Positions 1 through 64,000 of a stretch of 64,000 nt of DNA are shown here, piece after piece. Under the pieces are notes generated by a model. It saw only the letters and a list, made by a program, of their open reading frames with translations, was not told where the DNA came from and searched no databases. Both the position numbers and the translations under genes were made by a program. Where the stretch lies: contig CAZSNC010000001.1 of NCBI GenBank assembly GCA_964608405.1, positions 18,667-82,666 of the forward strand. Reading direction: 5' to 3'. Source of the DNA: an uncultured Gammaproteobacteria bacterium. Its GTDB lineage: Bacteria > Patescibacteriota > Microgenomatia > UBA8517. Numbering within the stretch: position 1 is the first letter of the stretch; the number at the start of each line of letters is the position of its first letter.

Positions 1-19
1 CTGAAGAAAGAAATTAATT

Positions 20-730
20 CTACCAAATCGGTGTCGGAGTCGCCTGAACAGTGCAATATGTATTTGAGATTATTGCTCTGTTTCTGACAATACTTTCACC
101 CCAAGTCTCGCAACTTGCTTCCACCGGAGCGTAATTTGAGTCGATATTGTAAATCGAGTAAGGTGTCGGTGATGCGTAAGGCAGTGCCGGTGTTGACGTC
201 GGAAAATTGATAATACCATCAAACACTTCATCATCATCAACTTCTGTATTATCCCCATCACCATCCGTTTCGAAATAATCGGTGAGTGATATATCGGAAT
301 ACTCAATAAAGATCGGCTCAACCGTATCTAACATGTCTTTATCCCCTGAATCGATACAAACACTAACCAGTTTCTTGTCGATAAAAATATATACCTTATA
401 CCCACAATCCCCCCCGCTTACACTTTTACTGAGATATTCTCTCGCCTTTCTCTCCATCATCGAAAAAAACAGATTTATCTGTGTCGAATCCCATGTCTCA
501 TAATAAGATTTGTCTTTTGACTTATACTCAACCAGGCCATTTTGGTCAATAGTAATAACCTCGTCCCCTTTTACGATCTGAATTTGACCATCTTTAATTT
601 GCGGTGTATTTCTTTTACCCCCGCTAAACAACGAGATGAAAATAAAGGCCAAAAACACTATCCCCACAATAAACGACCACACATATACAGGGTTTTTAAA
701 GATATTCTCAGTTGACCTCTTGTTATTCAT
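20..730 (-). CDS. hypothetical bitopic membrane protein immediately downstream of pilC: N-terminal TM helix, then a soluble domain with an acidic stretch and a Cys-containing C-terminus; possible pilus-assembly accessory protein
   Basis: 236-aa ORF with one N-terminal hydrophobic helix (VYVWSFIVGIVFLAFIFISLF) and a DGDGDNTEVDDDEVFDG acidic run. Tightly follows pilC (8-bp gap) on the same strand. No family recognised by eye. Confidence 0.5.
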   Translation of the reverse strand: MNNKRSTENIFKNPVYVWSFIVGIVFLAFIFISLFSGGKRNTPQIKDGQIQIVKGDEVITIDQNGLVEYKSKDKSYYETWDSTQINLFFSMMERKAREYLSKSVSGGDCGYKVYIFIDKKLVSVCIDSGDKDMLDTVEPIFIEYSDISLTDYFETDGDGDNTEVDDDEVFDGIINFPTSTPALPYASPTPYSIYNIDSNYAPVEASCETWGESIVRNRAIISNTYCTVQATPTPIW

Positions 731-738
731 CCGTCTGT

Positions 739-1965
739 TTAAAAATTATTCATTCCTCCAACCAGACTATAAATTGGGGTTATCATAATTACTACCATGG
801 CTCCAACTGCCACTCCGATCACCAACATCAAAATCGGTTCCAAAAGCGATGTCAACTTTTTCAGGGTAAAATCTACTTCCTTCTCATAAAAATCAGCCAT
901 TTCGGACAATACCTCTTCCAGGCTGCCGCTTTTTTCACCTGCTTTTATTGTTTGCACAACAGTTGAGGGGAAAATCTTTTTCCCGCCGATGATAATTTCC
1001 GAAAGTTGCTTTCCCTGAGCAACACCTGCTCCAAATGACTTTGCCTCCTTCTTAAGGGCGGGTTGTTGAATAATATTTGCACAAACTTCAAGACAAACCA
1101 TAATTGGAACACCACTTGCCAAAAGAGTAGATAGTGTCCTGGAAAAACGCGCAATGTCGATTTGGATTATTAAACCCTTAATTGCAGGCAACTTCATCAT
1201 AAAATCAAAGATTGCGTTCCTGCTTTTCTGAATCGTAAAAAGCAAAAAGACAATCAGTGCTATCGCAAACACTCCTGCAATTACCTCTTTTGTGTACTTT
1301 CCCACAAATATTCCCACATCCAAAACAAATTTTGTAGCTACCGGGAGTTCCACTCCAAGGTCATAAAAAACCTGTGCAAGTTGCGGAAGAACAAAAACAA
1401 GCATCACTACAAAAACTGCTGCCATTGCACACACTATGACAATCGGATAAGTCATTGCGCCTTTCACTTTTTGAACCAATTCATAACTTAAAGTTAATTG
1501 TTTTGACAAATAATCAAATGCCTTGTCCATTGTTCCGGATTCTTCACCGGCTTTCACCATCGTCAAAAATACCGTATCGAAATCTCTTTTGTATTTCGAT
1601 AAGACAGACGAGATTGTTTTACCTTTCCGGACTTCAAACGATACATCTGTTAACACTTTTTTCAGTTTTCGGTTTTTTGTCTCATCTTTGATAATATCGA
1701 TTGCTTCAGGTAAGGGTAATCCTGCACGCAACATCGTTGCCATAAATCTACAAAAAGCCGCTTTTTCCGAGGTTGAAATAGACCCCGCCATTAATCCGCC
1801 TACATCCTGATCCACCTTCTTAATCGTCATTATTTTGTATCCTTCGGAAGCTAATGTGGATGCAGCATCTTTAACGGAGGATGCCTGTAATATATCTTCA
1901 ACCAAATCTCCCCTTTGATTTTTGACTTTAAATGAAAAAAGCGGCATATTATTCTTCTTTTGCAA
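739..1965 (-). CDS. pilC: type IV pilus assembly platform protein PilC (GspF family)
   Basis: 408 aa with two GspF-type repeats and three TM segments; typical PilC N-terminus. Overlaps pilB stop by 17 nt, the usual pilB-pilC arrangement. Confidence 0.85.
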   Translation of the reverse strand: MQKKNNMPLFSFKVKNQRGDLVEDILQASSVKDAASTLASEGYKIMTIKKVDQDVGGLMAGSISTSEKAAFCRFMATMLRAGLPLPEAIDIIKDETKNRKLKKVLTDVSFEVRKGKTISSVLSKYKRDFDTVFLTMVKAGEESGTMDKAFDYLSKQLTLSYELVQKVKGAMTYPIVIVCAMAAVFVVMLVFVLPQLAQVFYDLGVELPVATKFVLDVGIFVGKYTKEVIAGVFAIALIVFLLFTIQKSRNAIFDFMMKLPAIKGLIIQIDIARFSRTLSTLLASGVPIMVCLEVCANIIQQPALKKEAKSFGAGVAQGKQLSEIIIGGKKIFPSTVVQTIKAGEKSGSLEEVLSEMADFYEKEVDFTLKKLTSLLEPILMLVIGVAVGAMVVIMITPIYSLVGGMNNF

Positions 1966-3628
1966 CCCTAAAGACCTCCTCGATTGTAGTTAAACCGGAA
2001 GAAACCTTATCCATCCCGTCACGCATCATCGTAATCATTCCGTCAGCTACTGCTTCCTTAAAAAGTTGTTCCGTAGTAGGTCGTTGAATAATCACTTCAC
2101 GGAGCTTTTCCGTAACCGGCATTATTTCATAAATTCCAATTCTTCCCGAATAACCTTTATGATTACAATCATCACAACCTTTGCCTTTATAAAACTTTAA
2201 TTTTTCAGCCTCACTTCCCAGTTCTTTTGAAAGTTTTTTAAGGACCACCTCATCTGGTGTGTATTTTGCAATGCAAGAAGGACATATTTTTCGAACCAAC
2301 CGTTGAGCAACAACGACATTTAATGTGGATGCCAAAAGAAAGGCTTCTGCTCCCATATCCAAAAGCCTGGGAACCGCGCCGGAAGCGGTATTGGTATGAA
2401 GTGTCGATAAAACCAAATGTCCGGTTAATGCAGAGTGTATTGCAATTTCTGCTGTTTCCTGATCCCTAATCTCTCCAACCATAATAATGTCCGGGTCGTG
2501 TCTCATTAAAGCACGCAGACCTGCCGCAAAAGTAAGGCCTGTTTTGGGATTAACCTGGATTTGTGTAACCCTATTCATCCCGTATTCAATCGGGTCTTCG
2601 ATTGTACATATTTTTACTTCGGCGGTATTAAGCATATTAAGAAGTGAGTAAAGAGTTGTTGTTTTACCGGAACCTGTCGGACCCGTTACCAAAATCATTC
2701 CGTGAGGTTTCATGGAATTTTCCCGCAATATTGCCAAGCCTTGTCCGGTAATTCCCAATTCTTCCAAACTCAAGGGGCGGTTTGTCTCACGCAAAATTCT
2801 CATTACGACATTCTCGCCATAAAAACCGGGTATGATTGAGATACGAAGTGCAATAGCTTCGTCGTCAATATTGAATTTATGTCTGCCGTCCTGAGGAATT
2901 CTATGTTCGTCAATTTTTAGGTTAGAGAGAATTTTTATTCTTGCGACCAACGCCTCCTCGGTTCCTTTTTTGAATTTGAACATATCCCTAAGCATTCCGT
3001 CGATTCTAAAGCGCACCACAACATCTTCGGATTGAGACTCGATATGGATATCGGATGATCGAAGCGCAACAGCATACTCAAAAATCGTATTTAATATCTT
3101 AACAACCGGAATATCCTCTGCCGCTTTTTCCAGATTATCCCCTGGTGACACCTTTTTGATATTCTCCGAAATAATTTTTTCGAAATCGCTTTTTAAATTC
3201 TTTTTATACTGACCAAGAGCTTTGGAGATGTCCTCATTGCGTGCAAAGTAGGGTTCAATTTCATAACCAGTTTGTCTTTTCGCAAATTCTATTGCTTCAA
3301 AATCCTCCGGGTTCTCCATCGCCAATTTGATCTTTTTATCCTTAAACTCGAAGGGGATCATTCTGTAAGTACGGGCAAGTTTTTCGGGTATAAGATTAAG
3401 TATCTCCGTTGGAATAAAAAGTCTTCTTACATCCGCATATGGAATATTAAGATGCTCGGAAATAAGCTTACCGAGTGAATCCTCACTGACAAGTCCTCTA
3501 AAAATTAAAACATCGGAAATATCTCTTCCTTGGTCTTGAGAACTTTTGAACGCGTCATCAAAATCCGCTTCGGTTACATAACCAGATCCTACCAGAATTT
3601 TTTTGAGTTTTTCAGGTGATATAAGCAT
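1949..3628 (-). CDS. pilB: type IV pilus assembly ATPase PilB (GspE family secretion ATPase)
   Basis: 559 aa; N-terminal GspII_E-like region; Walker A LVTGPTGSGKTTTL; Asp/His boxes; C-terminal tetracysteine motif CPSC...CDDC typical of PilB/GspE. Confidence 0.9.
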   Translation of the reverse strand: MLISPEKLKKILVGSGYVTEADFDDAFKSSQDQGRDISDVLIFRGLVSEDSLGKLISEHLNIPYADVRRLFIPTEILNLIPEKLARTYRMIPFEFKDKKIKLAMENPEDFEAIEFAKRQTGYEIEPYFARNEDISKALGQYKKNLKSDFEKIISENIKKVSPGDNLEKAAEDIPVVKILNTIFEYAVALRSSDIHIESQSEDVVVRFRIDGMLRDMFKFKKGTEEALVARIKILSNLKIDEHRIPQDGRHKFNIDDEAIALRISIIPGFYGENVVMRILRETNRPLSLEELGITGQGLAILRENSMKPHGMILVTGPTGSGKTTTLYSLLNMLNTAEVKICTIEDPIEYGMNRVTQIQVNPKTGLTFAAGLRALMRHDPDIIMVGEIRDQETAEIAIHSALTGHLVLSTLHTNTASGAVPRLLDMGAEAFLLASTLNVVVAQRLVRKICPSCIAKYTPDEVVLKKLSKELGSEAEKLKFYKGKGCDDCNHKGYSGRIGIYEIMPVTEKLREVIIQRPTTEQLFKEAVADGMITMMRDGMDKVSSGLTTIEEVFRVAKEE

Positions 3629-3758
3629 GCAAGTTAGAAGCTCACCTAATTGCCTATCTCCTTAATAGGGCAGTTGGCAGGCTCTATATTTATTATATTA
3701 CAATATTTAGTTTCTTCCTTAGCAGTTATAAATTGAGGAGCGTATTATGCCACATTTT

Positions 3759-3792
3759 CCCATAAAAATACCCCGAAATAGGCGGGGTATTT
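3759..3792 (-). terminator. rho-independent terminator downstream of rnpB
   Basis: Minus-strand RNA reads ATACCCCG-CCTATTT-CGGGGTAT (8-bp perfect stem) followed by TTTTTAT, immediately 3' of the RNase P RNA end. Confidence 0.5.
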
Positions 3793-3797
3793 TATAC

Positions 3798-4155
3798 TTT
3801 GGAGGATAGTAAGCCAGATTCTGTTTCAAGACAACAATCTATCTGACGCCCTCAATCCTTTGAACATCGGGAAAGCGTTCCTCAAGCGTTCAATTCGGAG
3901 GTTGCAGCGGGTGGGATTGTCGCGTTTCACCCCAAATGCTTCTTTAGAAAGCATTTAGACTCGTCTCTGTGACTCTCTGAAAATGTCAATTCATTTTCAG
4001 TGTCTCGATTTAATCGAAACCACCAGATGTTATCAGCTACCAAAAGGTAGCTAACTATCATTCGGAGATTGCCCTCCGACCCCTCGCTTTCAGCTGTCTG
4101 GACTTTCCTCTACACCTGAGTTAAAGCAAGTGCAGTAGTTGTCCTTCCTCCAAAG
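3798..4155 (-). ncRNA. rnpB: RNase P RNA (bacterial type, rnpB)
   Basis: Minus-strand transcript contains the universally conserved P4 5' strand GAGGAAAGTCCAGACAGC (E. coli GAGGAAAGUCCGGGCUCC) near the 5' end and ACAGAATCTGGCTTA (E. coli ACAGAACCCGGCUUA) near the 3' end. P1 pairing GGAGGA/TCCTCC at the two ends. About 358 nt in a 600-bp ORF-free gap. Confidence 0.8.
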
Positions 4156-4160
4156 CGAAA

Positions 4161-4200
4161 ATATTATACCATAAAACATAATATATTAAATACTATAAGA
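4161..4200 (-). promoter_or_regulatory. extended -10 promoter (TGgTATAAT) for rnpB
   Basis: Minus strand reads TTTATGGTATAATATTTTCGCTTTGGAGG: extended -10 TGnTATAAT about 7 nt upstream of the inferred rnpB 5' end. The -35 is weak (AT-rich). Confidence 0.45.
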
Positions 4201-4229
4201 TAGTATCCTAACTATAAGATTGCGGAGAC

Positions 4230-5237
4230 TTATTTTAAAGTAGATTCTTTCACTTGTTCGATATCCTTTTCTGAAAGGATCTGTTGAATAATAATACTTA
4301 ACGCAAGTACGACTGGTATAGCAATTATCGCCCCAGTTGTACCTTGGATCCTAAATCCTACACTTAACGCAAGAAGTGTCACGACAGGATTAACACCCGC
4401 TGACTTTTGCATTATTTTGGGAACAAAAACATAATTCTCCACCTGTTGAATTAAAAATGCCAAAGATGCGGTTGCAATTCCTGTAAACGACGACGCACTA
4501 AACCCGATTATGACGGCAGGAATTGCAGCAATAAACGGCCCAATCATCGGAATAATCTCCAAAAGACCCGCAAGAATTGCAAGAGGAAGTGCATACGGCA
4601 CTTTTAAAAGAAGAAGACCGATGTACGTCGAAAGTCCGACAACAAACATCAGAAGTAATTCCCCTTTTGCCCACATTCCAATCCTCCTCTCGATCTTTTC
4701 GGCCACTTCTGATACCTTCCTCCTTTTTTCTTCATTGGGTACAACGGATAAACCCCATTTTAATTTCCCTTTCTGCAATAAAAGATAAAAAGATAGGATA
4801 AAAACGGTCACAACATTTACGACATTTGAAAAGATAGACACTGTTGTCTTTGCAAGCTGGCTCGGAATTTGCCCAAGTTGGAGTAAAAACTGTTGTAATA
4901 TTTGCTCCTTAAACGCAGTTGGAAGGCCAATATCCGATATATACCCTGGAATATTAGCAACCAAGCTAGCTGTCTGATTAACCAGCGAAGGCGCAAGAAT
5001 ATATATCGAAAAACCAATTATTCCCAAAAATATTAAATAGACAATTCCAACCGCCCAGACTCTCGGAATTCGTCTGCTTTCCAGTTTCGCAACCGCCGGA
5101 TTAAACGACGCAACAATGACTAAAGCAATAAGGAGTTGGAACAGAATATCTCTTATGTAATAAACAAACCAGAGTCCGATTAGAAGAACAACAATAAAAA
5201 TTATCGTTTTGTGAGTAATGTCCACCTTTTTAATCAT
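4230..5237 (-). CDS. AI-2E family transporter (PerM/YhhT-like, UPF0118) membrane protein
   Basis: 335 aa polytopic membrane protein; N-terminal pattern LLIALVIVASFNPAVAKLESRRIPRVWAVGIVYLIFLGII matches the AI-2E family signature region. Confidence 0.65.
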   Translation of the reverse strand: MIKKVDITHKTIIFIVVLLIGLWFVYYIRDILFQLLIALVIVASFNPAVAKLESRRIPRVWAVGIVYLIFLGIIGFSIYILAPSLVNQTASLVANIPGYISDIGLPTAFKEQILQQFLLQLGQIPSQLAKTTVSIFSNVVNVVTVFILSFYLLLQKGKLKWGLSVVPNEEKRRKVSEVAEKIERRIGMWAKGELLLMFVVGLSTYIGLLLLKVPYALPLAILAGLLEIIPMIGPFIAAIPAVIIGFSASSFTGIATASLAFLIQQVENYVFVPKIMQKSAGVNPVVTLLALSVGFRIQGTTGAIIAIPVVLALSIIIQQILSEKDIEQVKESTLK

Positions 5238-5245
5238 ACTTCTAT

Positions 5246-6211
5246 CTATTTACCATAATACCAACTTTGCACTTTATTTTCTACATCGATAAGTAAGCTC
5301 TTTTCCGATACATCAAACCAATTGATTCTTTTATCTTTTTTAAACCAAGTCATTTGTCTTTTTGCATACCTCACCTCCTGCGTATACCACTCTTTAACAA
5401 ATTCCTGCTTTGAGCAAAGGCTGTTATAATATTTTTCATATTGTCTGTAACCCATCCCCTGCATTGACTGACACTTCCACGAAAGACCCTTTTTCAATAG
5501 ACTTTTTATCTCATCTTCAAACCCCACCTTGATTCTTTTATTAACTCTCTCCAATATCTTTTTATTTATCTCACGCTTTTTCATTTTCAAACCAATCATC
5601 AAAATGGAATCGTAATCTGTTTTGTTAGGTGTGATTAATTTTTGATTTCCTTTTAAATAATCTGCTATCTCAATTGCCCTAATTAACCTCCGAGGATTTT
5701 GTCTGTCGGACCCATTCATACTTTCTGCTTTTTTCTTGTCCAGCTTGATTAATAATTCATACAGATATTTCACTTTCCTTGTTTTTAATTTCTCTCTCAA
5801 GCTTATATTTCTGGGGATAGCAAAGGTTTCTATTCCGTCGACAAGTACTTTAATATACAAACCACTTCCTCCGACTAATATCGCAAGCTTACCCCGTTGC
5901 CAAATATTGGAAATGATCTCTTGTACATTTTCAAAATATTTCGAAACACTAAATTCCTCAATAGGATCAACTAAATCGTATCCCCACACTTTAATATTAT
6001 GTATTTCATAAAAAAGATATTTAACCCCTTGTAACCTTTTCGCTTTTGATGACTTTGGAAGATCCTTACCGGTTCCTATATTCATTCCTCTATATACTTG
6101 GCGTGAGTCGGCTGATACTAACTCTCCGTTAAACTTTTGTGATAGCTCAATTGCAAGATTCGTTTTGCCAGTTGCCGTCGGACCACATATTACCAACAAA
6201 GACCTATCCAT
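5246..6211 (-). CDS. miaA: tRNA dimethylallyltransferase (tRNA isopentenyltransferase) MiaA
   Basis: N-terminal P-loop ICGPTATGKTNLAIEL followed by SADSRQVYRGMNIGTGK, diagnostic for MiaA; 321 aa. Confidence 0.85.
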   Translation of the reverse strand: MDRSLLVICGPTATGKTNLAIELSQKFNGELVSADSRQVYRGMNIGTGKDLPKSSKAKRLQGVKYLFYEIHNIKVWGYDLVDPIEEFSVSKYFENVQEIISNIWQRGKLAILVGGSGLYIKVLVDGIETFAIPRNISLREKLKTRKVKYLYELLIKLDKKKAESMNGSDRQNPRRLIRAIEIADYLKGNQKLITPNKTDYDSILMIGLKMKKREINKKILERVNKRIKVGFEDEIKSLLKKGLSWKCQSMQGMGYRQYEKYYNSLCSKQEFVKEWYTQEVRYAKRQMTWFKKDKRINWFDVSEKSLLIDVENKVQSWYYGK

Positions 6212-6246
6212 AAATCAATAAAGAGAACAAATATTTAAAAAAGAAT

Positions 6247-6525
6247 TTATCTACTAACCTGCTTTTTAAGCTTATCCCCGGGAGTAAATTTTGGAAGTCT
6301 GTGACGTTTAATCGTTACCATTTTTTCCGAATTTGGGATTTTGACTGTTTTGCCTTCAACCCATCCAACCCTAAACACTCCAAATCCCGATAAAACTATT
6401 CTTTTCTCACCTTTTGACAAAGATCTTCCGATCTCGTCAAGAAATACATCGACAGCTTCACGCGCTGCCTTACTTGTCAAATGGGCTTTTCTGGCTACAA
6501 TTTCAATAATTTCGCGTTTGGTCAT
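6247..6525 (-). CDS. hup: HU family DNA-binding protein (histone-like)
   Basis: 92 aa; MTKREIIEIVARKAHLTSKAAREAVDVFLDEI...GFGVF...RNP-like arm; classic HU/IHF fold sequence. Confidence 0.85.
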   Translation of the reverse strand: MTKREIIEIVARKAHLTSKAAREAVDVFLDEIGRSLSKGEKRIVLSGFGVFRVGWVEGKTVKIPNSEKMVTIKRHRLPKFTPGDKLKKQVSR

Positions 6526-6604
6526 TTTATGAATGAAGAATAGAATAAACCCGTAATAAAGTCAAGAACACGGAATAAAACGAATAAATTTCAATGATTT
6601 GCAA

Positions 6605-7831
6605 TTATCTTGCACTTGTAGTTTCTGTAACTTTTATTTCACGGATTACTGTTACTTTAATTTGTCCTACATATTCAGCTTCTTTTTCAAGTTTTCTTGC
6701 AATATCATGCGCAAGTACTGTTAAGCGCTCGTCGTCAACCTCATCGGGTTTGACAATTACCCTTACATCACGACCCGCCTGAAACGCATAACTTACATCA
6801 ACACCGTCAAACGACTTCGCAATTTCCTCAATCTTACTCATCCTTACAACATAATCCTCATGTGGTTCATACCTTGCTCCTGGTCGCGAACCGGATATTG
6901 CATCTGCAATCCAAACTATTGCCGATTCAACCGAAGAGAAAGGTCTTTCCTCATGGTGTTCGGCAACACAAGCAACAACTTCCTTCGGAAAACCGTATTT
7001 TTTCAAAGTAGTAACACCCACCTGAACATGTGTTCCCTCCTCATCAGTAACAACTTTGCCGATATCGTGAAGTAAACACCCCAGTCTCACGATGTCAATG
7101 TTCGCCCCAATTTCAGTTGCAATAGAAACCCCTATTTTTGTTTCTTCAATTGTATGAATTCCGAGATTCTGTCCATAGGAAGTTCTGAACCTATATCTAC
7201 CAATAAGTTTTAAAAGATCCAATGATAAATTGTATACTCCACATTCCTCCGTTATTTTTTTACCCTCGGAAAGAAGAACATCTTCCATTTGAGTTTTAAC
7301 CTGTCTTATAACTTCCTCGATTCTTGAAGGTTGAATCCTTGCATCTTTTATTAAAGTTTCCAGTGATCTTTTTGCAATCTCTCTTCTTACGGCATCGAAT
7401 GAAGAAAGTCTTATTTCATTTGTTTCATCGATTTCAATCTCAACTCCCGCTTCTTTTTCAAATGTTCTGATATTTCTTCCTCCGGCACCGATAATCCTAC
7501 CCTTAACGTCTTCATTCGGAACAGTTACTGTGGAAACCGTGTATTCGGCTGTGTAGGCAGTTGCGCCGTGCTTCATTGAATCGATTAATATTTCTTTGGC
7601 TTTTTCGCCCGCTTCAAGTTTTATCCGATCCTCAGCTGCCCTTATTTTTTTAGCAATTTCTTCGGTGAGGTCCTTCTGAACCTCTGCAAGAAGAAGCTTT
7701 TTGGCTTCATCGGGGGAGAGCTTGGATACTTTGGAAAGTGCGTCTGTTAATTCCTTCTCTTTTTTCTCAAGAGCTTCCTCTCTTTTTCTGAGGTTAATAT
7801 TATTTTTATCGGAAACATCGTTTGTATTCAT
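6605..7831 (-). CDS. rny: ribonuclease Y (KH + HD domain endoribonuclease), lacking the usual N-terminal membrane anchor
   Basis: 408 aa; coiled-coil N-terminus, KH domain (GRIIGAGGRNIRTFE) and HD domain (LLHDIGK...HHEER). No N-terminal TM helix is visible. Confidence 0.75.
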   Translation of the reverse strand: MNTNDVSDKNNINLRKREEALEKKEKELTDALSKVSKLSPDEAKKLLLAEVQKDLTEEIAKKIRAAEDRIKLEAGEKAKEILIDSMKHGATAYTAEYTVSTVTVPNEDVKGRIIGAGGRNIRTFEKEAGVEIEIDETNEIRLSSFDAVRREIAKRSLETLIKDARIQPSRIEEVIRQVKTQMEDVLLSEGKKITEECGVYNLSLDLLKLIGRYRFRTSYGQNLGIHTIEETKIGVSIATEIGANIDIVRLGCLLHDIGKVVTDEEGTHVQVGVTTLKKYGFPKEVVACVAEHHEERPFSSVESAIVWIADAISGSRPGARYEPHEDYVVRMSKIEEIAKSFDGVDVSYAFQAGRDVRVIVKPDEVDDERLTVLAHDIARKLEKEAEYVGQIKVTVIREIKVTETTSAR

Positions 7832-7984
7832 AATTTGAATTTATCGAAACACGAAGACGAAGCCTTTATTTAAAGGCCAAGTGAAGAAAACTCAATTTTG
7901 GTCTTTTCCACCATATTCGTATTTCTTAAGATGTATTTTAATCTTTATTGACTTTTCGGTCAACCTCCGAAAGGAAAAAATGAT

Positions 7985-8587
7985 TTAAATCACCTTTTTA
8001 ATTACATCCCATTTAAAGCCTTTTCTTGCAAGAAATTTACTAATCCTTTTCCTTCTTTCCAATTTTCCTAATCCGCGCCATCGATATCCTTTCTTGTCCA
8101 ATAATATTCGAGCGGATTTTTCTTCATCGATTTCGGCGCTGTTTAACACTTTATTTATTATTTCCTTGCCTATACCTTTACCCGCAAGCTCATAATACAA
8201 ATCTTTTATTGACTTATTTTTAAACGCCAACCGTTGTTCAATCCACCACCTCGCAAATTTTTCATCATCTAATAGATCTAAATGTTTAAGCTTTTCGACA
8301 AGGGTACTTTTTAGATCATCTGCCACTTTCTTTCTTGCCATCCAGTCATTTACCTCCTTTTCGCTTCGTGGCCTTAGGCTGACAAAAAGCAAAAGCCAAT
8401 CAAGAGCTTTTTGATATTCACCTTTTTTTAAAATTCTGACAACATCTTCATCGGATAATACATTCCCTGCTTTAAGGCCCAGCCTCACAAAATTTTCAAG
8501 ATCTAACCCGAAACCAAACCTTCCATCAAGATAAATATTTACCCTTTTTTTGATTCTTTGAAGTTTAATGGAGGTAATAGTGGGCAT
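7985..8587 (-). CDS. recX: RecA regulator RecX
   Basis: 200 aa helical-repeat protein directly downstream of recA on the same strand; RecX-like repeats (YLDGRFGFGL...ALDWLL...). Confidence 0.7.
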   Translation of the reverse strand: MPTITSIKLQRIKKRVNIYLDGRFGFGLDLENFVRLGLKAGNVLSDEDVVRILKKGEYQKALDWLLLFVSLRPRSEKEVNDWMARKKVADDLKSTLVEKLKHLDLLDDEKFARWWIEQRLAFKNKSIKDLYYELAGKGIGKEIINKVLNSAEIDEEKSARILLDKKGYRWRGLGKLERRKRISKFLARKGFKWDVIKKVI

Positions 8588-8620
8588 ACAAAGGGAGTAA
8601 AGTGCTACTTATAGAAAAAA

Positions 8621-9700
8621 CTACTCATCGGCTTCTTCCCCAATTTCTTTCGGAATTTTTTTACCGGAGGCGACAACCTCACGAATTTTCTTTTCAATTT
8701 CATCAGCAAGTTTCTTATCTTCCTTAAAAAGGAGTTTTGCACCCTCCTTGCCTTGAGCTAACACTTTTCCTTCGTAATTAAAAAACGAACCTTTCTTCTC
8801 CAGAATCCCCAAATCAACCGCAACATCCAAAAGCCCACCGGTTTTTGAGATTCCCTCATCGTTCATGATATCAAGCTCCGCAATCCGAAGAGGAGGTGCG
8901 ACTTTATTTTTTACAATCCTTACACGATGCCTTGATCCAATTACATTTTCGCCGTCTTTTAAAACCTCTATCCTTCTAATATCAAGTCTTACCGATGCAT
9001 AAAACTTAAGAGCCAAACCACCTGGAGTAGTTTCAGGATTTCCAAACATCACTCCGATTTTTTGCCGAAGTTGATTTGTAAAAATAAGAATTGTTCTGCT
9101 TTTTGAAATTGCACCCGTCAATTTTCTGAGGGCTTGACTCATAAGACGGGCCTGAAGTCCCATTACAGCATCCCCCATTTCCCCCTCAAGTTCTGCCCTG
9201 GGGACCAAAGCAGCAACAGAATCAACAACAATTACGTCCAAAGCACCCGAACGGATCAACGTTTCCGTAATTTCAAGAGCTTGTTCACCAGTATCGGGCT
9301 GTGACAGAAGCAGGTCGTCCAAATTCACACCTATCGTTTCAGCCCTTTTAGGATCAAGTGCGTGTTCAGCATCAACAAAAGCACACTGTCCCCCCATTTT
9401 TTGAGCCTCGGCAATGACATGAAGTGAAAGAGTCGTTTTCCCAGATGCTTCAGGGCCGTATATTTCAATGATCCTTCCTCTGGGAAGACCACCGACACCA
9501 AGTGCCAGATCCAGCGCTATTGAACCGGTTGGCACAACGTCGACTTTAAATTTCTCGTCCGCCCTCTCGCCGAGGCGCATGATCGAACCTTTTCCGTATT
9601 GTTTTTCAATCTGATCCATTGCGAGGCGGATTGCCGTTAGTTTAGCCGAAGAATTTTCTTGCTGCTTGGGAGCTTCCACTACTTTTGCTTTCTTTGCCAT
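8621..9700 (-). CDS. recA: recombinase RecA
   Basis: 359 aa; Walker [11 protein letters not shown]; L1/L2 loop regions; highly conserved RecA core. Confidence 0.95.
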
Positions 9701-9743
9701 TAATAGAGAAATACCACAAATTTGGAATATTTACAATTGGGAT

Positions 9744-10715
9744 TTATGGGGCAAGACAACAAGTATCTAAAGTATTATCCGGATCAGTGCCGCAAACCTC
9801 ACCGTTTAGATAATTACACTCCTGATTAGTTATGCATCCATAACCGCCATTACAGGTTGTAAAACCTACAGGTAGTGTTGGAGCTGGAGTTGAGTTAAAA
9901 TTCTCACAGGAAGGATACCAAAGGCCACAAGTGGAATATGTGCCACAGCAAACCCATCGCTGGAATGAATCAAAACAAGCATTGCAGTCAGGGGGAAGTG
10001 TGCAACAACAGTCAGGAAAAGGACCTACTGGATTACATACGGCAGCAGCAACAGAAACCACATTACCTGAACATAAACCATCAGCAACACAACTCCCTGA
10101 AGAAATACTACCGTATACAGCCTGACACGCACTGTTACAATCAGGCGCCGTCGTGGGAGCAGGAGTAAGTGAACCCCTACAGCAACAATTGTTCGGGGGA
10201 TTTGTTAACGCACACATATTATTGTCGGGTACCTCTATTTCATAACTTGCACAACTATTCATCGTACATCTGCCAATATTATTCACATACCCCGCCGCTT
10301 GGCAAGCCGCAGAGCAATCACCTAATGTTCCGGTTGGAATCGAGGTAGGACTAAGCGACACAGTGACGGCTGCCGTTGGACCTACTATTGGAACCCCAAC
10401 ATTACCCAAATTGATTCCAAAAACGACGTTGATTGTTTTTAATATTACCCATAATGCAAAAAGAACAAACAGCCCGGTGACAGCATTAATTATCTTACTC
10501 CTTGCACCTTCCAATTTTTCCTTACTTCCACCGGAGGTAGTCCATTGGATACCACCAAAAATCAAAAGGAGAAAAAATGCGAGTATGCAAATGATATAAC
10601 CAACGTTAATAAATACCGGAATCAATCTATTCGCATAATCCACTGCAGTAAAATTCCTTAATGGTTCGATTAACTGTGGATTGTAAATTCTTTGGACCAG
10701 TGATAGAGCGTTCAT
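9744..10715 (-). CDS. cysteine-rich surface protein with an N-terminal two-helix membrane hairpin (pilin-like) and a C-terminal 6-Cys module; paralog of 11279..13192
   Basis: 323 aa, about 36 Cys. N-terminus is hydrophobic helix - GGIQWTTSGGSKEKLEGARSKIINA - hydrophobic helix; extracellular part is rich in CC/CCC runs. C-terminal CNGGYGCITNQECNYLNGEVC...TCC is shared with the 637-aa protein. ATGA start/stop overlap with the upstream gene. Confidence 0.6.
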   Translation of the reverse strand: MNALSLVQRIYNPQLIEPLRNFTAVDYANRLIPVFINVGYIICILAFFLLLIFGGIQWTTSGGSKEKLEGARSKIINAVTGLFVLFALWVILKTINVVFGINLGNVGVPIVGPTAAVTVSLSPTSIPTGTLGDCSAACQAAGYVNNIGRCTMNSCASYEIEVPDNNMCALTNPPNNCCCRGSLTPAPTTAPDCNSACQAVYGSISSGSCVADGLCSGNVVSVAAAVCNPVGPFPDCCCTLPPDCNACFDSFQRWVCCGTYSTCGLWYPSCENFNSTPAPTLPVGFTTCNGGYGCITNQECNYLNGEVCGTDPDNTLDTCCLAP

Positions 10716-11266
10716 ATTGTTTTTAAAACTTCACCGTTATACACCTTCCATTGAGAGTCAATTTTAACCATTGTGAAATCCCAATAGGTTTTTGTCTGAG
10801 AAACAGTAATTTCAACACCAACATACGCATAGTCTTTATTTTCAGAGTACTTCACACTAAAAACAGTGAATGATATATTATTTTTATATCTTACAACACC
10901 TTCCATAAAATGTTTAAGTTTCTCTTTGGAATTAAGATCTGACAAACTCCCCGACGCTTCATCAACTTGATTGTTTCTTAGTAATTTGAAAAACTTCAAA
11001 AGTTCCACAACAGGCGCTTCGTCAAGATAACCAGTTGATCCGCTTGTAACCGTGCTACCATCTTCTAAGTTGACATCCTGTGACAATAGTCTATCCGTTT
11101 CTAAATTTCTTTTCTCCGAAGATCTTGAAATACTTCCATATGCATTGGAAAAAATTGTAATACCAATAAGTAAAAACACAAATACTCCCAAAATAATTAT
11201 TTTAGAGTTTTTTGACCAAATGAGGGAAAATTTAGATTGTAAATTCAGATTCTGTGGTTGTTCCAT
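10712..11266 (-). CDS. hypothetical membrane-anchored protein (single N-terminal TM, small extracytoplasmic beta-rich domain) encoded between the two Cys-rich paralogs
   Basis: 184 aa; TM helix IIILGVFVFLLIGITIF. C-terminal domain resembles small lipoprotein/NTF2-like folds (YAYVGVEITVSQTKTYWDFTMVKIDSQWKVYNG). 13-bp gap to the upstream gene and 4-bp overlap with the downstream gene. Confidence 0.55.
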   Translation of the reverse strand: MEQPQNLNLQSKFSLIWSKNSKIIILGVFVFLLIGITIFSNAYGSISRSSEKRNLETDRLLSQDVNLEDGSTVTSGSTGYLDEAPVVELLKFFKLLRNNQVDEASGSLSDLNSKEKLKHFMEGVVRYKNNISFTVFSVKYSENKDYAYVGVEITVSQTKTYWDFTMVKIDSQWKVYNGEVLKTI

Positions 11267-11278
11267 AATATTATTTTA

Positions 11279-13192
11279 CTATTGACAGCAGGTTGTACCG
11301 ACCACTGAATCAAATAGGCACTCTTCTCCACCCATATAATCACATTCTTGATTTGTTGTACATCCATAACCACCATTACAGGCAGCAGAAATAGGATTAG
11401 GAACACAATTGCAATACGTCCAGTTAGTTGCATGTCCGTTGCAAAGGGGGGAAGCTATAGACGCCAATATTCCGCTGTAGCACCCGTGTACATTCGTAAG
11501 ACTACACATATCAACATATGTCATACCATTATCAGCAGTACTATTTGTTCCTATCGATTGGCAAAAATCACCGTTACGAAAACCGTTAAGCCAACAAAGG
11601 TCACGGCAAGATATACCAGTTGCTTCGTTCAATAATATGTTTTCAGCAGCTTGACACCTCCCGTTATTACAAATATTTCCGCCGCAACAATCATTACTTG
11701 TCGAACAACCACTACCTGATAAACGACAACATCTTCCGGCGTCACATCCGTATGTCACATCCGGAAGTGAGGAAATATTTCTACAATCATAAGTTTGGGA
11801 CATTGGAGATGTTGAAACACAATAGTTTTCATTTAATAAAACGGAACTGGAGCAGCGGTCAGATACGGAAGAAAAGACACCCAAACTACTCATACTGCTT
11901 ACAAACCCATACGTTGAATAATTTATTCCTCCATCAGTATCAGTACAAAAAGCTGCAATAGTTGGGGTCGGAAAAGGGGTTGCGGTCGGAACAGGAGTGT
12001 TTGTAGGCAACGGTGTTGAGGTTGGAACTCGTGTTGGAGTAGGTGTAGGAATTCTTGTTGGTGTAGATGTTGGAATAGTTGTTGGAGTTTGTGTCGGAAT
12101 TCTTGTTGGAGTGGGAGTTGCGGTTACTGGGGGAAGAAGAATCCTTGTAGGTATGGGTGTGTTTGTTGATGTTGGTACAACTAATGTTGGCGTTGATGTT
12201 GGAAGATCCAAGCCTCCAACTGGCGGTGTCGTCGGAGTAACATAAGTACAAACCCATGCGCATCCAGGAAGTGGAATAATTGAAACACACGCTGCTTGTG
12301 TAAGCCGACCAGGACACCAACTTGGACCCATACACGAACAAAAATTTGGAACCATTGTTGGGGTTGGTATTAAAGACGGTACTAAAGTCGGGGTTACTTG
12401 TGGACAACACCAACAGTCCTGAGTTGGTCCTGTACAATCACCATTGAAATTCTGACAACCTGGATACGGTGGTTGTGAATTTACCCCTGGTGCACCAACA
12501 CAATAACCCTGTGTAAGAGGTGTACCACTCGGAAGGGGTGTACCCGTTGTAGCAATCCTCGTTGTACATAAAACCGAACAGTCTCTATAAACTACTGGTG
12601 ACGGTGCCACCGGACAACAAATGCAATCTGCTGTTGGATCGGTGCAATTGGTATTAGAATCCCCACAACCAACATACGGATAAGGAGTTCCTGCTGGAAT
12701 ACAATATCCAACTGTACTCCCTGTACAATTATCCGTACAACTTCTATATCCCACAACAACCGATGTAGGAGCTGGACCTCCGCTTCCCGCCGTCCCAAAG
12801 TTGGCAATATCCACTCCAAGAATTAGGTAAACAAGTCTTGAGATGACAAAAATAGAAAGAAGAATCAGGAGTCCGATAATGGCATGAGTAATCTTTCCTC
12901 TTGCTTCCGCAAGTTTACTTTTGTCACCACCTGCCGTAATCCACTGAAATGCTCCGATAATAAAAACAATGACAAAGACAACAACAGCGATTATATAAAC
13001 AATATTTAGCACCCTTGGAATTATTGTATTGATATAATCCCACCCACGTCCGAGCCCACCACTTAAGACGGGATTTGAAACCTGAGTTAACAATACCGAA
13101 TTTAAAAACATACCAATCACTATGATATTAACATAAAGTTGTGAGTATATTCTATAAGTGACACCACACCTCCTTTGTGAATATGAAATCAA
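11279..13192 (-). CDS. large cysteine-rich surface protein: N-terminal pilin-like membrane hairpin, internally duplicated Cys modules, Pro/Thr-rich tandem-repeat linker, C-terminal 6-Cys module
   Basis: Up to 637 aa (the ORF track starts at a TTG; the probable start is ATG at 13111, MFLNS...). Shared N-terminal motif FQWITAGGDKSKLAEARGKITHAII. Internal repeat NCTDPTADCICCP / GDCTGPTQDCWCCP. PT-repeat linker (PTPTRIPT units). A hevein-like spaced-Cys stretch CCRLSGSGCSTSNDCCGGNICNNGRCQ. C-terminal CNGGYGCTTNQECDYMGGEEC...TCCQ. Confidence 0.6.
   Translation of the reverse strand: MISYSQRRCGVTYRIYSQLYVNIIVIGMFLNSVLLTQVSNPVLSGGLGRGWDYINTIIPRVLNIVYIIAVVVFVIVFIIGAFQWITAGGDKSKLAEARGKITHAIIGLLILLSIFVISRLVYLILGVDIANFGTAGSGGPAPTSVVVGYRSCTDNCTGSTVGYCIPAGTPYPYVGCGDSNTNCTDPTADCICCPVAPSPVVYRDCSVLCTTRIATTGTPLPSGTPLTQGYCVGAPGVNSQPPYPGCQNFNGDCTGPTQDCWCCPQVTPTLVPSLIPTPTMVPNFCSCMGPSWCPGRLTQAACVSIIPLPGCAWVCTYVTPTTPPVGGLDLPTSTPTLVVPTSTNTPIPTRILLPPVTATPTPTRIPTQTPTTIPTSTPTRIPTPTPTRVPTSTPLPTNTPVPTATPFPTPTIAAFCTDTDGGINYSTYGFVSSMSSLGVFSSVSDRCSSSVLLNENYCVSTSPMSQTYDCRNISSLPDVTYGCDAGRCCRLSGSGCSTSNDCCGGNICNNGRCQAAENILLNEATGISCRDLCWLNGFRNGDFCQSIGTNSTADNGMTYVDMCSLTNVHGCYSGILASIASPLCNGHATNWTYCNCVPNPISAACNGGYGCTTNQECDYMGGEECLFDSVVGTTCCQ
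11985..12245 (-). repeat. in-frame tandem Pro/Thr-rich repeat region (PTPTRIPT-type units) inside the 637-aa Cys-rich protein
   Basis: DNA-level periodicity encoding ...PTSTPTLVVPTSTNTPIPTRILLPPVTATPTPTRIPTQTPTTIPTSTPTRIPTPTPTRVPTSTPLPTNTPVPTATPFPTPT. Both alternative frames and the antisense strand give long artefactual ORFs (11997..12245 +, 11940..12437 -), as expected for low-complexity repeats. Confidence 0.7.
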
Positions 13193-13218
13193 TTCGCGGT
13201 TTGCTAAAATAGCGGTTA

Positions 13219-13292
13219 CGGGGTGTAGTTTAACGGTAGAATGGGCGCATGGGGTGCGTCCGGCGGCAGTTCAATTCTGCCCACCCCGACCA
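13219..13292 (+). tRNA. tRNA-Pro (anticodon GGG)
   Basis: Hand-folded cloverleaf: 7-bp acceptor CGGGGTG/CACCCCG; U8 A9; D-loop AACGGTA with the conserved GG; anticodon stem GGCGC/GCGTC; loop AUGGGGU (U33, anticodon GGG, G37); 4-nt variable loop; T-arm GGCAG-TTCAATT-CTGCC; discriminator A; encoded CCA. Confidence 0.75.
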
Positions 13293-13297
13293 AAATT

Positions 13298-13624
13298 ATG
13301 AAGGTTAATAATAATATCAGGTCGGCAATTTCAAATATTAGTAAGAACAAACTTCTTACAGTAGCTGTCTTACTAACATTCTTTCCTTTTGTTATTTGGT
13401 CTTTTGGTGCAGTCAGTTATATTTGGGCAATAATTTCCAACTTTGTTCTCACTAAACTTCCCGTATGGACTACGGTGTTTTTCTTATTGGTCGCTCCTTT
13501 TTTAGCCTTTTTCTTAAGCTTAATCAACTATTTAAATAAAAAGGATAAATTATCCAAAAAGCTCTTTCTGTTAAATCTCGTTTTTATCTCGCTCTCGATT
13601 ATTTCCTCACTTCTGTTTTCCTGA
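13298..13624 (+). CDS. small hypothetical polytopic membrane protein (3-4 TM helices)
   Basis: The ORF-track ORF 13241..13624 overlaps the tRNA, so it is trimmed here to the first ATG after the tRNA (MKVNNNIRSAISN...). Strongly hydrophobic. It is the only plausible plus-strand CDS in the window and is weakly supported. Confidence 0.35.
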   Translation: MKVNNNIRSAISNISKNKLLTVAVLLTFFPFVIWSFGAVSYIWAIISNFVLTKLPVWTTVFFLLVAPFLAFFLSLINYLNKKDKLSKKLFLLNLVFISLSIISSLLFS

Positions 13625-13630
13625 AAAAAT

Positions 13631-13882
13631 TCATGCTACACGTTCGTTGAGGGCACTGTAGAATTTCTGTAGATAATTTTCCGCTTTGTCCCAATGTTCA
13701 TCGCTCTGATTTTTTTCGGCTAAATTCCTTTCAATATTTGCTAAAACAAACAAATGTGCCGCCTTTGCAGCCTGAAATAGGGAGATCCTATAAACCTCTG
13801 CATATAAATTCTTAGCAATATCCTCGGCATCCCCTGAGTTTTTTATATCCCCCGTATCGTTAATTTCTTTCCAAAATTTCAC
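13631..13882 (-). CDS. hypothetical small helical protein
   Basis: 83-aa ORF in the same frame as, and just downstream of, the uppS C-terminal extension, separated from it by stop codons. No recognisable motif. Confidence 0.4.
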   Translation of the reverse strand: MKFWKEINDTGDIKNSGDAEDIAKNLYAEVYRISLFQAAKAAHLFVLANIERNLAEKNQSDEHWDKAENYLQKFYSALNERVA

Positions 13883-13975
13883 CTGTAGCGATGCTGCAAG
13901 AGAGGGTTCAAACGCCAGCTTTATTTCATCTCTGATGAGGGTGTAAAAACGCTTTAATGCAATTTTAGCTTTTTT

Positions 13976-14941
13976 CTACTTTCTTTCATTACCCTCAGTA
14001 AACGCTTGAGAAAGTAACTGCCCTGCTTCTTTTGCTAAGTGTTTTGACAAACCATACTGTTCTTTAACATGAGCTGCTGCATAGTCACGAAATCTGGTGT
14101 CATTTGGTATATTTGCAAGTCTCCACCAATTGATTTCCAGATCGGCAATAAGTTCGGGTTTAAACATCAAATGACTTTCCCTGTCGTTTCCACCAAACCT
14201 CCGTCTTCTTCTTGAATAATCCAATACGGCATCTTTCAATTTTTCGGGGGTAAAATCGGGGAAATGGTCGTTTTCCCAAAAATATTCAGTGTACGGTGAA
14301 TCCCAAAGAAGAAATCCGCTTGTTCTTTGCTCACCAGAAGTTCGTATCATAAGATCAACATATGGATAAGGTTGGTTGTGAAGATCTACATATTTATCCA
14401 AAACCTCTTTCGATATTTCATTCTCGGATAGTCCATCAGCAACCATCTTCTTAATGGCTCTAATTATGTCGTCTTGTCCTCCATAATCGATTGCCAGATT
14501 AATAATATGTTTAGTGTTTTTTTCCGTCATCTTCTCCGCATATGAAATCTTCTCTAAAAGAAATTTCGGAATTCTGTCCTTTCTGCCTATATGAACGATC
14601 CTTATTCCGTCTTGTTTTGCTTCCATCAGATAGTCATCGATAAGTTTCTTATAAAGTTTCATCAAATACTTAACCTCATCTTCACTCCTATCCCAATTTT
14701 CCGTGGAAAAACCCCATAAAGTTACTGTGTGTACACCCATCTTTCTAGCGGCACGCCCTACCTCTACTGCTCTTTCAAAACCAGCTTTATGTCCCAGAAG
14801 CGTATGAAGCCCGCGGGAACGCGCCCAACGCCTATTGCCATCCGGAATCAACGCAATATGATTTGGTACCTTTGTTCCTTTGGGAAGTTTGAGGCTTGTG
14901 TCGGAAGACATGAGGAGATTATAACATAAGACCATCAACAA
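13976..14941 (-). CDS. uppS: isoprenyl transferase / undecaprenyl-diphosphate synthase (UppS) with about 70-aa C-terminal extension
   Basis: Catalytic motif IALIPDGNRRWA (UPPS DGNGRWA box), the central WGFSTENW and the ...SRRRRRFGG end of the canonical fold, followed by an extra helical tail. Confidence 0.8.
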   Translation of the reverse strand: MLMVLCYNLLMSSDTSLKLPKGTKVPNHIALIPDGNRRWARSRGLHTLLGHKAGFERAVEVGRAARKMGVHTVTLWGFSTENWDRSEDEVKYLMKLYKKLIDDYLMEAKQDGIRIVHIGRKDRIPKFLLEKISYAEKMTEKNTKHIINLAIDYGGQDDIIRAIKKMVADGLSENEISKEVLDKYVDLHNQPYPYVDLMIRTSGEQRTSGFLLWDSPYTEYFWENDHFPDFTPEKLKDAVLDYSRRRRRFGGNDRESHLMFKPELIADLEINWWRLANIPNDTRFRDYAAAHVKEQYGLSKHLAKEAGQLLSQAFTEGNERK

Positions 14942-15503
14942 AAACTCTTAATTCTTCATCGTTTTTTGCCATCTGGGAAAAAGTTTCCAATCTTTTTTCA
15001 AATTCTTTTTTAGCACTTTCAAAATGAACTTGTCCTCTAACCGAAGCAATTCTTTCTCTCCATATCTTTACATAATGGTCAAAACCTTCTTTTGATATTT
15101 TCCCGTTTGCCAACAAGTTGATAAGTATTTTACCCCGCTTGTCGGATACATACTCCAATTTATCAGCATCAAAAAGTATTTGTGCTTCCGTTGAGCCTTG
15201 TAAGTTGCCAAACGAATGGGATCCAACAATCTCAAGAATCGTATTTTGCATTTCACGAGAGATATTACACTGATGCATTTTAACCTTTAGTAAAGCATTT
15301 TCATCATCCTGTCCCCGTTGGACATCGTGCCACCAAGCTGCAATTTTTAATGCATCCAAGTTTAAATTTTCCAATTTTTCTTCTTCAATAATCCGCAAAC
15401 AATTATTCCAAACTGCTTCATGATGCCTTTCGTCATGTACTGCATCAAAAGGAGATTCTATTAATTGGCGTTGTGCAATTGTGACAAGTTGCTCTGTCGA
15501 CAT
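14919..15503 (-). CDS. HD-domain phosphohydrolase family protein
   Basis: 194 aa; H...HD metal-binding pattern (VHDERHH ... AAWWHDV ... D). Overlaps the uppS start by 23 nt. Confidence 0.6.
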   Translation of the reverse strand: MSTEQLVTIAQRQLIESPFDAVHDERHHEAVWNNCLRIIEEEKLENLNLDALKIAAWWHDVQRGQDDENALLKVKMHQCNISREMQNTILEIVGSHSFGNLQGSTEAQILFDADKLEYVSDKRGKILINLLANGKISKEGFDHYVKIWRERIASVRGQVHFESAKKEFEKRLETFSQMAKNDEELRVFVDGLML

Positions 15504-15551
15504 AAAGCTATCGGCAGGATTTTAAATATTAATTACGTCCAAAACAACTTA

Positions 15552-15953
15552 TTACCTCTTTGGAGACTGTTTTGCACGTCTTGCTTTTCCTCCGGTTCCA
15601 ACCTTACGACGTTCCCTAATCCTTGCGTCACGTGTAAGAAGGCCGGCTTTTTTCAGAGGAAATCGTAAATTTTCTTTCTCAACCTTTGCTAAAGCTTTTG
15701 CTATTCCGTGTATAACCGCATCCAATTGACCTTTTTTCCCTCCTCCGATTACCCTGACGGATGCATAATATTTATCGGAGACATCCACTTGCTTAAATGC
15801 TTTCCCCCAAATATTTTTAAATACCGGAGCGTCAAAATATTTCTCTACAGGAATGCTGTTAACCGTTGTTTCACCTTTTCCTTTAAACAGTCTGATGCGT
15901 GCAGATGCGGTTTTACGTCTTCCAACAGCATATGTATATTCCAATTTTTTCAT
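15552..15953 (-). CDS. rpsI: 30S ribosomal protein S9
   Basis: 133 aa; conserved C-terminal ...RRKVGTGGKARRAKQSPKR. Confidence 0.93.
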   Translation of the reverse strand: MKKLEYTYAVGRRKTASARIRLFKGKGETTVNSIPVEKYFDAPVFKNIWGKAFKQVDVSDKYYASVRVIGGGKKGQLDAVIHGIAKALAKVEKENLRFPLKKAGLLTRDARIRERRKVGTGGKARRAKQSPKR

Positions 15954-15960
15954 AATTTAT

Positions 15961-16374
15961 TTATTTTAACTTATCTTCGTACAAATGTTTCTCTCCGGAA
16001 AATATTTTAAGTCTGGCAAGTCTTTTTGCTTTCAGACGATTGTCGGGAAGCATTCCCTTCACGGCAGAGAGAACAATCTTCGTAGGATCTTCCTTTAACA
16101 TTTTGGCATAAGTCACCTCTTTAAAACCTCCCGGGTAACCGGAATGGCTTCTATACACTTTCTGTCTTTCTTTTCTCCCCGTAACCTTAACTTTTTTGGC
16201 ATTAATTACAACTACATAATCACCGCTATCGATATGTTGTGAGTAATTGACCTTATCTTTCCCTATTAATTTAACCGCAATATCTGTTGCAATTCTTCCT
16301 AAAACTTTCCCGTCAACATCCACGAGATGCCATCCTCTTTTTACTTCCTTCTTCCTTGGTTGATATGTTTTCAT
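15961..16374 (-). CDS. rplM: 50S ribosomal protein L13
   Basis: 137 aa; MKTYQPRKKEVKRGWHLVDVDGKVLGRIAT N-terminus typical of L13. Confidence 0.93.
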   Translation of the reverse strand: MKTYQPRKKEVKRGWHLVDVDGKVLGRIATDIAVKLIGKDKVNYSQHIDSGDYVVVINAKKVKVTGRKERQKVYRSHSGYPGGFKEVTYAKMLKEDPTKIVLSAVKGMLPDNRLKAKRLARLKIFSGEKHLYEDKLK

Positions 16375-16375
16375 A

Positions 16376-16891
16376 CTATTTCTTTGGCGTCTCTTTCAAC
16401 TTTTTAAGGCTTAATCTTTCAACAACCTGTGCAATTGAAGGTTTACCTTTTACACTTTTTCCATCTCTACCATCCTTACTTTCTTTTACTTTCTCCGAAG
16501 ATTCCTCCTTCTTCTCAATTGTTTTCTTTTCTTCGATTTTAACTGTAAACTCGATCCTCGTCATTGCTGCATTGTCCCCTTTCCTGGCTGGTAAATTAAT
16601 ATATGTGAGAAATCCGCCGTTTTTAGAGACAATCAGTTTTGATAATCGAATTATTTCATCAGAAACTTTTCTGTCATTACCGACAATCCTATAAACAAAA
16701 CGCCTGTCGGAGAGAGTATTTTTTCTAGCCCTCGTTATCAATTTTTCGTACATCGGACCAACAACCTTCGCTTTCGCGTAGGTCGTGACCAATTTCTTAT
16801 TCCCCGTGAGTGAACCTATAAGCGCACGATACATCGCACGCCGACTCGTAGTATCACGAGAGAATTTTTTTCCAAACACTTTCTTTTTCAT
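16376..16891 (-). CDS. rplQ: 50S ribosomal protein L17 (with C-terminal Lys/Glu-rich extension)
   Basis: N-terminal ...FSRDTTSRRAMYRALIGSLTGNKKLVTTYAKAK... matches the L17 core; about 50 extra C-terminal residues. Confidence 0.9.
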   Translation of the reverse strand: MKKKVFGKKFSRDTTSRRAMYRALIGSLTGNKKLVTTYAKAKVVGPMYEKLITRARKNTLSDRRFVYRIVGNDRKVSDEIIRLSKLIVSKNGGFLTYINLPARKGDNAAMTRIEFTVKIEEKKTIEKKEESSEKVKESKDGRDGKSVKGKPSIAQVVERLSLKKLKETPKK

Positions 16892-16965
16892 AATATCGGC
16901 CGTTGCAACTACCCAACAACCTACCCTTGTTAAAGGCTTAAAAGTGAACTTTGTCGATTTTTCAA

Positions 16966-17898
16966 TTAAGCTCTAAGACTCAGGCTTTTTTCACCCAAGG
17001 CGGCTTCAATAATCTTCACTGATTTTTCGCCTAAATTTCGTACTTTAACAAGTTTTGCCCTTTCTGCCTTCACCAGGTCTTCAACGGTATCGTAACCGGC
17101 TTTTATTAATGCGTTTGCAACTCTGGTTGGAAGATTTATTTCCTCAACGGATAATTTTCCAACTGGACCCAAATCGTCGCTTTTTGCATCATCTGATACT
17201 TTCTCGACTTTCTTAGGAGACACTATCTGCATGAAATAAGAAACCATAATATTTGCAGCCTTTAAAAGTGCTTGTTTCGGATCAATTGTTCCGTCTGTCC
17301 AGATTTCCAAAACCAAACGGTCATAGTTTGTCAATCTTCCTACACGTGTTTCCTCAACTCTATAATTGACTCTTACAACCGGTGTAAATACGGCATCCAT
17401 CGGAATCACTCCGACTTCTCCGGTTTTCCTGTCATCTGACGAAGAATAACCAACACCCGTCTCCACATCCATTTTTGCATTCAATACAGCATCTTTGTTA
17501 AGGTAAGCCAAAACGAGCTCAGGATTGGCAATTTTGGCAGGAGGATCAATTTTAATATCCTTTGCCTTCACCTCTCCGGCTCCTTTTATTTCAAGGCTGG
17601 CTTTAATAGCTTTATCCTCGTTATAAAAAATTCTGACTTTCTTTAGGTTGAGAAGAAATTCAATAACATCCTCTTTCATTCCTTTGAGGGATGAAAACTG
17701 ATGTTTTACTCCGGCAATCTTTACCCTTGTGATTGCAGTACCGGTCAAACTTGTTAATAAGACTCTTCTTAGTGAATTACCCAACGTATTACCATACCCT
17801 TCTTCCAAAGGACTGATAACAAACTTTGCGTAATTTGCTTTTTTATCTTCTTCTGTTATTTGAAATATCGGTTCGTTCACTTTCTCACCACCTTTCAA
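16966..17898 (-). CDS. rpoA: DNA-directed RNA polymerase subunit alpha
   Basis: 310 aa; N-terminal dimerisation domain and C-terminal alphaCTD (helix-hairpin-helix ...VEEINLPTRVANALIKAGYDTVEDL...). Confidence 0.93.
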   Translation of the reverse strand: MKGGEKVNEPIFQITEEDKKANYAKFVISPLEEGYGNTLGNSLRRVLLTSLTGTAITRVKIAGVKHQFSSLKGMKEDVIEFLLNLKKVRIFYNEDKAIKASLEIKGAGEVKAKDIKIDPPAKIANPELVLAYLNKDAVLNAKMDVETGVGYSSSDDRKTGEVGVIPMDAVFTPVVRVNYRVEETRVGRLTNYDRLVLEIWTDGTIDPKQALLKAANIMVSYFMQIVSPKKVEKVSDDAKSDDLGPVGKLSVEEINLPTRVANALIKAGYDTVEDLVKAERAKLVKVRNLGEKSVKIIEAALGEKSLSLRA

Positions 17899-18018
17899 TT
17901 TGTTTTATCTATTTTTTTCGCTCAACCCTAAGGGAATTATCCTCGAGTTTGAACGAAAAATTCCACAAGACTCGTAAACCCATGGAAGTTTACCATAGGC
18001 ACGATGCTTATGGAAGCC

Positions 18019-18621
18019 TCATCTCGAATAATACTCAACAATATCCTGTTCCGCTATCGGTTCCGTAATATCTTCTCTAACTGGATTTCGAACAATTTTA
18101 CCTATAATTCCTTTTCTCTCAAGCCAAGACGGGGCTTTAAAATTCTTATTGCTTGTCAGTTTTACTACCGACGGAATATTTACCCCCTTTGCAGACAGTG
18201 TTACAACATCGTCTTTCTTTACCTGATACGAAGGTATGTTTACTTTTTTCGAATTCACCCTCACATGCCCATGCGAGACAAATTGTCTTGCAGCTACCCT
18301 TGTCGGGGCTAATCCGAGTCGGTATATCACATTATCAAGACGTCTTTCCAAAAGCGATAGTAATACTTCACCCGTATTTCCGCGGGATTTCAATGCTTTC
18401 TTTGCATATCCCGAAAACTGCCTTTCCAAAATTCCATAAAGTAATTTCACTTTCTGTTTCTCTTTCAGTTGTTTTGCATACTCCGAAGCGGAACGACGTG
18501 ACTTTTTACCTCCGTGCATTCCAGGGGGTACGTTAAGCCTCGTTAACTTTGAACCTTTTCCAAAAAGGTCAAATCCAACCGATCTTGATAGTCTGTCTTT
18601 GGGTCCTGTATATCTTGCCAT
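18019..18621 (-). CDS. rpsD: 30S ribosomal protein S4
   Basis: 200 aa; MARYTGPKDRLSRSVGFDLFGKG N-terminus; S4 RNA-binding domain. Confidence 0.93.
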   Translation of the reverse strand: MARYTGPKDRLSRSVGFDLFGKGSKLTRLNVPPGMHGGKKSRRSASEYAKQLKEKQKVKLLYGILERQFSGYAKKALKSRGNTGEVLLSLLERRLDNVIYRLGLAPTRVAARQFVSHGHVRVNSKKVNIPSYQVKKDDVVTLSAKGVNIPSVVKLTSNKNFKAPSWLERKGIIGKIVRNPVREDITEPIAEQDIVEYYSR

Positions 18622-18634
18622 ATAATTTTATTTT

Positions 18635-19015
18635 TTAAGCTCTTCTTTTCTTCTTCGGCCTTGGTCCATTGTGCGGAATAGGCGTCATATCAGCAATCAT
18701 CGAAATTCTTAAATTTGCACTTCTAACCGCACGCAATGCCGCATCCCTTCCGACACCTGGTCCTTTGACATATATTTCAACTTCCTGAAGACCGTTTTCG
18801 GCAACTGCCTTTCCCAAAGCTTTTTCAACAGCAGAGGTTGCGGCGAAAGGAGTTGATTTTCTTGTTCCTTTAAAACCGGTATTACCTGAAGAGCTCCAGG
18901 AAATTACACCGCCGTTTTCATCGGTTACCGTAACCAGAGTATTATTAAATGACGCGGAAATATAAAGTTTCCCTTTTTCGACCTGTTGTTTTAATTTTTT
19001 CTTTTCTTCACTCAT
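18635..19015 (-). CDS. rpsK: 30S ribosomal protein S11
   Basis: 126 aa; conserved ...PHNGPRPKKKRRA C-terminus. Confidence 0.93.
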   Translation of the reverse strand: MSEEKKKLKQQVEKGKLYISASFNNTLVTVTDENGGVISWSSSGNTGFKGTRKSTPFAATSAVEKALGKAVAENGLQEVEIYVKGPGVGRDAALRAVRSANLRISMIADMTPIPHNGPRPKKKRRA

Positions 19016-19025
19016 AGATTATTTA

Positions 19026-19421
19026 TTATTGAGCTTTCTCAACCTTTGCCAAAATGTCTTTCTTAAAAGCTCCGATTGTCTTTCTTTTGCCTCTTTTTGT
19101 ACGGGCATTGTGTCGAGTTCTCTGACCTCTGGCCGGAAGGTTTCTGGAATGTCTCAATCCCCTAAAAGAGCCGATCTGCTGAAGTCTGGCCACATTTGAC
19201 CTCACTTGCCTTAGCAAATCTCCTTCAATAGGAATTTTTTCTATTGTTTCGGTAATTTTTGAAATATCACCAGGTGTCAAATCACGTACTCTTTTTTCTA
19301 AAGGTAATCCAACATCTGACATTATTTTTTCCGCAAGCGGCATTCCAACACCTTTAATAGTAGTCAATGAATATACCACTCTGTCTTTATCGTTTAATTC
19401 GTGTCCTGCAATTCTTGCCAT
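19026..19421 (-). CDS. rpsM: 30S ribosomal protein S13
   Basis: 131 aa; MARIAGHELNDKDRVVYSLTTIKGVG N-terminus. Confidence 0.93.
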   Translation of the reverse strand: MARIAGHELNDKDRVVYSLTTIKGVGMPLAEKIMSDVGLPLEKRVRDLTPGDISKITETIEKIPIEGDLLRQVRSNVARLQQIGSFRGLRHSRNLPARGQRTRHNARTKRGKRKTIGAFKKDILAKVEKAQ

Positions 19422-19442
19422 ATTTTAAATATTGATAGGGAA

Positions 19443-19556
19443 TTAACCCTGCCTCTGTTTATGTCTGGGATTTTTACAAATCACATACAATACACCTTTT
19501 CTTTTAACAAATTTACAATCCTTACACCTTGGTTTTATTGACGATTGAACTTTCAT
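19443..19556 (-). CDS. rpmJ: 50S ribosomal protein L36
   Basis: Not in the ORF track (too short). Hand translation of the minus strand gives [37 protein letters not shown] (37 aa), the canonical L36 zinc-ribbon (C-x2-C...C...H), in the expected slot between infA and rpsM. Confidence 0.85.
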
Positions 19557-19606
19557 ATACTTTATTATTTACTTCAAAGCAAAAAGTACGGGAGAATTAA
19601 TGGGCT

Positions 19607-19825
19607 TTAATACTTAAAGACTATCCTTCCCCGATCGATGTCGTATTTTGTCATCTCGACTTTTACCCTATCTCCCGGAAAAATCCTTATATAATTCTTC
19701 CTCATCTTGCCTGTCAGTGTTGTTAAGAGTACTCTTCCGTCATCAAGCTCAACCCTAAACATTGTGTTAGGTAAAGCTTGAGTCACCTTACCGTTAAATG
19801 TACTTACTGCTTCGTTTTTACTCAT
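19607..19825 (-). CDS. infA: translation initiation factor IF-1
   Basis: S1-like OB fold ...GKVTQALPNTMFRVELDDGRVLLTTLTGKMRKNYIRIFPGDRVKVEMTKYDIDRGRIVFKY. The ORF track extends to 19855, but the internal MSKNEAV start gives the canonical 72-aa length. Confidence 0.85.
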   Translation of the reverse strand: MSKNEAVSTFNGKVTQALPNTMFRVELDDGRVLLTTLTGKMRKNYIRIFPGDRVKVEMTKYDIDRGRIVFKY

Positions 19826-19865
19826 ACCACACCTTTCAAAAGAAAAACCGGGCATCGCGCCGGCT

Positions 19866-20621
19866 TTATCTTGTTACCACCAAACTTCCTTTCTCCGTCA
19901 CAACAACAGTCTCTTCGTAAAGTGCTGATATTTTATCATCACTGGTTACGATTGTCCACCCGTCCTTTGCATACTTAATTCCTCCACCACCTATTGTATA
20001 TATTACTTCTACGGCGAGTGCTGCACCAACCTTAATTTCAGGGGTCTCCTCTCTCTTTTCAAAGGAAAATTGCGGAATCTGAGGGTCTTCATGAAGATCC
20101 CTACCTACTCCGTGTCCAACCAACAGCCTGACTGGATTACAACCCCCTTCTTGAAGCCCTTTTTCTATAGCTTTGGAAATATCGTAAATTCTATTACCTG
20201 CAACAACTTTCGAAACGGCGCTTTCCAAAGTATTTTTACCTGTATATAGAAATTTTTGGATATCAGAGGCCACTTCAAGTCCTTTTGAAAACGACGTATC
20301 GGTATTAAATCCTTTATAAAAAAGTCCCACATCAACACTTACCACATCTCCTTTTTTGAATACCATCTCTTTTGTGGGAATACCGTGAACAATTCCCTCA
20401 TTTGTGTTAATGCATGTTGCCCAGTGATATTTCGGAACCCTGCTAAAACCAGGTTCCCCACCTGATTTTTTTATAAGTTTAATTGCCAATTCTTCAACTT
20501 CCCAAGCACTGACCCCGATATTGACCTTTTCTTCCAGCTTATGCTTCACTTCCGAAAGATATTTACCACCTTCAACCATCAACTCCAATTCTTCTTTTGT
20601 TTTCAGCTTAATTTTTTCCAT
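19866..20621 (-). CDS. map: type I methionine aminopeptidase
   Basis: 251 aa; pita-bread fold with metal ligands (D..D..H..E..E pattern); conserved position after adk in the spc/alpha cluster. Confidence 0.9.
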   Translation of the reverse strand: MEKIKLKTKEELELMVEGGKYLSEVKHKLEEKVNIGVSAWEVEELAIKLIKKSGGEPGFSRVPKYHWATCINTNEGIVHGIPTKEMVFKKGDVVSVDVGLFYKGFNTDTSFSKGLEVASDIQKFLYTGKNTLESAVSKVVAGNRIYDISKAIEKGLQEGGCNPVRLLVGHGVGRDLHEDPQIPQFSFEKREETPEIKVGAALAVEVIYTIGGGGIKYAKDGWTIVTSDDKISALYEETVVVTEKGSLVVTR

Positions 20622-21255
20622 TTATCTTTTCGATTGATTTCACGATATCCTTAAATATCTCACTAATTGGACGTTCACCATTAATTCGAGTTAACTCGCC
20701 TTTGTCTTCAAGATATTCGATTAATTCCTTTGTATTCTTCTTGTAATAATCAAACCTCACCTCAATTGACTTCGGGTTGTCATCCTCCCGTTGTATAAGA
20801 GTACCACCACAAATACATTCACCCTCTTTGGAAGGAGGGTTCGTTAACAGGTTATAAACTTTTTTACATATAGGACAGATTCTTCTTGCCGACATCCTTC
20901 TTATAGCCTCTTTTTTACTTACATCGATCGAAATGACTAAGTTAATTTTTTTTCCTTTTGTTTTTAAGAAGTTATACAACGCATCATATTGCGAGACAAA
21001 CCGAGGAAAACCCTCAAATAAAATATTATCCAGATCACGCTTCATATCTTTCAGATGATCTAAAACATACATCGTCATTTCTTCCTGTGGAACCAATTTT
21101 CCTGAATTTAATATTTCCCTTAACCTCTCATTTTTCTCCGCTAATTTTCTTGCCATATCACCCGTCTGGAGGTAGTAAAATCCGTATTTTTTCACCAGAA
21201 GTTCGGACTGGGTCCCTTTACCCGATGCTGGTGACCCTAAAACAATAATATTCAT
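20608..21255 (-). CDS. adk: adenylate kinase (long form with Zn-binding lid)
   Basis: P-loop GSPASGKGTQSE; lid domain with C-x2-C...C-x-C (CPICKKVY...CICGG). Confidence 0.92.
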   Translation of the reverse strand: MNIIVLGSPASGKGTQSELLVKKYGFYYLQTGDMARKLAEKNERLREILNSGKLVPQEEMTMYVLDHLKDMKRDLDNILFEGFPRFVSQYDALYNFLKTKGKKINLVISIDVSKKEAIRRMSARRICPICKKVYNLLTNPPSKEGECICGGTLIQREDDNPKSIEVRFDYYKKNTKELIEYLEDKGELTRINGERPISEIFKDIVKSIEKINGKN

Positions 21256-21266
21256 AAAGCAAAGAC

Positions 21267-22550
21267 CTATCTTTGTAAAAACGAATCGTATCTTTTCATA
21301 ACTAACTGTGACTGTAAATCACGCGTTATCTCCAAAACAACCGAGACGACGATGAGAATTCCGGTTCCCCCAACTGCGAGGTTGGAAACACCGATAAACT
21401 TCTGGAAAAGTGAAGGCATAATTGCAATAAACCCCAAAAACAAAGCCCCTGCAAATGTAATTCTTGTCAACACCTTATTCAAATATTCAACCGTCTGCTG
21501 ACCGGGTCTTATGCCAGGAATAAAACCGCCGTTTTTTTGCAGATTTTCGGAAATTTTTTGTGGATTGAAAACAACCGAAGTGTAAAAATACGTAAAACCG
21601 AAAACTAAAACAAAATATGTAACATTGTATAAAATCGATTGATCACTGAAAAGCCTTGCCAAATCCGATGCAAGCTGGGCAATTTTTTGGTTTCCCACTC
21701 CTGAAAGAAATTGTCCTAAAAGAGAAGGAAGTAAAACCAAAGATACCGCAAAAATAATTGGGATTACCCCCGCTTGGTTTAAACGCAGTGGTAAATACGA
21801 TGATCCGACACTTACCCTTGACCCCCTTCTTGCATAGTTGATGGGGATTTGTCTTGTTGCTTCATTCATAAAAACCACTTGTGCAACGATAAGTACGGCA
21901 AGTACTAAAAAAATGATTATCTTCATAATATCCTGCCCTTGTGTTATAGAAGCCGACTGTGCAACTGTAATAGGCAATCTGGCTACAATTCCGGCAAAGA
22001 TCAAAAACGAAACACCATTACCTATTCCGTATTCGGTAATCAACTCTCCCAACCAAACAGAGATCATTGCCCCAACCGTCATCGTAAGAATAAGAGCAAT
22101 TAAACCCACAACACCTAAATTCGGTATTACATTCTGACTTTTAAGAAGAGAATACATTCCAAATGCTTGAAATAGTGCCAATGGGACACTGATAAATCTT
22201 GTATATTGGTTAATTTTCTCCTGCCCATATTCTCCTTCCTTTGATAACTCTTCAAATTTCGGAATTACATACGTCAGAAGCTGCATGATGATCGAAGCGT
22301 TGATATAGGGTCCCAACCCAAGTGCCAGTATTGAAAAATTTGCTAAAGTTCCACCGGAAAATACATCCAATAATGAAAGCATCTGACTTCCGGAAAACAG
22401 CATTTTCAAAGAATTTCTGTCGATACCTGTTGCAGGGATATGAGCCAACAATCTGAAGAAGATTAGAATCAACAAAGTAATAATTACTTTCCTTCTGATT
22501 TCTTTAGACTTAAAAAGGTTGATAAAAAAACTTATTATTTCGGAGAACAT
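21267..22550 (-). CDS. secY: preprotein translocase subunit SecY
   Basis: 427 aa, 10-TM topology, conserved SecY plug/hinge regions; canonical position after rplO. Confidence 0.93.
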
Positions 22551-22616
22551 ACTGGGTATAATTCTACATTGAACGCCCGTTGATTTACAGAGTCAACGAT
22601 ATCTGCGGATATACAT

Positions 22617-23057
22617 TTATTTTGCCAATATTTTTCCGCCGGCACTTTCAATTTTTTTTGAAGCCGATTGCGAAATAGGCAAGACAATTGTAAATTTCTT
22701 TTCGACTTCAGTATTTCCTAAAATTTTCACTCCATTAATAAGGGCCTCCTTACCTACAACATTGTGTTCTATCAAATATTTAATATCTACTTTTCCCGCA
22801 GGTATACGATTGAGTGTCTTCAAACTCACAATTATCGGTTTAACTTTCGCTCTAAATTTATCTTTCCCTCTTAAGAAAGGAAGCCTTTTAATAAAGGATT
22901 TTTTAACTTTTACACCTTCAAAAAGAATACTTAATTTCTTCCTTGTCTTTTGCCCTTTCTGTCCCTTCCCGACGGTGTGACCGCCCTTACCACTTCCGTA
23001 ACCACGTCCAAGCCTTTTTCTTCTTTTCCCTACTACTTTTAAGTTTTTATTTTTCAT
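22617..23057 (-). CDS. rplO: 50S ribosomal protein L15
   Basis: 146 aa; Gly/Lys/Arg-rich N-terminus (KRRKRLGRGYGSGKGGHTVGKGQKG). Confidence 0.92.
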   Translation of the reverse strand: MKNKNLKVVGKRRKRLGRGYGSGKGGHTVGKGQKGQKTRKKLSILFEGVKVKKSFIKRLPFLRGKDKFRAKVKPIIVSLKTLNRIPAGKVDIKYLIEHNVVGKEALINGVKILGNTEVEKKFTIVLPISQSASKKIESAGGKILAK

Positions 23058-23058
23058 A

Positions 23059-23535
23059 TCACTTTTCCTCCTTTTTCAGTTTATGAATAGTATCGTAATG
23101 TGCCAACCTTTTTAACGCATTCAACGTTGCATAAACGTTTGATGCTTTATTTTTCGTTCCCAATATCTTCCCGACGGCATTTTTTACCCCTGCCGCCTCC
23201 AAAATAACACGTATTGCTCCCCCCGCAATGATTCCAGATCCGTCGGGAGCCGGTTTTACCAAAACCCTTGCGGCCGAATATTTTTCGTTTACCAAATAGG
23301 GAATGGTATTGCCTTTTAGCGGTACTGTAAACATTCTTCTTTTTGCCGCTGAAATTGATTTTTGGATTGCACCGGAAACATCACCTGATTTGGCAAGTCC
23401 CAAACCCACCTTGCCTTTTCTGTCTCCAACTACAACAAGAGCTGAAAAACTTACTGCATTCCCGCCTTTTGTTTTTTTGGAAACTCTCTTTATCTCAATT
23501 ACTGTTTCAGAAAACTCACTTGTATTTCCTTCCAT
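23059..23535 (-). CDS. rpsE: 30S ribosomal protein S5
   Basis: Conserved ...IKRVSKKTKGGNAVSFSALVVVGDRKGKVGLGLAKS...GGAIRVILEAAG core. The ORF track starts at 23574, but that would overlap rplR by 38 nt; the internal MEGNTSEF start at 23535 abuts the rplR stop. The start is uncertain by 13 codons. Confidence 0.88.
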   Translation of the reverse strand: MEGNTSEFSETVIEIKRVSKKTKGGNAVSFSALVVVGDRKGKVGLGLAKSGDVSGAIQKSISAAKRRMFTVPLKGNTIPYLVNEKYSAARVLVKPAPDGSGIIAGGAIRVILEAAGVKNAVGKILGTKNKASNVYATLNALKRLAHYDTIHKLKKEEK

Positions 23536-23536
23536 A

Positions 23537-23887
23537 TTAAAAATATAATCCTCCTTTTCTTGCACCTTCGGCAACGGCTTTTACTCTACCATGGTATTTA
23601 TAACCACTTCTGTCGAAAGCCACCGTTTTTATTCCCTTCTTCACTGCTTTTTCCGCAATTTTTTCTCCTACTAACAAGGCCGCTTCCGTTTTACTCGATT
23701 TTTTACCTTTTGCTTCCTTACCAAGATCTCCAACGGAAACAAGAGTAGTACCTTTTTTATCATCAATAAGCTGCGCGTAGATATGCTTATTGGAACGATG
23801 TACAGAAAGTCTTATCTTTCCGGAACTTTTTACCATTTTTCCTCTTATCCTTTTTTGCCTTTTTAAAAACGATTTCTTCTTTTCCAT
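23537..23887 (-). CDS. rplR: 50S ribosomal protein L18
   Basis: 116 aa; ...RLSVHRSNKHIYAQLIDD... 5S rRNA-binding core. Confidence 0.92.
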   Translation of the reverse strand: MEKKKSFLKRQKRIRGKMVKSSGKIRLSVHRSNKHIYAQLIDDKKGTTLVSVGDLGKEAKGKKSSKTEAALLVGEKIAEKAVKKGIKTVAFDRSGYKYHGRVKAVAEGARKGGLYF

Positions 23888-23890
23888 ATA

Positions 23891-24436
23891 TTATGCTTGT
23901 GTTTTTGCCGCTTTACCGGCTTTTCTTCTTATTACTTCATCGGTATATTTTATACCTTTGCCTTTGTACGGCTCCGGTGGACGAACAGATCTTATTTTGG
24001 CAGAAATTTCCCCTACCAATTCTTTATCCTGCCCCTCAATGGTAATTATCGATTTCTCCAGTTTAAAAGTAATACCCTCAGGACAGGCAATCTTAACTGG
24101 GTGGGAAAAACCAACAGTCAGGTTCAAATCTTTACCTTGTATCTCCGCCCTATAACCAACTCCAACCAATTCTAGAGTTTTACTCCATCCTTCCGATACC
24201 CCTTTAATCATGTTAAAAAGATGTGATCTGAAAGTACCCCAATTAACAAGTGCCCTTTCCGATTTTGATATCGGGGCAACAGTTGCAGCGTCTCCCTCAA
24301 TTTTGATCGAAAGAAGTCTTTCAGGGTACGGCCTTTTCAGCTCTCCTTTTGGCCCTTTGACAGAAAGATATCCCCCCTGGGTGTCAATTTGAACACCTTG
24401 TGGAATAACTATCGGTTTTTTTCCAACTTTACTCAT
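23891..24436 (-). CDS. rplF: 50S ribosomal protein L6
   Basis: Two-domain L6; the likely start MSKVGKKPIVIPQGV (internal Met of the ORF-track ORF 23891..24472) avoids overlap with rpsH. Confidence 0.9.
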   Translation of the reverse strand: MSKVGKKPIVIPQGVQIDTQGGYLSVKGPKGELKRPYPERLLSIKIEGDAATVAPISKSERALVNWGTFRSHLFNMIKGVSEGWSKTLELVGVGYRAEIQGKDLNLTVGFSHPVKIACPEGITFKLEKSIITIEGQDKELVGEISAKIRSVRPPEPYKGKGIKYTDEVIRRKAGKAAKTQA

Positions 24437-24440
24437 ATTT

Positions 24441-24818
24441 TTAATGAATTTCTGCAATAATTTCTCCACCAATATTTTTCTTTACTGCTTCTTTGGATGT
24501 CATAACCCCCTGTGGAGTTGAGACCAAAAAAAATGACGGTCCTTTGTGTTCATGAAGTTCGTCGGAACCAGCATAAACTCTCTTACCGGGCTTGGAAATA
24601 AGTTTCAGCTGTAGTATTGCCGGTTCTTTCTTAAAATAAGCAACCTTTACAACTAAATTATTCTCAACTTTCTTTATTTCGCTCAGGCATTTTTCTTTCT
24701 TTAAAACCTCGGAGACACTGTATACCAATTTTGAATAAGGCACTTCAACATCCTTGCGTCTCGCCAAAGCAGCATTTTTCACCTTGATTAAGAAATCTCC
24801 TACAGGGTAATTTGTCAT
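24441..24818 (-). CDS. rpsH: 30S ribosomal protein S8
   Basis: 125 aa; MTNYPVGDFLIKVKNAALA N-terminus aligns with S8 MSMQDPIADMLTRIRNGQ. Confidence 0.93.
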   Translation of the reverse strand: MTNYPVGDFLIKVKNAALARRKDVEVPYSKLVYSVSEVLKKEKCLSEIKKVENNLVVKVAYFKKEPAILQLKLISKPGKRVYAGSDELHEHKGPSFFLVSTPQGVMTSKEAVKKNIGGEIIAEIH

Positions 24819-24821
24819 AGG

Positions 24822-25007
24822 TTACCAACTGGCCTTTCTAACACCCGGAACTTCCCCACGGTGTGCATATTCACGAAAACAGAGTCTACATATTCCGAAT
24901 TTACGCATATACCCTCTCGCCCTGCCACAAAAAGTACACCTGTTGGTGTATCTAGTTTTGTATTTTAATTTTTTCGTTTCGCGAATTTCTTTTGTTTTTG
25001 TTGCCAT
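24822..25007 (-). CDS. rpsZ: 30S ribosomal protein S14 type Z (zinc-binding)
   Basis: 61 aa with C-x2-C...C-x2-C ([20 protein letters not shown]). Confidence 0.93.
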
Positions 25008-25013
25008 AAATAT

Positions 25014-25559
25014 TTAATTTTTTTCAAAGGGCATGCCCAACAACTCCAATAACCTAAATGATTCTTTGACCGAACCAGATTTTATCACAACCGTAATTTC
25101 CATTCCTCTCGGGACCGATTTCGTTATGTCTATTTCGGGAAATATATTATATTCAACAACACCAAGCGTATAATTTCCGGCTTTATCGAAACTGTCTCTT
25201 TTGACACCACGGAAATCTCTTAAACGCGGTAAAACTATAGCAAACAATTTATCCAAAAAATCATACATTTTCACTCCCCTTAGCGTAACTTTTAACCCAA
25301 CAGGGGATCCTTTCCGAAGCGCAAAACTTGCGACGGAAACCCTCGCCCTTCTAACACTCGGGCTTTGTCCGGATATTGCGGCAATGTCATTCTTTATGCG
25401 TTCAAATGCTTCCTTGTTTTTTTGAGTATCACCAACACCTGAATTTATAACAACTTTGACTATTTTAGGAACCTGCATAACGTTTTTGATACCAAACTCG
25501 TCAATAAGCTGCTTCACAACTTCTTTCTGATATTTTTCTTTTAATCTTGATTTAATCAT
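25014..25559 (-). CDS. rplE: 50S ribosomal protein L5
   Basis: 181 aa; conserved L5 core (…NVMQVPKIVKVVINSGVG…). Confidence 0.93.
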   Translation of the reverse strand: MIKSRLKEKYQKEVVKQLIDEFGIKNVMQVPKIVKVVINSGVGDTQKNKEAFERIKNDIAAISGQSPSVRRARVSVASFALRKGSPVGLKVTLRGVKMYDFLDKLFAIVLPRLRDFRGVKRDSFDKAGNYTLGVVEYNIFPEIDITKSVPRGMEITVVIKSGSVKESFRLLELLGMPFEKN

Positions 25560-25560
25560 A

Positions 25561-25878
25561 TTATTTCTTTAACACAATCTCTTTATTGCACTTCTTACAA
25601 AATCTAACCTTCTCTTTACCCGCCAATCTAAAACCTACCCTTGTCTCTTTTGAACAATTCGGACAAACCAACATAAATTTTGAAAATGAAATTGGGCGTG
25701 GGATTGATACTATTCCCCCCTTCTGACCAGAACTGGGCTTAATGTGCTTTTTGTACTCATTAAGTCCGGGAATTACAGCCAGAGCATCTTTTGGATAAAT
25801 CTTTTCAATAACACCACTTCTGCCTTTATCTTTTCCTGAAATAATATTTACTTTGTCGTGTACTTTGTATTTCAACAT
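25561..25878 (-). CDS. rplX: 50S ribosomal protein L24 with C-terminal zinc-ribbon extension
   Basis: KOW motif (HDKVNIISGKDKGRSG) plus an extra CPNCSKETRVGFR...CKKCNKEI tail. Confidence 0.9.
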   Translation of the reverse strand: MLKYKVHDKVNIISGKDKGRSGVIEKIYPKDALAVIPGLNEYKKHIKPSSGQKGGIVSIPRPISFSKFMLVCPNCSKETRVGFRLAGKEKVRFCKKCNKEIVLKK

Positions 25879-25884
25879 ATTTTT

Positions 25885-26250
25885 TTAAACAACTTCACGG
25901 GCAAGCGATGCAATCTTCGCATATCCGGCATCTTTGACTTCCCTTGCTACCGGTCCCAATATTCTTGTACCTCTGGGAAAACCTTGTTTGTCAATAACAA
26001 CTCCTGCGTTATCGTCAAAACGCAAATAGGTTCCGTCTTTCCTTCGGTATTCTTTCCTTGTTCTGACAATTAAAACGTTTACTTTTTCCTTGTCGACAAC
26101 TATCCCGTTAGGATCAGCTCCGTGAACAACACAGTTAACAACATCTCCCAATGTTGCGTATTTCCCGATCTTATGGGATATTCCGTAAACCATAAAGCCC
26201 TTTGCTCCGGAATTATCCGCTGGAACCAATACTGTTCTTATCTGAATCAT
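25885..26250 (-). CDS. rplN: 50S ribosomal protein L14
   Basis: Canonical [17 protein letters not shown] start (internal Met of the ORF-track ORF 25885..26298), which avoids overlap with rpsQ. Confidence 0.92.
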
Positions 26251-26254
26251 ATCC

Positions 26255-26506
26255 TTATTTTTTACCGCCTTTCGCTTTTTTACTTTTTGAATCAACAATT
26301 TTCCACTTCTTTATTTTACTGAATGGCTTCGATGCTACAAAATTTACAACATCGCCGACTTTATGCTGGAATTCGTCATGAACGTGGTATTTCTTCGCTC
26401 TGACAAATCTTTTTCCGTAAAGTTTGTGCATATGCATTCCGCTAACCAAGACCGTTGCAGTCTTTTCCATTTTTGTCGATATTATTTTTCCTGTAAATAT
26501 TTTCAT
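26255..26506 (-). CDS. rpsQ: 30S ribosomal protein S17
   Basis: 83 aa OB-fold; ...[16 protein letters not shown]... Confidence 0.92.
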
Positions 26507-26511
26507 AATAA

Positions 26512-26754
26512 TTATTCTTTCACTTCACTTTCTTTTTTCACTTCACTTTCTTTTTCCTCAAACTTTTTAAGTCTGATAATTGTTTTTATTTGAGCAATTT
26601 TTTTATTTATATTTTTGGCTTTTTTCAAATTCTTCTCACGCCCAGACTGGATATTAAGCTTTGTTTTATTGTAGTCAAGCAATAAAGCCTCAAGCTCTTT
26701 TTCCAATTCACCAATCTTTTTAAGATTATAGCTTTTTAAATCCTTTTTTTTCAT
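26512..26754 (-). CDS. rpmC: 50S ribosomal protein L29 (with short repeated Glu/Lys C-terminal tail)
   Basis: 80 aa; MKKKDLKSYNLKKIGELEKELEALLLDYNKTKLNIQSG; the 3' end carries an 18-bp tandem duplication (KKESEVK x2). Confidence 0.9.
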   Translation of the reverse strand: MKKKDLKSYNLKKIGELEKELEALLLDYNKTKLNIQSGREKNLKKAKNINKKIAQIKTIIRLKKFEEKESEVKKESEVKE

Positions 26755-26755
26755 A

Positions 26756-36112: not shown

Positions 36113-36589
36113 TTACCACTTAAAGTGTGCAAAAGCCCTGTTTGCTTCGGCAACCTTCTCCATGTCAAGTTTCTTTTTGACCGCACCTCCCTCACCTTTC
36201 GCAGCATCTTTCAATTCAGCTGCCAATTTAAGGGAAAAACTTTTAAAATCCGAGTTTGATCTAAGTCTTGTTGCCGCAACAATCCATCGTATCGCCAAGG
36301 ATTCCTTTCTGGGACCCCTCACTTGCATAGGAACCTGGTAGGCTGCTCCACCAATTCTTCTTGGTCTTACTTCCATTGAAGGCTTTACGTTTTCGATTGC
36401 CTGAGAAAAAACTTTAATCGGATCTTCTCCTTCCTCTTTTATCTGCTCCATAGCTTCATATACTTCTTTTTCAACCACGGATTTTTTACCGTCACGCATT
36501 GCACGGTTAATCAATTTTGAAACCAATCTATTTTTATAAATCGGATCCGCTTCAATTTTTCTGATTTTTGCTGCTCCTCTTCTTGGCAT
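36113..36589 (-). CDS. rpsG: 30S ribosomal protein S7
   Basis: 158 aa; MPRRGAAKIRKIEADPIYKNRLVSKLINR... Confidence 0.93.
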   Translation of the reverse strand: MPRRGAAKIRKIEADPIYKNRLVSKLINRAMRDGKKSVVEKEVYEAMEQIKEEGEDPIKVFSQAIENVKPSMEVRPRRIGGAAYQVPMQVRGPRKESLAIRWIVAATRLRSNSDFKSFSLKLAAELKDAAKGEGGAVKKKLDMEKVAEANRAFAHFKW

Positions 36590-36600
36590 ATTTTTATTAA

Positions 36601-37056
36601 TTATACTGCGGGCGTACTCGCTGCAGACTGCGCCACGGGAGTGACATTACCCGACTTTTTGGCTCCGTAACGACTGCGTGACTTTTTCCGTCCAACAACC
36701 CCACCCGTATCAAACTTTCCTCTGACAACCTGATATTTAACTCCCGGTAGATCTTTAACACGACCATATCGGATCATAACAATCGAATGCTCCGCCAGTT
36801 CGTGCCCTTCCCCCGGAATGTATGCTGTTACCTCCTGTTTGTTGGAAAGTCTGACTCTACATACTTTTCTGAGAGCCGAATTCGGTTTTTTCGGTGTCAT
36901 CGTCCTGACTTGCAAGACAACACCTCTTTTAAATGGTGACGGATTTTCCGAAAAACGTCTATCCTTGGCACTAAACCATTTTCGCAATGCACCTTTTTTG
37001 GATTTTTTAATAATCCTTTTTCTGCCTTTTCTAACTAATTGAGATATTGTTGGCAT
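36601..37056 (-). CDS. rpsL: 30S ribosomal protein S12 (with about 25-aa C-terminal extension)
   Basis: [13 protein letters not shown]...[11 protein letters not shown]...; extra tail ...[30 protein letters not shown]. Confidence 0.92.
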
Positions 37057-37113
37057 AATAATTTAAATAATAAACTTCAGACAAACTTTGATTTTACCTA
37101 CAACTTCACTATT

Positions 37114-40100
37114 TTACAAGGAAATTCTGTCTGACATCACAGGAATCAGCCTTCCAATAATAACGTTTTCTTTGAGGCCCAATAAGTGATCCTCACTTCC
37201 CATAAGTGAAGCATTTGTCAATATATCAGTCGTTTGCTCAAACGAAGCGGCAGAAAGCCAGCTTTGTGTGTAAAGTGCCCTTCTCGTAATTCCAAGACGT
37301 ATTTGCTGTGCAGTTGCAGGCTCCCCTCCGGCAGAAAGTACTTTTTCATTCTCTTCTTCAAATGTCGTTTTCCCAGTAATCTCACCAGGAATAAGGAATG
37401 TGTCGCCCGAGGAGATAATTTTTACTTCATCACTCATTTTCTTGACTATCACTTCGAAATGTTTGTCATGTATATTAATCCCCTGGCTTTCATAAACTGC
37501 CTGAACCTCATTTACCAAATACTCCTGGGCGGATTTTAGTCCTCTTATCAAAAGAACCTCTTTTATATCAAGATATCCCAAAGCTAATGGGGAACCGGCT
37601 TCAATTAGTTGCTTGTCCTCAACGGCAAGTTTCAAGGTTTTGGGAACAATATACTCCCGTTCTTCTTTTGGTTTTGTCGAGGTCGAGATGACTTTGACTT
37701 TCCAACCTTCCTCAATTTCACCTAATACAACTTTTCCGGAAATTTCCGTCAGAGGCGAGAAGACTTTCGGTGTTCTTGCTTCAAACAACTCCTCAACACG
37801 TGGTAGTCCCTGCGTAACGTCAACACCAACGACTCCGCCAGAGTGTTTGGTCCTGAGAGTAAGTTGTGTACCCGGCTCCCCAATTGACTGGGCTGCAACA
37901 ACTCCCACCGGAACACCCATTTGTACCAACCCTTTCTTGGAAAGATCCCGTCCATAGCATTTTGCACAAATCCCATGCCTTTCACTACATGTGAGAGGAG
38001 ATCTGACAACTACTTCTTCAACCGCATTATCCTCAATAATTTTAATTTCTTTCTCCCCAATCATGCTGTCCGAGGCGACTAACACCTTACCTTTAGCATC
38101 AGTTACGTCACTTGCCAATATCCTACCAACAAGTCTCAATGTAAAAGACTTGGACCGTTCGGATCTTTTAATCAACAGCCCTTCCTTGGTTCCACAATCC
38201 TCAACCCTAACAATACAATCGTGCGAAACATCAACCAATCTTCTCGTAAGATATCCTGCATCGGCAGTCTTAAGAGCCGTATCGGTTAATCCTTTTCTTG
38301 AACCTCTGGATGATGTCAAATATTCAAATATTGAAAGACCTTCTCTGAAGTTTGATTTGATAGGCATCTCTACGATCTTGCCCAACGGGTCAACAACCAA
38401 ACCTCTAATAGCAGCCAACTGTTTTACCTGATCTCTTGACGTTCTTCCGACTTTAGCATCGATAACCGTTCTGATTGGATTGTCCGTATCAAGAAGTTCC
38501 CATGTCTTGTCGGTAAGTTCCTCCGTTGTCTCAATCCACACCTTCTGATTCAAATTCCTTTTCTCTTCCAAGGTAATTAACCCTTGTGCAAAGTTGGCAT
38601 CGTGTTCTGACACTCTTTTATCCGCCGCTGCAAGAATCTTTTGTTTGTCGGGGTGAACCTTCGCGTCAAAGATGCTGAAAGAAAATCCTGAAATTGTTCC
38701 ACCCGCAAAACCAAGGTCTTTAACTGCATCAATCATCTCTACAACTTTTTCCGTGTCGTTAGTCGCATAAGCCCGGGCAAACAATTGTTTAATCAAAGAC
38801 GATGTTATTGATTGGTTGATAAATTCATAACCGCTCGGCATAGCTTCGTTAAAAAGAATCCTCCCGACTGTTGTCTCAATAATTTCTCCCTCGATTCTGA
38901 CTTTTATTGTTTGCCTTAAATCAATTTTTTGAGATTGATAGGCAGTTATTGCATCCTCTTTGTCAGAAAAAACCGACTGTGATGTCTCCAGTTTCGAATC
39001 GATACTGGTTAAGAAATATACGCCAAGTGCTATCTCTTTACTTGACGGAGTTGATATCGGACTACCGTCGGCAGGTCTTAAAAGATTATTTTGCGGAAGC
39101 ATAAGTCTTTCAGCTTCTTCAATTGCTTTCTTTGAAAGAGGAACATGAACAGCCATTTGGTCGCCGTCAAAGTCTGCATTAAACCCGCTACATACCGCAG
39201 GATGAATTCTTATTGCATTTCCTTCAATCAAAACCGGATAAAAAGCCTGAATACCGAGTTTGTGAAGAGTAGGCGCCCTGTTTAAAAGTACGGGGTGTTT
39301 TTTGGTAATCTCCTCCAGTATATCAAAAACTTCCGGAGGTCTTTTCTCGAGCATGTTTTTAGCACTTTTTACGTTCGGCGCAATTCCCCTAAGAATCATT
39401 TCCTTCAAAACAAAGGGCTTAAACATTTCAAGTGCCATCTCTTTCGGCAAGCCACACTGATTAAGTTTTAATTCCGGACCGACAACTATTACCGATCTGC
39501 CTGAATAGTCAACCCTTTTACCAAGTAGGTTTTGCCTAAACCTTCCCTGCTTACCCTTAAGCATGTCTGAGAGGGATCTTAAAGGCTGTCTACCTCTTCC
39601 TCTTCTTGTTGCTTTCCGTTGTGAGGCATCAACCAAAGAATCGACTGACTCCTGGAGCATCCTCTTCTCATTACGTAAAATAATTTCCGGAGCTCCAAGG
39701 TTTATTAAGTGCTTTAATCTGTTGTTTCTATTAATTACTCTCCTGTACAAATCGTTAAGATCGCTTGTCGCAAATCTTCCCCCTGAAAGCTGGACCATCG
39801 GTCTAAGGTCAGGCGGAAGTACAGGAAGAACTTTCACAACCATAGAAGCAGGACTAATTTTTGCTCTCCTTAATCCGTCAATTAATTTGAGTCGTTTTGC
39901 TAATTTTACATATTTAGAAGCAGTGGTATTTTTAAGTTCGACCAATTCTTTTCTCAAGTTTGAGGCCAACTCTTCAACTTTTACTTCGGAAATAGCCGAA
40001 AGAATGGCATCGGCACCCATCTTCACTTCAAAAAAGTCTGTGGCATCGTACACCGCAAGTTGTTCGTACTCTTCTTCGGAAACAATTGACAGTTTTGTTA

Positions 40101-40827
40101 AATTTTTAACCAACCCAACCATTCCTTCAAAAAGTTCTTTTGTGTTTTGGAGAGTATTTTTTTCTTCCTTTGCCAGTGCTGCTTCTTTTTTCCTAAGATC
40201 AAGATCTATTTCGGATACTGCAAGTGATGATTGTTCTTTATTTTTAATCTTCTTTTCCGTTTTTTCCTTCTCTTCACCAGCTTTTTTCCCTAATTCAAGT
40301 TTTCTTTCCTCATAACTCTCCTTTAATTCTTTTTCTCTTACACTCCAGGCTTTTTCGATTCGGGAAATTGCCTCTTCTTTCTTTTTATTCTCGACATTCA
40401 AAACAAGATACCTGGCAAAATAAATTACCTGTTCGATAGCCCTCGGTGGAACATCTAAAAGTAGAGATAATCTCGAAGGAGCTCCTTTAAAATACCAAAC
40501 ATGAACAACAGGAGAAGCCAAGGTAATATGCCCCATTCTTTCCCTTCTCACTCTGGATTGGGTCACTTCAACACCACATTTGTCACAAATTACTCCTTTG
40601 TAGCGAATTCTTTTATATTTTCCACAATAACATTCCCAATCTTTTGTGGGTCCAAAAATTCTTTCATCAAAAAGACCGTCTTTTTCCGGTTTGAGAGTGC
40701 GGTAATTGATCGTCTCCGGTTTTGTTACCTCTCCATGAGACCACTTCCGAATGTCATCCGGAGAAGCCAGTTTAATGATTAACGACTTAAAATCACTTAA
40801 ATTGTTTAGCTCGTTTAATAAATCCAT
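37114..40827 (-). CDS. rpoC: DNA-directed RNA polymerase subunit beta'
   Basis: 1237 aa; zinc-binding CYCGKYKRIRYKGVICDKCGVEV, NADFDGD catalytic loop, bridge helix and trigger loop regions. Confidence 0.96.
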   Translation of the reverse strand: MDLLNELNNLSDFKSLIIKLASPDDIRKWSHGEVTKPETINYRTLKPEKDGLFDERIFGPTKDWECYCGKYKRIRYKGVICDKCGVEVTQSRVRRERMGHITLASPVVHVWYFKGAPSRLSLLLDVPPRAIEQVIYFARYLVLNVENKKKEEAISRIEKAWSVREKELKESYEERKLELGKKAGEEKEKTEKKIKNKEQSSLAVSEIDLDLRKKEAALAKEEKNTLQNTKELFEGMVGLVKNLTKLSIVSEEEYEQLAVYDATDFFEVKMGADAILSAISEVKVEELASNLRKELVELKNTTASKYVKLAKRLKLIDGLRRAKISPASMVVKVLPVLPPDLRPMVQLSGGRFATSDLNDLYRRVINRNNRLKHLINLGAPEIILRNEKRMLQESVDSLVDASQRKATRRGRGRQPLRSLSDMLKGKQGRFRQNLLGKRVDYSGRSVIVVGPELKLNQCGLPKEMALEMFKPFVLKEMILRGIAPNVKSAKNMLEKRPPEVFDILEEITKKHPVLLNRAPTLHKLGIQAFYPVLIEGNAIRIHPAVCSGFNADFDGDQMAVHVPLSKKAIEEAERLMLPQNNLLRPADGSPISTPSSKEIALGVYFLTSIDSKLETSQSVFSDKEDAITAYQSQKIDLRQTIKVRIEGEIIETTVGRILFNEAMPSGYEFINQSITSSLIKQLFARAYATNDTEKVVEMIDAVKDLGFAGGTISGFSFSIFDAKVHPDKQKILAAADKRVSEHDANFAQGLITLEEKRNLNQKVWIETTEELTDKTWELLDTDNPIRTVIDAKVGRTSRDQVKQLAAIRGLVVDPLGKIVEMPIKSNFREGLSIFEYLTSSRGSRKGLTDTALKTADAGYLTRRLVDVSHDCIVRVEDCGTKEGLLIKRSERSKSFTLRLVGRILASDVTDAKGKVLVASDSMIGEKEIKIIEDNAVEEVVVRSPLTCSERHGICAKCYGRDLSKKGLVQMGVPVGVVAAQSIGEPGTQLTLRTKHSGGVVGVDVTQGLPRVEELFEARTPKVFSPLTEISGKVVLGEIEEGWKVKVISTSTKPKEEREYIVPKTLKLAVEDKQLIEAGSPLALGYLDIKEVLLIRGLKSAQEYLVNEVQAVYESQGINIHDKHFEVIVKKMSDEVKIISSGDTFLIPGEITGKTTFEEENEKVLSAGGEPATAQQIRLGITRRALYTQSWLSAASFEQTTDILTNASLMGSEDHLLGLKENVIIGRLIPVMSDRISL

Positions 40828-40829
40828 AG

Positions 40830-43800
40830 TTACTTAATAACTTCTTCGACTTCCATTGGCCCAGCAGGGTTTAAAATCTCGTCCGTAGCCACAACTTCCG
40901 CTCCTGAGACTTCTGCCAATTCCTTCGCCTCAATGGTATCTTTTGATTCTTCTTCTTGTGTATTTATATACGTTCCTCCGATAGCGTCAATAGACAAACC
41001 CAAAGAGTTCAGTTCCCTTATTAAAACTTTAAAGCTCTCCGGAACAGTAGCCTCAGGAATGTCAACACCTTTTACTATCGATTCAAACGCACGTGCTCTA
41101 CCTGAAATATCGTCCGACTTTATTGTAAGCATTTCCTGAAGCGTATATGCCGCCTGGTGTGCTTCAAGCCCCCAAACTTCCATCTCTCCGAGCCTCTGGC
41201 CTCCCATTTGAGCTTTTCCTCCGAGAGGCTGTTGCGTGACCAAAGAGTACGGCCCGGTTGATCTCGCATGGGTTTTATCCTCAACCATGTGGGTTAGTTT
41301 CAAAATGTAGCCCAAACCAACTACTGTATCTTCCTTAAAGTACTCACCGGTTCGGCCGTTAATTAATCTTGTTTTTCCGGAGACCGGAAGTCCAGCCTTT
41401 TTCAATTCAACAAGAATCTGTTCTTCACCAATTTTGTCAAAAACCGGAAGGGCTCCTTTTTCACCAAATTTTTTCAAAGCCCATCCAAGGTGACATTCCA
41501 ACAGCTGTCCCAAGTTCATTCTTGCCAAAACCGAAAGGGGAGAAATAATAATATCGACAGGGGTACCATCTGGAAGGTATGGCATATCAGGAATCGGCAT
41601 TATTTTTGCGATTACCCCTTTGTTTCCATGCCTTCCTGCTACTTTATCTCCAACCGTAATTTTTCTCATCTGGGCGACTCTAACCAATACTCTTTTAATT
41701 ACGCCAGGCCCCAATTCATCACCTTTGTCACGATCCAAAATATTCACCCCAATAACAATACCCTTTTCTCCGTGAGGAACTTTCAAGGAAGTATCTCTTA
41801 CCTCTCTGGCTTTTTCGCCGAAGATTGCTCTCAAAAGTCTTTCTTCGGAAGTCAGTTCTGTCTCGCCTTTAGGTGCAATTTTTCCAACAAGAATGTCGCT
41901 TGGTCCAACTTCGGCTCCGACAACCACAATTCCATCGTCTGCCAAGTTTGCCAAATCAGTTTCAGATACATTAGGAATATCTCTGGTTAACTCTTCGGGG
42001 CCAAGTTTTGTATCAACCACATCGCATTCATATTCCTCAATATGAATGGACGTTAATAAGTCTTCCCTGACCAACTTTTCACTGACTAATACTGCATCTT
42101 CAAATCCATAACCTTCAAGAGGCATATAGGCAATAACCAAATTTCGTCCCAATGCCAATTCTCCCCCCTCGGTTGAAGGTCCGTCCGCCAAAATATCTCC
42201 CTTTGCCACTTTATCCCCCGGATTCACTCTGACATTTTGGTTGTAACAGGTGGAATGGGCAGTCCGTCTGAACTTTGATATATAGTAAACTTCTTTTCTT
42301 CCGTTATCGATAAGTTCCACATCCTCCGCCAGATCTAAGGAGTCAACTTTCTTGTCCAGCTTAATTATAATTTTTTCAGAATCGGCAAATTCAACCCTAC
42401 CTGAATGGATTGCAACAACACTCCTTTTCATACCTTTTGCAATATCCGCCTCCATTCCGGTTCCAATAACCGGCGATTCGGGATTAACAAGAGGGACCGC
42501 CTGACACTGCATATTGCTTCCCATCAAAGCACGATTGCCTTCATCGTGTGACAAAAAGGGGATAAGGGAAGCTGAGGTTCCGACAACCTGGCGGGGGGTC
42601 AAATCAACAAAGTCTACCAACTCGGATGGACCTTCGGATGCTACTCCATGAAACCTGAAAGGAACTCTTTTTTCGGTTATATATCCGTATCTGTCAAGTT
42701 CAACCCCTGCATGCGTAATATGAAATTGTTCCTCATCATCAGCCGTCATATAGACAATCTCGTCGGTAACTTTACATTTTGTCTTTCCGCCTTGTTTTAC
42801 TTTCTCAACTTTACGGTAAGGGGTTTCAATAAAACCAAATTGATTAACTTTCGCATATAATGCCAGGTAAGAAACAAGTCCGATATTCGGTCCTTCCGGA
42901 GTTCTGACAGGATCAATTCTCCCGTATTGTGAAGAGTTAACGTCTCTTATCGAAAAAGATGCCCTCTCACGATTAATTCCGCCAAGTCCCAAAACCGATA
43001 CTCTTCTTAAATTATCAAGCTCGGATAATGGATTTGTGTCATCAAGAATTGTGGAAAGTTGATTCGATCTGAAAAATTCGTTCAGTGATGCAATCAACGG
43101 TCTTGCGTTAATAAGAGTTGAAGGCACCGGTTTATCATCCGGAGATATAAGGCTCATTTTCTCTTTAACCGATCTTTCGAGCCTTAAAAGTCCGATTCTA
43201 AATGCATTGACCGCCACAAGTTCCCCAACTCTTCTAAGTCTTCGGTTGGCCAAATGGTCAATGTCATCAACTCTCCCAACGCCATTTTGTAATCCTATAA
43301 GGTATTTTATTGCTCCAATAATATCCGCTTTTGTAACAATTTGATTTTCTTTGACATTAGCCACATTAAGACCCAATCTTTTATTAATCTTGTATCTCCC
43401 CACACTACCGAGATCGTATCTTTTTGGATCAAGAAACAAAGAGGTGAACAAGTTTTCTGCATTTTCCAATAGAACTGGCTCACCAGGTCTTAGTTTCCTG
43501 TAAATTTCAAGATAAGCTTCATCTTTATTTTTCGAAGAATCTTTTGCGAATGTGGCTTTCAAATAATCATGGTGTGGATCCGTGTTTACCTCCTTAAACG
43601 TATTTATAATTTCTTCATCCGTGGAAAGTCCCATCGCTCTCAAAAATGCCGTTCCAATGACTTTCCTTCTACGATCAATTCTCGCAGCAATTACGTCGTT
43701 TTTCGATACTTCAAACTCAAGCCACGAACCCCGTAAAGGTCTCACTTCGGCCATGTAAAGCATTCTTCCCGTTGAGATATCAAGATTGCCCGAAAAATAA

Positions 43801-44213
43801 ACCCCTGGGCTTCTGACAATCTGATTGATTACCGCCCTTTCGATTCCGTTTATCACAAACGTCCCTCTTGAGGTCATTTGTGGTAAATCCCCCAAAAAAA
43901 CGTCCTGTGCCACTTCCTTACCGGTTCTCTTGTTGACAAGTACGGCGGTTATTTTAAGTGGTGCGGAATAGGTAAGCCCTTTGTCCTGGCAAACACGCGG
44001 GGATAATTTTGCAACACCGAGAGAGGGATTACCTAAGGTAATCCTCCAATTCTTTCCGGTAAAATCGTCTATGGGGGAAATATCGGCAAGTTCCTGAGCA
44101 ATTCCTTCTTTTAAAAACGTCTCCCATGATTCACGCTGCACTAAAGTAAGGTCCAGTTCAGGAATATTTTTTTCTTCTTTACTAAAGTTGCGTCGGGTTT
44201 TTTTAGAAGTCAT
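40830..44213 (-). CDS. rpoB: DNA-directed RNA polymerase subunit beta
   Basis: 1127 aa; rifampicin-cluster and catalytic regions; 2-bp gap to rpoC. Confidence 0.96.
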   Translation of the reverse strand: MTSKKTRRNFSKEEKNIPELDLTLVQRESWETFLKEGIAQELADISPIDDFTGKNWRITLGNPSLGVAKLSPRVCQDKGLTYSAPLKITAVLVNKRTGKEVAQDVFLGDLPQMTSRGTFVINGIERAVINQIVRSPGVYFSGNLDISTGRMLYMAEVRPLRGSWLEFEVSKNDVIAARIDRRRKVIGTAFLRAMGLSTDEEIINTFKEVNTDPHHDYLKATFAKDSSKNKDEAYLEIYRKLRPGEPVLLENAENLFTSLFLDPKRYDLGSVGRYKINKRLGLNVANVKENQIVTKADIIGAIKYLIGLQNGVGRVDDIDHLANRRLRRVGELVAVNAFRIGLLRLERSVKEKMSLISPDDKPVPSTLINARPLIASLNEFFRSNQLSTILDDTNPLSELDNLRRVSVLGLGGINRERASFSIRDVNSSQYGRIDPVRTPEGPNIGLVSYLALYAKVNQFGFIETPYRKVEKVKQGGKTKCKVTDEIVYMTADDEEQFHITHAGVELDRYGYITEKRVPFRFHGVASEGPSELVDFVDLTPRQVVGTSASLIPFLSHDEGNRALMGSNMQCQAVPLVNPESPVIGTGMEADIAKGMKRSVVAIHSGRVEFADSEKIIIKLDKKVDSLDLAEDVELIDNGRKEVYYISKFRRTAHSTCYNQNVRVNPGDKVAKGDILADGPSTEGGELALGRNLVIAYMPLEGYGFEDAVLVSEKLVREDLLTSIHIEEYECDVVDTKLGPEELTRDIPNVSETDLANLADDGIVVVGAEVGPSDILVGKIAPKGETELTSEERLLRAIFGEKAREVRDTSLKVPHGEKGIVIGVNILDRDKGDELGPGVIKRVLVRVAQMRKITVGDKVAGRHGNKGVIAKIMPIPDMPYLPDGTPVDIIISPLSVLARMNLGQLLECHLGWALKKFGEKGALPVFDKIGEEQILVELKKAGLPVSGKTRLINGRTGEYFKEDTVVGLGYILKLTHMVEDKTHARSTGPYSLVTQQPLGGKAQMGGQRLGEMEVWGLEAHQAAYTLQEMLTIKSDDISGRARAFESIVKGVDIPEATVPESFKVLIRELNSLGLSIDAIGGTYINTQEEESKDTIEAKELAEVSGAEVVATDEILNPAGPMEVEEVIK

Positions 44214-44368
44214 TTCTGGTTAATATATTGATAATATAAAAAAGTTGATTTTTAACCCAAAAATCCCCGAGAGACAATCTTGGGATAAAAAATCCAAGCG
44301 TACAATATTATACGCCTAGTACGGGTTTTTATCATATCCAAAAGCCCGTGTCAATACCTGAAAAGGTT

Positions 44369-45367
44369 TTAGTTATGCCCCAAGTATATTCTTACGTTAG
44401 AGAAATGTTCTTCGGAAGTCTTTGCGTAATGAATTTCGCCATCAGGTGAGTGTATGTAAAACCAATACTCAGAATCCTGGGGATTGGCTGCGGCTTTAAG
44501 CGATGCTATTCCGGGATTACATATTGGCAAGGGTGGTAAACCATTGTGTTTGTAGGTATTAAAGGGGGAATTTATACTCAAATCGTCTAAGGTTAAAATT
44601 GGCCACCAGTCTTCCCCACTTTTTAAGTTGGCAACAGCATACTGAACGCTGGCATCGACCTGAAGAGGCCATCCGTTTTCAATCCTCTTCCAAAGTATCC
44701 CGGCAACAATAGGTTTTTCAGAAGATGCCTTCGTTTCCCGCTCTAAAATAGAGGCCATGATAACTATTTCGCTTCTAGTGCGGTTTGTACCTTTAGGAAG
44801 AATAACTTCTCCTTCATACTTCTGGTTAAAGGTTGACTTGAGTTTATCGTATACGGCCTTTGCTCCAGCATTTCTCGGAAAAAGATAAGTATCAGGAAAA
44901 AGATACCCCTCGGAGTCTTTTGCAAGCATAAGGAATTGCTCCTTAAAGTCTCTGCCACTTTTTTCATCCATCTCAAGCGACAGGATTATTTTTTCAACAA
45001 CCTCTTCTTTTCTCAACCCTTCCGGAATGGTCACCCATAGTTCTTTCGGTCCCTTACCAAGCGCATTTACAATTTCGGAAACACTCATTGACGGAGAAAG
45101 TTCGAATTCTCCTGCATTGATATTTTTTGATTTGTCAAAAAACTGTACATACAGTTTAAAAACCAACCTGCTTCTGATTAAATTCCTTTTATACAAATCC
45201 TCACCAATTTGCGAGGCAGATTTTCCCTTGGTTACGATAAAACTTACCCGTTCGTTTGAACTTATCGATACTGGAGACATATTATTTTTAAACCAATAGC
45301 AGAAATAGGAAGCAAGGATGATAATGGCGACAAGCACTAATACCAAAACATAATAGGCCTTTTTCAT
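44369..45367 (-). CDS. mltG: endolytic murein transglycosylase MltG (YceG family)
   Basis: 332 aa; N-terminal TM anchor, then the YceG-like domain (…DTYLFP…, …LQVDASVQYA…, ...GLPPLPICNPG...). Confidence 0.8.
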   Translation of the reverse strand: MKKAYYVLVLVLVAIIILASYFCYWFKNNMSPVSISSNERVSFIVTKGKSASQIGEDLYKRNLIRSRLVFKLYVQFFDKSKNINAGEFELSPSMSVSEIVNALGKGPKELWVTIPEGLRKEEVVEKIILSLEMDEKSGRDFKEQFLMLAKDSEGYLFPDTYLFPRNAGAKAVYDKLKSTFNQKYEGEVILPKGTNRTRSEIVIMASILERETKASSEKPIVAGILWKRIENGWPLQVDASVQYAVANLKSGEDWWPILTLDDLSINSPFNTYKHNGLPPLPICNPGIASLKAAANPQDSEYWFYIHSPDGEIHYAKTSEEHFSNVRIYLGHN

Positions 45368-45430
45368 TGATATATTTTAACAAAAAATATTCCAGGATGT
45401 GGAGAAAGCAAAATACATAAAAAAATACGG

Positions 45431-45631
45431 TTAAACCTCTTCCAAAAGTGCCCTTCTGTATTTTTTACTGGATGGGGAATAAATAAAAATCCTTCCACAC
45501 GAGCAGGTCACTTTTTCATTACCTTTCTCGTGCTTTTCTCTCTTACCATCAGATAAAGGCTTACCACAACCAACGCACCTTCCTTGGAAAAGAAGCCACG
45601 CCTGAATCGGAGCAATAACATTTTTCAACAT
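45431..45631 (-). CDS. hypothetical small zinc-ribbon protein
   Basis: 66 aa with CVGCG...CSCG (C-x2-C / C-x-C) spacing. No family recognised; weak support. Confidence 0.35.
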   Translation of the reverse strand: MLKNVIAPIQAWLLFQGRCVGCGKPLSDGKREKHEKGNEKVTCSCGRIFIYSPSSKKYRRALLEEV

Positions 45632-45745
45632 AAAACTATGTTAAGTATATACACAAACACTTTGCCATTGCAAACTAAAAAAATGTTTCCTAAAGAAGAA
45701 ATAGTACTAAGAAGTTTCTTTGCCTGTTTAAATTATCTGCCTAAT

Positions 45746-46129
45746 TTAAATGTTGTCTAGATAATTTTGAAGAATAATTGTAGCTGAGTAAGCATCTTCC
45801 AAGGTTTTCCTCTTTTTCCTTTTTATACTGGCATTAATCGATAACTCCTGTGCAGTTTGGGTTGTTAACGTTTCATCCTGAAATTTTATCTCTGAGGAAA
45901 TTCTTTCTCCAAGTATTTTTGCAAACTCTTTTGTTTCTCCTCCCATTTCTCCTTCAGACATACCAACAACAACAACATCTGCCGATTCTGCTTTTACAAC
46001 CCTTTTGACTTTTTCCAAAGCATCTTCCTTTTTTTCAAACCTAATGACTTTTAAGGGTTCTGCAATCATTCCCTCGGAAATAGATAGCCCTATCTTTTTT
46101 CTTCCGTAATCAATCCCCAAATATTTCAT
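45746..46129 (-). CDS. ruvX: putative pre-16S rRNA nuclease / Holliday-junction resolvase-like RuvX (YqgF)
   Basis: 127 aa RNase H-like fold; MKYLGIDYGRKKIGLSISEG N-terminus typical of YqgF. Confidence 0.8.
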   Translation of the reverse strand: MKYLGIDYGRKKIGLSISEGMIAEPLKVIRFEKKEDALEKVKRVVKAESADVVVVGMSEGEMGGETKEFAKILGERISSEIKFQDETLTTQTAQELSINASIKRKKRKTLEDAYSATIILQNYLDNI

Positions 46130-46154
46130 AAAGATACCTACAAATTATACCTCA

Positions 46155-46814
46155 TCAAATCTGTGTTAACAGTGCTCTTACCACCAATCTTTTTGGTTTT
46201 AACGGATGCCCGGGTGGAACACAGGTAACAAGACTAAGGTATGAGTCGTTAACCCTCTGATCCAATATCTCCAGATTGTCCGGTTCCACCTCAAACATAT
46301 CCTTGACCCGATATTTATACACTACATCCCCAATATACACAAAAAATTCATCACCGGGGGTTAATTTCGGAATTGTCGAAAAGATTGTTAAATAGTTCTT
46401 TGCATTAAAAAATACCGGAAGTACTGAATGCCCGAAAATAACAGTGTTGCCGAGCCTGCCTGGCATAGCTGTTCCCGGGTATTGGATAAGCCCTTCCGAA
46501 AGATCCTCACCACCTTCATAAACCGTTGCTTTTTCTATCCCCAGTTTTGGAATGGACAGATAGTATTGGCCTGTACTTTTTTGCTCTGTACCAAATTCAT
46601 AACTTGCCGACCATTCTCTAATGTTTGAATAATCCCTTCCGATTGTAGATAAAATACCATAACGTTCATTTACGGTGATTGGGCTTAATAGTTTCGGAAA
46701 TCTTGTCCTGGAAGTAAGTTCATACTCAGCAATCGGATATACCGAAAAGATTATTATTAATATACCAAATACCGCCAAAATAACAGAGATTACGCGGTAT
46801 TTTGCTTTCACCAT
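46155..46814 (-). CDS. sortase family transpeptidase
   Basis: 219 aa; N-terminal TM anchor; conserved LIQYPGTAMPGRLGNTVIFGHS (catalytic His) and LSLVTC (TLxTC catalytic Cys) motifs; conserved Arg in ...KPKRLVVRA. Confidence 0.75.
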   Translation of the reverse strand: MVKAKYRVISVILAVFGILIIIFSVYPIAEYELTSRTRFPKLLSPITVNERYGILSTIGRDYSNIREWSASYEFGTEQKSTGQYYLSIPKLGIEKATVYEGGEDLSEGLIQYPGTAMPGRLGNTVIFGHSVLPVFFNAKNYLTIFSTIPKLTPGDEFFVYIGDVVYKYRVKDMFEVEPDNLEILDQRVNDSYLSLVTCVPPGHPLKPKRLVVRALLTQI

Positions 46815-46824
46815 TTTCTTGGAC

Positions 46825-49128
46825 TCACTTTTCAGCGCTTATGGAAATTTCTATATTGTCAGCTATTCTGGGAAGTGTCCCAAGCTTTCCGGGAAAACGG
46901 AATTTTTTAAAATTAATTACGGATCTCACGTAACCGGGAACATTATTTTTCATATATTCATCCGCTGTTTCCGGGTATTTTCCGGTAATGTTTTTTCTAA
47001 TTTCATCAATGTCAACCTGTGGAAGAAGATTTGCGCTGACAAAAAGGGACATGTAGTATGTATCATCCTTTTTATTTTTATAAGTGAAATCAGCCTGAAT
47101 CTGATCATTTTTTAAACTGTATCCACTCGGAACCCTCTCGTTTAAATATTTAAGTCCCAACTCTTCTATTTCGCTTCGTTTGGCCAACACTCCCTCCGCC
47201 TCAAGATCAAGTGTTAATTTGAGCGAGGATCCTTCGTCACCAACTTTTTTGTCGTAATCTTTCTTTGCAACGGAATATGTAATCGAGTCTGTAATTAACA
47301 TGTAATCCGACGATACGGCATTTTCCAATTCGTCTTTGAGTGTAGTTTCAAGTTCCTCCTGAAGACTTTCAAGCAAATTCTTCTGATCGCCTTCCGAAAT
47401 CGCGTTTACTTCACGGCTACTCCCGCCGGAAAAGGCCGATTCGTTGGTTGCCTCCATATCGGAGGATGAATAGTTTGATATTGTAAAAGTAGTTCCAGAG
47501 GCGAGGTTGTACTGCGCCCCGATTTCTTTTGCTGTTACCTTTACTTTGGTAATACCGCGTGTCAACACACTGCCACTTGCTACTGTAGTATCTTCATCCA
47601 GAGAAAAATTCAAACTTCCCGGCCCTTTAACTATCGTGTTTTTTGTAAGATTGATTGAGCTGCCTGCCCGGTATATTGTAATCTCCCCCGTTGCTTTATC
47701 TCCAATCACTTTCGTACCCGTAGTTTGCATACTTTTCTCACCGGAGGTTTTCTTAGTTACAACTTCACCGGAAACAACTGCGTTTTCAAAATCTGTTGTG
47801 TTTGATGAAGCGTCTACAGAAATTTCGACTTCGTCTTCAATTTTTTTCGGGGAGACATACAGTGTTACTTCTGCCTTCGGGAAAAACCACCAAAAAGCAA
47901 AAAAACCACCAAGAAGAAGGAAAAGAAACATTAAACCGATAAAAATGGTTTTAGGTGCCTTGAATTTTAGATTAAACTTGGGGAATGAAAATTTGATTTT
48001 CGGTAGGGATATTTTGGTAAATATCGATGTTTTTTCACCCTTTTGCATTACCTGGTTTGGAGCCACCGGCTGAGGCACTGTGGGTTGGGAAATAACTTCT
48101 TCTTTATTTGCTTCTTCACGAACTTGATTTTGGGAATAGTTATCCGAGTCACTTTCCCGAAAATTCTCATAATCTCCCGATTCAGAACTGACTGTAAAAC
48201 CAAAATCTTCAGGGCTCAAATTCTCCGGAGGTTCCTCCACGTTTGTAATCTGCTCCACCGATAATTCCGATTCCGGAGTTTCATTCATATTTTCAACATT
48301 TGCATTTGTGCCCAATGGAGATTCTACAAGCGGCATTACTTTTGTAACATCTCCCATCTCAGCCCCACCGGCAAGACATACAGCATAAATCTTCCTGTCA
48401 GGTGCAACAATTTCAATCTTCGGGGTGTGGAGAAATTTCACTTCCTTCAAACCTTCCCAGTCTGCCTTGATAAGCTCTTGTTTTATCTCATCCAATTCTC
48501 CTTCCTTTGAGTTATAAAGGATAATTCTTGACGGGTACGCTTCCCCCGAATAAAAACGGGAGAGTCCTTCTGTTACGTCTTCAACAACAGAAACACTTCT
48601 GGCAATTTGCGATACGCCTACAAGTTTTCCCAACCTGAAAATGGAAAGCTCCAGATTATTTTCTGAAACACCCAAAAATATCGCGTTGACCTGCCCCCCC
48701 TCCTCGCTTTTGTAATAGTTGGACAACGCCTCAGCCATTACGACAAAACCAACAGGTGTCAACGAAAGTTCCGAGCAGACTCTCTTAATTTTTGAAAGAT
48801 ATTCCTCTTTTATCTCGCCTCCTTCAACCCAGGAAGATACCACTCCAAAAACCACCTTAGATGGAGGATTAAGTTCCTCCGGGAAATTTTGGACTGCCGA
48901 AGAGCAGGAAGCGTCACAAGCAGAAACCAATTCTTCATCAAGATGCCACGAAGACGGAGGGCTTATAGTCACTACCTTTACTTTGTCCCCCTCTAATTTC
49001 CATATACCGGCTGACGCCCATTCCGGCTCGATAATTAAAGACCAGAAGTATTCTTCATCATCCTCTTTCTTCTTGGGCAGGATATTTTTTAAGTCCATAA
49101 ATAACTTGAGATAAAAGGTGATGTGCAA
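46825..49128 (-). CDS. large bitopic membrane protein: cytoplasmic actin-fold (PilM/FtsA/GspL-cyto-like) domain, acidic linker, single TM, and a 350-aa extracellular Ser/Thr-rich beta domain
   Basis: 767 aa. Residues about 20-300 show actin-fold phosphate-1/phosphate-2-like segments (LIIEPEWASAGIWKLEGDKVKVVTIS ... NAIFLGVSENNLELSIFRLGKLVGVS). The TM segment is TIFIGLMFLFLLLGGFFAFWWFF. No obvious catalytic motif in the extracellular part. Abuts the sortase gene (10-bp gap). Confidence 0.55.
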   Translation of the reverse strand: MHITFYLKLFMDLKNILPKKKEDDEEYFWSLIIEPEWASAGIWKLEGDKVKVVTISPPSSWHLDEELVSACDASCSSAVQNFPEELNPPSKVVFGVVSSWVEGGEIKEEYLSKIKRVCSELSLTPVGFVVMAEALSNYYKSEEGGQVNAIFLGVSENNLELSIFRLGKLVGVSQIARSVSVVEDVTEGLSRFYSGEAYPSRIILYNSKEGELDEIKQELIKADWEGLKEVKFLHTPKIEIVAPDRKIYAVCLAGGAEMGDVTKVMPLVESPLGTNANVENMNETPESELSVEQITNVEEPPENLSPEDFGFTVSSESGDYENFRESDSDNYSQNQVREEANKEEVISQPTVPQPVAPNQVMQKGEKTSIFTKISLPKIKFSFPKFNLKFKAPKTIFIGLMFLFLLLGGFFAFWWFFPKAEVTLYVSPKKIEDEVEISVDASSNTTDFENAVVSGEVVTKKTSGEKSMQTTGTKVIGDKATGEITIYRAGSSINLTKNTIVKGPGSLNFSLDEDTTVASGSVLTRGITKVKVTAKEIGAQYNLASGTTFTISNYSSSDMEATNESAFSGGSSREVNAISEGDQKNLLESLQEELETTLKDELENAVSSDYMLITDSITYSVAKKDYDKKVGDEGSSLKLTLDLEAEGVLAKRSEIEELGLKYLNERVPSGYSLKNDQIQADFTYKNKKDDTYYMSLFVSANLLPQVDIDEIRKNITGKYPETADEYMKNNVPGYVRSVINFKKFRFPGKLGTLPRIADNIEISISAEK

Positions 49129-50952
49129 TCACTTTTGAAAAACCATATACACCCTTACAAGACCGCTACCTATTTTTTCTTGCTTATTTATCTTAACATG
49201 ACCAATCTCTCCTGTGTAGGATACATGCGGACCACCACAAAATTCCCGACTTATAGCACTGCTCAAATCCCTTCCGACAAAATAAACTTTTACGATATCT
49301 GCGTATTTCTCACTGAAGGCGTGTATTGCTCCGGTTTTTAAAGCTTCATCTTTTGGCAGAACTTGATAATTTACAGGAAGATTTTGTGAAATTATGTCAT
49401 TAATCAAATCTTCAATGTTTTTCAATTGGGTATCTGTCAATTTTTCGGGGTTTGGAAAATCAAAGCGACTGCGATCTTTGGTAATATTTTGACCCTTCTG
49501 AACAACATGGTCCCCTAATACTTTTCTAAGACACGCAAGAAGTAGATGAGTAGCTGTATGAAACCTCACTACTTCCGGAGAATCGTCAGCCAATCCCCCT
49601 TTAAAAACACCTGAGGATGTGGTTCTTGATAAATTTTTATGTTTTTCGAATTCCTCCTGAAATATTTTCCTGTCTTCCTGGTCAAACTTAACACCTTTCC
49701 TCTCTGCCAGTTCCAAGGTTAATTCAAGCGGAAAACCTTCTGACTGGTAAAGATCAAAAGCAATATTTCCACTCACTTTTTGCCCTTTGGAAATTATATC
49801 CTCAAGTTTTTTTGTCCCCCTATCGATCGCCTTTGCAAATTTATTTGCTTCCTCTTCAACAATTGCACTTATTTCCGAAGTCGGCTTAACCATTATCGGT
49901 ATATTATTTTCAGACAAATCTATAATTGGAAAACCCGAATAATTTCCACCCGAAAGAGATTTTGCATGAAGAACCGCTCTTCTTATAAGTCGGCGCAGAA
50001 TATACCCGTGTGCCTTGTTACTGGGATAAATTCCTCCTGAGATCAATGCAATTGAAGCTCTCAAATGATCCGCAATAATTCTGAAGCTTCTATCTATTTC
50101 CTCACTTTCACCGTATTTTATTTTATATTTTTCTTCAATTTTTCCGATAATGCCTGAAAATAGATCTGTTTGGAAAATATCCGGGTTTTGGTTAATGGCT
50201 GCCACCATCCGCTCCAACCCACCTCCAAAGTCAACATTTTTTTGCGGAAGTTCTTCAATTTTTCCCTCGTCGACTTTTTTATATTGGATAAAGACCGAGT
50301 TGCCGATTTCTAAAAACCTACCACAATCACAATTAGGATGGCATTTTTCATTTTTATATGGTGAGTTTTCGTGAAGATGCAATTCTTCTCCAAAATCATA
50401 AAATATCTCTGAGTCCGGTCCACCAATATGACCGACGTTCATTTCACTTGGAGTTCCCGTCATTGACCACCAATTCTTCTTTGCGCTATAAAAAACAATC
50501 TTACTTTCGGAAATCCCGATTCTTTTCCAGATTTCAAAAGATTCCGTATCTTTGGGAACATCCTCAGTCCCATCAAAAACCGATACCCAAAGCCTCTCTT
50601 TATCAAGTAACAGCTCTTTTGTTAAAAACTCATAAAGCCAAGCCAGCTGGTCAGATTTGAAATAATCACCCAAACTCCAGTTACCCAACATTTCAAAAAA
50701 AGTAATATGTCTATTATCCCCAACCTCTTCAATATCCCCAAGCCTGATTGACGGTTGTGAATTTGTAAGCCGTTTCCCGTCTGGGTGGGCATCACCCAAA
50801 AGATATGGAACAAGCGGCTGCATTCCCGCAGATGTAAAAAGAGTTGAAGGGTCATTATCCAAAACCAATGGTGCCGGGGCAATTTCTTTATGATCCCTAG
50901 GTGAACTTTTAAAATACTTTATATATTTTTCTCTAACATCGACTGCTTTCAT
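49129..50952 (-). CDS. alaS: alanine--tRNA ligase, short form (catalytic + tRNA-binding + editing domains, no C-Ala domain)
   Basis: 607 aa; class II motifs ...FTSAGMQPLVPYLLG..., RHITFFEMLGNWSLGDYFK; editing-domain HTATHLL...H and CGGPHV motifs. Ends about 250 aa short of typical bacterial AlaRS. Confidence 0.85.
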   Translation of the reverse strand: MKAVDVREKYIKYFKSSPRDHKEIAPAPLVLDNDPSTLFTSAGMQPLVPYLLGDAHPDGKRLTNSQPSIRLGDIEEVGDNRHITFFEMLGNWSLGDYFKSDQLAWLYEFLTKELLLDKERLWVSVFDGTEDVPKDTESFEIWKRIGISESKIVFYSAKKNWWSMTGTPSEMNVGHIGGPDSEIFYDFGEELHLHENSPYKNEKCHPNCDCGRFLEIGNSVFIQYKKVDEGKIEELPQKNVDFGGGLERMVAAINQNPDIFQTDLFSGIIGKIEEKYKIKYGESEEIDRSFRIIADHLRASIALISGGIYPSNKAHGYILRRLIRRAVLHAKSLSGGNYSGFPIIDLSENNIPIMVKPTSEISAIVEEEANKFAKAIDRGTKKLEDIISKGQKVSGNIAFDLYQSEGFPLELTLELAERKGVKFDQEDRKIFQEEFEKHKNLSRTTSSGVFKGGLADDSPEVVRFHTATHLLLACLRKVLGDHVVQKGQNITKDRSRFDFPNPEKLTDTQLKNIEDLINDIISQNLPVNYQVLPKDEALKTGAIHAFSEKYADIVKVYFVGRDLSSAISREFCGGPHVSYTGEIGHVKINKQEKIGSGLVRVYMVFQK

Positions 50953-51104
50953 GAATTTAAATTATAGCTTCATTTAAACTTTGAATCTATATCAGTTAAT
51001 TTAATAAGATTTATAACCCCTGAAAAACGATAAAGGCAAACATAAATCACCCTCCGACAACATTTAATCTTATTTATTAGAATTTATTGAAAAACTGAAG
51101 TATT

Positions 51105-51335
51105 TCAACTTTTTATTTCGCTTTTGTTGCCTTTTCTTAACAGTTCCAATATACCGGATAACTTTTCAGGTCTAATCATACCGCCGCCCAAAATTGAATC
51201 ATCCAAAATGGTATTTACTTTTTTAACACCCTTCCTTAAATCAAGAAGTATTAAAAACACCTGCACCCCAACGAGAAGCAAAAGCAAGGTCAAAACAACT
51301 ACGACAATGATTAATAGTGACTGAACTCCGTCCAT
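51105..51335 (-). CDS. hypothetical small membrane protein (single TM)
   Basis: 76 aa; N-terminal hydrophobic helix LLIIVVVVLTLLLLLVGVQVFLILL; directly downstream of the rodZ-like gene (5-bp gap). Confidence 0.4.
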   Translation of the reverse strand: MDGVQSLLIIVVVVLTLLLLLVGVQVFLILLDLRKGVKKVNTILDDSILGGGMIRPEKLSGILELLRKGNKSEIKS

Positions 51336-51340
51336 AATAC

Positions 51341-51973
51341 TTAAGGTAATTTCGGAATAATTTCGCGAACGACAACCGTCTCTTTCCCGTAACGGGACCT
51401 GGACACAAAAACAAGGTTTTTGGTATCTTTACCAACACTAATTTTATCAGAAAATTCCCCCGTTTCTGAAACCAAAACCTGTTGGTTGTTAACGGTTAAT
51501 GTGGCATCGGAATCGGTCTTGCCAATAACTTTCACCTCTTTTTCAGTAATTTCTACTGCGTTTTCGGGCTGAAGAATATCCAACTTTGGAGGGGCTATAT
51601 ATAAAAGATATTGATAGACAAGATAAGCTAAAACACAAAACACAGCCAAGACAGACAATGCAATTGTAATTATTTTCGGACTTACGGAATGCTTTAAATT
51701 CAAATCCGGTTTAGGATTAATTGGCAATTTCTTTTCGTTAAATGGATAATCACGCCGTAAAAATGCCGTTGCCGAGTCTTCCGGAATATTAAGCTTTTTA
51801 GCGACGGATTTGACAAACCCCTGTATTACCGGGTATTCGGGAAGATTGTCCCAATCTCCTTTTTCAATTAAATCTATAAACTCCTTCTTAATTTTAGTAT
51901 CCTTCTCCATCTGTGAGAGTGAAAGCTTCTTTTTAACTCTTTCCTCCTTCAGGAAGGACCCTATTTTTCTCAT
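51341..51973 (-). CDS. RodZ-like cytoskeleton protein (N-terminal helix-turn-helix, TM, C-terminal periplasmic domain)
   Basis: 210 aa; the HTH region LSLSQMEKDTKIKKEFIDLIEKGDWDNLPEYPVIQGFVKSVAKKLNI resembles the RodZ N-terminus, followed by one TM helix and a beta-rich C-terminus. Confidence 0.55.
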   Translation of the reverse strand: MRKIGSFLKEERVKKKLSLSQMEKDTKIKKEFIDLIEKGDWDNLPEYPVIQGFVKSVAKKLNIPEDSATAFLRRDYPFNEKKLPINPKPDLNLKHSVSPKIITIALSVLAVFCVLAYLVYQYLLYIAPPKLDILQPENAVEITEKEVKVIGKTDSDATLTVNNQQVLVSETGEFSDKISVGKDTKNLVFVSRSRYGKETVVVREIIPKLP

Positions 51974-52007
51974 GTTAAGTTTATTAACCTATTAATATTT
52001 TTGAAGA

Positions 52008-54155
52008 CTATTGCCGCATTGCGTCTTCGGTTTTACTCGCAAAAACTTCCTCGGGACTGCGAACCAAGACTTCCCGTCCTTTAGAAGAATTATCCAGTGG
52101 CCCCACAACGCCCGCAGATTCAAGTTGATCCATAATTCTTGCAGCTCTTGCATAACCTACTGAAAGCCTTCTTTGGAGCATTGATGCAGAAGCTTTTTCG
52201 TACTGGCAGACCAACTCTACGGATTTCTTGAAGAATTCGTCGATTTCCCCGTCAACCCCCGGGACACTTATCGCACCCGGGTTTTTGGGCATCGTTGTTA
52301 CTTCCTCCGTATACTGCGGCTCAACCCCCTGATTTTTAATAAACGATACAAGGTTATTGATATCTTTATCGGCAACAAATGCCCCCTGAATTCTTACCGG
52401 TTTTGCCTGCTCTGGAGGAAGATATAGCATATCTCCCTTTCCGAGAAGTTTTTCTGCCCCTTGGGTATCAAGAATAACCCTCGAATCAACCTGGGAGGAA
52501 ACCGCAAACGCGACACGGCAGGGAATATTCGCTTTAATAAGACCCGTAATGATGTTGACACTTGGCCTTTGTGTTGCCAAAACCATGTGTATTCCTGTAG
52601 CCCGGCTCATCTGAGCAATTCTTGTGATTGCGTCTTCGACTTCAACCGGAGAAAGAAGCATTATATCCGCAAGTTCGTCAATAAATAAAACAATATAAGG
52701 CATTGCCTGAAAACCCGACATTTCATTGTATGCATCGATATTTCTTGCTCCGGCTTCGGCAAAAAGTTTATACCGCCTATCCATTTCTCCCATCAACCAT
52801 TTAAGTGCCGAAACAACCTTGGAAGGCTCAGTAATGACAGGGGAAAGCAGATGAGGTATTCCATTATAATTTGTCATCTCAACGCGTTTCGGATCCACTA
52901 AAATCAGTTTCAATTCCGAGGGTGAAGTTCTGAAAAGAAGCGTCGAAAGAAAGGCGTTGATACAAACCGATTTACCTGAACCTGTCTGACCTGCAACTAA
53001 AACATGGGGCATCCTTGCTAAATCCGCAACAATAGCCTTGCCAGAAACATCGAGTCCAAGCGATACGGCAAGTTTACTTTTATGTGTCTTCATAGCTTCG
53101 GATTCGAGCATTTTCTTAAGTGGCACAAATTCGGGAGCAATATTGGGAAGTTCTATTCCAACTAAAGACCTTCCAGGAATCGGAGCTTCAATTCTAATTG
53201 TTCCAGTAGGAGCCGCTAAAGCCAAAGCAAGATCTCTTTCAAGCGCCGTAATTTTTGAAAGTTTTGTTCCAAGGGCAACTTCCAAAGCATATTGTGTAAC
53301 AGCAGGTCCCAAATTAACCTCGACAACTCTTGCGGCAATACCGAAAGATTCAAGAGTTTGCTCAATTGTTGCCGCGTTGTTTTTAATATCCCCTCGGTTG
53401 GCTTTACCACCGCTAACCTCGGCAAAAATTGAAATCGGAGGGTATTTCCATATTCTCTCCTCCCCAGAAACATTGGTTAATACTTTTTGAGCAGAAGATT
53501 GTGTCTCAAAAATGTCAGTCTTTGGCAAGTCACTTTTAGGCTGGTTAATTGACAGTTTTGTATCGGAAAATACCGGTTTGTCGCCCATCACCCGAAGATC
53601 CCCCTTTTGTGCGGTTTTAAAGATTCCACCGGCAATAGGCTTTCTTGCCGCAACTTTTCCCCTAATAATATATTTTCTGAAAACATCTCTTAAAAAGATA
53701 TATATCTGATCAAATGAGGTATTAAAAAGGATTACCAATCCAACAAAAGATGTTCCCGTTAGCACCATAAAAGCCCCTATGTCTGTAATCAAATTTGAGA
53801 TCCCTCCCCATCCCCGCTCACCGACTTTCCCTGCTTTTGCCAAAAATACAACTGAGATAAAAAATAGAAGAGATCCTATGACAACATTAGGCTGGCTTAA
53901 GGGAATCCGGAGGTGTGAAACCATCAATCCAAAAGCAATAAATATAAATGGGATAAAAACAGCTCCCCATGAGAAAAGATCCATAAGAAACTCGTTTAGT
54001 TTGTATAATACTAAACCGTTTCTGGTAAATGAGATTAAAATAAGCCCAGCCAGTACATAAAAAGTGATTTGGACAATTGTATAAACTGTTCCCGGTTTTA
54101 GTTTCAACTTAAAAGCCTTTTTCGATTTTGTTTTGTAGCGCTTTCTTTTACTCAT
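52008..54155 (-). CDS. ftsK: DNA translocase FtsK/SpoIIIE
   Basis: 715 aa; N-terminal 4-TM domain; motor domain with Walker A LVAGQTGSGKSVCIN and Walker B; C-terminal winged-helix gamma domain. Confidence 0.9.
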   Translation of the reverse strand: MSKRKRYKTKSKKAFKLKLKPGTVYTIVQITFYVLAGLILISFTRNGLVLYKLNEFLMDLFSWGAVFIPFIFIAFGLMVSHLRIPLSQPNVVIGSLLFFISVVFLAKAGKVGERGWGGISNLITDIGAFMVLTGTSFVGLVILFNTSFDQIYIFLRDVFRKYIIRGKVAARKPIAGGIFKTAQKGDLRVMGDKPVFSDTKLSINQPKSDLPKTDIFETQSSAQKVLTNVSGEERIWKYPPISIFAEVSGGKANRGDIKNNAATIEQTLESFGIAARVVEVNLGPAVTQYALEVALGTKLSKITALERDLALALAAPTGTIRIEAPIPGRSLVGIELPNIAPEFVPLKKMLESEAMKTHKSKLAVSLGLDVSGKAIVADLARMPHVLVAGQTGSGKSVCINAFLSTLLFRTSPSELKLILVDPKRVEMTNYNGIPHLLSPVITEPSKVVSALKWLMGEMDRRYKLFAEAGARNIDAYNEMSGFQAMPYIVLFIDELADIMLLSPVEVEDAITRIAQMSRATGIHMVLATQRPSVNIITGLIKANIPCRVAFAVSSQVDSRVILDTQGAEKLLGKGDMLYLPPEQAKPVRIQGAFVADKDINNLVSFIKNQGVEPQYTEEVTTMPKNPGAISVPGVDGEIDEFFKKSVELVCQYEKASASMLQRRLSVGYARAARIMDQLESAGVVGPLDNSSKGREVLVRSPEEVFASKTEDAMRQ

Positions 54156-54229
54156 AACAACACTCCAATTTCATTATACTTAAATGTCCAATTCATTCCA
54201 ACAGGAAGGGGGAAATCAAGAAGGAGAAA

Positions 54230-55876
54230 TTAAACCTCAACAAAAATCGGTAAGATCATTGGATGTCGTCCAGTTTTTTGGAAGAAATATTTTTCAAGAA
54301 ATATTCTTGCTGTTTTTTGTGCAGATTTACCCTCAATTCTGCCGTTTTTAACAATTTGGGACTTAAGAGAGTTTTGTGCTTTTATCAAAAGATCTTTTTC
54401 GGTCTTTTCGAAAACAAAGCCTCTGCTGATTATTTCCGGATTACCGATTGCTCTTTTGTCCTTTCCAACTTTAACAAGTGCAACAACGAATCCCTCCTGA
54501 CCTAATACTGTCCTATCTCCTAAAACAACTCTTCCGATATCTCCAATTCCCAATCCATGAACCAATACTTTCTTGGTCGGAATTCTTCCCCCTTGATTGG
54601 CTTGACTGTTATTAAAATCAACATTATCACCAGGTTTTAATATGAAGACCCGCTTTCCGTCGACACCGTTTCCGACAACTAATTTCTTGTAAGCGTGCAT
54701 GAAACGAACAGCACCGCCAATCGGGACAAAATATTTCGGTTTTACAAGGTTAAAAAGCGAGACAATATCTTCCTGACTTCCGTGTCCAGATACATACAAT
54801 CCTTCGTTGAGTTCGTAGTAGTGCACATCCACCCCTTTATCGATAAGTTCGTCAATTACATAATCCTCACTCTCTTTCGAATAGGGAGGTGCCGGGTCAG
54901 CCGAAAAAATCACCATATCGCCAACCGCAACCTCCAATCTTTCGTGTTTACCCTCGGCAAGACGGTAGAGAGAACTTCCTACCTGGCCATAACAACCAGA
55001 AACAATGTAGGCAAGTTTATTTTTCGGAAGTTTATAAGAATCGTCTATTGAAATTACCAGATCCTTCGGGTACTGAAGATATCCGAGTTCATAGGCTTTT
55101 TCGGCTTTCTTTTGAATCGAACGCCCCACATAGACAACTTTTCTCCCCATTCTTTTTGCGACGTTAATCATCTGCTGAAATCTCCCGATATTTGACGATA
55201 TAGCCGTCATAAAAAGTGCTTCTTTTGCACTCATGGCAACTTTGTAGATATTTTCCTCAAGATGGGCTTCTCCTTCGGTAAAACCCGGTTTATTTGACCC
55301 CAAACAATCGGAGGCAAGACATAGTGCTCCGTTTCCGGCAAGAGATTTTATTCTCCCAACATCGATCCCCTTCCCAACGACCGGATTTTCGTCCATTTTA
55401 TGCTCGGGAACGTGGAAGACTCTCCCTTCGGGGGTGTCTATAGCAAATCCGCAAGAATCGGGAACCGAGTGTGTAACCCTGAAAGGATGAAACTTGAAAG
55501 GCCCTACCTGAAACTCACTGTTATCAGGATCGAATGTGTTAATTTTTACACCCTCAACTCCATATTCATCAAACTTATCTTTCAGAAATTCCGTAACCAA
55601 AGGAGGAGACCAAATCGGAACGGACACTTCCCTCAACAAAAAAGGTAGTGCTCCTATGTGGTCTTCATGACCCTGGGAGACAACAATGCCTGCAAGCTTG
55701 TCTTTATTTTTTAAAATATAGGAAAAATCGGGAAGCACCAAATCCACTCCCGGCATTTCCAAATCCGGAAAACCCACACCACAATCTACAACAACCATTT
55801 TTCCGGCTGCTTCGTAAACATATAAATTTTCCGTTACACTGATTGTGCCCGAAAGGGCAATAAATTTTAAACCCAT
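54230..55876 (-). CDS. rnj: ribonuclease J (metallo-beta-lactamase / beta-CASP family)
   Basis: 548 aa; HxHxDH motif (SQGHEDHIGALPFL), beta-CASP and C-terminal domains. Confidence 0.85.
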   Translation of the reverse strand: MGLKFIALSGTISVTENLYVYEAAGKMVVVDCGVGFPDLEMPGVDLVLPDFSYILKNKDKLAGIVVSQGHEDHIGALPFLLREVSVPIWSPPLVTEFLKDKFDEYGVEGVKINTFDPDNSEFQVGPFKFHPFRVTHSVPDSCGFAIDTPEGRVFHVPEHKMDENPVVGKGIDVGRIKSLAGNGALCLASDCLGSNKPGFTEGEAHLEENIYKVAMSAKEALFMTAISSNIGRFQQMINVAKRMGRKVVYVGRSIQKKAEKAYELGYLQYPKDLVISIDDSYKLPKNKLAYIVSGCYGQVGSSLYRLAEGKHERLEVAVGDMVIFSADPAPPYSKESEDYVIDELIDKGVDVHYYELNEGLYVSGHGSQEDIVSLFNLVKPKYFVPIGGAVRFMHAYKKLVVGNGVDGKRVFILKPGDNVDFNNSQANQGGRIPTKKVLVHGLGIGDIGRVVLGDRTVLGQEGFVVALVKVGKDKRAIGNPEIISRGFVFEKTEKDLLIKAQNSLKSQIVKNGRIEGKSAQKTARIFLEKYFFQKTGRHPMILPIFVEV

Positions 55877-55879
55877 AAT

Positions 55880-56518
55880 TTATACCAAATTTAATTGTTT
55901 TACTTCATTTGCTTCCGCCTTACTCTCCTGAATTTTATCACTTTTTTCTTTAATGTTTTGCATAATTTTTGGAATTTTCTCAAAATCTTCAATCAATTTA
56001 AGTTTAATTTCAGAGTTTCGAAGTGCAGCCGCAGGGTGATACATTGGAATAACCAATAATTCTTTGCCCTTCCACTCAACTATCTTTTCTTTTCCATGTG
56101 TACTTGAAATAAAAACGCCGGGTAAAAACTTTGCCATTGAAAATCTCCCTAGGGTTACGATTACCTTAGGATTGATAATTTTTATTATCTCATCCAAATA
56201 TTTGCCAAATGCATTTATCTCAAACGGTAATGGATCTCTGTTTTCCGGAGGACGATAATGAATAATATTTGTGATATAAACATCACTTCTTTTAATTCCA
56301 ATTTTGGCAAGCAACTGATTTAGAAGTGCTCCTGCATTACCGACAAACGGCAGTCCTTTAATGTCTTCCCAGTAACCTGGGCCCTCTCCGATAAATAAAA
56401 TCTCGGAATTGGGGTCGCCATCACCAAAAACCAAATTTGTGGCTCCGTCACGAAGAGGAAGGGCTAAGTCCATTCTCATTTTTTCTTTGAGTTCTCCTAG
56501 GATCTTACTTTTATCCAT
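55880..56518 (-). CDS. uracil-DNA glycosylase, family 4
   Basis: Motif A GEGPGYWEDIKGLPFVGNAGALLNQLL and motif B HPAAALR. The ORF-track start at 56587 overlaps the upstream gene; the internal MDKSK start at 56518 removes the overlap. Confidence 0.8.
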   Translation of the reverse strand: MDKSKILGELKEKMRMDLALPLRDGATNLVFGDGDPNSEILFIGEGPGYWEDIKGLPFVGNAGALLNQLLAKIGIKRSDVYITNIIHYRPPENRDPLPFEINAFGKYLDEIIKIINPKVIVTLGRFSMAKFLPGVFISSTHGKEKIVEWKGKELLVIPMYHPAAALRNSEIKLKLIEDFEKIPKIMQNIKEKSDKIQESKAEANEVKQLNLV

Positions 56519-56522
56519 AAAT

Positions 56523-57596
56523 TTATCTGGGCAGATATTCTTTAATGTTTTGGGGGGTAAGATCAAATCTTTGACCTTTTCCTTCAACCATCAATCTGGC
56601 AATTTTTCTGACCACTCCTTTGATTGTGCGCTCCAAGGTTCTTGTCCCTGCATCAAATCCTAAAGGTCTTACAATCTGAGGCCAAACCTCTTCAGAAATG
56701 TTTATACCCCCCTCCGGAATTCCGGAATCTTTTAGAATTTTGGGGAACATGTAATCGCGTCCGATTGTTATTTTTTCCTTGTCCGAATATGACGGCATTG
56801 TAATCGGTTCAAGCCTATCTAAAACGGCCGTTGCGATATGATTGGTATTGTTGGCAGTTGCGACGAATAAAACCTCCGAAAGGTCAAACGGGTAATCCAC
56901 ATAGTGGTCAGTGTATGCATGGTTTTGTTCCGGATCCAAAAGTTCGACTAGTACTCCCATAATTGATGCCCGTCCAGTATCGGTTACTCTGTCAACTTCA
57001 TCCAAAAGAATTACGGGGTTTTTGGCGTTTGCAGTTTTTACTGCTTTTATCACTTTTCCCGGTTCCGCCTCTGCCTGGACTCTCGATTGACCCCTTAAGT
57101 CAAGAGGACTCTCCATTCCTCCGAAGGGAATTCTTACAAATTTTCTTCCCAAAGCTTCAGCAATAGATATAGCAATCGTTGTTTTACCAGTTCCAACTAA
57201 ACCAACGAAACAAAGTGCTGGTGCCCTTTTAATTCCTTCCGTATCGCCCCTTTCCTGCTTAAGTTTCATTATCGATATGTACTCCAAAATTCTGTCTTTG
57301 ATGTCGTCCAGTCCGAAATGATTTTTATCGAGTATCTGCCTGGCATGAACCAAATCTAAATTGTCCTGTGTACGGTTATACCAAGGAAGAGTAACTATCC
57401 ACTCCACATATTTTGAGATACGATCCAATTCCGGTAAGAAAGAGGCGGACGATACAAGGTTTTTCAACTGATCCAACCGGAGCAAAACATTCTTTTTCAA
57501 TTCATCAGGAATTTTAACACCTTCAAGTTTGTCTACTAAAAGTTTTATCTGTTCCTCTGAAGACTCTGTTGTTGCCATACACAATAATATTACCAC
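56523..57596 (-). CDS. Lon-like AAA+ ATPase module (no LAN N-domain, no S16 protease domain)
   Basis: 357 aa. Aligns with the Lon segment from the pre-AAA helix (…LPWYNRTQDNLDLVHARQILDKNHFGLDDIKDRILEYI…) through Walker A GLVGTGKTT and Walker B ILLDEVDRV to the sensor-2/alpha domain. Ends exactly where the Lon protease domain would begin, and the next gene is UDG. Confidence 0.7.
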   Translation of the reverse strand: MVILLCMATTESSEEQIKLLVDKLEGVKIPDELKKNVLLRLDQLKNLVSSASFLPELDRISKYVEWIVTLPWYNRTQDNLDLVHARQILDKNHFGLDDIKDRILEYISIMKLKQERGDTEGIKRAPALCFVGLVGTGKTTIAISIAEALGRKFVRIPFGGMESPLDLRGQSRVQAEAEPGKVIKAVKTANAKNPVILLDEVDRVTDTGRASIMGVLVELLDPEQNHAYTDHYVDYPFDLSEVLFVATANNTNHIATAVLDRLEPITMPSYSDKEKITIGRDYMFPKILKDSGIPEGGINISEEVWPQIVRPLGFDAGTRTLERTIKGVVRKIARLMVEGKGQRFDLTPQNIKEYLPR

Positions 57597-57644
57597 GAAT
57601 TAACGAGTTACTGTCACCTTGCAAAAAAATCGTGAAGAATAAAA

Positions 57645-59948
57645 TTATCTTTCGTATTTTCCTTTTACTTGTTCCAAAAGTCTACTGGTGGGAAAATGTG
57701 GCCCGCCAGTGCTTGTCCCTCTTGAGAATCTTCCGCCTCTTCTATCAGAGCGGTTAAAAGATTTCCGATATCCTCCTCCACCTGAATAACCACCGCTTCT
57801 TCTTTCTTCATGCCCACCGTTTCCACCTCTTCCGCTGTTTGTACTTTTTGGTTTGTCGTGATCTAAAAGCATTGAAAGATTTACTCTTCCCAATTCGTCG
57901 ACTTCCTTAACCCTGACTTTAATCTGATCACCCATTTTAACAATATCCGAGGGGTTACTGACAAAATCGTCACTCATATCCGACACATGAACCATTCCCT
58001 CTTTGCCGGGGAGAATTTCAACAAAGGCACCAAAGGGTTGAATTCTTTTAACAATTCCGTCATATATTTCTCCAGCAACCGGTTCCCTGAAAATATTTTC
58101 CACTTCAGTGATTGCTTTTTCCACATCTCCAGCTTCGATTGCCGAAATAAAGACGTTTCCTTCTTCGTTGACATCAACCTGTGCACCGCTTCTGGCAATT
58201 ATTCCTTTGATCACTTTTCCTCCTGCTCCGATAAGTTCCCCAATCTTTGCGGGGTCGATTTTCATAATTTTGATCTTTGGAGCATATTTTGACACTGCTG
58301 TCCGTGGAGCCGATATTGCGTCATTCATAACGGAAAGAATTTTCATTCTGGCAACACGGGCATTTTTAAACGCTTCGGATAATATTTCAACTGTCAGACT
58401 CAAAGTTTTGACATCCAACTGAAGGGCTGTAATTCCTTTTTCGGTCCCGGCAACTTTAAAATCCATGTCGCCGTTTCCGTCTTCTATACCGACAATATCT
58501 GTTAATACTGCAAATTCTTTCTCCGACTCTACAATCAATCCCATTGCGATACCGGCAACAGGTGCCTTAATTGGAACTCCCGCATCCATCAAAGACAAAG
58601 TGGAACCACATGTTGAAGCCATGGAAGTCGATCCGTTTGAAGAAAGAATTTCCGTTACAACTCTTATTGCATAAGGGAATTCATCTTCCGATGGAATGAC
58701 GGGAAGAAGTGCCCTTTCGGCCAAGGCACCGTGTCCGATCTCACGTCTGGAAGGGCTTCCGACCCTCCCTGTTTCTCCTGTTGAATAGGGAGGCATCGAA
58801 TAGTGATGCATGTAACGCTTTGTCTCTTCCCCTTCGGCTGATTCAATCGTCTGTCCCAAAGAAGGAGCTCCAAGAGTTGCTATCGAAAGAGCCTGTGTCT
58901 GTCCGCGGTTGAAGATTGCAGAACCATGAGTTCTCGGAAGTACTCCTACTTCAGCCGAAAGTGGCCGAATCTCATCGTGTTTTCTGCCGTCAGGCCTTTT
59001 ACCGGAAAGAATAAGTTTTCTGACCTCTTCTTTAAAATACTTGTCAAAAATTTTAACGGCATTTGCTTTCTCCGAAGCGTCTTCAAAATTACCTGCAAGA
59101 CCCGCTTTAACTTCATCATAAGCGCTATATCCAGCTTCTTTTGTCGCCATCTTGGAAATTAATGGTGTAATTTCGTTCTTAACAAGTTCTTTGACCTTTT
59201 TAACCAAACCGTCATCAAATTTCTCTTTTTCCAATGAAATCTTCTTTACTCCGACCATGTCGGCAAATTTGCTAATTTCCATAATGATGTTTTTACCTTC
59301 TTTTTGTGCCAGTGAAATTGCCTCCAGCATCTCGTCTTCGGGTATTTCTTTTCCGCCCGATTCGATCATGACAATCGCTTTATCGGTGGAAGAAACCACT
59401 AAATCCAAATCCGACTTGGAAAGTTCTTCCGTAACTGGATTCACAACCAACTTTCCGTCAACTCTCCCAACTTTAATAACTCCTACCGGTCCGTTCCATG
59501 GAATAGGCGCGATCGATAAAACTGCAGAAGCAGCAACAGCAGCAGTTATTTCGGTCGAATTCTCCATATCGACAGAAAGAAGGGTGATCATGAGCTGGAC
59601 ATCTTGTCCGGAATATTCTTTGGGAAACAGCGGCCTAATTGAGCGATCGATAAGACGTCCTGTCAAAATCTCTTCATCGGAAGGCCTACCTTCTCTTTTA
59701 ACCCAACGGCTTCCTTTAATCCTTCCGCCGGCATAGAGTCTTTCCTGGTAATCAACAGAAAGAGGAAAATAATCCAGAGGCATTCTCATCGGAGCGGACA
59801 CAACCGTTGCCAATACAACCGTTTCTCCACACGATGCCATAACGGCGCCTGTTGCTTGACCGGCAACATGTCCCGTGGAGAGTGTAAACTTCTTTCCTGC
59901 AATTTCAAAACTATGTTCTATTTTTTTCATAAATGAAGCCAAAAGCAA
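57645..59948 (-). CDS. pnp: polyribonucleotide nucleotidyltransferase (PNPase) with Gly/Arg-rich C-terminal tail
   Basis: 767 aa; two RNase PH domains, KH and S1 domains; C-terminal ...SGRGGNGGHEERRSGGYSGGGGYRKSFNRSDRRGGRFSRG low-complexity tail. Confidence 0.93.
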   Translation of the reverse strand: MLLASFMKKIEHSFEIAGKKFTLSTGHVAGQATGAVMASCGETVVLATVVSAPMRMPLDYFPLSVDYQERLYAGGRIKGSRWVKREGRPSDEEILTGRLIDRSIRPLFPKEYSGQDVQLMITLLSVDMENSTEITAAVAASAVLSIAPIPWNGPVGVIKVGRVDGKLVVNPVTEELSKSDLDLVVSSTDKAIVMIESGGKEIPEDEMLEAISLAQKEGKNIIMEISKFADMVGVKKISLEKEKFDDGLVKKVKELVKNEITPLISKMATKEAGYSAYDEVKAGLAGNFEDASEKANAVKIFDKYFKEEVRKLILSGKRPDGRKHDEIRPLSAEVGVLPRTHGSAIFNRGQTQALSIATLGAPSLGQTIESAEGEETKRYMHHYSMPPYSTGETGRVGSPSRREIGHGALAERALLPVIPSEDEFPYAIRVVTEILSSNGSTSMASTCGSTLSLMDAGVPIKAPVAGIAMGLIVESEKEFAVLTDIVGIEDGNGDMDFKVAGTEKGITALQLDVKTLSLTVEILSEAFKNARVARMKILSVMNDAISAPRTAVSKYAPKIKIMKIDPAKIGELIGAGGKVIKGIIARSGAQVDVNEEGNVFISAIEAGDVEKAITEVENIFREPVAGEIYDGIVKRIQPFGAFVEILPGKEGMVHVSDMSDDFVSNPSDIVKMGDQIKVRVKEVDELGRVNLSMLLDHDKPKSTNSGRGGNGGHEERRSGGYSGGGGYRKSFNRSDRRGGRFSRGTSTGGPHFPTSRLLEQVKGKYER

Positions 59949-60001
59949 ATGCTTTAAGCAAAATGTTCTTTAATTTTAACAAATATCTATTACCTTTCTT
60001 C

Positions 60002-60271
60002 TTACTTTTCTAATTTTAGTTCCTTAATGAGGTCTTTGTATCTTTCCTCACTTCGCTTCTTCAGATAGTTTAAAAGTCTTCTTCTTTTTGCAACCATCGA
60101 TAAAAGGCCTCGTCTCGAGTGAGCGTCTTTTTTATGTTCTTTCAAATGATCTGCAAGTTTGTTTATCTTATTTGTAAGAAGGGCGATTTGAACTTCAGGA
60201 GAACCTGTATCGCCCTTTTCTCTTGCAAACTTTTTGATGATGTCTTGTTTTTCGTCTTTTTTCAGCGCCAT
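60002..60271 (-). CDS. rpsO: 30S ribosomal protein S15
   Basis: 89 aa; ...[41 protein letters not shown]... Confidence 0.93.
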
Positions 60272-60389
60272 ATCCGTATAAGCCTAAGTAAATCGTTCAA
60301 TCGATAAACCTAGCTGTACTTGAGGAAGTATTCTAACACGATAATTTCGCACTTTCAATAGAGAAACTCAAATAAAAATTCTAGCTGTG

Positions 60390-61367
60390 TTAATTTATAG
60401 AAGTACCTCTATAAACTTTTGGCTGCAGCCAATCGTCGGGTGGATTTAATATTTCCTCATTCGCTTTTGCAGCATTGTCATCAGTAACAGGAGTGTCCTG
60501 AATTTCTTGCGGAGTCTCTGGTTGTACCTGGGAAAAGTCGGCGTAATCGGTTGCTGTAACTGATTGCATTATCGGCTGATTTTCGGGAATTTCAGGTTTA
60601 ACAACAGCCTGGGGAATTGATCCTTGTGGATATTTATTTCTGTCAACCGTCTCACCCGAGAGTCTTCTTCCGCCAGCTCTAATTAGAGCTGCGGTAACTT
60701 CAAATGTCTCGGCCGAGACATTTTTGGATTTGTAATTTTGAGTTGCGTCTTCAATACCCATTAAAAAGTTCGTTGCAATATCCGAATCAACTTGAATTTG
60801 GGCTTCGCTCAATAAAAAGAAGGTTAATTCGGATACTGATGCCAACGGCTGGGCAAAAGTATATATTACTTTCGATGGATCAACTGTCAACGGATGTGTT
60901 CCGATATGGTACATTTTTGACGATTCAGTGCCTTTGACTGAAAGTTGTGGAAAATCGGCGTCTGTATTACCACCAAAAAGAATTACCGTGTCAGCGGATA
61001 CTCCTTCATATGTAATCCTTACCTGCTCCGCTTTCGGAGGGTTGATTCCGGATTTGGGAAGCACGGTTAATTTAAATTGGTCTTCAACAATGTCATAACT
61101 TACTTTTTCAATGTTGTTGGCATCATATCCTGAAAAGCCTATAACCAAATTCTTATTGCCGGTTTCTCCGGAAATTCTATCAACACCGATTAATCTGTTT
61201 AATGAAACTGTGACTGGAGACGCCGACACAATCTGAACAGGTTTGGAATCCTTAAGGCCCAAAAACAATGACAGTGCCGATGCTACTTCGTCAAAAGACG
61301 GTGATTTGGGAAGAAAAATCACAAGAGACTGGGATTGTGCGATAACCGATCTAAATGAACCTTCCAT
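60390..61367 (-). CDS. DHH-family-like protein (NrnA-like fold) with degenerate catalytic motifs and Pro/Glu-rich C-terminal tail
   Basis: 325 aa. The central segment DSDIATNFLMGIEDATQNYKSKNVSAETFEVTAALIRAGG matches the NrnA/DHH motif-IV region (A..L..GI..DT..F...T......L...G). The positions of the DHH-family metal-binding motifs (H-x-NPDGDA and DHH) are replaced (LPKSPSFDE ...), and no GGGH (DHHA1) motif is present. Confidence 0.4.
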   Translation of the reverse strand: MEGSFRSVIAQSQSLVIFLPKSPSFDEVASALSLFLGLKDSKPVQIVSASPVTVSLNRLIGVDRISGETGNKNLVIGFSGYDANNIEKVSYDIVEDQFKLTVLPKSGINPPKAEQVRITYEGVSADTVILFGGNTDADFPQLSVKGTESSKMYHIGTHPLTVDPSKVIYTFAQPLASVSELTFFLLSEAQIQVDSDIATNFLMGIEDATQNYKSKNVSAETFEVTAALIRAGGRRLSGETVDRNKYPQGSIPQAVVKPEIPENQPIMQSVTATDYADFSQVQPETPQEIQDTPVTDDNAAKANEEILNPPDDWLQPKVYRGTSIN

Positions 61368-61377
61368 AGTATGCTCC

Positions 61378-62781
61378 TCAAGAGCGCACCGATAATACCA
61401 TATCTCCTATAGTAAAATCAAGTTGAGGTTGAAAAATTATTCCGAATTCTTCCCCCTGTTTGGCTTCAAGAATATCTTTTTTCTCTTTCTTCATTGAAAT
61501 TGCCTTTACTACTCCTATCATCTTTTCGTTTCTAAAAATCTCAAGCTTTTCGGACTTAGCAATTACTCCCTGCACAACCTTGCACCCCGCAACTTTTTTG
61601 TTCTCATATGGAAATGAGGCCACAATCTGTGCTTTTCCAAACACTTCTTTTTGGCCGGATTTTAATATTTCTTCAATTCTTTCAAAGAGTTTGTAAATTA
61701 TGTCAAAAGATTCAATCTTAACGCCCTCCGTATCAGCAAGTTTTTCAATGTTATGGGGAACTTTCACTTCAAAGGCAAAAACCAGGCAGTTTTTTGCCGA
61801 TTTGGCGGAAAAAATGTCCGCTTCAATTACTTCACCAATACCCGACGAAATCACTTGTACATCGGAGGGGAGATTGGTTAACAGTGCCTCAAGACTCCCG
61901 GATGTTTGTGCCTTAAGAACTAAATTCAATTTCGATTCTTTTTGGGTTATTTCGGAGGGAGTATTTGACTGTATCCAACTTTGCAAGGAGGAGGCACTTC
62001 CGTTTGATTCACTAATTTTTGCACCAACGGATGGAATCTTTTCAAAACCAAGTACCAATGCAGGTTCTCCCGGCAAAATTTCCTGAACCGCTTTATCCTG
62101 GTAATCAAAAAGTGCCTTGACTTTTGATTCAACCCCATCAATTAAAATCTTTTGGCCGACAGCGAGCTTACCGTTTCTGACAACAACCGATGCTAAACTT
62201 CCACGTCTGTCCCTTCTTGTTTCAACAACAAATGCATCAAGTTCTCCATCGGCATCCGCTTGGATATTATTCATCTCTGAAATCAGAGTTAGCATTTCTA
62301 AAAGTGAATCGAGTCCTTCGCATTTTTTGGCAGATACTTTCAAAAAAGGAGTATCTCCTCCTCTTCCTTCAAAAAGAACCCCTTCTTTTTCGATTTGGGA
62401 AACTGCACTATCCGGATCGGAACTTGGAAGATCGGTTTTTGTTAAACAAACAAGGAATGGAATGTTCTCTTTTTGGATGATTTTTATTGCTTCTTTTGTC
62501 TGTGGTTTCACTCCGTCATCGCTTGCAACGATTAAGATCGCAATATCGCAAACATGTGCACCTCTTGAGCGCATTTGCGTAAAAGCTGCATGACCGGGAG
62601 TGTCAATAAAAGTTATCCTTTTTCCTTCCCTCGTGGTTACAATAGAAGCTCCGATACTTTGTGTAATTCCTCCCGCTTCCTTTGAAGCAACATCAGTTTT
62701 CCTGAGGGCATCAAGAAGTGTAGTCTTTCCGTGGTCTACATGCCCCAAAATGGTTACAATCGGCGGTCTTGGTTTCAACAT
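61378..62781 (-). CDS. infB: translation initiation factor IF-2, short form starting at the G domain
   Basis: 467 aa beginning [26 protein letters not shown] (G1) with DTPGH and NKxD motifs, plus the beta-barrel and C-terminal domains. No N-terminal extension ORF upstream (35-bp gap to nusA). Confidence 0.9.
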   Translation of the reverse strand: MLKPRPPIVTILGHVDHGKTTLLDALRKTDVASKEAGGITQSIGASIVTTREGKRITFIDTPGHAAFTQMRSRGAHVCDIAILIVASDDGVKPQTKEAIKIIQKENIPFLVCLTKTDLPSSDPDSAVSQIEKEGVLFEGRGGDTPFLKVSAKKCEGLDSLLEMLTLISEMNNIQADADGELDAFVVETRRDRRGSLASVVVRNGKLAVGQKILIDGVESKVKALFDYQDKAVQEILPGEPALVLGFEKIPSVGAKISESNGSASSLQSWIQSNTPSEITQKESKLNLVLKAQTSGSLEALLTNLPSDVQVISSGIGEVIEADIFSAKSAKNCLVFAFEVKVPHNIEKLADTEGVKIESFDIIYKLFERIEEILKSGQKEVFGKAQIVASFPYENKKVAGCKVVQGVIAKSEKLEIFRNEKMIGVVKAISMKKEKKDILEAKQGEEFGIIFQPQLDFTIGDMVLSVRS

Positions 62782-62816
62782 AATATATTTCCTTTCTATA
62801 ACTTACTCTTCCCATG

Positions 62817-64000
62817 TTAGGATTGATCTGAGCTTGGCAATTGCGTAGAGACTTCTTCAACTTTCTCTTCTTTTGCTTTTTCTTCGGAAACACCCTCGGA
62901 GGGAGTCGTCTCGGTTACTTCTTCAACGATCGTTTCAACCGGGGATTTCTCTTCTTTAATGTCCTCTACAACTTTTTCCACAATGCCGGTCTGGTCATTT
63001 TTAATGTCAGAAACATTTTCTACTATCTCTGTCTCTTTTTCCGATTTAACTTCTTCCGCTGGACTTTCTGTAGAAGGTGTTTCAGATTTCTTGCCTTTAA
63101 CAACAAGTTCTTCGATATCAATTTTCCAATCGGTTAATTTAGATGCTAAACGGGCATTTTGTCCTTCTCTTCCGATGGCAAGTGAAAGTTGCTCCGAAGG
63201 GGCTTTGACAACCGCCGTTTTTTCTTTTTTGTTAAGCGTCACTACCATTCCTTCAGCCGGTGAAAGAGCTCCTTTAATATATTCGGCAGGGTCTTCATTA
63301 AACATGACTATATCCACTCTCTCACCACCCAGCTCGTTGGTAACCGACTGAACTCTTACTCCTTTTTGGCCTACACATGAACCTACCGGATCAACTCCTG
63401 TTTGTCCGGAGGAAACTGCAATTTTTGTACGCACTCCCGGTTCCCTGGCTATTCCGTTAACAATCACGCTTCCCGAGGAGATTTCAGGAACTTCCCTTTC
63501 AAAAAGCTTTTTAACAAATTGTGTATCGGCTCTGGATAATACTATTTGCTGTCCGCGGGGAGTTTCCACAATATCTTTCAAAAGGAAAGACATTCTTTGA
63601 TTTAGGTTCAACCTTTCATTTGGAACACGCTCAACGGATGGCATTATCCCCTCCGTTTTTCCAAGATCAACTCTGACGTCAGACCCTTCAAATCGCAAAA
63701 TCATCCCGGACACAAGAGCACCAACCCTCTCCGTATACTCACCCATAATTGCACCCTTTTCGGCTTCTCTGATTTTCTGGTGTATTACCTGTTTTGCAGT
63801 CTGTGCGGCAATTCGTCCAAAACCCGGGGGTGTGACGTCTTTTTTCTCGGCTTTTGAAGTGTCGACTTTTCCTTCTTCATCCGGTTCGATATGATCCCAT
63901 GCCAATATCTTTGCTTCTCCGTTTGTGGAATTTAAAATAACATCATAATCAAGAAGTTCCGGGTCTTCCCCGCGATCTTTCGCATCTTTTTTATAAGCTG
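62817..64000 (-). CDS. nusA: transcription termination/antitermination factor NusA (5' end runs off the window)
   Basis: S1 and tandem KH domains (...GIAREPGVRTKIAVSSGQTGVDPVGSCVGQKGVRVQSVTNELGGERVDIVMF...), acidic C-terminal tail. The reading frame stays open upstream of the ORF-track TTG start to the window edge (…DYDVILNSTNGEAKILAWDHIEP… aligns with the NusA N-domain/S1 junction). Confidence 0.9.
   Translation of the reverse strand, partial: AYKKDAKDRGEDPELLDYDVILNSTNGEAKILAWDHIEPDEEGKVDTSKAEKKDVTPPGFGRIAAQTAKQVIHQKIREAEKGAIMGEYTERVGALVSGMILRFEGSDVRVDLGKTEGIMPSVERVPNERLNLNQRMSFLLKDIVETPRGQQIVLSRADTQFVKKLFEREVPEISSGSVIVNGIAREPGVRTKIAVSSGQTGVDPVGSCVGQKGVRVQSVTNELGGERVDIVMFNEDPAEYIKGALSPAEGMVVTLNKKEKTAVVKAPSEQLSLAIGREGQNARLASKLTDWKIDIEELVVKGKKSETPSTESPAEEVKSEKETEIVENVSDIKNDQTGIVEKVVEDIKEEKSPVETIVEEVTETTPSEGVSEEKAKEEKVEEVSTQLPSSDQS

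Follow-up and report, generated by a model that had tools for sequence, protein, structure and literature searches.

The cassette of three genes proposed in the initial annotation is real, and it lies within the analysed window, a 64-kb stretch of DNA from an ultra-small, uncultivated bacterium, as three co-directional open reading frames on the minus strand: 9744..10715 (gene A, 323 aa), 10712..11266 (gene B, 184 aa) and 11279..13192 (637 aa, with a TTG start). The length of 637 aa for the long product was corrected to 610 aa (gene C, 11279..13111), with the ATG at 13111 as the most likely start, since the database contains an identical protein of 610 aa (P0006) and the orthologues and the paralogue all align from that methionine. 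The first 27 codons of the mechanical ORF, which reaches the TTG at 13192, are probably untranslated. Genes B and A share an ATGA overlap, as had been stated, but genes C and B are separated by 12 nt and not by 13 bp. The placement beside recA and a tRNA-Pro was also correct, and both bound the locus: the tRNA-Pro (GGG) on its upstream side (13219..13292, plus strand; ARAGORN, and Rfam RF00005 with 53.3 bits) and recA on its downstream side (8621..9700, minus strand), 43 nt past gene A on the same strand and with no terminator-like site found between the two. The probably untranslated opening codons, together with imperfect DNA repeats encoding a Pro/Thr stretch, might suggest that a low-complexity region here contains only chance ORFs or pseudogenes. 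The conservation data effectively refute this, as intact orthologues with preserved reading frames and invariant cysteines occur across several genomes and samples, a Pfam domain is matched above threshold, and the same proteins were independently assembled from at least four sequencing runs.

The pilin-like N-terminal hairpin of the two large proteins was borne out at the family level. In HMM searches the N-terminal part of both exceeded the gathering threshold of PF18895 (T4SS_pilin), the VirB2-like pilin family of CPR/Patescibacteria, with 29.8 bits for gene A and 36.7 bits for gene C against a Pfam cut-off of 26.6, the hairpin domain in isolation reached 41.1 bits, and all 13 family members tested matched. 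Judged from these profile matches the hairpin is a member of PF18895. Matches to the classical TrbC/VirB2 family PF04956 were sub-threshold (10.7-16.2 bits, cut-off 27.9; E 0.013-0.65). The domain covers residues 1-108 of both proteins, in gene A at 10392..10715 (PF18895 match, hydropathy and alignment) and in gene C at 12788..13111, both on the minus strand, the latter with a Q-x-x-N-P motif, helix 1, the loop WITAGGDKSKLAEARGKI and helix 2. Kyte-Doolittle hydropathy gave two hydrophobic helices in each large protein, and AlphaFold2 predicted helices at residues 22-59 and 64-98 of the gene C hairpin (pLDDT 70-82). The homology of the two products at both ends, as first described, is well beyond chance by BLASTP (N-terminal alignment, E=2e-13; C-terminal CNGGYGC module, E=5e-8, 17 of 24 residues identical).

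The closest short relatives are one specific member of pilin arrays of 5-11 genes (hmmsearch E 1e-24 to 1e-30), and some of these bear C-terminal tails with 8-14 Cys. In array homologues a Sec-type signal peptide with a final AxA is followed at once by the same Q-x-x-N-P start, while other homologues consist of a signal peptide, a Cys-rich domain and a pilin domain, in line with both hairpin termini being outside, as in conjugative pilins. In the latter the loop, with its positive charge, points into the lumen, and the two termini are adjacent (PMC12037004). From the homologues and the charge distribution, a corresponding topology appears probable for the cassette proteins.

Past the hairpin, each large protein is built as a mosaic in which small Cys modules are combined with Pro/Thr linkers. 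The gene C protein, with 48 Cys in 610 aa, carries (all on the minus strand) two tandem Cys modules of the form C-x3-C ... G-x-C ... C ... C-x-CC (residues 125-236, 12404..12739; regex and MAFFT), a small 6-Cys cluster CSCMGPSWCPGRLTQAACVSIIPLPGCAWVC (residues 258-288, 12248..12340), a Pro/Thr-rich linker (residues 290-385, 11957..12244) coded by imperfect tandem repeats of 12/24/48 nt (found by Tandem Repeats Finder at 12012-12120), a conserved distal head (residues 388-575, 11387..11950) and the C-terminal 6-Cys module CNGGYGCTTNQECDY...CC (residues 578-610, 11282..11380). The head is composed of FCTDxDGG, a knottin-like CC...DCC...C...C and ILNEA...NWTYCNC modules and is also found in P0007-P0019. 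In the 14-sequence alignment A2, 20 of its Cys are invariant or nearly so, and 18 Cys are invariant over 14 sequences, while its Pfam matches were all sub-threshold (DUF7107, E 0.0014; Dickkopf_N, E 0.007). The gene A protein contains 29 Cys and not about 36 as initially counted. It has two tandem Cys modules ending in CCC (residues 134-238, 10002..10316), a module CNACFDSFQRWVCC...CG..YPSC (residues 244-270, 9906..9986), with which the C-type proteins P0008 and P0009 end as well, and the C-terminal 6-Cys module CNGGYGCITNQECNY...CC (residues 288-323, 9747..9854), again all on the minus strand. Its database relatives are P0001 (near-identical) and P0002 (76% identical).

The two large proteins had been considered unrelated in the middle. 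By BLAST this holds (best ectodomain-only E 0.022 over 8 residues; module-spanning E 0.27), but both carry two tandem C-x3-C...G-x-C...C-x(0,1)-CC modules right after the hairpin. Modules are shared between paralogue types, CFDSF by A323, P0008 and P0009, and CNGGYGC by A and C. The number of ectodomain Cys is even in all 20 of the 20 family members examined, which have 5.5-13% Cys, as would be expected of an extracytoplasmic part in which every Cys is disulfide-bonded. The proposal of a pilin-type hairpin joined to large disulfide-rich extracytoplasmic domains is supported. On the other hand, the C-terminal 6-Cys module is not the mark of a family: when 241 million metagenome records were scanned for the CNGGYGC motif, the only matches were the locus in its orthologous form and a single unrelated protein, and the module is limited to a small clade. 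Nor is there a fixed plan of N-terminal pilin, variable core and C-terminal knot, this being one among many module combinations. The statement that no characterised family has this arrangement stands as to characterisation, but Cys-rich extensions of the PF18895 domain recur in public genomes, where 47 of 378 pilin-domain ORFs carry one. The searchable literature yielded no fusion of PF18895 to a large Cys-rich domain, nor any experimental demonstration of pilus formation by a PF18895 protein.

Gene B (10712..11266, minus strand) encodes a single-pass membrane protein, in agreement with the one hydrophobic helix in its Kyte-Doolittle profile. Its short tail in the cytoplasm and its TM helix are conserved, its linker is variable, and its outer part is an alpha+beta domain of about 100 aa, modelled as two helices followed by a 4-5-stranded sheet. 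Such a layout, with an N-terminal tail, one TM helix and an NTF2-like outer domain, would fit a divergent VirB8-type T4SS subunit, and the cassette would then be a T4SS fragment and not an accessory adhesin locus. Besides the modelled secondary structure, sub-threshold Pfam matches to MlaC, DUF4878 and DUF4829, which we take to be NTF2-like families, speak for this. VirB8/TraM-type subunits and TraQ-like chaperones share the short tail, the one TM helix and the outer alpha+beta domain, and gene B also adjoins pilin genes; TraQ of the F plasmid is a small pilin chaperone. However, the model is of poor confidence (mean pLDDT 47), the structural likeness based on it is weak, and gene B gave no sequence match to any T4SS family. 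Furthermore, its family has only 11 representatives in 1.84 billion proteins, exclusively inside this cassette type, where a core T4SS subunit would be expected to be widespread. A VirB8-type identity is therefore improbable.

The cassette had been regarded as an accessory island, but it occupies a conserved and syntenic uppS-recA locus in a Woesebacteria-like (Microgenomatia) lineage and is not mobile. Its GC content of 0.449 is equalled by other 1-kb bins of the window and is no compositional outlier. The cassette is kept between uppS and recA in L003, and L009 shows the same order starting at uppS. Adjacency to recA is seen in L001, L003, L005, L071 and L077, with pilin-domain genes immediately upstream of recA in L071 and L077 (one each), L001 (three) and L005 (one, of 214 aa). 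The parts diverge unequally: relative to L003, identity is 95% for RecA, 86% for the pilin domains, 67-76% for the gene C ectodomain and 39% for gene B, which is the fastest-diverging of the genes compared and a hot spot of differences between strains. The gene A ectodomain is replaced in L003, the nucleotide similarity to the positional orthologue stopping at 10390. Across the related Woesebacteria-like genomes the pilin domain keeps about 86% identity, whereas the ectodomains diverge, exchange modules or give way to others altogether.

T4SS genes had been named among the neighbours to look for. Neither VirB4 nor any other T4SS gene was found in the 64-kb window or within 10 kb past either end, and the closest genes for a filament are those of a type IV pilus cluster. 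A sortase gene does occur, about 33 kb away, but the cassette proteins have no LPXTG signal. At five Microgenomatia loci the large ORFs flanking the arrays likewise gave no match to VirB4, but only to SpoIID, NAGPA and, below threshold, SLT_3 (lysozyme-like).

VirB2-like arrays are widespread in Patescibacteria and have been catalogued by Quinonero-Coronel et al. 2025, with an average paralogue identity of 25% (PMC12102498); an array of six pilins is essential in Southlakia epibionticum ML1. The cassette shares with these arrays the family PF18895 above threshold, the enrichment in Microgenomatia and a low paralogue identity (39%, as compared with the 25% average). In contrast, array members are mostly of 95-160 aa (293 of 378), 225 of these 293 without Cys outside the domain, whereas the cassette domain carries disulfide-rich ectodomains of 215 and 500 residues, is fixed between uppS and recA and not next to virB4 or dnaA, has the private accessory gene B, and has the Sec-type signal peptide of some array members cut to 7-10 residues. 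Conjugative pilins of the VirB2/TraA/TrhA type (PF04956) have a similar helix-loop-helix with a short positively charged loop, a small hydrophobic core and both termini on the outer side (PMC12037004), but the cassette proteins fall below the PF04956 cut-off, have neither a long cleavable leader nor adjacent T4SS genes, belong to a monoderm host, and their large C-terminal extension would preclude head-to-tail cyclisation. In modular type IV pilins, e.g. PilB of Streptococcus sanguinis, a conserved pilin module is likewise grafted to an adhesive module, giving a simple filament or anchor new binding properties (PMC8179133). Type IV pilins are nevertheless an unrelated class with a single helix at the N terminus and a class III signal peptide; the cassette proteins have neither this architecture nor an N_methyl motif, and they carry Cys-knot mosaics instead of recognisable folds such as the vWA of PilB. 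The large Cys-rich extracellular proteins of CPR bacteria (Peregrinibacteria) resemble them in being rich in Cys, predicted to be extracellular, proposed to serve attachment and variable between strains, but average about 1,650 aa and have ordinary signal peptides and no pilin domain (PMC4736985); no sequence relationship to the cassette proteins was detected.

We consider it reasonably probable that genes A and C encode modular VirB2-like pilin-domain proteins which, with gene B as a dedicated small membrane partner, act as putative variable cell-surface binding proteins. The lack of T4SS genes in and around the window, the sub-threshold match to classical TrbC/VirB2, the absence of matches in a tblastn search against 72,556 plasmids, the low mean pLDDT of the ectodomain (44) and the failure of its fold or Pfam matches to indicate any binding activity weigh against this, as does the difficulty of packing ectodomains of 215-500 residues on every subunit of a helical filament. 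Several of the same observations would suit a hairpin that is only a two-pass anchor, on proteins that never polymerise and have no tie to a T4SS, their Cys-rich parts being structural components of the envelope or matrix, or binding proteins held at the membrane: T4SS genes are absent from the window and its surroundings, the array-flanking ORFs also lack VirB4, the ectodomains are very large relative to a 70-residue pilin core, and the classical VirB2/TrbC match is sub-threshold. One TM helix would, however, suffice as an anchor, and the hairpin stays about 86% identical while the attached parts change, and keeps the Q-x-x-N-P of array pilins, which suggests contact with a conserved partner rather than mere anchoring. 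We thus regard pure anchoring as rather unlikely. Still less likely, and only faintly plausible, are released effectors, with a hairpin that exports and retains knottin-like modules until they are cleaved off as toxins, protease inhibitors or antimicrobial peptides, and gene B as an immunity or processing factor. The fast evolution of gene B would be as in immunity proteins, and one module has a weak knottin-type resemblance, extending beyond DUF7107 and Dickkopf_N to spider-toxin families (E 0.16-2.3), but all toxin-like matches are below threshold, and no cleavage site, toxin domain or support from defence libraries was recognised. Gene B has a conserved cytoplasmic tail and TM helix and no similarity to known immunity proteins, and both Pro/Thr stalks and mosaics of several modules are what one typically finds in surface proteins that stay tethered.

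In the favoured reading as variable surface-binding proteins, the PF18895 hairpin would sit in the cytoplasmic membrane with both ends facing out and the positively charged loop (GGDK.KL..AR.KI) facing in, and the C-terminal part would be exported and oxidised to a large number of small modules knotted by disulfides. The Pro/Thr stalk of the longer protein, about 95 residues in length, would keep the conserved distal head off the cell. The hairpin would be held constant by its fit to a conserved membrane or assembly machinery, and it may take part in a VirB2-type filament, either as a minor subunit or at the tip. Gene B would most likely be an assembly or stabilising partner. The cassette is best seen as an undescribed form within a known gene family and not as an entirely new system. 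As putative adhesins, its ectodomains would provide binding surfaces toward a host or partner cell, or the envelope thereof, that vary by module shuffling, changes in linker length and replacement of whole ectodomains.

The three ORFs of the cassette, A (9744..10715, 323 aa), B (10712..11266, 184 aa) and C (11279..13192, 637 aa when read from a TTG), are tightly packed on one strand (-). The initial annotation had described a coupled three-gene cassette with an ATGA overlap and a 13-bp gap; the ORFs and the overlap, which joins B and A, were confirmed, but the spacing between C and B is 12 nt. The true start of C is almost certainly the ATG at 13111, giving a protein of 610 aa: an identical 610-aa protein (P0006) is present in NCBI-derived data, and the paralogue and all orthologues align from the Met at this position. 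The proposed homology of A and C at both ends was borne out by BLASTP, with E=2e-13 for the N-terminal region and E=5e-8 (17 of 24 residues identical) for the C-terminal 6-Cys module, CNGGYGC(I/T)TNQEC. By hydropathy, A and C each have two strong hydrophobic segments and B has a single one, in agreement with the description of B as a single-TM protein. The number of Cys residues in the 323-aa protein had been overestimated at about 36; the totals are 29 in A and 48 in C. Since ORFs, BLASTP homology between A and C, Cys counts and hydropathy agree, the observation is real and the numerical corrections are small. A promoter and terminator scan of the locus yielded counts no higher than chance.

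The N-terminal two-helix domains (hairpins) of A and C are members of the PF18895 (T4SS_pilin) family of VirB2-like pilins. Both proteins scored above the curated gathering threshold of 26.6 bits (A, 29.8 bits; C, 36.7 bits), the isolated hairpin reached 41.1 bits, and 13 of 13 aligned relatives matched. The TrbC/VirB2 model that had also been proposed (PF04956, gathering threshold 27.9 bits) stayed below threshold (10.7 bits, E 0.65; isolated hairpin, 16.2 bits, E 0.013), and matched one of the 13 relatives. NCBIfam gave sub-threshold matches only, such as Mbov_0395, a Mycoplasma pilin-like conjugal protein (21.2 bits, cut-off 40), and a PDB sequence search with the pilin-domain profile returned no match.

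The pilin-like hairpin was recovered by structure prediction. The hydropathy segments of the hairpin proteins lie at 28-62/73-104 and 53-90/98-133, and AlphaFold2 predicted two long helices (22-59 and 64-98) with an AGGD turn between them, the sole part of the model with a pLDDT of 70-82. In the hairpin alignment W57, T59, G61 and A70 are invariant, and R71 is nearly so. A and C do not qualify as type IV pilins, as there is no Pfam N_methyl match and two helices instead of one, nor as LPXTG sortase-anchored proteins, as their C-termini read ...DTCCLAP and ...TTCCQ. Typical PF18895 pilins are stand-alone proteins of about 100-150 aa, in contrast to the 323 and 610 aa found here. A 2025 survey added PF18895 and PF04956 to the CONJScan pilin profiles for 'VirB2-like pilins' of Patescibacteria (PMC12102498).

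When GTDB was searched with the hairpin profile, using one genome per species, 66 loci were obtained. Records with lineage titles were mostly from Microgenomatia (Woese-, Davies-, Gottesman-, Levy-, Collier- and Woykebacteria), with a few from Paceibacterota, Komeilibacteria or Saccharimonadales. About two dozen records were titled 'uncultured Gammaproteobacteria' or 'Pseudomonadales', and a few 'bacterium', Clostridia or Nevskiaceae; the proteobacterial titles are taken to be mislabels. At most loci, 5-11 short pilins that lack Cys form an array, and 293 of the 378 distinct pilin-domain ORFs measure at most 160 aa. A Cys-rich C-terminal extension comparable to those of A and C is carried by 17 of the 378, and a Cys-bearing N-terminal extension by 30. 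The nearest relatives of A and C are one particular array member, which keeps a Q-x-x-N-P start and sometimes bears a tail with 8-14 Cys.

Many short-pilin arrays open with a gene of reversed build, encoding a signal peptide, a Cys-rich domain (up to 33 Cys) and a C-terminal pilin domain in 300-600 aa (L006 7355-8479, L008 6215-7306, L010 7659-8603 and L027 1949-3133). Typical Microgenomatia arrays are also flanked by SpoIID-domain proteins (L006 5633-7381 and 12647-14791; L010 5867-7666), and the downstream flank in L006 holds a NAGPA-domain protein that has a sub-threshold match to SLT_3 (lysozyme-like) as well. Among ten large ORFs flanking typical arrays at five loci there was no VirB4/T4SS ATPase.

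The Q-x-x-N-P motif is the conserved start of the pilin domain and lies within residues 8-14 of each pilin-domain protein of the cassette (13070-13090 in C and 10674-10694 in A, both -). In some array homologues (L016, L035, L037) the motif comes directly after a Sec-type signal peptide with AxA at its end, so that Gln would be the mature N-terminus there; VirB2 is also cleaved before Gln. Classical conjugative pilins (PF04956) have a long leader that is cleaved by signal peptidase. In A and C the motif is preceded by no more than 7-10 residues. The hairpin loop (e.g. WITAGGDKSKLAEARGKI) is the segment with the highest positive charge. From this charge distribution, and from homologues that carry a signal peptide and/or a Cys domain on either flank (signal peptide and Cys-bearing domain N-terminal of the pilin domain in 30, Cys-rich domain C-terminal of it in 17), the hairpin is predicted to have both termini outside and the loop inside. 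Conjugative pilins share this arrangement, with a positively charged loop lining the lumen and adjacent termini (PMC12037004).

The Cys-rich remainders of A and C (ectodomains) each begin, after the hairpin, with two tandem C-x3-C...G-x-C...C-x(0,1)-CC modules. The middle regions had been called unrelated, and by BLAST this holds: a module-spanning alignment gave E=0.27, and the best E value, 0.022, covered 8 residues. The pattern of two tandem modules is nevertheless common to both proteins. Homology of these modules was not accepted, as the BLAST result is not significant and the Cys pattern is all that they have in common. In C the tandem modules are followed by a small cluster of 6 Cys. 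Next comes a Pro/Thr stalk, about 95 residues long, for which imperfect 12/24/48-nt repeats code. The distal head of C consists of an FCTDxDGG module, a knottin-like CC...DCC...C...C module and an ILNEA...NWTYCNC module, with 18 Cys invariant in an alignment of 14 proteins, and the CNGGYGC module forms the C-terminus. A has neither stalk nor head; it continues with a CNACFDSF..W.CC...CG..YP.C module, which is the tail of the C-type database proteins P0008 and P0009, and then the CNGGYGC module. The number of ectodomain Cys residues is even in 20 out of 20 family proteins, with a Cys content of 5.5-13%, and an even number is what is expected of fully disulfide-bonded extracytoplasmic domains.

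No Pfam family was found above its gathering threshold with the isolated ectodomain modules; the knottin-like module gave sub-threshold matches to DUF7107 (19.4 bits against 24.6, E 0.0014) and Dickkopf_N (17.1 bits against 25, E 0.007). AlphaFold2 modeling of the 610-aa C, using the 14-sequence alignment, resulted in a mean pLDDT of 44, with the ectodomain below 50 and the hairpin alone usable, and a Foldseek search of this model against PDB returned nothing with E below 3 (Dkk4 appeared at E=3). Structure prediction was thus informative for the hairpin but not for the ectodomain.

It had been asked whether the CNGGYGC module defines a family. Apart from the orthologous locus, a metagenome scan for it hit a single protein, an unrelated repeat protein of high GC, and the module, being restricted to the clade of the present locus, was discarded as a family marker. 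The CNGGYGC cores of A (9810-9854) and C (11336-11382) are about 85% identical in nucleotides, compared with about 55% for the pilin domains; gene conversion between A and C, or plain codon bias, may lie behind the difference.

The window is a core-gene run of a CPR genome, with ribosomal protein operons, rpoBC, EF-Tu/G, recA-recX-rny and a type IV pilus pilB/pilC pair, and an extension by 10 kb past each end added PilM and a type IV pilin. T4SS families, including the VirB4/VirD4 neighbors that had been considered for the cassette, were absent from the 64-kb window and from the 10 kb past each end. The cassette itself had been regarded as an accessory-looking island. However, it occupies the same position in related genomes and is therefore not an island, and the reading as a horizontally acquired island was rejected on grounds of synteny and composition. 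The order is uppS - small membrane ORF - C - B - A - (B') - recA in L003, where B' is a second small membrane protein; L009 (Ca. Woesebacteria GW2011_GWA1_39_21) has the same order from uppS on, with recA not adjacent. L071 and L077 show B - A - recA, L078 shows C - B - A - B', and L001 (Ca. Woesebacteria RIFCSPLOWO2_01_FULL_39_23) has three long PF18895 genes immediately upstream of recA. Two pilin-domain genes with B between them are present in the window, and two to three copies at the same locus in relatives. A tblastn search of plasmids with the pilin domain found no match.

Several features of the surroundings were recorded. The type IV pilus cluster (PilB and PilC, then PilM and an N_methyl pilin; 739-3628, continuing past the left end of the window at L073 10714-16925) begins about 6 kb downstream of the cassette, with recA, recX, rny, hup, miaA and an AI-2E-family permease in between. 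On the other side, uppS (13976..14941, -) stops at an in-frame TAG (13976-13978) where L003 and L009 have Trp (TGG), and its frame runs on into an 83-aa ORF (13631..13882) that matches the C-terminal extension of UppS in L003 and L009 (426-432 aa); the TAG stems from a nonsense mutation or a sequencing error, or else the gene is split, and the catalytic part is intact. A 127-aa ORF (13241-13624, +) starts within the tRNA-Pro gene, and the region probably encodes, from a later start, a small multi-pass membrane protein, which is conserved and has a counterpart at the corresponding position of L003 and L009. A sortase gene (46155..46814, -), unlinked to the cassette, lies directly downstream of a gene for a 767-aa protein (46825-49128, -) with a Baseplate_J-like domain (E 4.9e-7), an odd pair in a core-gene region.

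Compared with L003, in which core genes are about 77-82% identical in nucleotides, identities were 95% for RecA, 92% for RNase Y, 86% for the pilin domains of both A and C, 67-76% for the C ectodomain and 39% for B. The A ectodomain has no homology to that of its positional orthologue in L003, and nucleotide similarity ends at 10390. As an alternative A-type ectodomain (DADADGFY...CNDNNN...) is common to L003, L009 and L078, the version in the window is the derived one. Relative to L077, which is 98% identical overall, mismatches amount to 4-5% in the 5' half of B and the tail of C, as against 0.6% in A and 1.0% in recA; divergence or recombination is concentrated locally in the stretch 10969-11458.

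B evolves fast and is a putative partner private to A and C: its family has 11 representatives among 1.84 billion proteins and is confined to this cassette type among the loci examined. A PDB sequence search with the B profile found no match, and an NTF2-like outer domain, as expected of a VirB8-like T4SS subunit, is hinted at. The single-pass B' (172-180 aa) follows A in L003 (11263-11805), L009 (12923-13441) and L078 (3994-4524) and is absent from the window. B and B' are not demonstrably related, since profile-profile comparison with hhalign gave a probability of 5%.

The best-supported interpretation is that the locus is a conserved site encoding surface proteins that are variable and rich in disulfides and have a VirB2-like pilin as their core. 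The hairpin core is constrained, presumably by a partner in the membrane or in assembly, and the outer modules are shuffled and replaced, as expected of partner-recognition or otherwise exposed surfaces. Roles of A and C in adhesion and episymbiosis are possible. Cys-rich extracellular proteins of CPR bacteria have been proposed as attachment factors (PMC4736985). That the arrangement belonged to no characterised family was partly correct, as the PF18895 family of VirB2-like pilins is published but the modular architecture and its fixed chromosomal locus are undescribed, and literature searches gave nothing on Cys-rich fusions to PF18895 pilins.

The question is whether A and C sit in the membrane only or join a filament as minor or tip subunits. 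The conserved hairpin core and its kinship to the array pilins favor entry into a filament, but the ectodomains are bulky and no T4SS genes are linked to the cassette within the window and 10 kb on each side. We consider it unlikely that 'modular VirB2-type pilins' are recognised here for the first time, with A and C as conjugative-type pilin cores bearing exchangeable disulfide-knotted recognition heads at either terminus, which as minor or tip subunits of a Patescibacterial T4SS-related filament would set partner or host specificity. B would then be a dedicated, co-evolving assembly chaperone, and the recA-linked locus would serve Microgenomatia as a contingency locus governing host range.

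If the hairpin is an anchor only, the cassette adds modestly to the known Cys-rich surface proteins of CPR bacteria. T4SS-related pilin arrays of Patescibacteria have been found essential in the sole species tried, S. epibionticum with its six-pilin array (review, PMC12857230), and the role of the Saccharibacterial T4SS has been called 'completely unknown' (perspective, PMC11665869). If some members of the family bear large, fast-diversifying, disulfide-rich heads at the two possible outer termini, the pilin core may be a display scaffold for partner recognition. The 'modular pilin' concept of type IV pili would then also apply to conjugative-type pilins, and there would be a concrete, testable handle on host specificity in uncultivated Microgenomatia, namely which modules bind what. 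As judged from sequence, the locus suggests a way in which these pilin arrays might encode specificity, and this idea can be tested.

Follow-up and report, generated by a model that had tools for sequence, protein, structure and literature searches.

What is carried by the chromosomal interval between uppS and recA in Woesebacteria, and could it bear on how these cells recognise a host? Patescibacteria spend their lives on the surface of other microbes, and little is known of how, in molecular terms, they select a partner and stay bound to it. The order uppS, locus, recA is conserved in Woesebacteria, with one to three genes of the kind described here. In a 64,000-nucleotide stretch of DNA (the window), we find at this locus a rare long form of the patescibacterial VirB2-like 'pilins' that published surveys take as small proteins. 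With a probability of roughly 0.6, we read it as a binding or attachment protein that varies between strains and is displayed on the surface of an uncultivated, ultra-small patescibacterium resembling Woesebacteria; we infer this function from sequence and predicted structure.

The gene itself is genuine, and its limits are as follows (residue numbers count from ATG 13111).

11279..13111, minus strand: coding sequence of a 610-residue protein (stop codon 11279-11281, start ATG 13111)

The initial annotation had started from a 637-residue open reading frame, 11279..13192 on the minus strand, which is present, and had proposed ATG 13111 in place of its TTG at 13192. This start is right, because an identical 610-residue product is found in a public NCBI record, the N-termini of the orthologs all open 'MF(L/I)..' at the same position, in-frame stops lie upstream at orthologous loci and TTG 13192 is only 27 nt away from tRNA-Pro (13219..13292); the public product, the upstream stops and the tRNA rule out TTG 13192. 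Neither a signal peptide nor a Shine-Dalgarno sequence is recognisable upstream of ATG 13111, and a promoter and terminator scan of 9500-13400 gave counts not above those of shuffled sequence. Two overlapping frames, 11997..12245 (plus strand) and 11940..12437 (minus strand), had been taken for artefacts of the repeat, and both are indeed present with translations that are repetitive nonsense. The protein contains 7.9% Cys, 12.8% Thr and 10% Pro, and its modules follow the order hairpin, A1, A2, B, Pro/Thr linker, C, D, E, F. Its 48 Cys, an even number, all lie downstream of the second transmembrane helix and may be paired in disulfides; MdbA-like/VKOR disulfide machinery is enriched in CPR genomes (bioRxiv 10.1101/335083). 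The organism is assigned on the strength of the named relatives, all of which belong to Candidatus Woesebacteria.

How is such a protein held at the cell? The N-terminal element is defined by PF18895, AlphaFold and hydropathy.

12797..13111, minus strand: T4SS-pilin-like membrane hairpin, residues 1-105

Against Pfam PF18895 (T4SS_pilin), the 637-residue frame scores 36.7 bits (gathering score 26.6). TM1 (about residues 33-55) is followed by the K/R-rich loop QWITAGGDKSKLAEARGK and by TM2 (about 76-99), with zero Cys. AlphaFold predicts a helical hairpin of helices 24-59 and 64-98 at pLDDT 73-82, and the Kyte-Doolittle maxima are centred on residues 35-54 and 80-97, with four K/R in the loop between them; the domain has the VirB2/TrbC-type layout of two hydrophobic helices and a short positive loop. 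The PF18895 identity of the N-terminus had been overlooked in the initial annotation. We propose that the hairpin lies in the cytoplasmic membrane with its positive loop cytoplasmic and its C-terminus outward, in which case some 500 residues would be outside the cell: A1, A2 and B, then an extended and probably unstructured stalk, a disulfide-rich head of C, D and E, and finally F.

Does the hairpin act only as an anchor, or does it enter a pilus? The protein might be a T4SS-type pilin that does polymerise, as a major subunit or, with more likelihood, as a minor or tip-located one, its C-terminal modules decorating a VirB2-like filament as a 'modular pilin' comparable to bimodular type IV pilins. 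Such a pilin is favoured by two general points: the subunits of conjugative pili whose structures are solved have both termini on the outside, and F-pilin accepts C-terminal peptide fusions. It is also favoured by the PF18895 membership, by NF045849, a pilin-like family from mycoplasma ICEs to which the protein is weakly similar (E 1.9e-4; 21 bits, cutoff 40), and by a gene layout that matches the patescibacterial VirB2-like arrays (PMC12102498). However, an extension of 500 residues per subunit is hard to fit into tight helical packing, and none of the large ORFs of the 64-kb window encodes a T4SS component, virB4, virB6 and virB3 included; the sole related genes there are PilB-like and PilC-like genes of a type IV pilus (739-3628). 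Pfam TrbC is non-significant against the 637-residue frame (E 0.65), and solved T4SS pilins were linked to the hairpin neither by its profile, which among PDB sequences returned generic transmembrane matches only, nor by Foldseek with the full-length model. In an N-domain profile search, moreover, the best 120 proteins listed, that is the best-scoring matches leaving aside the long proteins returned earlier, all have 98-196 residues. On balance we consider a polymerising pilin unlikely. Because these 120 proteins are so short, the ectodomain is an add-on: they are hairpins only, unlike the proteins described here, in which 210-500 residues of Cys-rich modules and a Pro/Thr stalk follow at the C-terminal side.

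Returning to the reading as a displayed binding protein, we consider the membrane-proximal modules, A1 and A2 as delimited by their alignment and B by comparison of orthologs.

12596..12751, minus strand: Cys module A1, residues 121-172, 8 Cys, C-x3-C ... C-x-CC-P
12383..12592, minus strand: Cys module A2, residues 174-243, 8 Cys, a duplicate of A1
12236..12355, minus strand: module B, residues 253-292, 6 Cys

The alignment of A1 and A2 opens at 'YR(S/D)C', closes at 'CxCCP' and keeps 8/8 Cys in register, and A2 has a Pro/Thr-rich insertion of 15-17 residues relative to A1. Their Smith-Waterman score is 116, against 36 +/- 7 in 2000 composition-preserving shuffles (z=11.4, 0/2000). The duplication seen earlier in the sequence is thus borne out by this score, and the size of about 30 residues first given for the unit is not, as the copies span residues 121-172 and 174-243. 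Six A-type modules were aligned; a relationship between them and the duplicated modules of the paralog described below is unsupported (z -0.5 and 0.4 for the A modules). An exhaustive phmmer search with A1-A2-B against 1.84 billion representatives returned their own cluster and one weak match only, and the three modules are essentially confined to that cluster and appear lineage-specific. AlphaFold models them at pLDDT 28-54, the low values for A1 and A2 arising because only three sequences carry these two modules. In an ortholog that is 72% identical (P0002), B gives way to a module of about 130 residues that is unrelated to it and poor in Cys.

Between B and C lies the putative stalk, found by a tract scan, and within it a tandem array found by TRF.

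11951..12205, minus strand: Pro/Thr-rich linker ('stalk'), residues 303-387, 85 residues
12012..12112, minus strand: tandem array in the linker, 2 x 48 nt (= 4 x 24 nt)

The linker is predicted to be disordered (AlphaFold pLDDT about 30), and every ortholog has a Pro/Thr tract of 20-104 residues ahead of module C. The array translates as TPTRIPTQ TPTTIPTS TPTRIPTP TPTRVPTS, with a period of 24 (3.7 copies, 78% matches) or of 48 (2.0 copies, 84%, score 138). A repeat-built linker had been placed at 11985-12245; the Pro/Thr tract is there, at 11951-12205, and the periodicity is narrower, since TRF detects it at 12012-12112 only. Pro/Thr-rich 'PT boxes' serve as interdomain linkers in secreted bacterial and fungal glycoside hydrolases. 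The stalk is like them in composition and predicted disorder, in lying between folded modules and in how rapidly its length evolves; it is unlike them in being joined to neither a catalytic module nor a known carbohydrate-binding one.

Slipped-strand length variation had been anticipated for this repeat, along with a comparison of copy number across metagenome reads. The number is not invariant. An allele on the metagenome contig L002 (protein P0079), with 98.0% nucleotide identity over the gene, carries exactly one extra 48-nt unit (+16 residues) with the indel junction at window position 12077, that is 3 copies (TRF 3.0 copies, 90% matches) versus 2 in the window; the polymorphism is based on these two recovered alleles. 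A short-read contig, L011, stops exactly at 12077. Copies of the unit are 81-96% alike, and the window's own two are 81-84% alike. By its copy number the gene fits a tandem-repeat, length-variable surface protein. An on/off phase switch is ruled out: the unit of 48 nt, or 16 codons, is in frame inside the coding sequence, and therefore a change in copy number alters stalk length only. Stalk length would set how far the head projects through the cell envelope, and units may be gained or lost by replication slippage or unequal recombination.

The same strain differs from the window in more than repeat number.

11187..12369, minus strand: allelic divergent tract, from comparison with strain L002

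Over 12369-11187 the two diverge by about 5-6% of nucleotides, against 0-0.5% over the 6.7 kb upstream. The divergent tract starts about module B and runs onward to 11187, where the L002 contig ends; five short-read contigs from different samples all break at 11218. The jump at module B points to recombination, and the elevated synonymous and non-synonymous change (21 and 14 codon differences) fits recombination; this 21:14 ratio gives no evidence of positive selection. Homologous recombination that brings in diverged 3' halves may thus be a second source of diversity.

What, then, does the stalk carry? The C-terminal modules were delimited by ortholog alignment (C, together with AlphaFold, and E), by Cys spacing and profile searches (D) and by likeness to the C-terminus of the paralog (F).

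11729..11956, minus strand: module C, residues 386-461, 6 Cys, 'FCxDSDGG ... L.E.YC'
11651..11728, minus strand: module D, residues 462-487, knottin-patterned
11396..11641, minus strand: module E, residues 491-572, 8 Cys, 'NILLNE ... WTYCNCVPN'
11282..11392, minus strand: module F, residues 574-610, 6 Cys, 'CNGGYGCTTNQEC...CC'

Across orthologs of 37-72% identity the Cys of C-D-E are invariant, and so are many non-Cys positions, which therefore suggests a specific conserved function. C and D are modelled at pLDDT 70-91; for A1, A2, B, E and F the models lack confidence. Module C, whose Cys are invariant in 13 orthologs, is predicted to be beta-rich (pLDDT 76-91) and has no Pfam match. Module E is kept in all orthologs (pLDDT 36-69). 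Like the A modules it begins with C-x3-C and finishes with C-x-C-P, but the idea that it is one more copy of A was rejected (Smith-Waterman z -0.3 and 0.4; hhalign probability 2.3%). Module F matches the tail of the paralog with a score of 110 (z=13.9). The confidently modelled modules match no solved structure, and none of the modules matches a characterised binding domain. We suggest that C-D-E is the conserved functional end of the protein, most plausibly a unit that binds a ligand or host surface.

Module D requires separate comment, as the initial annotation had likened its Cys spacing to hevein and to knottins. The stretch CCRLSGSGCSTSNDCCGGNICNNGRCQ corresponds to residues 461-487; its first Cys is part of the preceding module, and the remainder are spaced C-x6-C-x5-CC-x4-C-x4-C, in agreement with the ICK spacing (C-x3-7-C-x3-8-C-x0-7-C-x1-4-C-x4-13-C) and kept in 13 orthologs. 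The hevein or chitin-binding reading falls away, as Chitin_bind_1 (PF00187) gives no Pfam match to D even at E<=10, and the knottin reading stands at the level of the pattern, with ICK families recurring. The model (pLDDT 70-83) predicts a C-terminal beta-hairpin that includes Cys V and VI. Could D, or another Cys module, be released by proteolysis and attack host or competitor cells as a toxin or antimicrobial peptide? Toxin_12 is matched by 6/7 orthologous D modules, one of them above cutoff (23.9 bits), Toxin_23 and conotoxin families also recur, and the closest PDB sequences to the D profile are all spider ICK toxins with six Cys aligned, at sub-threshold E values of 0.11-0.47. These matches are, however, driven by Cys spacing, and the window copy stays below threshold for Toxin_12 (12.7 against 21 bits). 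Moreover, D is embedded between its neighbours C and E, where neither a linker nor an obvious processing site is present, it has a CC pair in common with C, and no toxin-immunity or export genes lie next to the gene, so that a released toxin seems to us highly improbable. The likeness of D to ICK peptides such as Toxin_12 and omega-atracotoxin-Hv2a (PDB 1g9p) is one of six-Cys spacing, a resemblance and not membership, and unlike those secreted animal peptides D is internal to a bacterial membrane protein.

Variation extends beyond a single gene. The locus holds two further reading frames, placed by Pfam and module comparison (the paralog) and by synteny (the companion).

9744..10715, minus strand: paralog, 323 residues, PF18895 hairpin
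10712..11266, minus strand: companion gene, 184 residues, one N-terminal transmembrane helix

The paralog scores 29.8 bits against PF18895 (gathering score 26.6), its N-domain is 38% identical to that of the long gene, and it carries its own duplicated modules of 8-9 Cys, one 6-Cys module and module F. Every full-length member of its cluster has 323 residues. In two orthologs of the long gene, P0003 and P0004, module F is replaced by the module found at residues 242-272 of the paralog, and orthologs and paralog exchange modules at Pro/Thr linkers. The module shuffling that had been proposed because the paralog lacks the tandem repeat is thus visible directly, between orthologs and between gene slots, and the paralog does lack the repeat (9744..10715, minus strand). 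As a third source of diversity, Cys modules are swapped, duplicated and lost at Pro/Thr-linker boundaries, among orthologs as well as among the two or three slots. Even strains that are almost identical differ in stalk repeat number and in outer modules, a pattern to be expected of a protein that contacts the host.

Mosaic alleles and the turnover of modules likewise typify phage-receptor escape, and they raise another explanation, in which the protein forms a rigid, disulfide-cross-linked and possibly glycosylated envelope or coat layer and varies to escape recognition by phages or predators. The high Cys, Thr and Pro content would suit such a layer, as would Pro/Thr stalks, which are typical of wall-spanning spacers. 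The conservation of the distal C-D-E head, however, suggests a specific function and not a bulk structural role, and there are merely 1-3 copies per genome; we regard a coat protein as quite improbable, and a displayed binding protein as the better account.

How does this protein relate to known systems? In Streptococcus sanguinis, PilB is a bimodular (modular) type IV pilin with an adhesive module on its C-terminus. The concept of an anchor or pilin with a C-terminal functional module is similar; the hairpin here is VirB2-type, in contrast to a pilin there that has one N-terminal helix and is processed by a prepilin peptidase, and there is no homology. Variable VirB2-like pilin genes of Patescibacteria form arrays, in tandem or split by one non-pilin gene, that are abundant in Microgenomatia and proposed to aid host adaptation (PMC12102498). 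Our locus is like these arrays in its PF18895 hairpin, its two paralogs around one non-pilin gene (a layout shared by L001, L003 and L006), its low identity between members (38% in the N-domain), its chromosomal location and its lineage, Woesebacteria within Microgenomatia. Unlike the arrays, it adjoins recA and uppS and not virB4, and long PF18895 forms are not described in the searched sections of that paper. CPR genomes also encode large Cys-rich extracellular proteins with strain variation and a proposed attachment role (PMC4736985). By description, the Peribacteria proteins are similar in being Cys-rich and extracellular there, with strain variation as a main genotypic difference and attachment proposed; unlike ours, they average about 1650 residues, have signal peptides and have no pilin-type anchor (PMC4736985). 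The known kinds are VirB2-like pilin arrays and Cys-rich variable surface proteins, and what is new is the long form, in which a stalk that varies joins the hairpin to a conserved head rich in disulfides.

The slot on the chromosome is fixed, and stalk length, alleles and modules vary between near-identical strains, which makes the locus a concrete candidate for a host-specificity determinant in Woesebacteria. A bolder and rather unlikely version is that long PF18895 forms are modular conjugative-type pilins, in which the hairpin enters or caps a VirB2-like filament and the disulfide-rich heads, the knottin-like unit included, are exchangeable on a tunable Pro/Thr stalk. If this were true, the uppS-recA locus would be a system for host recognition in which cassettes are shuffled and by which Woesebacteria fix their partner specificity, and a new adhesive pilin class would provide a bacterial counterpart to variation in antigens or tropism.

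The companion gene, whose stop overlaps the start of the paralog (ATGA), is 36-45% identical to 180-residue genes at the same position in L001 and L006 and is kept between two long pilin-like genes in related genomes. It has no match in Pfam, NCBIfam or PDB sequences, and our guess is a VirB8-like NTF2 fold. Finally, several of the Cys modules of the long protein are of no known family or fold, and the 'CxDSDGG' module is common to DPANN archaea: module C occurs in tandem repeats within other proteins, one of them from Woesearchaeota.

The best-supported reading of the gene at 11279..13111(-) is that of a membrane-anchored, surface-displayed and strain-variable protein of 610 aa. Its N-terminal domain went unrecognised in the initial annotation: residues 1-105 match Pfam PF18895 'T4SS_pilin' (36.7 bits, gathering score 26.6), and the 323-aa paralog at 9744..10715(-) also matches this family above the gathering score. 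AlphaFold predicts two long helices, 24-59 and 64-98 (pLDDT 73-82), and hydropathy gives two TM segments connected by a loop with four K/R, QWITAGGDKSKLAEARGK. By the positive-inside rule, this K/R-rich loop suggests that the C-terminal 500 residues are extracellular; all 48 Cys are located C-terminal to TM2. The surface-variable reading agrees with variable VirB2-like arrays described for Patescibacteria (PMC12102498), with cysteine-rich extracellular proteins that vary between strains of CPR bacteria (PMC4736985), and with extracytoplasmic disulfide machinery being enriched in CPR (bioRxiv 10.1101/335083).

Features of the protein (residues counted from ATG 13111) and of its surroundings
Residues 121-172: module A1, 8 Cys, duplicated unit
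Residues 174-243: module A2, 8 Cys, A1 duplicate with insertion
Residues 253-292: module B, 6 Cys
Residues 303-387: Pro/Thr linker, 0 Cys, houses the tandem array
Residues 386-461: module C, 6 Cys, 'FCxDSDGG'
Residues 462-487: module D, 6 Cys, C-x6-C-x5-CC-x4-C-x4-C
Residues 491-572: module E, 8 Cys, C-terminal 'WTYCNCVPN'
Residues 574-610: module F, 6 Cys, common to the paralog
13219..13292, divergently oriented: tRNA-Pro(GGG), 27 nt from TTG 13192
10712-11266, minus strand: companion gene between the two long pilin-like genes, one TM helix (180-184 aa with its counterparts at L001 2187-2729 and L006 1811-2353)
739-3628, minus strand: type IV pilus assembly ATPase (T2SSE + MshEN domain, PilB-like) and platform protein (T2SSF, PilC-like), about 6-9 kb downstream of the locus

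The ORF originally called at 11279..13192(-) is genuine, and the proposal that translation starts at ATG 13111 instead of TTG 13192 is borne out on four grounds: the 610-aa product has an exact copy in the public record, ortholog N-termini, all 'MF(L/I)..AQV.NP', align at ATG 13111, the frame upstream is stop-interrupted in two orthologous loci, and TTG 13192 lies so near the tRNA gene.

In the leader (13112-13218, minus strand), a strong AAGGAGG at 13169-13175, 58 nt 5' of ATG 13111, precedes an out-of-frame 15-codon upstream ORF (GTG 13167 or 13164 to TAG 13120-13122) that terminates 9 nt short of this ATG; directly before the ATG there is no Shine-Dalgarno sequence. Blocks of the leader are kept in the related loci L001 and L006, and it may encode a leader peptide, serve reinitiation or contain a promoter.

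The duplication initially described as a unit of about 30 aa is real and larger. The alignment of A1 and A2 is full-length and keeps 8/8 Cys in register (score 116, shuffles 36 +/- 7, z=11.4, 0/2000), and the unit is therefore about 50-70 aa; A2 carries a Pro/Thr-rich insertion of 15-17 aa. Module F and the paralog C-terminus share a common module (z=13.9), and the paralog has an internal duplication of its own (z=6.3). Module E as a further A copy was rejected by A versus E sequence comparisons. A1-A2-B is essentially unique: besides the protein's own cluster, exhaustive phmmer searching of 1.84 billion representatives gave a single weak match. A-type modules are nonetheless present in the proteins P0002 and P0008 and in the L006 protein that occupies the paralog slot.

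The Pro/Thr linker does contain a tandem repeat and both repetitive artefact ORFs noted previously are present, although its periodic part is smaller than proposed: TRF places it at 12012-12112, with period 24 (3.7 copies, 78% matches) and period 48 (2.0 copies, 84%), and the remainder of the 85-aa tract is Pro/Thr-rich without periodicity. The predicted length variation is found in P0079, a 625-aa allele from metagenome JGI 3300022302 that belongs to the 90% cluster of this protein and is 98% identical, with one extra 16-aa block, TPTRIPTQTPTTIPTS. Its DNA has an exact 48-nt insertion at window position 12077, giving 3.0 copies (90% matches). This change is in frame and therefore alters stalk length, not expression. 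The junction at 12077 is also the exact end of one short-read contig from another sample; among ten contigs fetched, from 22 with an identical paralog, none crosses the repeat or extends upstream beyond 12077. A 72% ortholog has another repeat (42 nt x 2.3) and a 40% ortholog a PT tract of 104 aa without DNA repeat, so that Pro/Thr richness persists while the arrays in the DNA are gained and lost.

The strains also differ in a mosaic manner. Compared with L002, the metagenome contig of a near-identical strain that carries P0079, the window shows 99.5% identity from 19111 to 12012, with zero mismatches from 13599 to 12400, a stretch that covers the hairpin, A1 and A2, and 5-6% divergence from 12369 to 11187, where the contig ends. 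Within the coding sequence, 21 of the codon differences are synonymous and 14 non-synonymous. At least three further samples (contigs L009, L011 and L016) have the window-type 3' half without change, and the L002 type occurs in JGI and ENA data. We infer that the roughly 1.15-kb 3' segment exists as two alleles exchanged by homologous recombination. Five short-read contigs with an identical paralog, from different samples, stop at 11218, and the recurrent contig ends at 11218 and 12077 suggest co-existing alleles in those samples.

Module shuffling, as inferred in the initial annotation, is supported among relatives. Full-length searching gave 13 clear relatives at 36-72% identity, each of which has the hairpin and one of which is named Candidatus Woesebacteria; a C-D-E profile scan of 185,579 species genomes matched two, both Woesebacteria. 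All relatives keep C-D-E, in which no Cys varies, and the region between hairpin and core is lineage-specific. Modules are replaced, doubled or split: in P0002, B gives way to a Cys-poor module (about 130 aa), P0005 and P0010 have two copies of C, P0014 has about 330 aa of repeat sequence between C and D, and P0003/P0004 exchange F for a module found in the window's paralog. In the proteins of the paralog slot the N-domain is retained, at 80% identity to the 422-aa protein of L001, and the ectodomains are unrelated. Synteny is conserved: the ribosomal protein/rpoA operon and uppS come first, followed by one to three long PF18895 genes, which TM companions of 168-184 aa may accompany, and then by recA, recX and RNase Y. 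The best 120 matches listed in an N-domain profile search were all of 98-196 aa, in a listing that by its design omits the long relatives of the full-length search. The long Cys-rich PF18895 forms are nevertheless a rare elaboration.

AlphaFold gives beta-rich models for modules C and D (pLDDT 70-91) and lower values for E (36-69), A1/A2/B (28-54) and the linker (about 30). Of the hevein/knottin resemblance suggested earlier, only the knottin-like half stands. Module D has inhibitor-cystine-knot Cys spacing, isolated D modules match Pfam Toxin_12 in 6/7 orthologs (one above the cutoff, the window copy below), and among PDB sequences the C-D-E core profile reached only spider ICK toxins, below threshold (E 0.11-0.47). 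The hevein reading was rejected, as Hevein/Chitin_bind_1 never appeared in Pfam searches, isolated D modules included. Judged by its spacing, module D has a knottin-like pattern and is a candidate member of the family. Module C is also found tandemly repeated, in units of 70-80 aa, in further proteins that are likewise uncharacterised.

This unnamed module, 'CxDSDGG...GTV...D.C...L.EYYC', is present in 3-4 tandem copies in P0092-P0103, small secreted proteins of other lineages including one from Woesearchaeota (DPANN archaea); two of the proteins combine it with Kazal protease-inhibitor domains. Ultra-small archaea and bacteria share this module.

Is the hairpin then a major pilin? A 500-aa appendage poses a steric problem and no T4SS genes are linked (virB4 and virB6 are absent from the 64-kb window), so that an anchor or minor subunit is more likely. 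In such an anchored protein, the conserved distal head C-D-E would be the working part, most plausibly a binder of a partner cell or polymer, and stalk length and proximal modules vary.

The PilB-like and PilC-like genes are the sole pilus or secretion machinery in the window. Companion proteins of the window, L001 and L006 share 36-45% identity, and the companion has no family match in Pfam, NCBIfam or PDB sequences; in L001 and L006, but not in the window, the second pilin-like gene is followed by another, unrelated TM protein of 168-176 aa. L003 (Candidatus Woesebacteria RIFCSPLOWO2_01_FULL_39_23) encodes at 7446-8657 a 403-aa protein that starts with two tandem pilin-like hairpins (aa 3-112 and 116-212) and continues with C-like and E-like modules, and its 700-aa neighbour has two E-like modules. 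In the window, uppS (minus strand) has an in-frame TAG at 13976-13978, TGG (Trp) in the 99.5%-identical L002, which detaches a C-terminal extension of about 115 aa as ORF 13631..13882; in relatives, undecaprenyl-diphosphate synthase is a single protein of 426-434 aa, and the TAG has two readings, nonsense polymorphism or sequencing error. Finally, a 767-aa ORF at 46825-49128(-), between alaS and yceG in an otherwise housekeeping stretch, is weakly Baseplate_J-like (E 4.9e-7, 29.7 bits).

What the first reader, a model, noticed from the sequence alone, without database searches (positions are those of the whole stretch)
46825..49128. 767-aa membrane protein with cytoplasmic actin-fold domain + TM + large extracellular domain (GspL-like / PilM-PilN-fusion-like), orphaned 43 kb from pilB-pilC and paired with a sortase
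Seen: residues about 20-300 have the interleaved beta-hairpin/helix pattern of actin-fold ATPases. A phosphate-1-like segment is LIIEPEWASAGIWKLEGDKVKVVTIS, the connecting helix is SELSLTPVGFVVMAEALSNYY, and a phosphate-2-like segment is NAIFLGVSENNLELSIFRLGKLVGVS. An acidic Ser/Glu linker, a single TM helix and a 350-aa Ser/Thr-rich beta-type ectodomain follow.

Established knowledge: a cytoplasmic actin-like domain followed by a TM and a periplasmic domain is the architecture of T2SS GspL, which equals a PilM+PilN fusion in type IV pilus systems.

Inference: this may be the PilM/N-equivalent scaffold for the pilB-pilC machinery elsewhere in the window, encoded remotely and with an unusually long ectodomain. 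Alternatively it is a distinct envelope-spanning scaffold working with the adjacent sortase.
Basis: partly seen in the sequence, partly recalled or inferred. Interest (0 to 1): 0.65.

Follow-up and report, generated by a model that had tools for sequence, protein, structure and literature searches.

The report
FtsA-like head fused to envelope protein
This gene encodes a membrane-spanning protein of an uncultured ultra-small bacterium. Its inner end is a stripped-down, ATP-motif-less copy of the cell-division protein FtsA, and its outer end is a conserved cell-envelope domain. It is always encoded next to a sortase, so it is most likely an undescribed cell-wall or division scaffold, not a missing part of the type IV pilus machine.

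Summary
Window 46825-49098 (- strand) encodes 757 aa from the conserved ATG: an actin-fold domain, an acidic disordered linker, one TM helix and a 350-aa ectodomain.

- **Pilus reading not supported.** The organism has its own PilM and a PilO-like gene beside pilB-pilC. The head shows no profile similarity to that PilM. None of 83 related loci has pilB or pilC within 7-10 kb.
- **Origin.** The head is homologous to an FtsA-like protein (hhalign 96.8%, E 2e-10). In other Candidate Phyla Radiation (CPR) lineages that protein is a separate gene directly upstream of a homologue of the TM+ectodomain (99.6%), at the same alaS...ruvX-mltG position (61/61 loci). The Microgenomates protein is therefore a gene fusion.
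- **Losses.** The head lacks subdomains 1C and 2B and all three nucleotide-binding motifs.
- **Baseplate J.** The match covers only a roughly 100-residue beta-barrel.
- **Sortase.** It follows the gene in 78 of 79 testable loci, and also where all other synteny is lost.

Most likely it is an envelope-spanning division or cell-wall scaffold working with the sortase. The function is inferred, not shown. I found no description of it in the literature.

The parts
46825..49098 (-). Coding sequence of the fusion protein: 757 aa from the conserved ATG, stop codon at 46825-46827. The ORF formally extends to a TTG at 49128.
   Evidence: ORF list. All 120 closest homologues are 712-793 aa and start at MDLK. 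The ATG lies 30 nt after the alaS stop.
49063..49098 (-). Conserved N-terminal peptide MDLKNILPKKKE (family pattern M-[DE]-L-[KP]-x-[LFI]-L). It is basic and amphipathic, and unstructured in the model.
   Evidence: Column frequencies over 410 members. pLDDT is below 50 for residues 1-13. The split FtsA-like protein starts MALKDMLKK and aligns with it.
48349..49053 (-). Cytoplasmic minimal actin-fold (ASKHA superfamily) domain, aa 16-250. It is FtsA-derived, has only the 1A+2A core, and lacks nucleotide-binding motifs.
47950..48348 (-). Variable acidic, presumably disordered cytoplasmic linker (aa 251-383), ending in a lysine-rich juxtamembrane stretch.
   Evidence: Conservation profile. Linker sequences from 20 members.
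48196..48210 (-). Conserved short motif E-D-F-G-F in the linker (family pattern [DES][LF]GF).
   Evidence: Found in 288 of 386 full-length members. Also present in the most divergent member, P0405, as ERMGF.
47881..47946 (-). Single transmembrane helix (aa 385-406), N-terminus inside and C-terminus outside.
   Evidence: Hydrophobic stretch preceded by a lysine-rich segment. Modelled as a helix.
46828..47880 (-). Ectodomain (aa 407-757): membrane-proximal beta-sheet, beta-barrel, long helix, then two alpha/beta domains.
47410..47700 (-). Beta-barrel of the Baseplate-J / GlxA type within the ectodomain.
46155..46814 (-). Membrane-anchored sortase, 10 nt downstream, the conserved partner gene.
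   Evidence: Pfam Sortase E 2.7e-24; below the cut-off of every NCBIfam class model. Adjacent in 78 of 79 testable loci and in five distant Microgenomates loci, including L093.
49129..50952 (-). alaS (short AlaRS), the conserved upstream neighbour.
   Evidence: Pfam. Synteny.
44369..46129 (-). ruvX, a 66-aa zinc-ribbon ORF and mltG (YceG): the conserved downstream block that also follows the unfused homologues.
   Evidence: Pfam..

Best explanation
The gene encodes a bitopic envelope-spanning scaffold that arose by gene fusion.

**Shown**
- The cytoplasmic head is a minimal actin-fold domain derived from an FtsA-like protein. It keeps only the 1A and 2A core and has lost the 1C and 2B subdomains.
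- It has also lost the phosphate-1, phosphate-2 and adenosine motifs.
- The head is joined through a disordered acidic linker, which carries a conserved [DE][LF]GF motif, and one TM helix to an ectodomain. That ectodomain is conserved from CPR bacteria to a large-genome bacterium.
- In other CPR lineages the two halves are separate adjacent genes (ftsA-like, then TM-ectodomain protein), at the same position between alaS and ruvX-mltG.

**Inferred**
- Given those lost motifs, the head should neither bind nor hydrolyse ATP.
- The split pair forms a complex, with the actin-like protein docking on the cytoplasmic end of the bitopic partner. The fusion makes that link permanent.
- The protein couples a cytoplasmic division or cytoskeletal partner to the cell wall outside.
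- In Microgenomates it works with the co-transcribed membrane sortase. For example, it may place sortase-mediated anchoring of surface proteins where new peptidoglycan is made.

It is not the PilM/PilN of the type IV pilus machine.
For: **Fold and homology**
- Fold.
- Head versus the FtsA-like proteins of L092 and L094: hhalign 96.8% (E 2e-10) and 94.1% (E 1e-7). Twenty shuffles of the L092 protein gave at most 1.2%.
- The L092 protein is FtsA-family: TIGR01174 E 1.5e-36, PF14450 E 1.8e-17, FtsA structures E 3.5e-13 against PilM 4e-8.
- TM+ectodomain versus P0409: 99.6%, E 6e-24 over 361 columns. Versus P0412: 98.4%.

**Split arrangement**
- ftsA-like is followed directly by the ectodomain protein in 61 of 61 testable metagenome loci. 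alaS lies upstream and ruvX-mltG downstream.
- The same gene pair occurs in a Moranbacteria-type locus with otherwise unrelated neighbours.
- In a 4.26-Mb chromosome the ectodomain protein overlaps ruvX by 4 nt and mltG follows.

**Motif loss**
- DIGT becomes IIEP, DIGGGT becomes GVSENN, and CGGG becomes YNSK.
- Across the family no Asp occurs among the common residues at the phosphate-2 position, where G, Q, R, N, E and K account for 379 of 410 sequences.

**Sortase link**
- 78 of 79 testable loci.
- Retained in Beckwithbacteria-level relatives even though other genes are inserted after the sortase.
- Retained in L093, where alaS, ruvX and mltG are absent and a class A PBP follows the sortase.
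- 10-nt intergenic gap and no intergenic terminator.
- Méheust et al. 2019 (PMC6744442) report this sortase family as near-ubiquitous in Microgenomates and patchy in other CPR groups. That matches the distribution of the fused form.

**Cell-wall and division neighbourhood**
- FtsK, a RodZ-like protein and MltG flank the gene; a PBP does so in L093.
Against: - No experiment exists, and all functional steps rest on gene neighbourhood and domain analogy.
- alaS and ruvX are equally conserved neighbours with no obvious envelope role, so synteny alone is weak evidence. Within Woesebacteria the whole 20-kb region is frozen.
- The head lacks 2B, the FtsZ-binding subdomain of FtsA, and 1C. It therefore cannot act like FtsA in any known way.
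- No sortase substrate was found in the window, and the protein itself has no sorting signal.
- One Woesebacteria locus (L082) has ruvX directly after the gene, with no sortase between them.
- I could not determine whether Microgenomates keep a separate canonical FtsA.
- The ectodomain model has pTM 0.57, so its domain arrangement is uncertain.
Confidence: 0.55

Rival explanations
1. It is the PilM/PilN-equivalent (GspL-like) inner-membrane scaffold of the type IV pilus machine encoded by pilB-pilC 43 kb away.
Against: - The organism has a canonical PilM (PF11104) and a PilO-like gene about 4 kb from pilC.
- hhalign of the head against that PilM gives 0.1%, against 96.8% for the FtsA-like protein.
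- No PilM or GspL model hits it.
- The ectodomain is unlike PilN, PilO or GspL.
- No locus has pilB or pilC within 7-10 kb.
- The unfused partner is FtsA-family.
Confidence: 0.04
2. It is a dedicated platform for a sortase-assembled surface fibre or pilus. The ectodomain, with its baseplate-type barrel, would oligomerise outside the membrane as the assembly or anchoring site, with no link to division.
For: Sortase adjacency survives loss of all other synteny. The sortase scores highest against the class C (pilus-polymerising) model, though far below its cut-off (58 against 160 bits). Baseplate J-type wedge proteins form rings in phage tails (established knowledge; structural hits).
Against: - Homologous ectodomain proteins exist without any adjacent sortase in three other lineages. 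The module therefore predates and does not require the sortase.
- No LPXTG-type substrate or pilin gene is next to it.
- The similarity to baseplate proteins covers only one barrel of about 100 residues, which GlxA shares.
Confidence: 0.15
3. The sortase adjacency is historical accident. The protein acts in peptidoglycan remodelling with MltG, or in another housekeeping process of the alaS-ruvX-mltG cluster, and the head is a vestigial remnant.
For: The ectodomain family sits beside ruvX-mltG across phyla, including an operon-like 4-nt overlap with ruvX in a non-CPR genome and 58 of 80 metagenome loci. The whole region is frozen in Woesebacteria.
Against: - The head is strongly conserved (36 invariant columns among 45 sequences). 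About 1,400 clusters keep the same architecture, so it is not vestigial.
- In L093 the mltG link is lost but the sortase link is kept.
Confidence: 0.2
4. It is a remnant of a prophage or contractile injection system, as the public annotation 'baseplate J/gp47 family protein' implies.
Against: - Only 93 of 255 profile positions match.
- There are no tail, sheath or tube genes nearby.
- The gene sits in a strictly conserved housekeeping context in more than 80 species.
- It has a TM helix and a cytoplasmic actin-fold head.
Confidence: 0.02

Closest known systems
FtsA (bacterial actin-like division protein; TIGR01174, PF14450)
   Different: - It lacks subdomains 1C and 2B. 2B is the FtsZ-tail-binding site.
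- It lacks all three nucleotide-binding motifs.
- It is anchored by a TM helix plus a 350-aa ectodomain instead of a C-terminal amphipathic helix.
- No FtsA model detects it directly.
GspL of type II secretion, equivalent to a PilM+PilN fusion in type IV pilus systems
   Same: Same design logic: a nucleotide-free actin-like cytoplasmic domain fused through one TM helix to an extracytoplasmic domain. An unfused two-gene version exists in other organisms.
   Different: - The actin-like lineage differs: FtsA-like, not PilM or GspL.
- The ectodomain differs: beta-barrel plus alpha/beta domains, not the PilN/PilO/GspL ferredoxin-like domain.
- The neighbours differ: alaS, sortase, ruvX and mltG, not gspE/F/M or pilB/C/N/O.
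- The genome has its own PilM.
PilM (PF11104)
   Different: No sequence or profile similarity to the organism's own PilM. PilM binds ATP and carries a 1C-type insert. No pilus genes lie nearby.
Baseplate J / gp47 / gp6 wedge proteins and the GlxA beta-barrel domain (PF04865, PF21110)
   Different: The rest of the wedge protein is absent. The setting is cellular, membrane-anchored and housekeeping. The public name 'baseplate J/gp47 family protein' is misleading.
RodZ (HTH - TM - ectodomain protein that binds MreB)
   Same: A bitopic protein linking an actin-family cytoskeletal system to the wall side. A RodZ-like gene lies 2 kb upstream in the same conserved block.
   Different: RodZ binds an actin homologue through an HTH domain. 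Here the actin-fold domain is part of the bitopic protein itself.

Membership tests
ASKHA / actin-like fold superfamily | Duplicated beta-beta-beta-alpha-beta-alpha-beta-alpha core (lobes 1A and 2A) | tested here: met
ASKHA / actin-like fold superfamily | Phosphate-1 (DxG), phosphate-2 (DxGGGT) and adenosine (GG) nucleotide-binding motifs | tested here: not met
   Aligned to the FtsA-like protein, DIGT becomes IIEP, DIGGGT becomes GVSENN and CGGG becomes YNSK. Among 410 members the phosphate-2 Asp position is G, Q, R, N, E or K in 379. About a third keep a Glu at the phosphate-1 position.
FtsA | Detected by FtsA family models (TIGR01174, PF14450) | tested here: not met
   No Pfam or NCBIfam hit on the head. 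No PDB sequence hit even with a profile at E up to 10. Only profile-profile homology to an FtsA-like protein.
FtsA | Subdomain 1C and subdomain 2B (the FtsZ C-terminal peptide site) | tested here: not met
   The head is about 235 residues against 370-420. The hhalign gaps fall at residues about 105-185 and 265-310 of the FtsA-like protein. The model contains only the two core lobes.
FtsA | C-terminal amphipathic membrane-targeting helix | tested here: not met
   Replaced by the linker, a TM helix and the ectodomain. The split FtsA-like proteins end in short amphipathic-looking segments.
FtsA | Binds FtsZ and acts in the divisome | not testable with these tools
   No ftsZ in the window. No tubulin signature within 8 kb of the split homologues.
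PilM (type IV pilus) | Matches PF11104 / TIGR01175 | tested here: not met
   No hit. hhalign against the organism's own PilM gives 0.1%.
PilM (type IV pilus) | Encoded with pilN/pilO and near pilB/pilC | tested here: not met
   None within 7-10 kb in 83 loci. A separate PilM plus PilO-like pair lies next to pilB-pilC.
GspL (type II secretion) | Actin-like cytoplasmic domain, then a TM helix, then an extracytoplasmic domain | tested here: met
   The overall architecture is shared.
GspL (type II secretion) | GspL family models, a ferredoxin-like periplasmic domain, and gspE/F/M neighbours | tested here: not met
Baseplate J (PF04865) | Full-length match to the wedge protein, with tail genes alongside | tested here: not met
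   The score passes the gathering threshold (29.7 against 21.1 bits) but covers only positions 21-113 of 255. The same barrel matches GlxA. No tail genes are present.
Sortase substrate | C-terminal LPXTG-type motif, then a hydrophobic segment and a basic tail | tested here: not met
   The C-terminus is a conserved beta-strand (...GTLPRIADNIEISISAEK) with no hydrophobic tail. The same C-terminal pattern occurs in homologues that lack a sortase neighbour. No candidate was found in a scan of the window.

The most novel reading that the evidence does not exclude
The split pair (FtsA-like protein plus TM-ectodomain protein) and its fused Microgenomates form are a previously unrecognised, CPR-wide component of the division or wall-growth machinery. 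It would be an envelope-spanning partner of FtsA, filling a role comparable to the bitopic divisome proteins of other bacteria. In Microgenomates the fusion, with its ATP-dead head, would recruit the housekeeping sortase to sites of new wall synthesis.
Probability: 0.3. Interest if true: 0.75.

Novelty: new variant of a known kind. Interest (0 to 1): 0.6.

Why it matters
- **A concrete lead in a poorly known group.** CPR/Patescibacteria are a very large share of bacterial diversity, yet almost nothing is known about how they divide and build their envelope. The head-domain family comprises about 1,400 clusters at 50% identity. In every lineage examined it sits in a conserved core-gene neighbourhood, yet it is annotated only as 'hypothetical' or, misleadingly, as a phage baseplate protein.
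- **A testable interaction.** The fusion predicts that an FtsA-family protein binds this bitopic envelope protein in lineages where they are separate. Some Saccharibacteria are cultivable, but whether the split loci found here are Saccharibacteria was not established.
- **An evolutionary parallel.** It is an independent example of the PilM+PilN to GspL type of event: an actin-like protein fused to its membrane partner and stripped of ATP binding.
- **A new link.** It ties a sortase to an actin-fold scaffold, which has not been described.

Tried and rejected
- **Sequence searches on the head found nothing.** Pfam, NCBIfam and the PDB, both with the single sequence and with a profile at E up to 10, gave no hit. 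Only structure comparison and profile-profile comparison revealed its relatives.
- **Own PilM.** hhalign against the organism's PilM found no similarity.
- **First hhalign was inconclusive.** With the narrow 45-sequence profile against the FtsA-like protein it gave 12.8%. A 410-sequence profile raised this to 96.8%, with shuffled controls at most 1.2%.
- **Sortase substrates.** A scan of the window for LPXTG-type signals returned only spurious hits.
- **Promoters and terminators.** The number of terminator-like sites equals the chance expectation. The only use made of the scan is that none lies in the alaS/target/sortase intergenic gaps.
- **Literature.** Searches on baseplate J with Patescibacteria, sortase with CPR and pili, FtsA with Patescibacteria, MltG/RuvX/alaS, and FtsA-like with CPR found no description of this family. 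The 2026 Pam-pilus preprint is unrelated.
- **Canonical FtsA.** A search of the window and the Woesebacteria loci found none. The only weak hits fell inside the head itself. This covers only about 20 kb per genome and says nothing about the rest.
- **Prophage-remnant reading** was rejected (see rival explanations).
Full report
**1. What is there**

On the - strand, an ORF runs from 49128 (TTG) to 46825. All close homologues begin at the ATG ten codons downstream (MDLKNILP...), so the protein is most likely 757 aa (49098-46825). The ATG lies 30 nt after the alaS stop, and the sortase gene starts 10 nt after the target's stop.

The window is a housekeeping region of a Woesebacteria-type member of the Microgenomates, part of the Candidate Phyla Radiation (CPR, also called Patescibacteria). 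Every gene is on the - strand...RNase J, FtsK, a RodZ-like HTH_25 protein, a small TM protein, AlaRS, TARGET, sortase, RuvX, a 66-aa zinc-ribbon ORF, MltG/YceG, RpoB, RpoC... PilB and PilC lie 43 kb away.

Conservation along the protein defines five parts:
- a well-conserved N-terminal domain (aa 1-250);
- a variable acidic linker (251-383);
- a lysine-rich juxtamembrane stretch;
- one TM helix (385-406);
- a conserved ectodomain (407-757).

**2. The N-terminal domain is a genuine but minimal actin fold**

No Pfam, NCBIfam or PDB sequence search detects it, not even a family profile at E up to 10.

An AlphaFold2 model built on 45 family sequences is confident: pLDDT 91.1, pTM 0.87. It shows the duplicated beta-beta-beta-alpha-beta-alpha-beta-alpha core of the ASKHA (acetate and sugar kinase / Hsc70 / actin) fold superfamily.

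Structure searches agree:
- Foldseek gives PilM and FtsA at E 1e-8.

The domain has only about 235 residues, against 330-420 for PilM and FtsA, so it consists of the 1A and 2A lobes alone.

**3. It is not the pilus PilM/PilN**

- Contigs carrying a PilC identical to the window's show a canonical PilM about 4 kb beyond pilC, just outside the window. It is 470 aa and matches PF11104 at E 1.4e-13. A PilO-like ORF follows it.
- A 410-sequence profile of the head has no similarity to that PilM (hhalign probability 0.1%).
- Among 80 species-representative genomes and 3 further contigs, none has pilB or pilC within 7-10 kb of the gene.
- Méheust et al. 2019 (PMC6744442) already describe PilM, PilN and PilO co-localised with PilB and PilC in CPR genomes.

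**4. Where the head comes from**

Walking outwards through the family led to proteins that share only the TM helix and ectodomain and carry a different, roughly 90-aa cytoplasmic N-terminus: P0408-P0412. Direct profile comparison confirms the homology over the whole TM+ectodomain:
- P0409: 99.6%, E 5.6e-24, 361 columns.
- P0412, from a 4.26-Mb chromosome too large for a CPR genome: 98.4%, E 1e-14.

Their gene contexts are the key result:
- **L092.** The order is alaS, a separate 420-aa FtsA-family gene, P0409, ruvX, mltG.
- **L094.** This cluster includes a Moranbacteria protein. The same pair, FtsA-like then P0411, occurs among otherwise unrelated genes.
- **The non-CPR chromosome.** P0412 overlaps ruvX by 4 nt and mltG follows.

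The separate gene is FtsA-family rather than PilM. It scores TIGR01174 E 1.5e-36 (below the equivalog cut-off) and PF14450 E 1.8e-17. FtsA structures score E 3.5e-13, against PilM 4e-8.

The broad profile of the target's head aligns with it end to end at 96.8% probability and E 2e-10 (residues 1-235 against 1-371). It aligns with the L094 orthologue at 94.1%. Twenty shuffled controls reached at most 1.2%. Even the N-terminal peptide corresponds: MDLKNILPKKK against MALKDMLKKSDK.

A metagenome scan with the two FtsA-like proteins returned 80 loci at 72-100% identity. In 61 of the 61 that could be tested, the ectodomain gene follows immediately. Among all 80 loci, alaS is detected in 68, ruvX in 61 and mltG in 58. 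No tubulin signature occurs within 8 kb, and there is no sortase.

The Microgenomates protein is therefore a fusion of an FtsA-like gene with its downstream bitopic partner, at the same chromosomal position.

**5. What was lost in the fusion**

The alignment places gaps where FtsA carries subdomains 1C and 2B. All three nucleotide-binding motifs are replaced:
- DIGT becomes IIEP.
- DIGGGT becomes GVSENN.
- CGGG becomes YNSK.

Across 410 family members the phosphate-2 Asp position is G, Q, R, N, E or K in 379. The Gly-rich loop is absent. About one third keep a Glu at the phosphate-1 position.

By inference the head is a non-catalytic protein-binding module, as the GspL cytoplasmic domain is (the latter from established knowledge). 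Without 2B it cannot bind the FtsZ tail in the way FtsA does.

Two conserved short elements may be docking sites, though their roles are unknown:
- the N-terminal amphipathic, basic peptide;
- a linker motif [DES][LF]GF, present in 288 of 386 members.

**6. The ectodomain**

The model has pLDDT 85.8 and pTM 0.57, so the individual domains are good but their arrangement is uncertain. It shows a membrane-proximal beta-sheet, a beta-barrel, a long helix and two alpha/beta domains.

Several lines show that the 'baseplate J' annotation overstates the similarity:
- The Pfam Baseplate_J match covers only positions 21-113 of 255.
- In relatives the same barrel matches the GlxA beta-barrel model.

The annotation thus reflects one shared barrel, not a baseplate. 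The ectodomain's activity is unknown.

**7. The sortase link**

In Woesebacteria the whole block from RNase J to rpoB is frozen. Adjacency there (78 of 79 testable loci; L082 is the exception) says little on its own.

More telling evidence comes from further away:
- In Beckwithbacteria-level relatives, genes such as NUDIX or a methyltransferase have been inserted between the sortase and ruvX. The alaS-target-sortase triad stays intact.
- In the most divergent member, P0405 (L093), alaS, ruvX and mltG are gone. The orthologous sortase still follows directly and is itself followed by a class A PBP.
- The split homologues in three other lineages have no adjacent sortase.

The fused form and the sortase pairing therefore go together. 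[quoted passage not shown]

The sortase has an N-terminal TM helix, and motifs resembling the catalytic His, Cys and Arg segments can be read in its sequence. It reaches no class-specific cut-off. The target has no sorting signal, and the window contains no evident substrate.

**8. Most likely mechanism**

*Shown:* a bitopic protein with an ATP-motif-less, FtsA-derived head inside and a conserved multidomain module outside. It evolved by fusing two genes that are otherwise adjacent, and it is encoded in tight apposition with a sortase within a neighbourhood of division and wall genes (FtsK, RodZ-like, MltG; a PBP in L093).

*Inferred:*
- The split proteins form a complex.
- The fusion hard-wires that complex.
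- The protein couples a cytoplasmic partner, probably from the division or cytoskeletal machinery, to the wall side.
- In Microgenomates it organises or positions the sortase relative to new peptidoglycan.

Confidence differs by layer. I put the anatomy and evolutionary origin at about 0.85 and the functional reading at about 0.4-0.5.

In TM7x the annotated ftsA and ftsZ carry distant locus tags (TM7x_02800 and TM7x_00785; bioRxiv 10.1101/2022.03.25.485537). This is compatible with the split FtsA-like gene being that organism's ftsA, but I did not verify it.

**9. Comparison and novelty**

In design the protein works like GspL, that is, like PilM plus PilN. It is a member of neither family, and it fails the defining tests for FtsA, PilM, GspL and Baseplate J (see the membership table).

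I found no description of the family, of the split pair or of the sortase link in the searchable literature. I rate it a new variant of a known kind: an actin-fold bitopic scaffold, with a new lineage of head, a new ectodomain and a new partner.

**10. Limits**

- I could not test whether Microgenomates retain a canonical FtsA.
- I could not model any complex.
- I could not identify the taxon of the L092-type lineage or of the 4.26-Mb chromosome.

Noticed in passing
L084:11881-14135 (contigs sharing the window's PilC; just beyond window position 1): A canonical PilM (470 aa, PF11104), a PilO-like 231-aa ORF and a 78-aa ORF lie about 4 kb past pilC. They are separated from it by three divergently oriented ORFs of unknown function. 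The pilus inner-membrane platform is therefore encoded next to pilB-pilC.
   Followed up: partly
window 9744-10715 and 11279-13192 (- strand): Two large proteins (323 and 637 aa) carry an N-terminal T4SS_pilin (PF18895) domain. They sit between recA and the undecaprenyl-diphosphate synthase gene.
   Followed up: no
window 51341-51973 (- strand): A RodZ-like protein (HTH_25, a TM helix, then a Glucodextran_B-like ectodomain) lies directly downstream of ftsK. It is syntenic in every related locus. It is another bitopic protein in the same conserved block.
   Followed up: partly
window 45431-45631 (- strand): A 66-aa Cys-rich (zinc-ribbon-like) ORF lies between ruvX and mltG. It has no Pfam hit. 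An ORF of exactly 66 aa occupies this position in Woesebacteria, Beckwithbacteria and other Microgenomates loci.
   Followed up: partly
window 48196-48210 and 49063-49098 (- strand): The target has two conserved short elements of unknown role. One is a linker motif [DES][LF]GF, present in 288 of 386 members. The other is an N-terminal basic amphipathic peptide M-[DE]-L-[KP]-x-[LFI]-L, shared with the unfused FtsA-like protein (MALKDMLKK).
   Followed up: partly
window 49129-50952 (- strand): AlaRS is only 607 aa. It has the catalytic and tRNA_SAD domains but lacks the usual C-terminal extension. The length is similar (575-645 aa) in related loci.
   Followed up: no
whole window 1-64000: All real genes are on the - strand, and GC skew is negative in every 2-kb window, so cumulative skew falls monotonically. 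The strand bias is strong, as reported for another Microgenomates genome (PMC7143001).
   Followed up: no
window 20-730 and 60390-61367 (- strand): Two ORFs of 236 aa (just downstream of pilC) and 325 aa (between infB and pnp) have no Pfam match.
   Followed up: no
L094:5300-8554: In the Moranbacteria-type locus the FtsA-like/ectodomain pair is followed by a 1084-aa protein with no Pfam hit. A DUF8128/DUF87/TrwB-like ATPase lies further downstream.
   Followed up: no
L082:860-2842: One Woesebacteria contig has a shorter family member (660 aa) followed directly by ruvX with no sortase between them. It is the only exception among the testable loci.
   Followed up: partly
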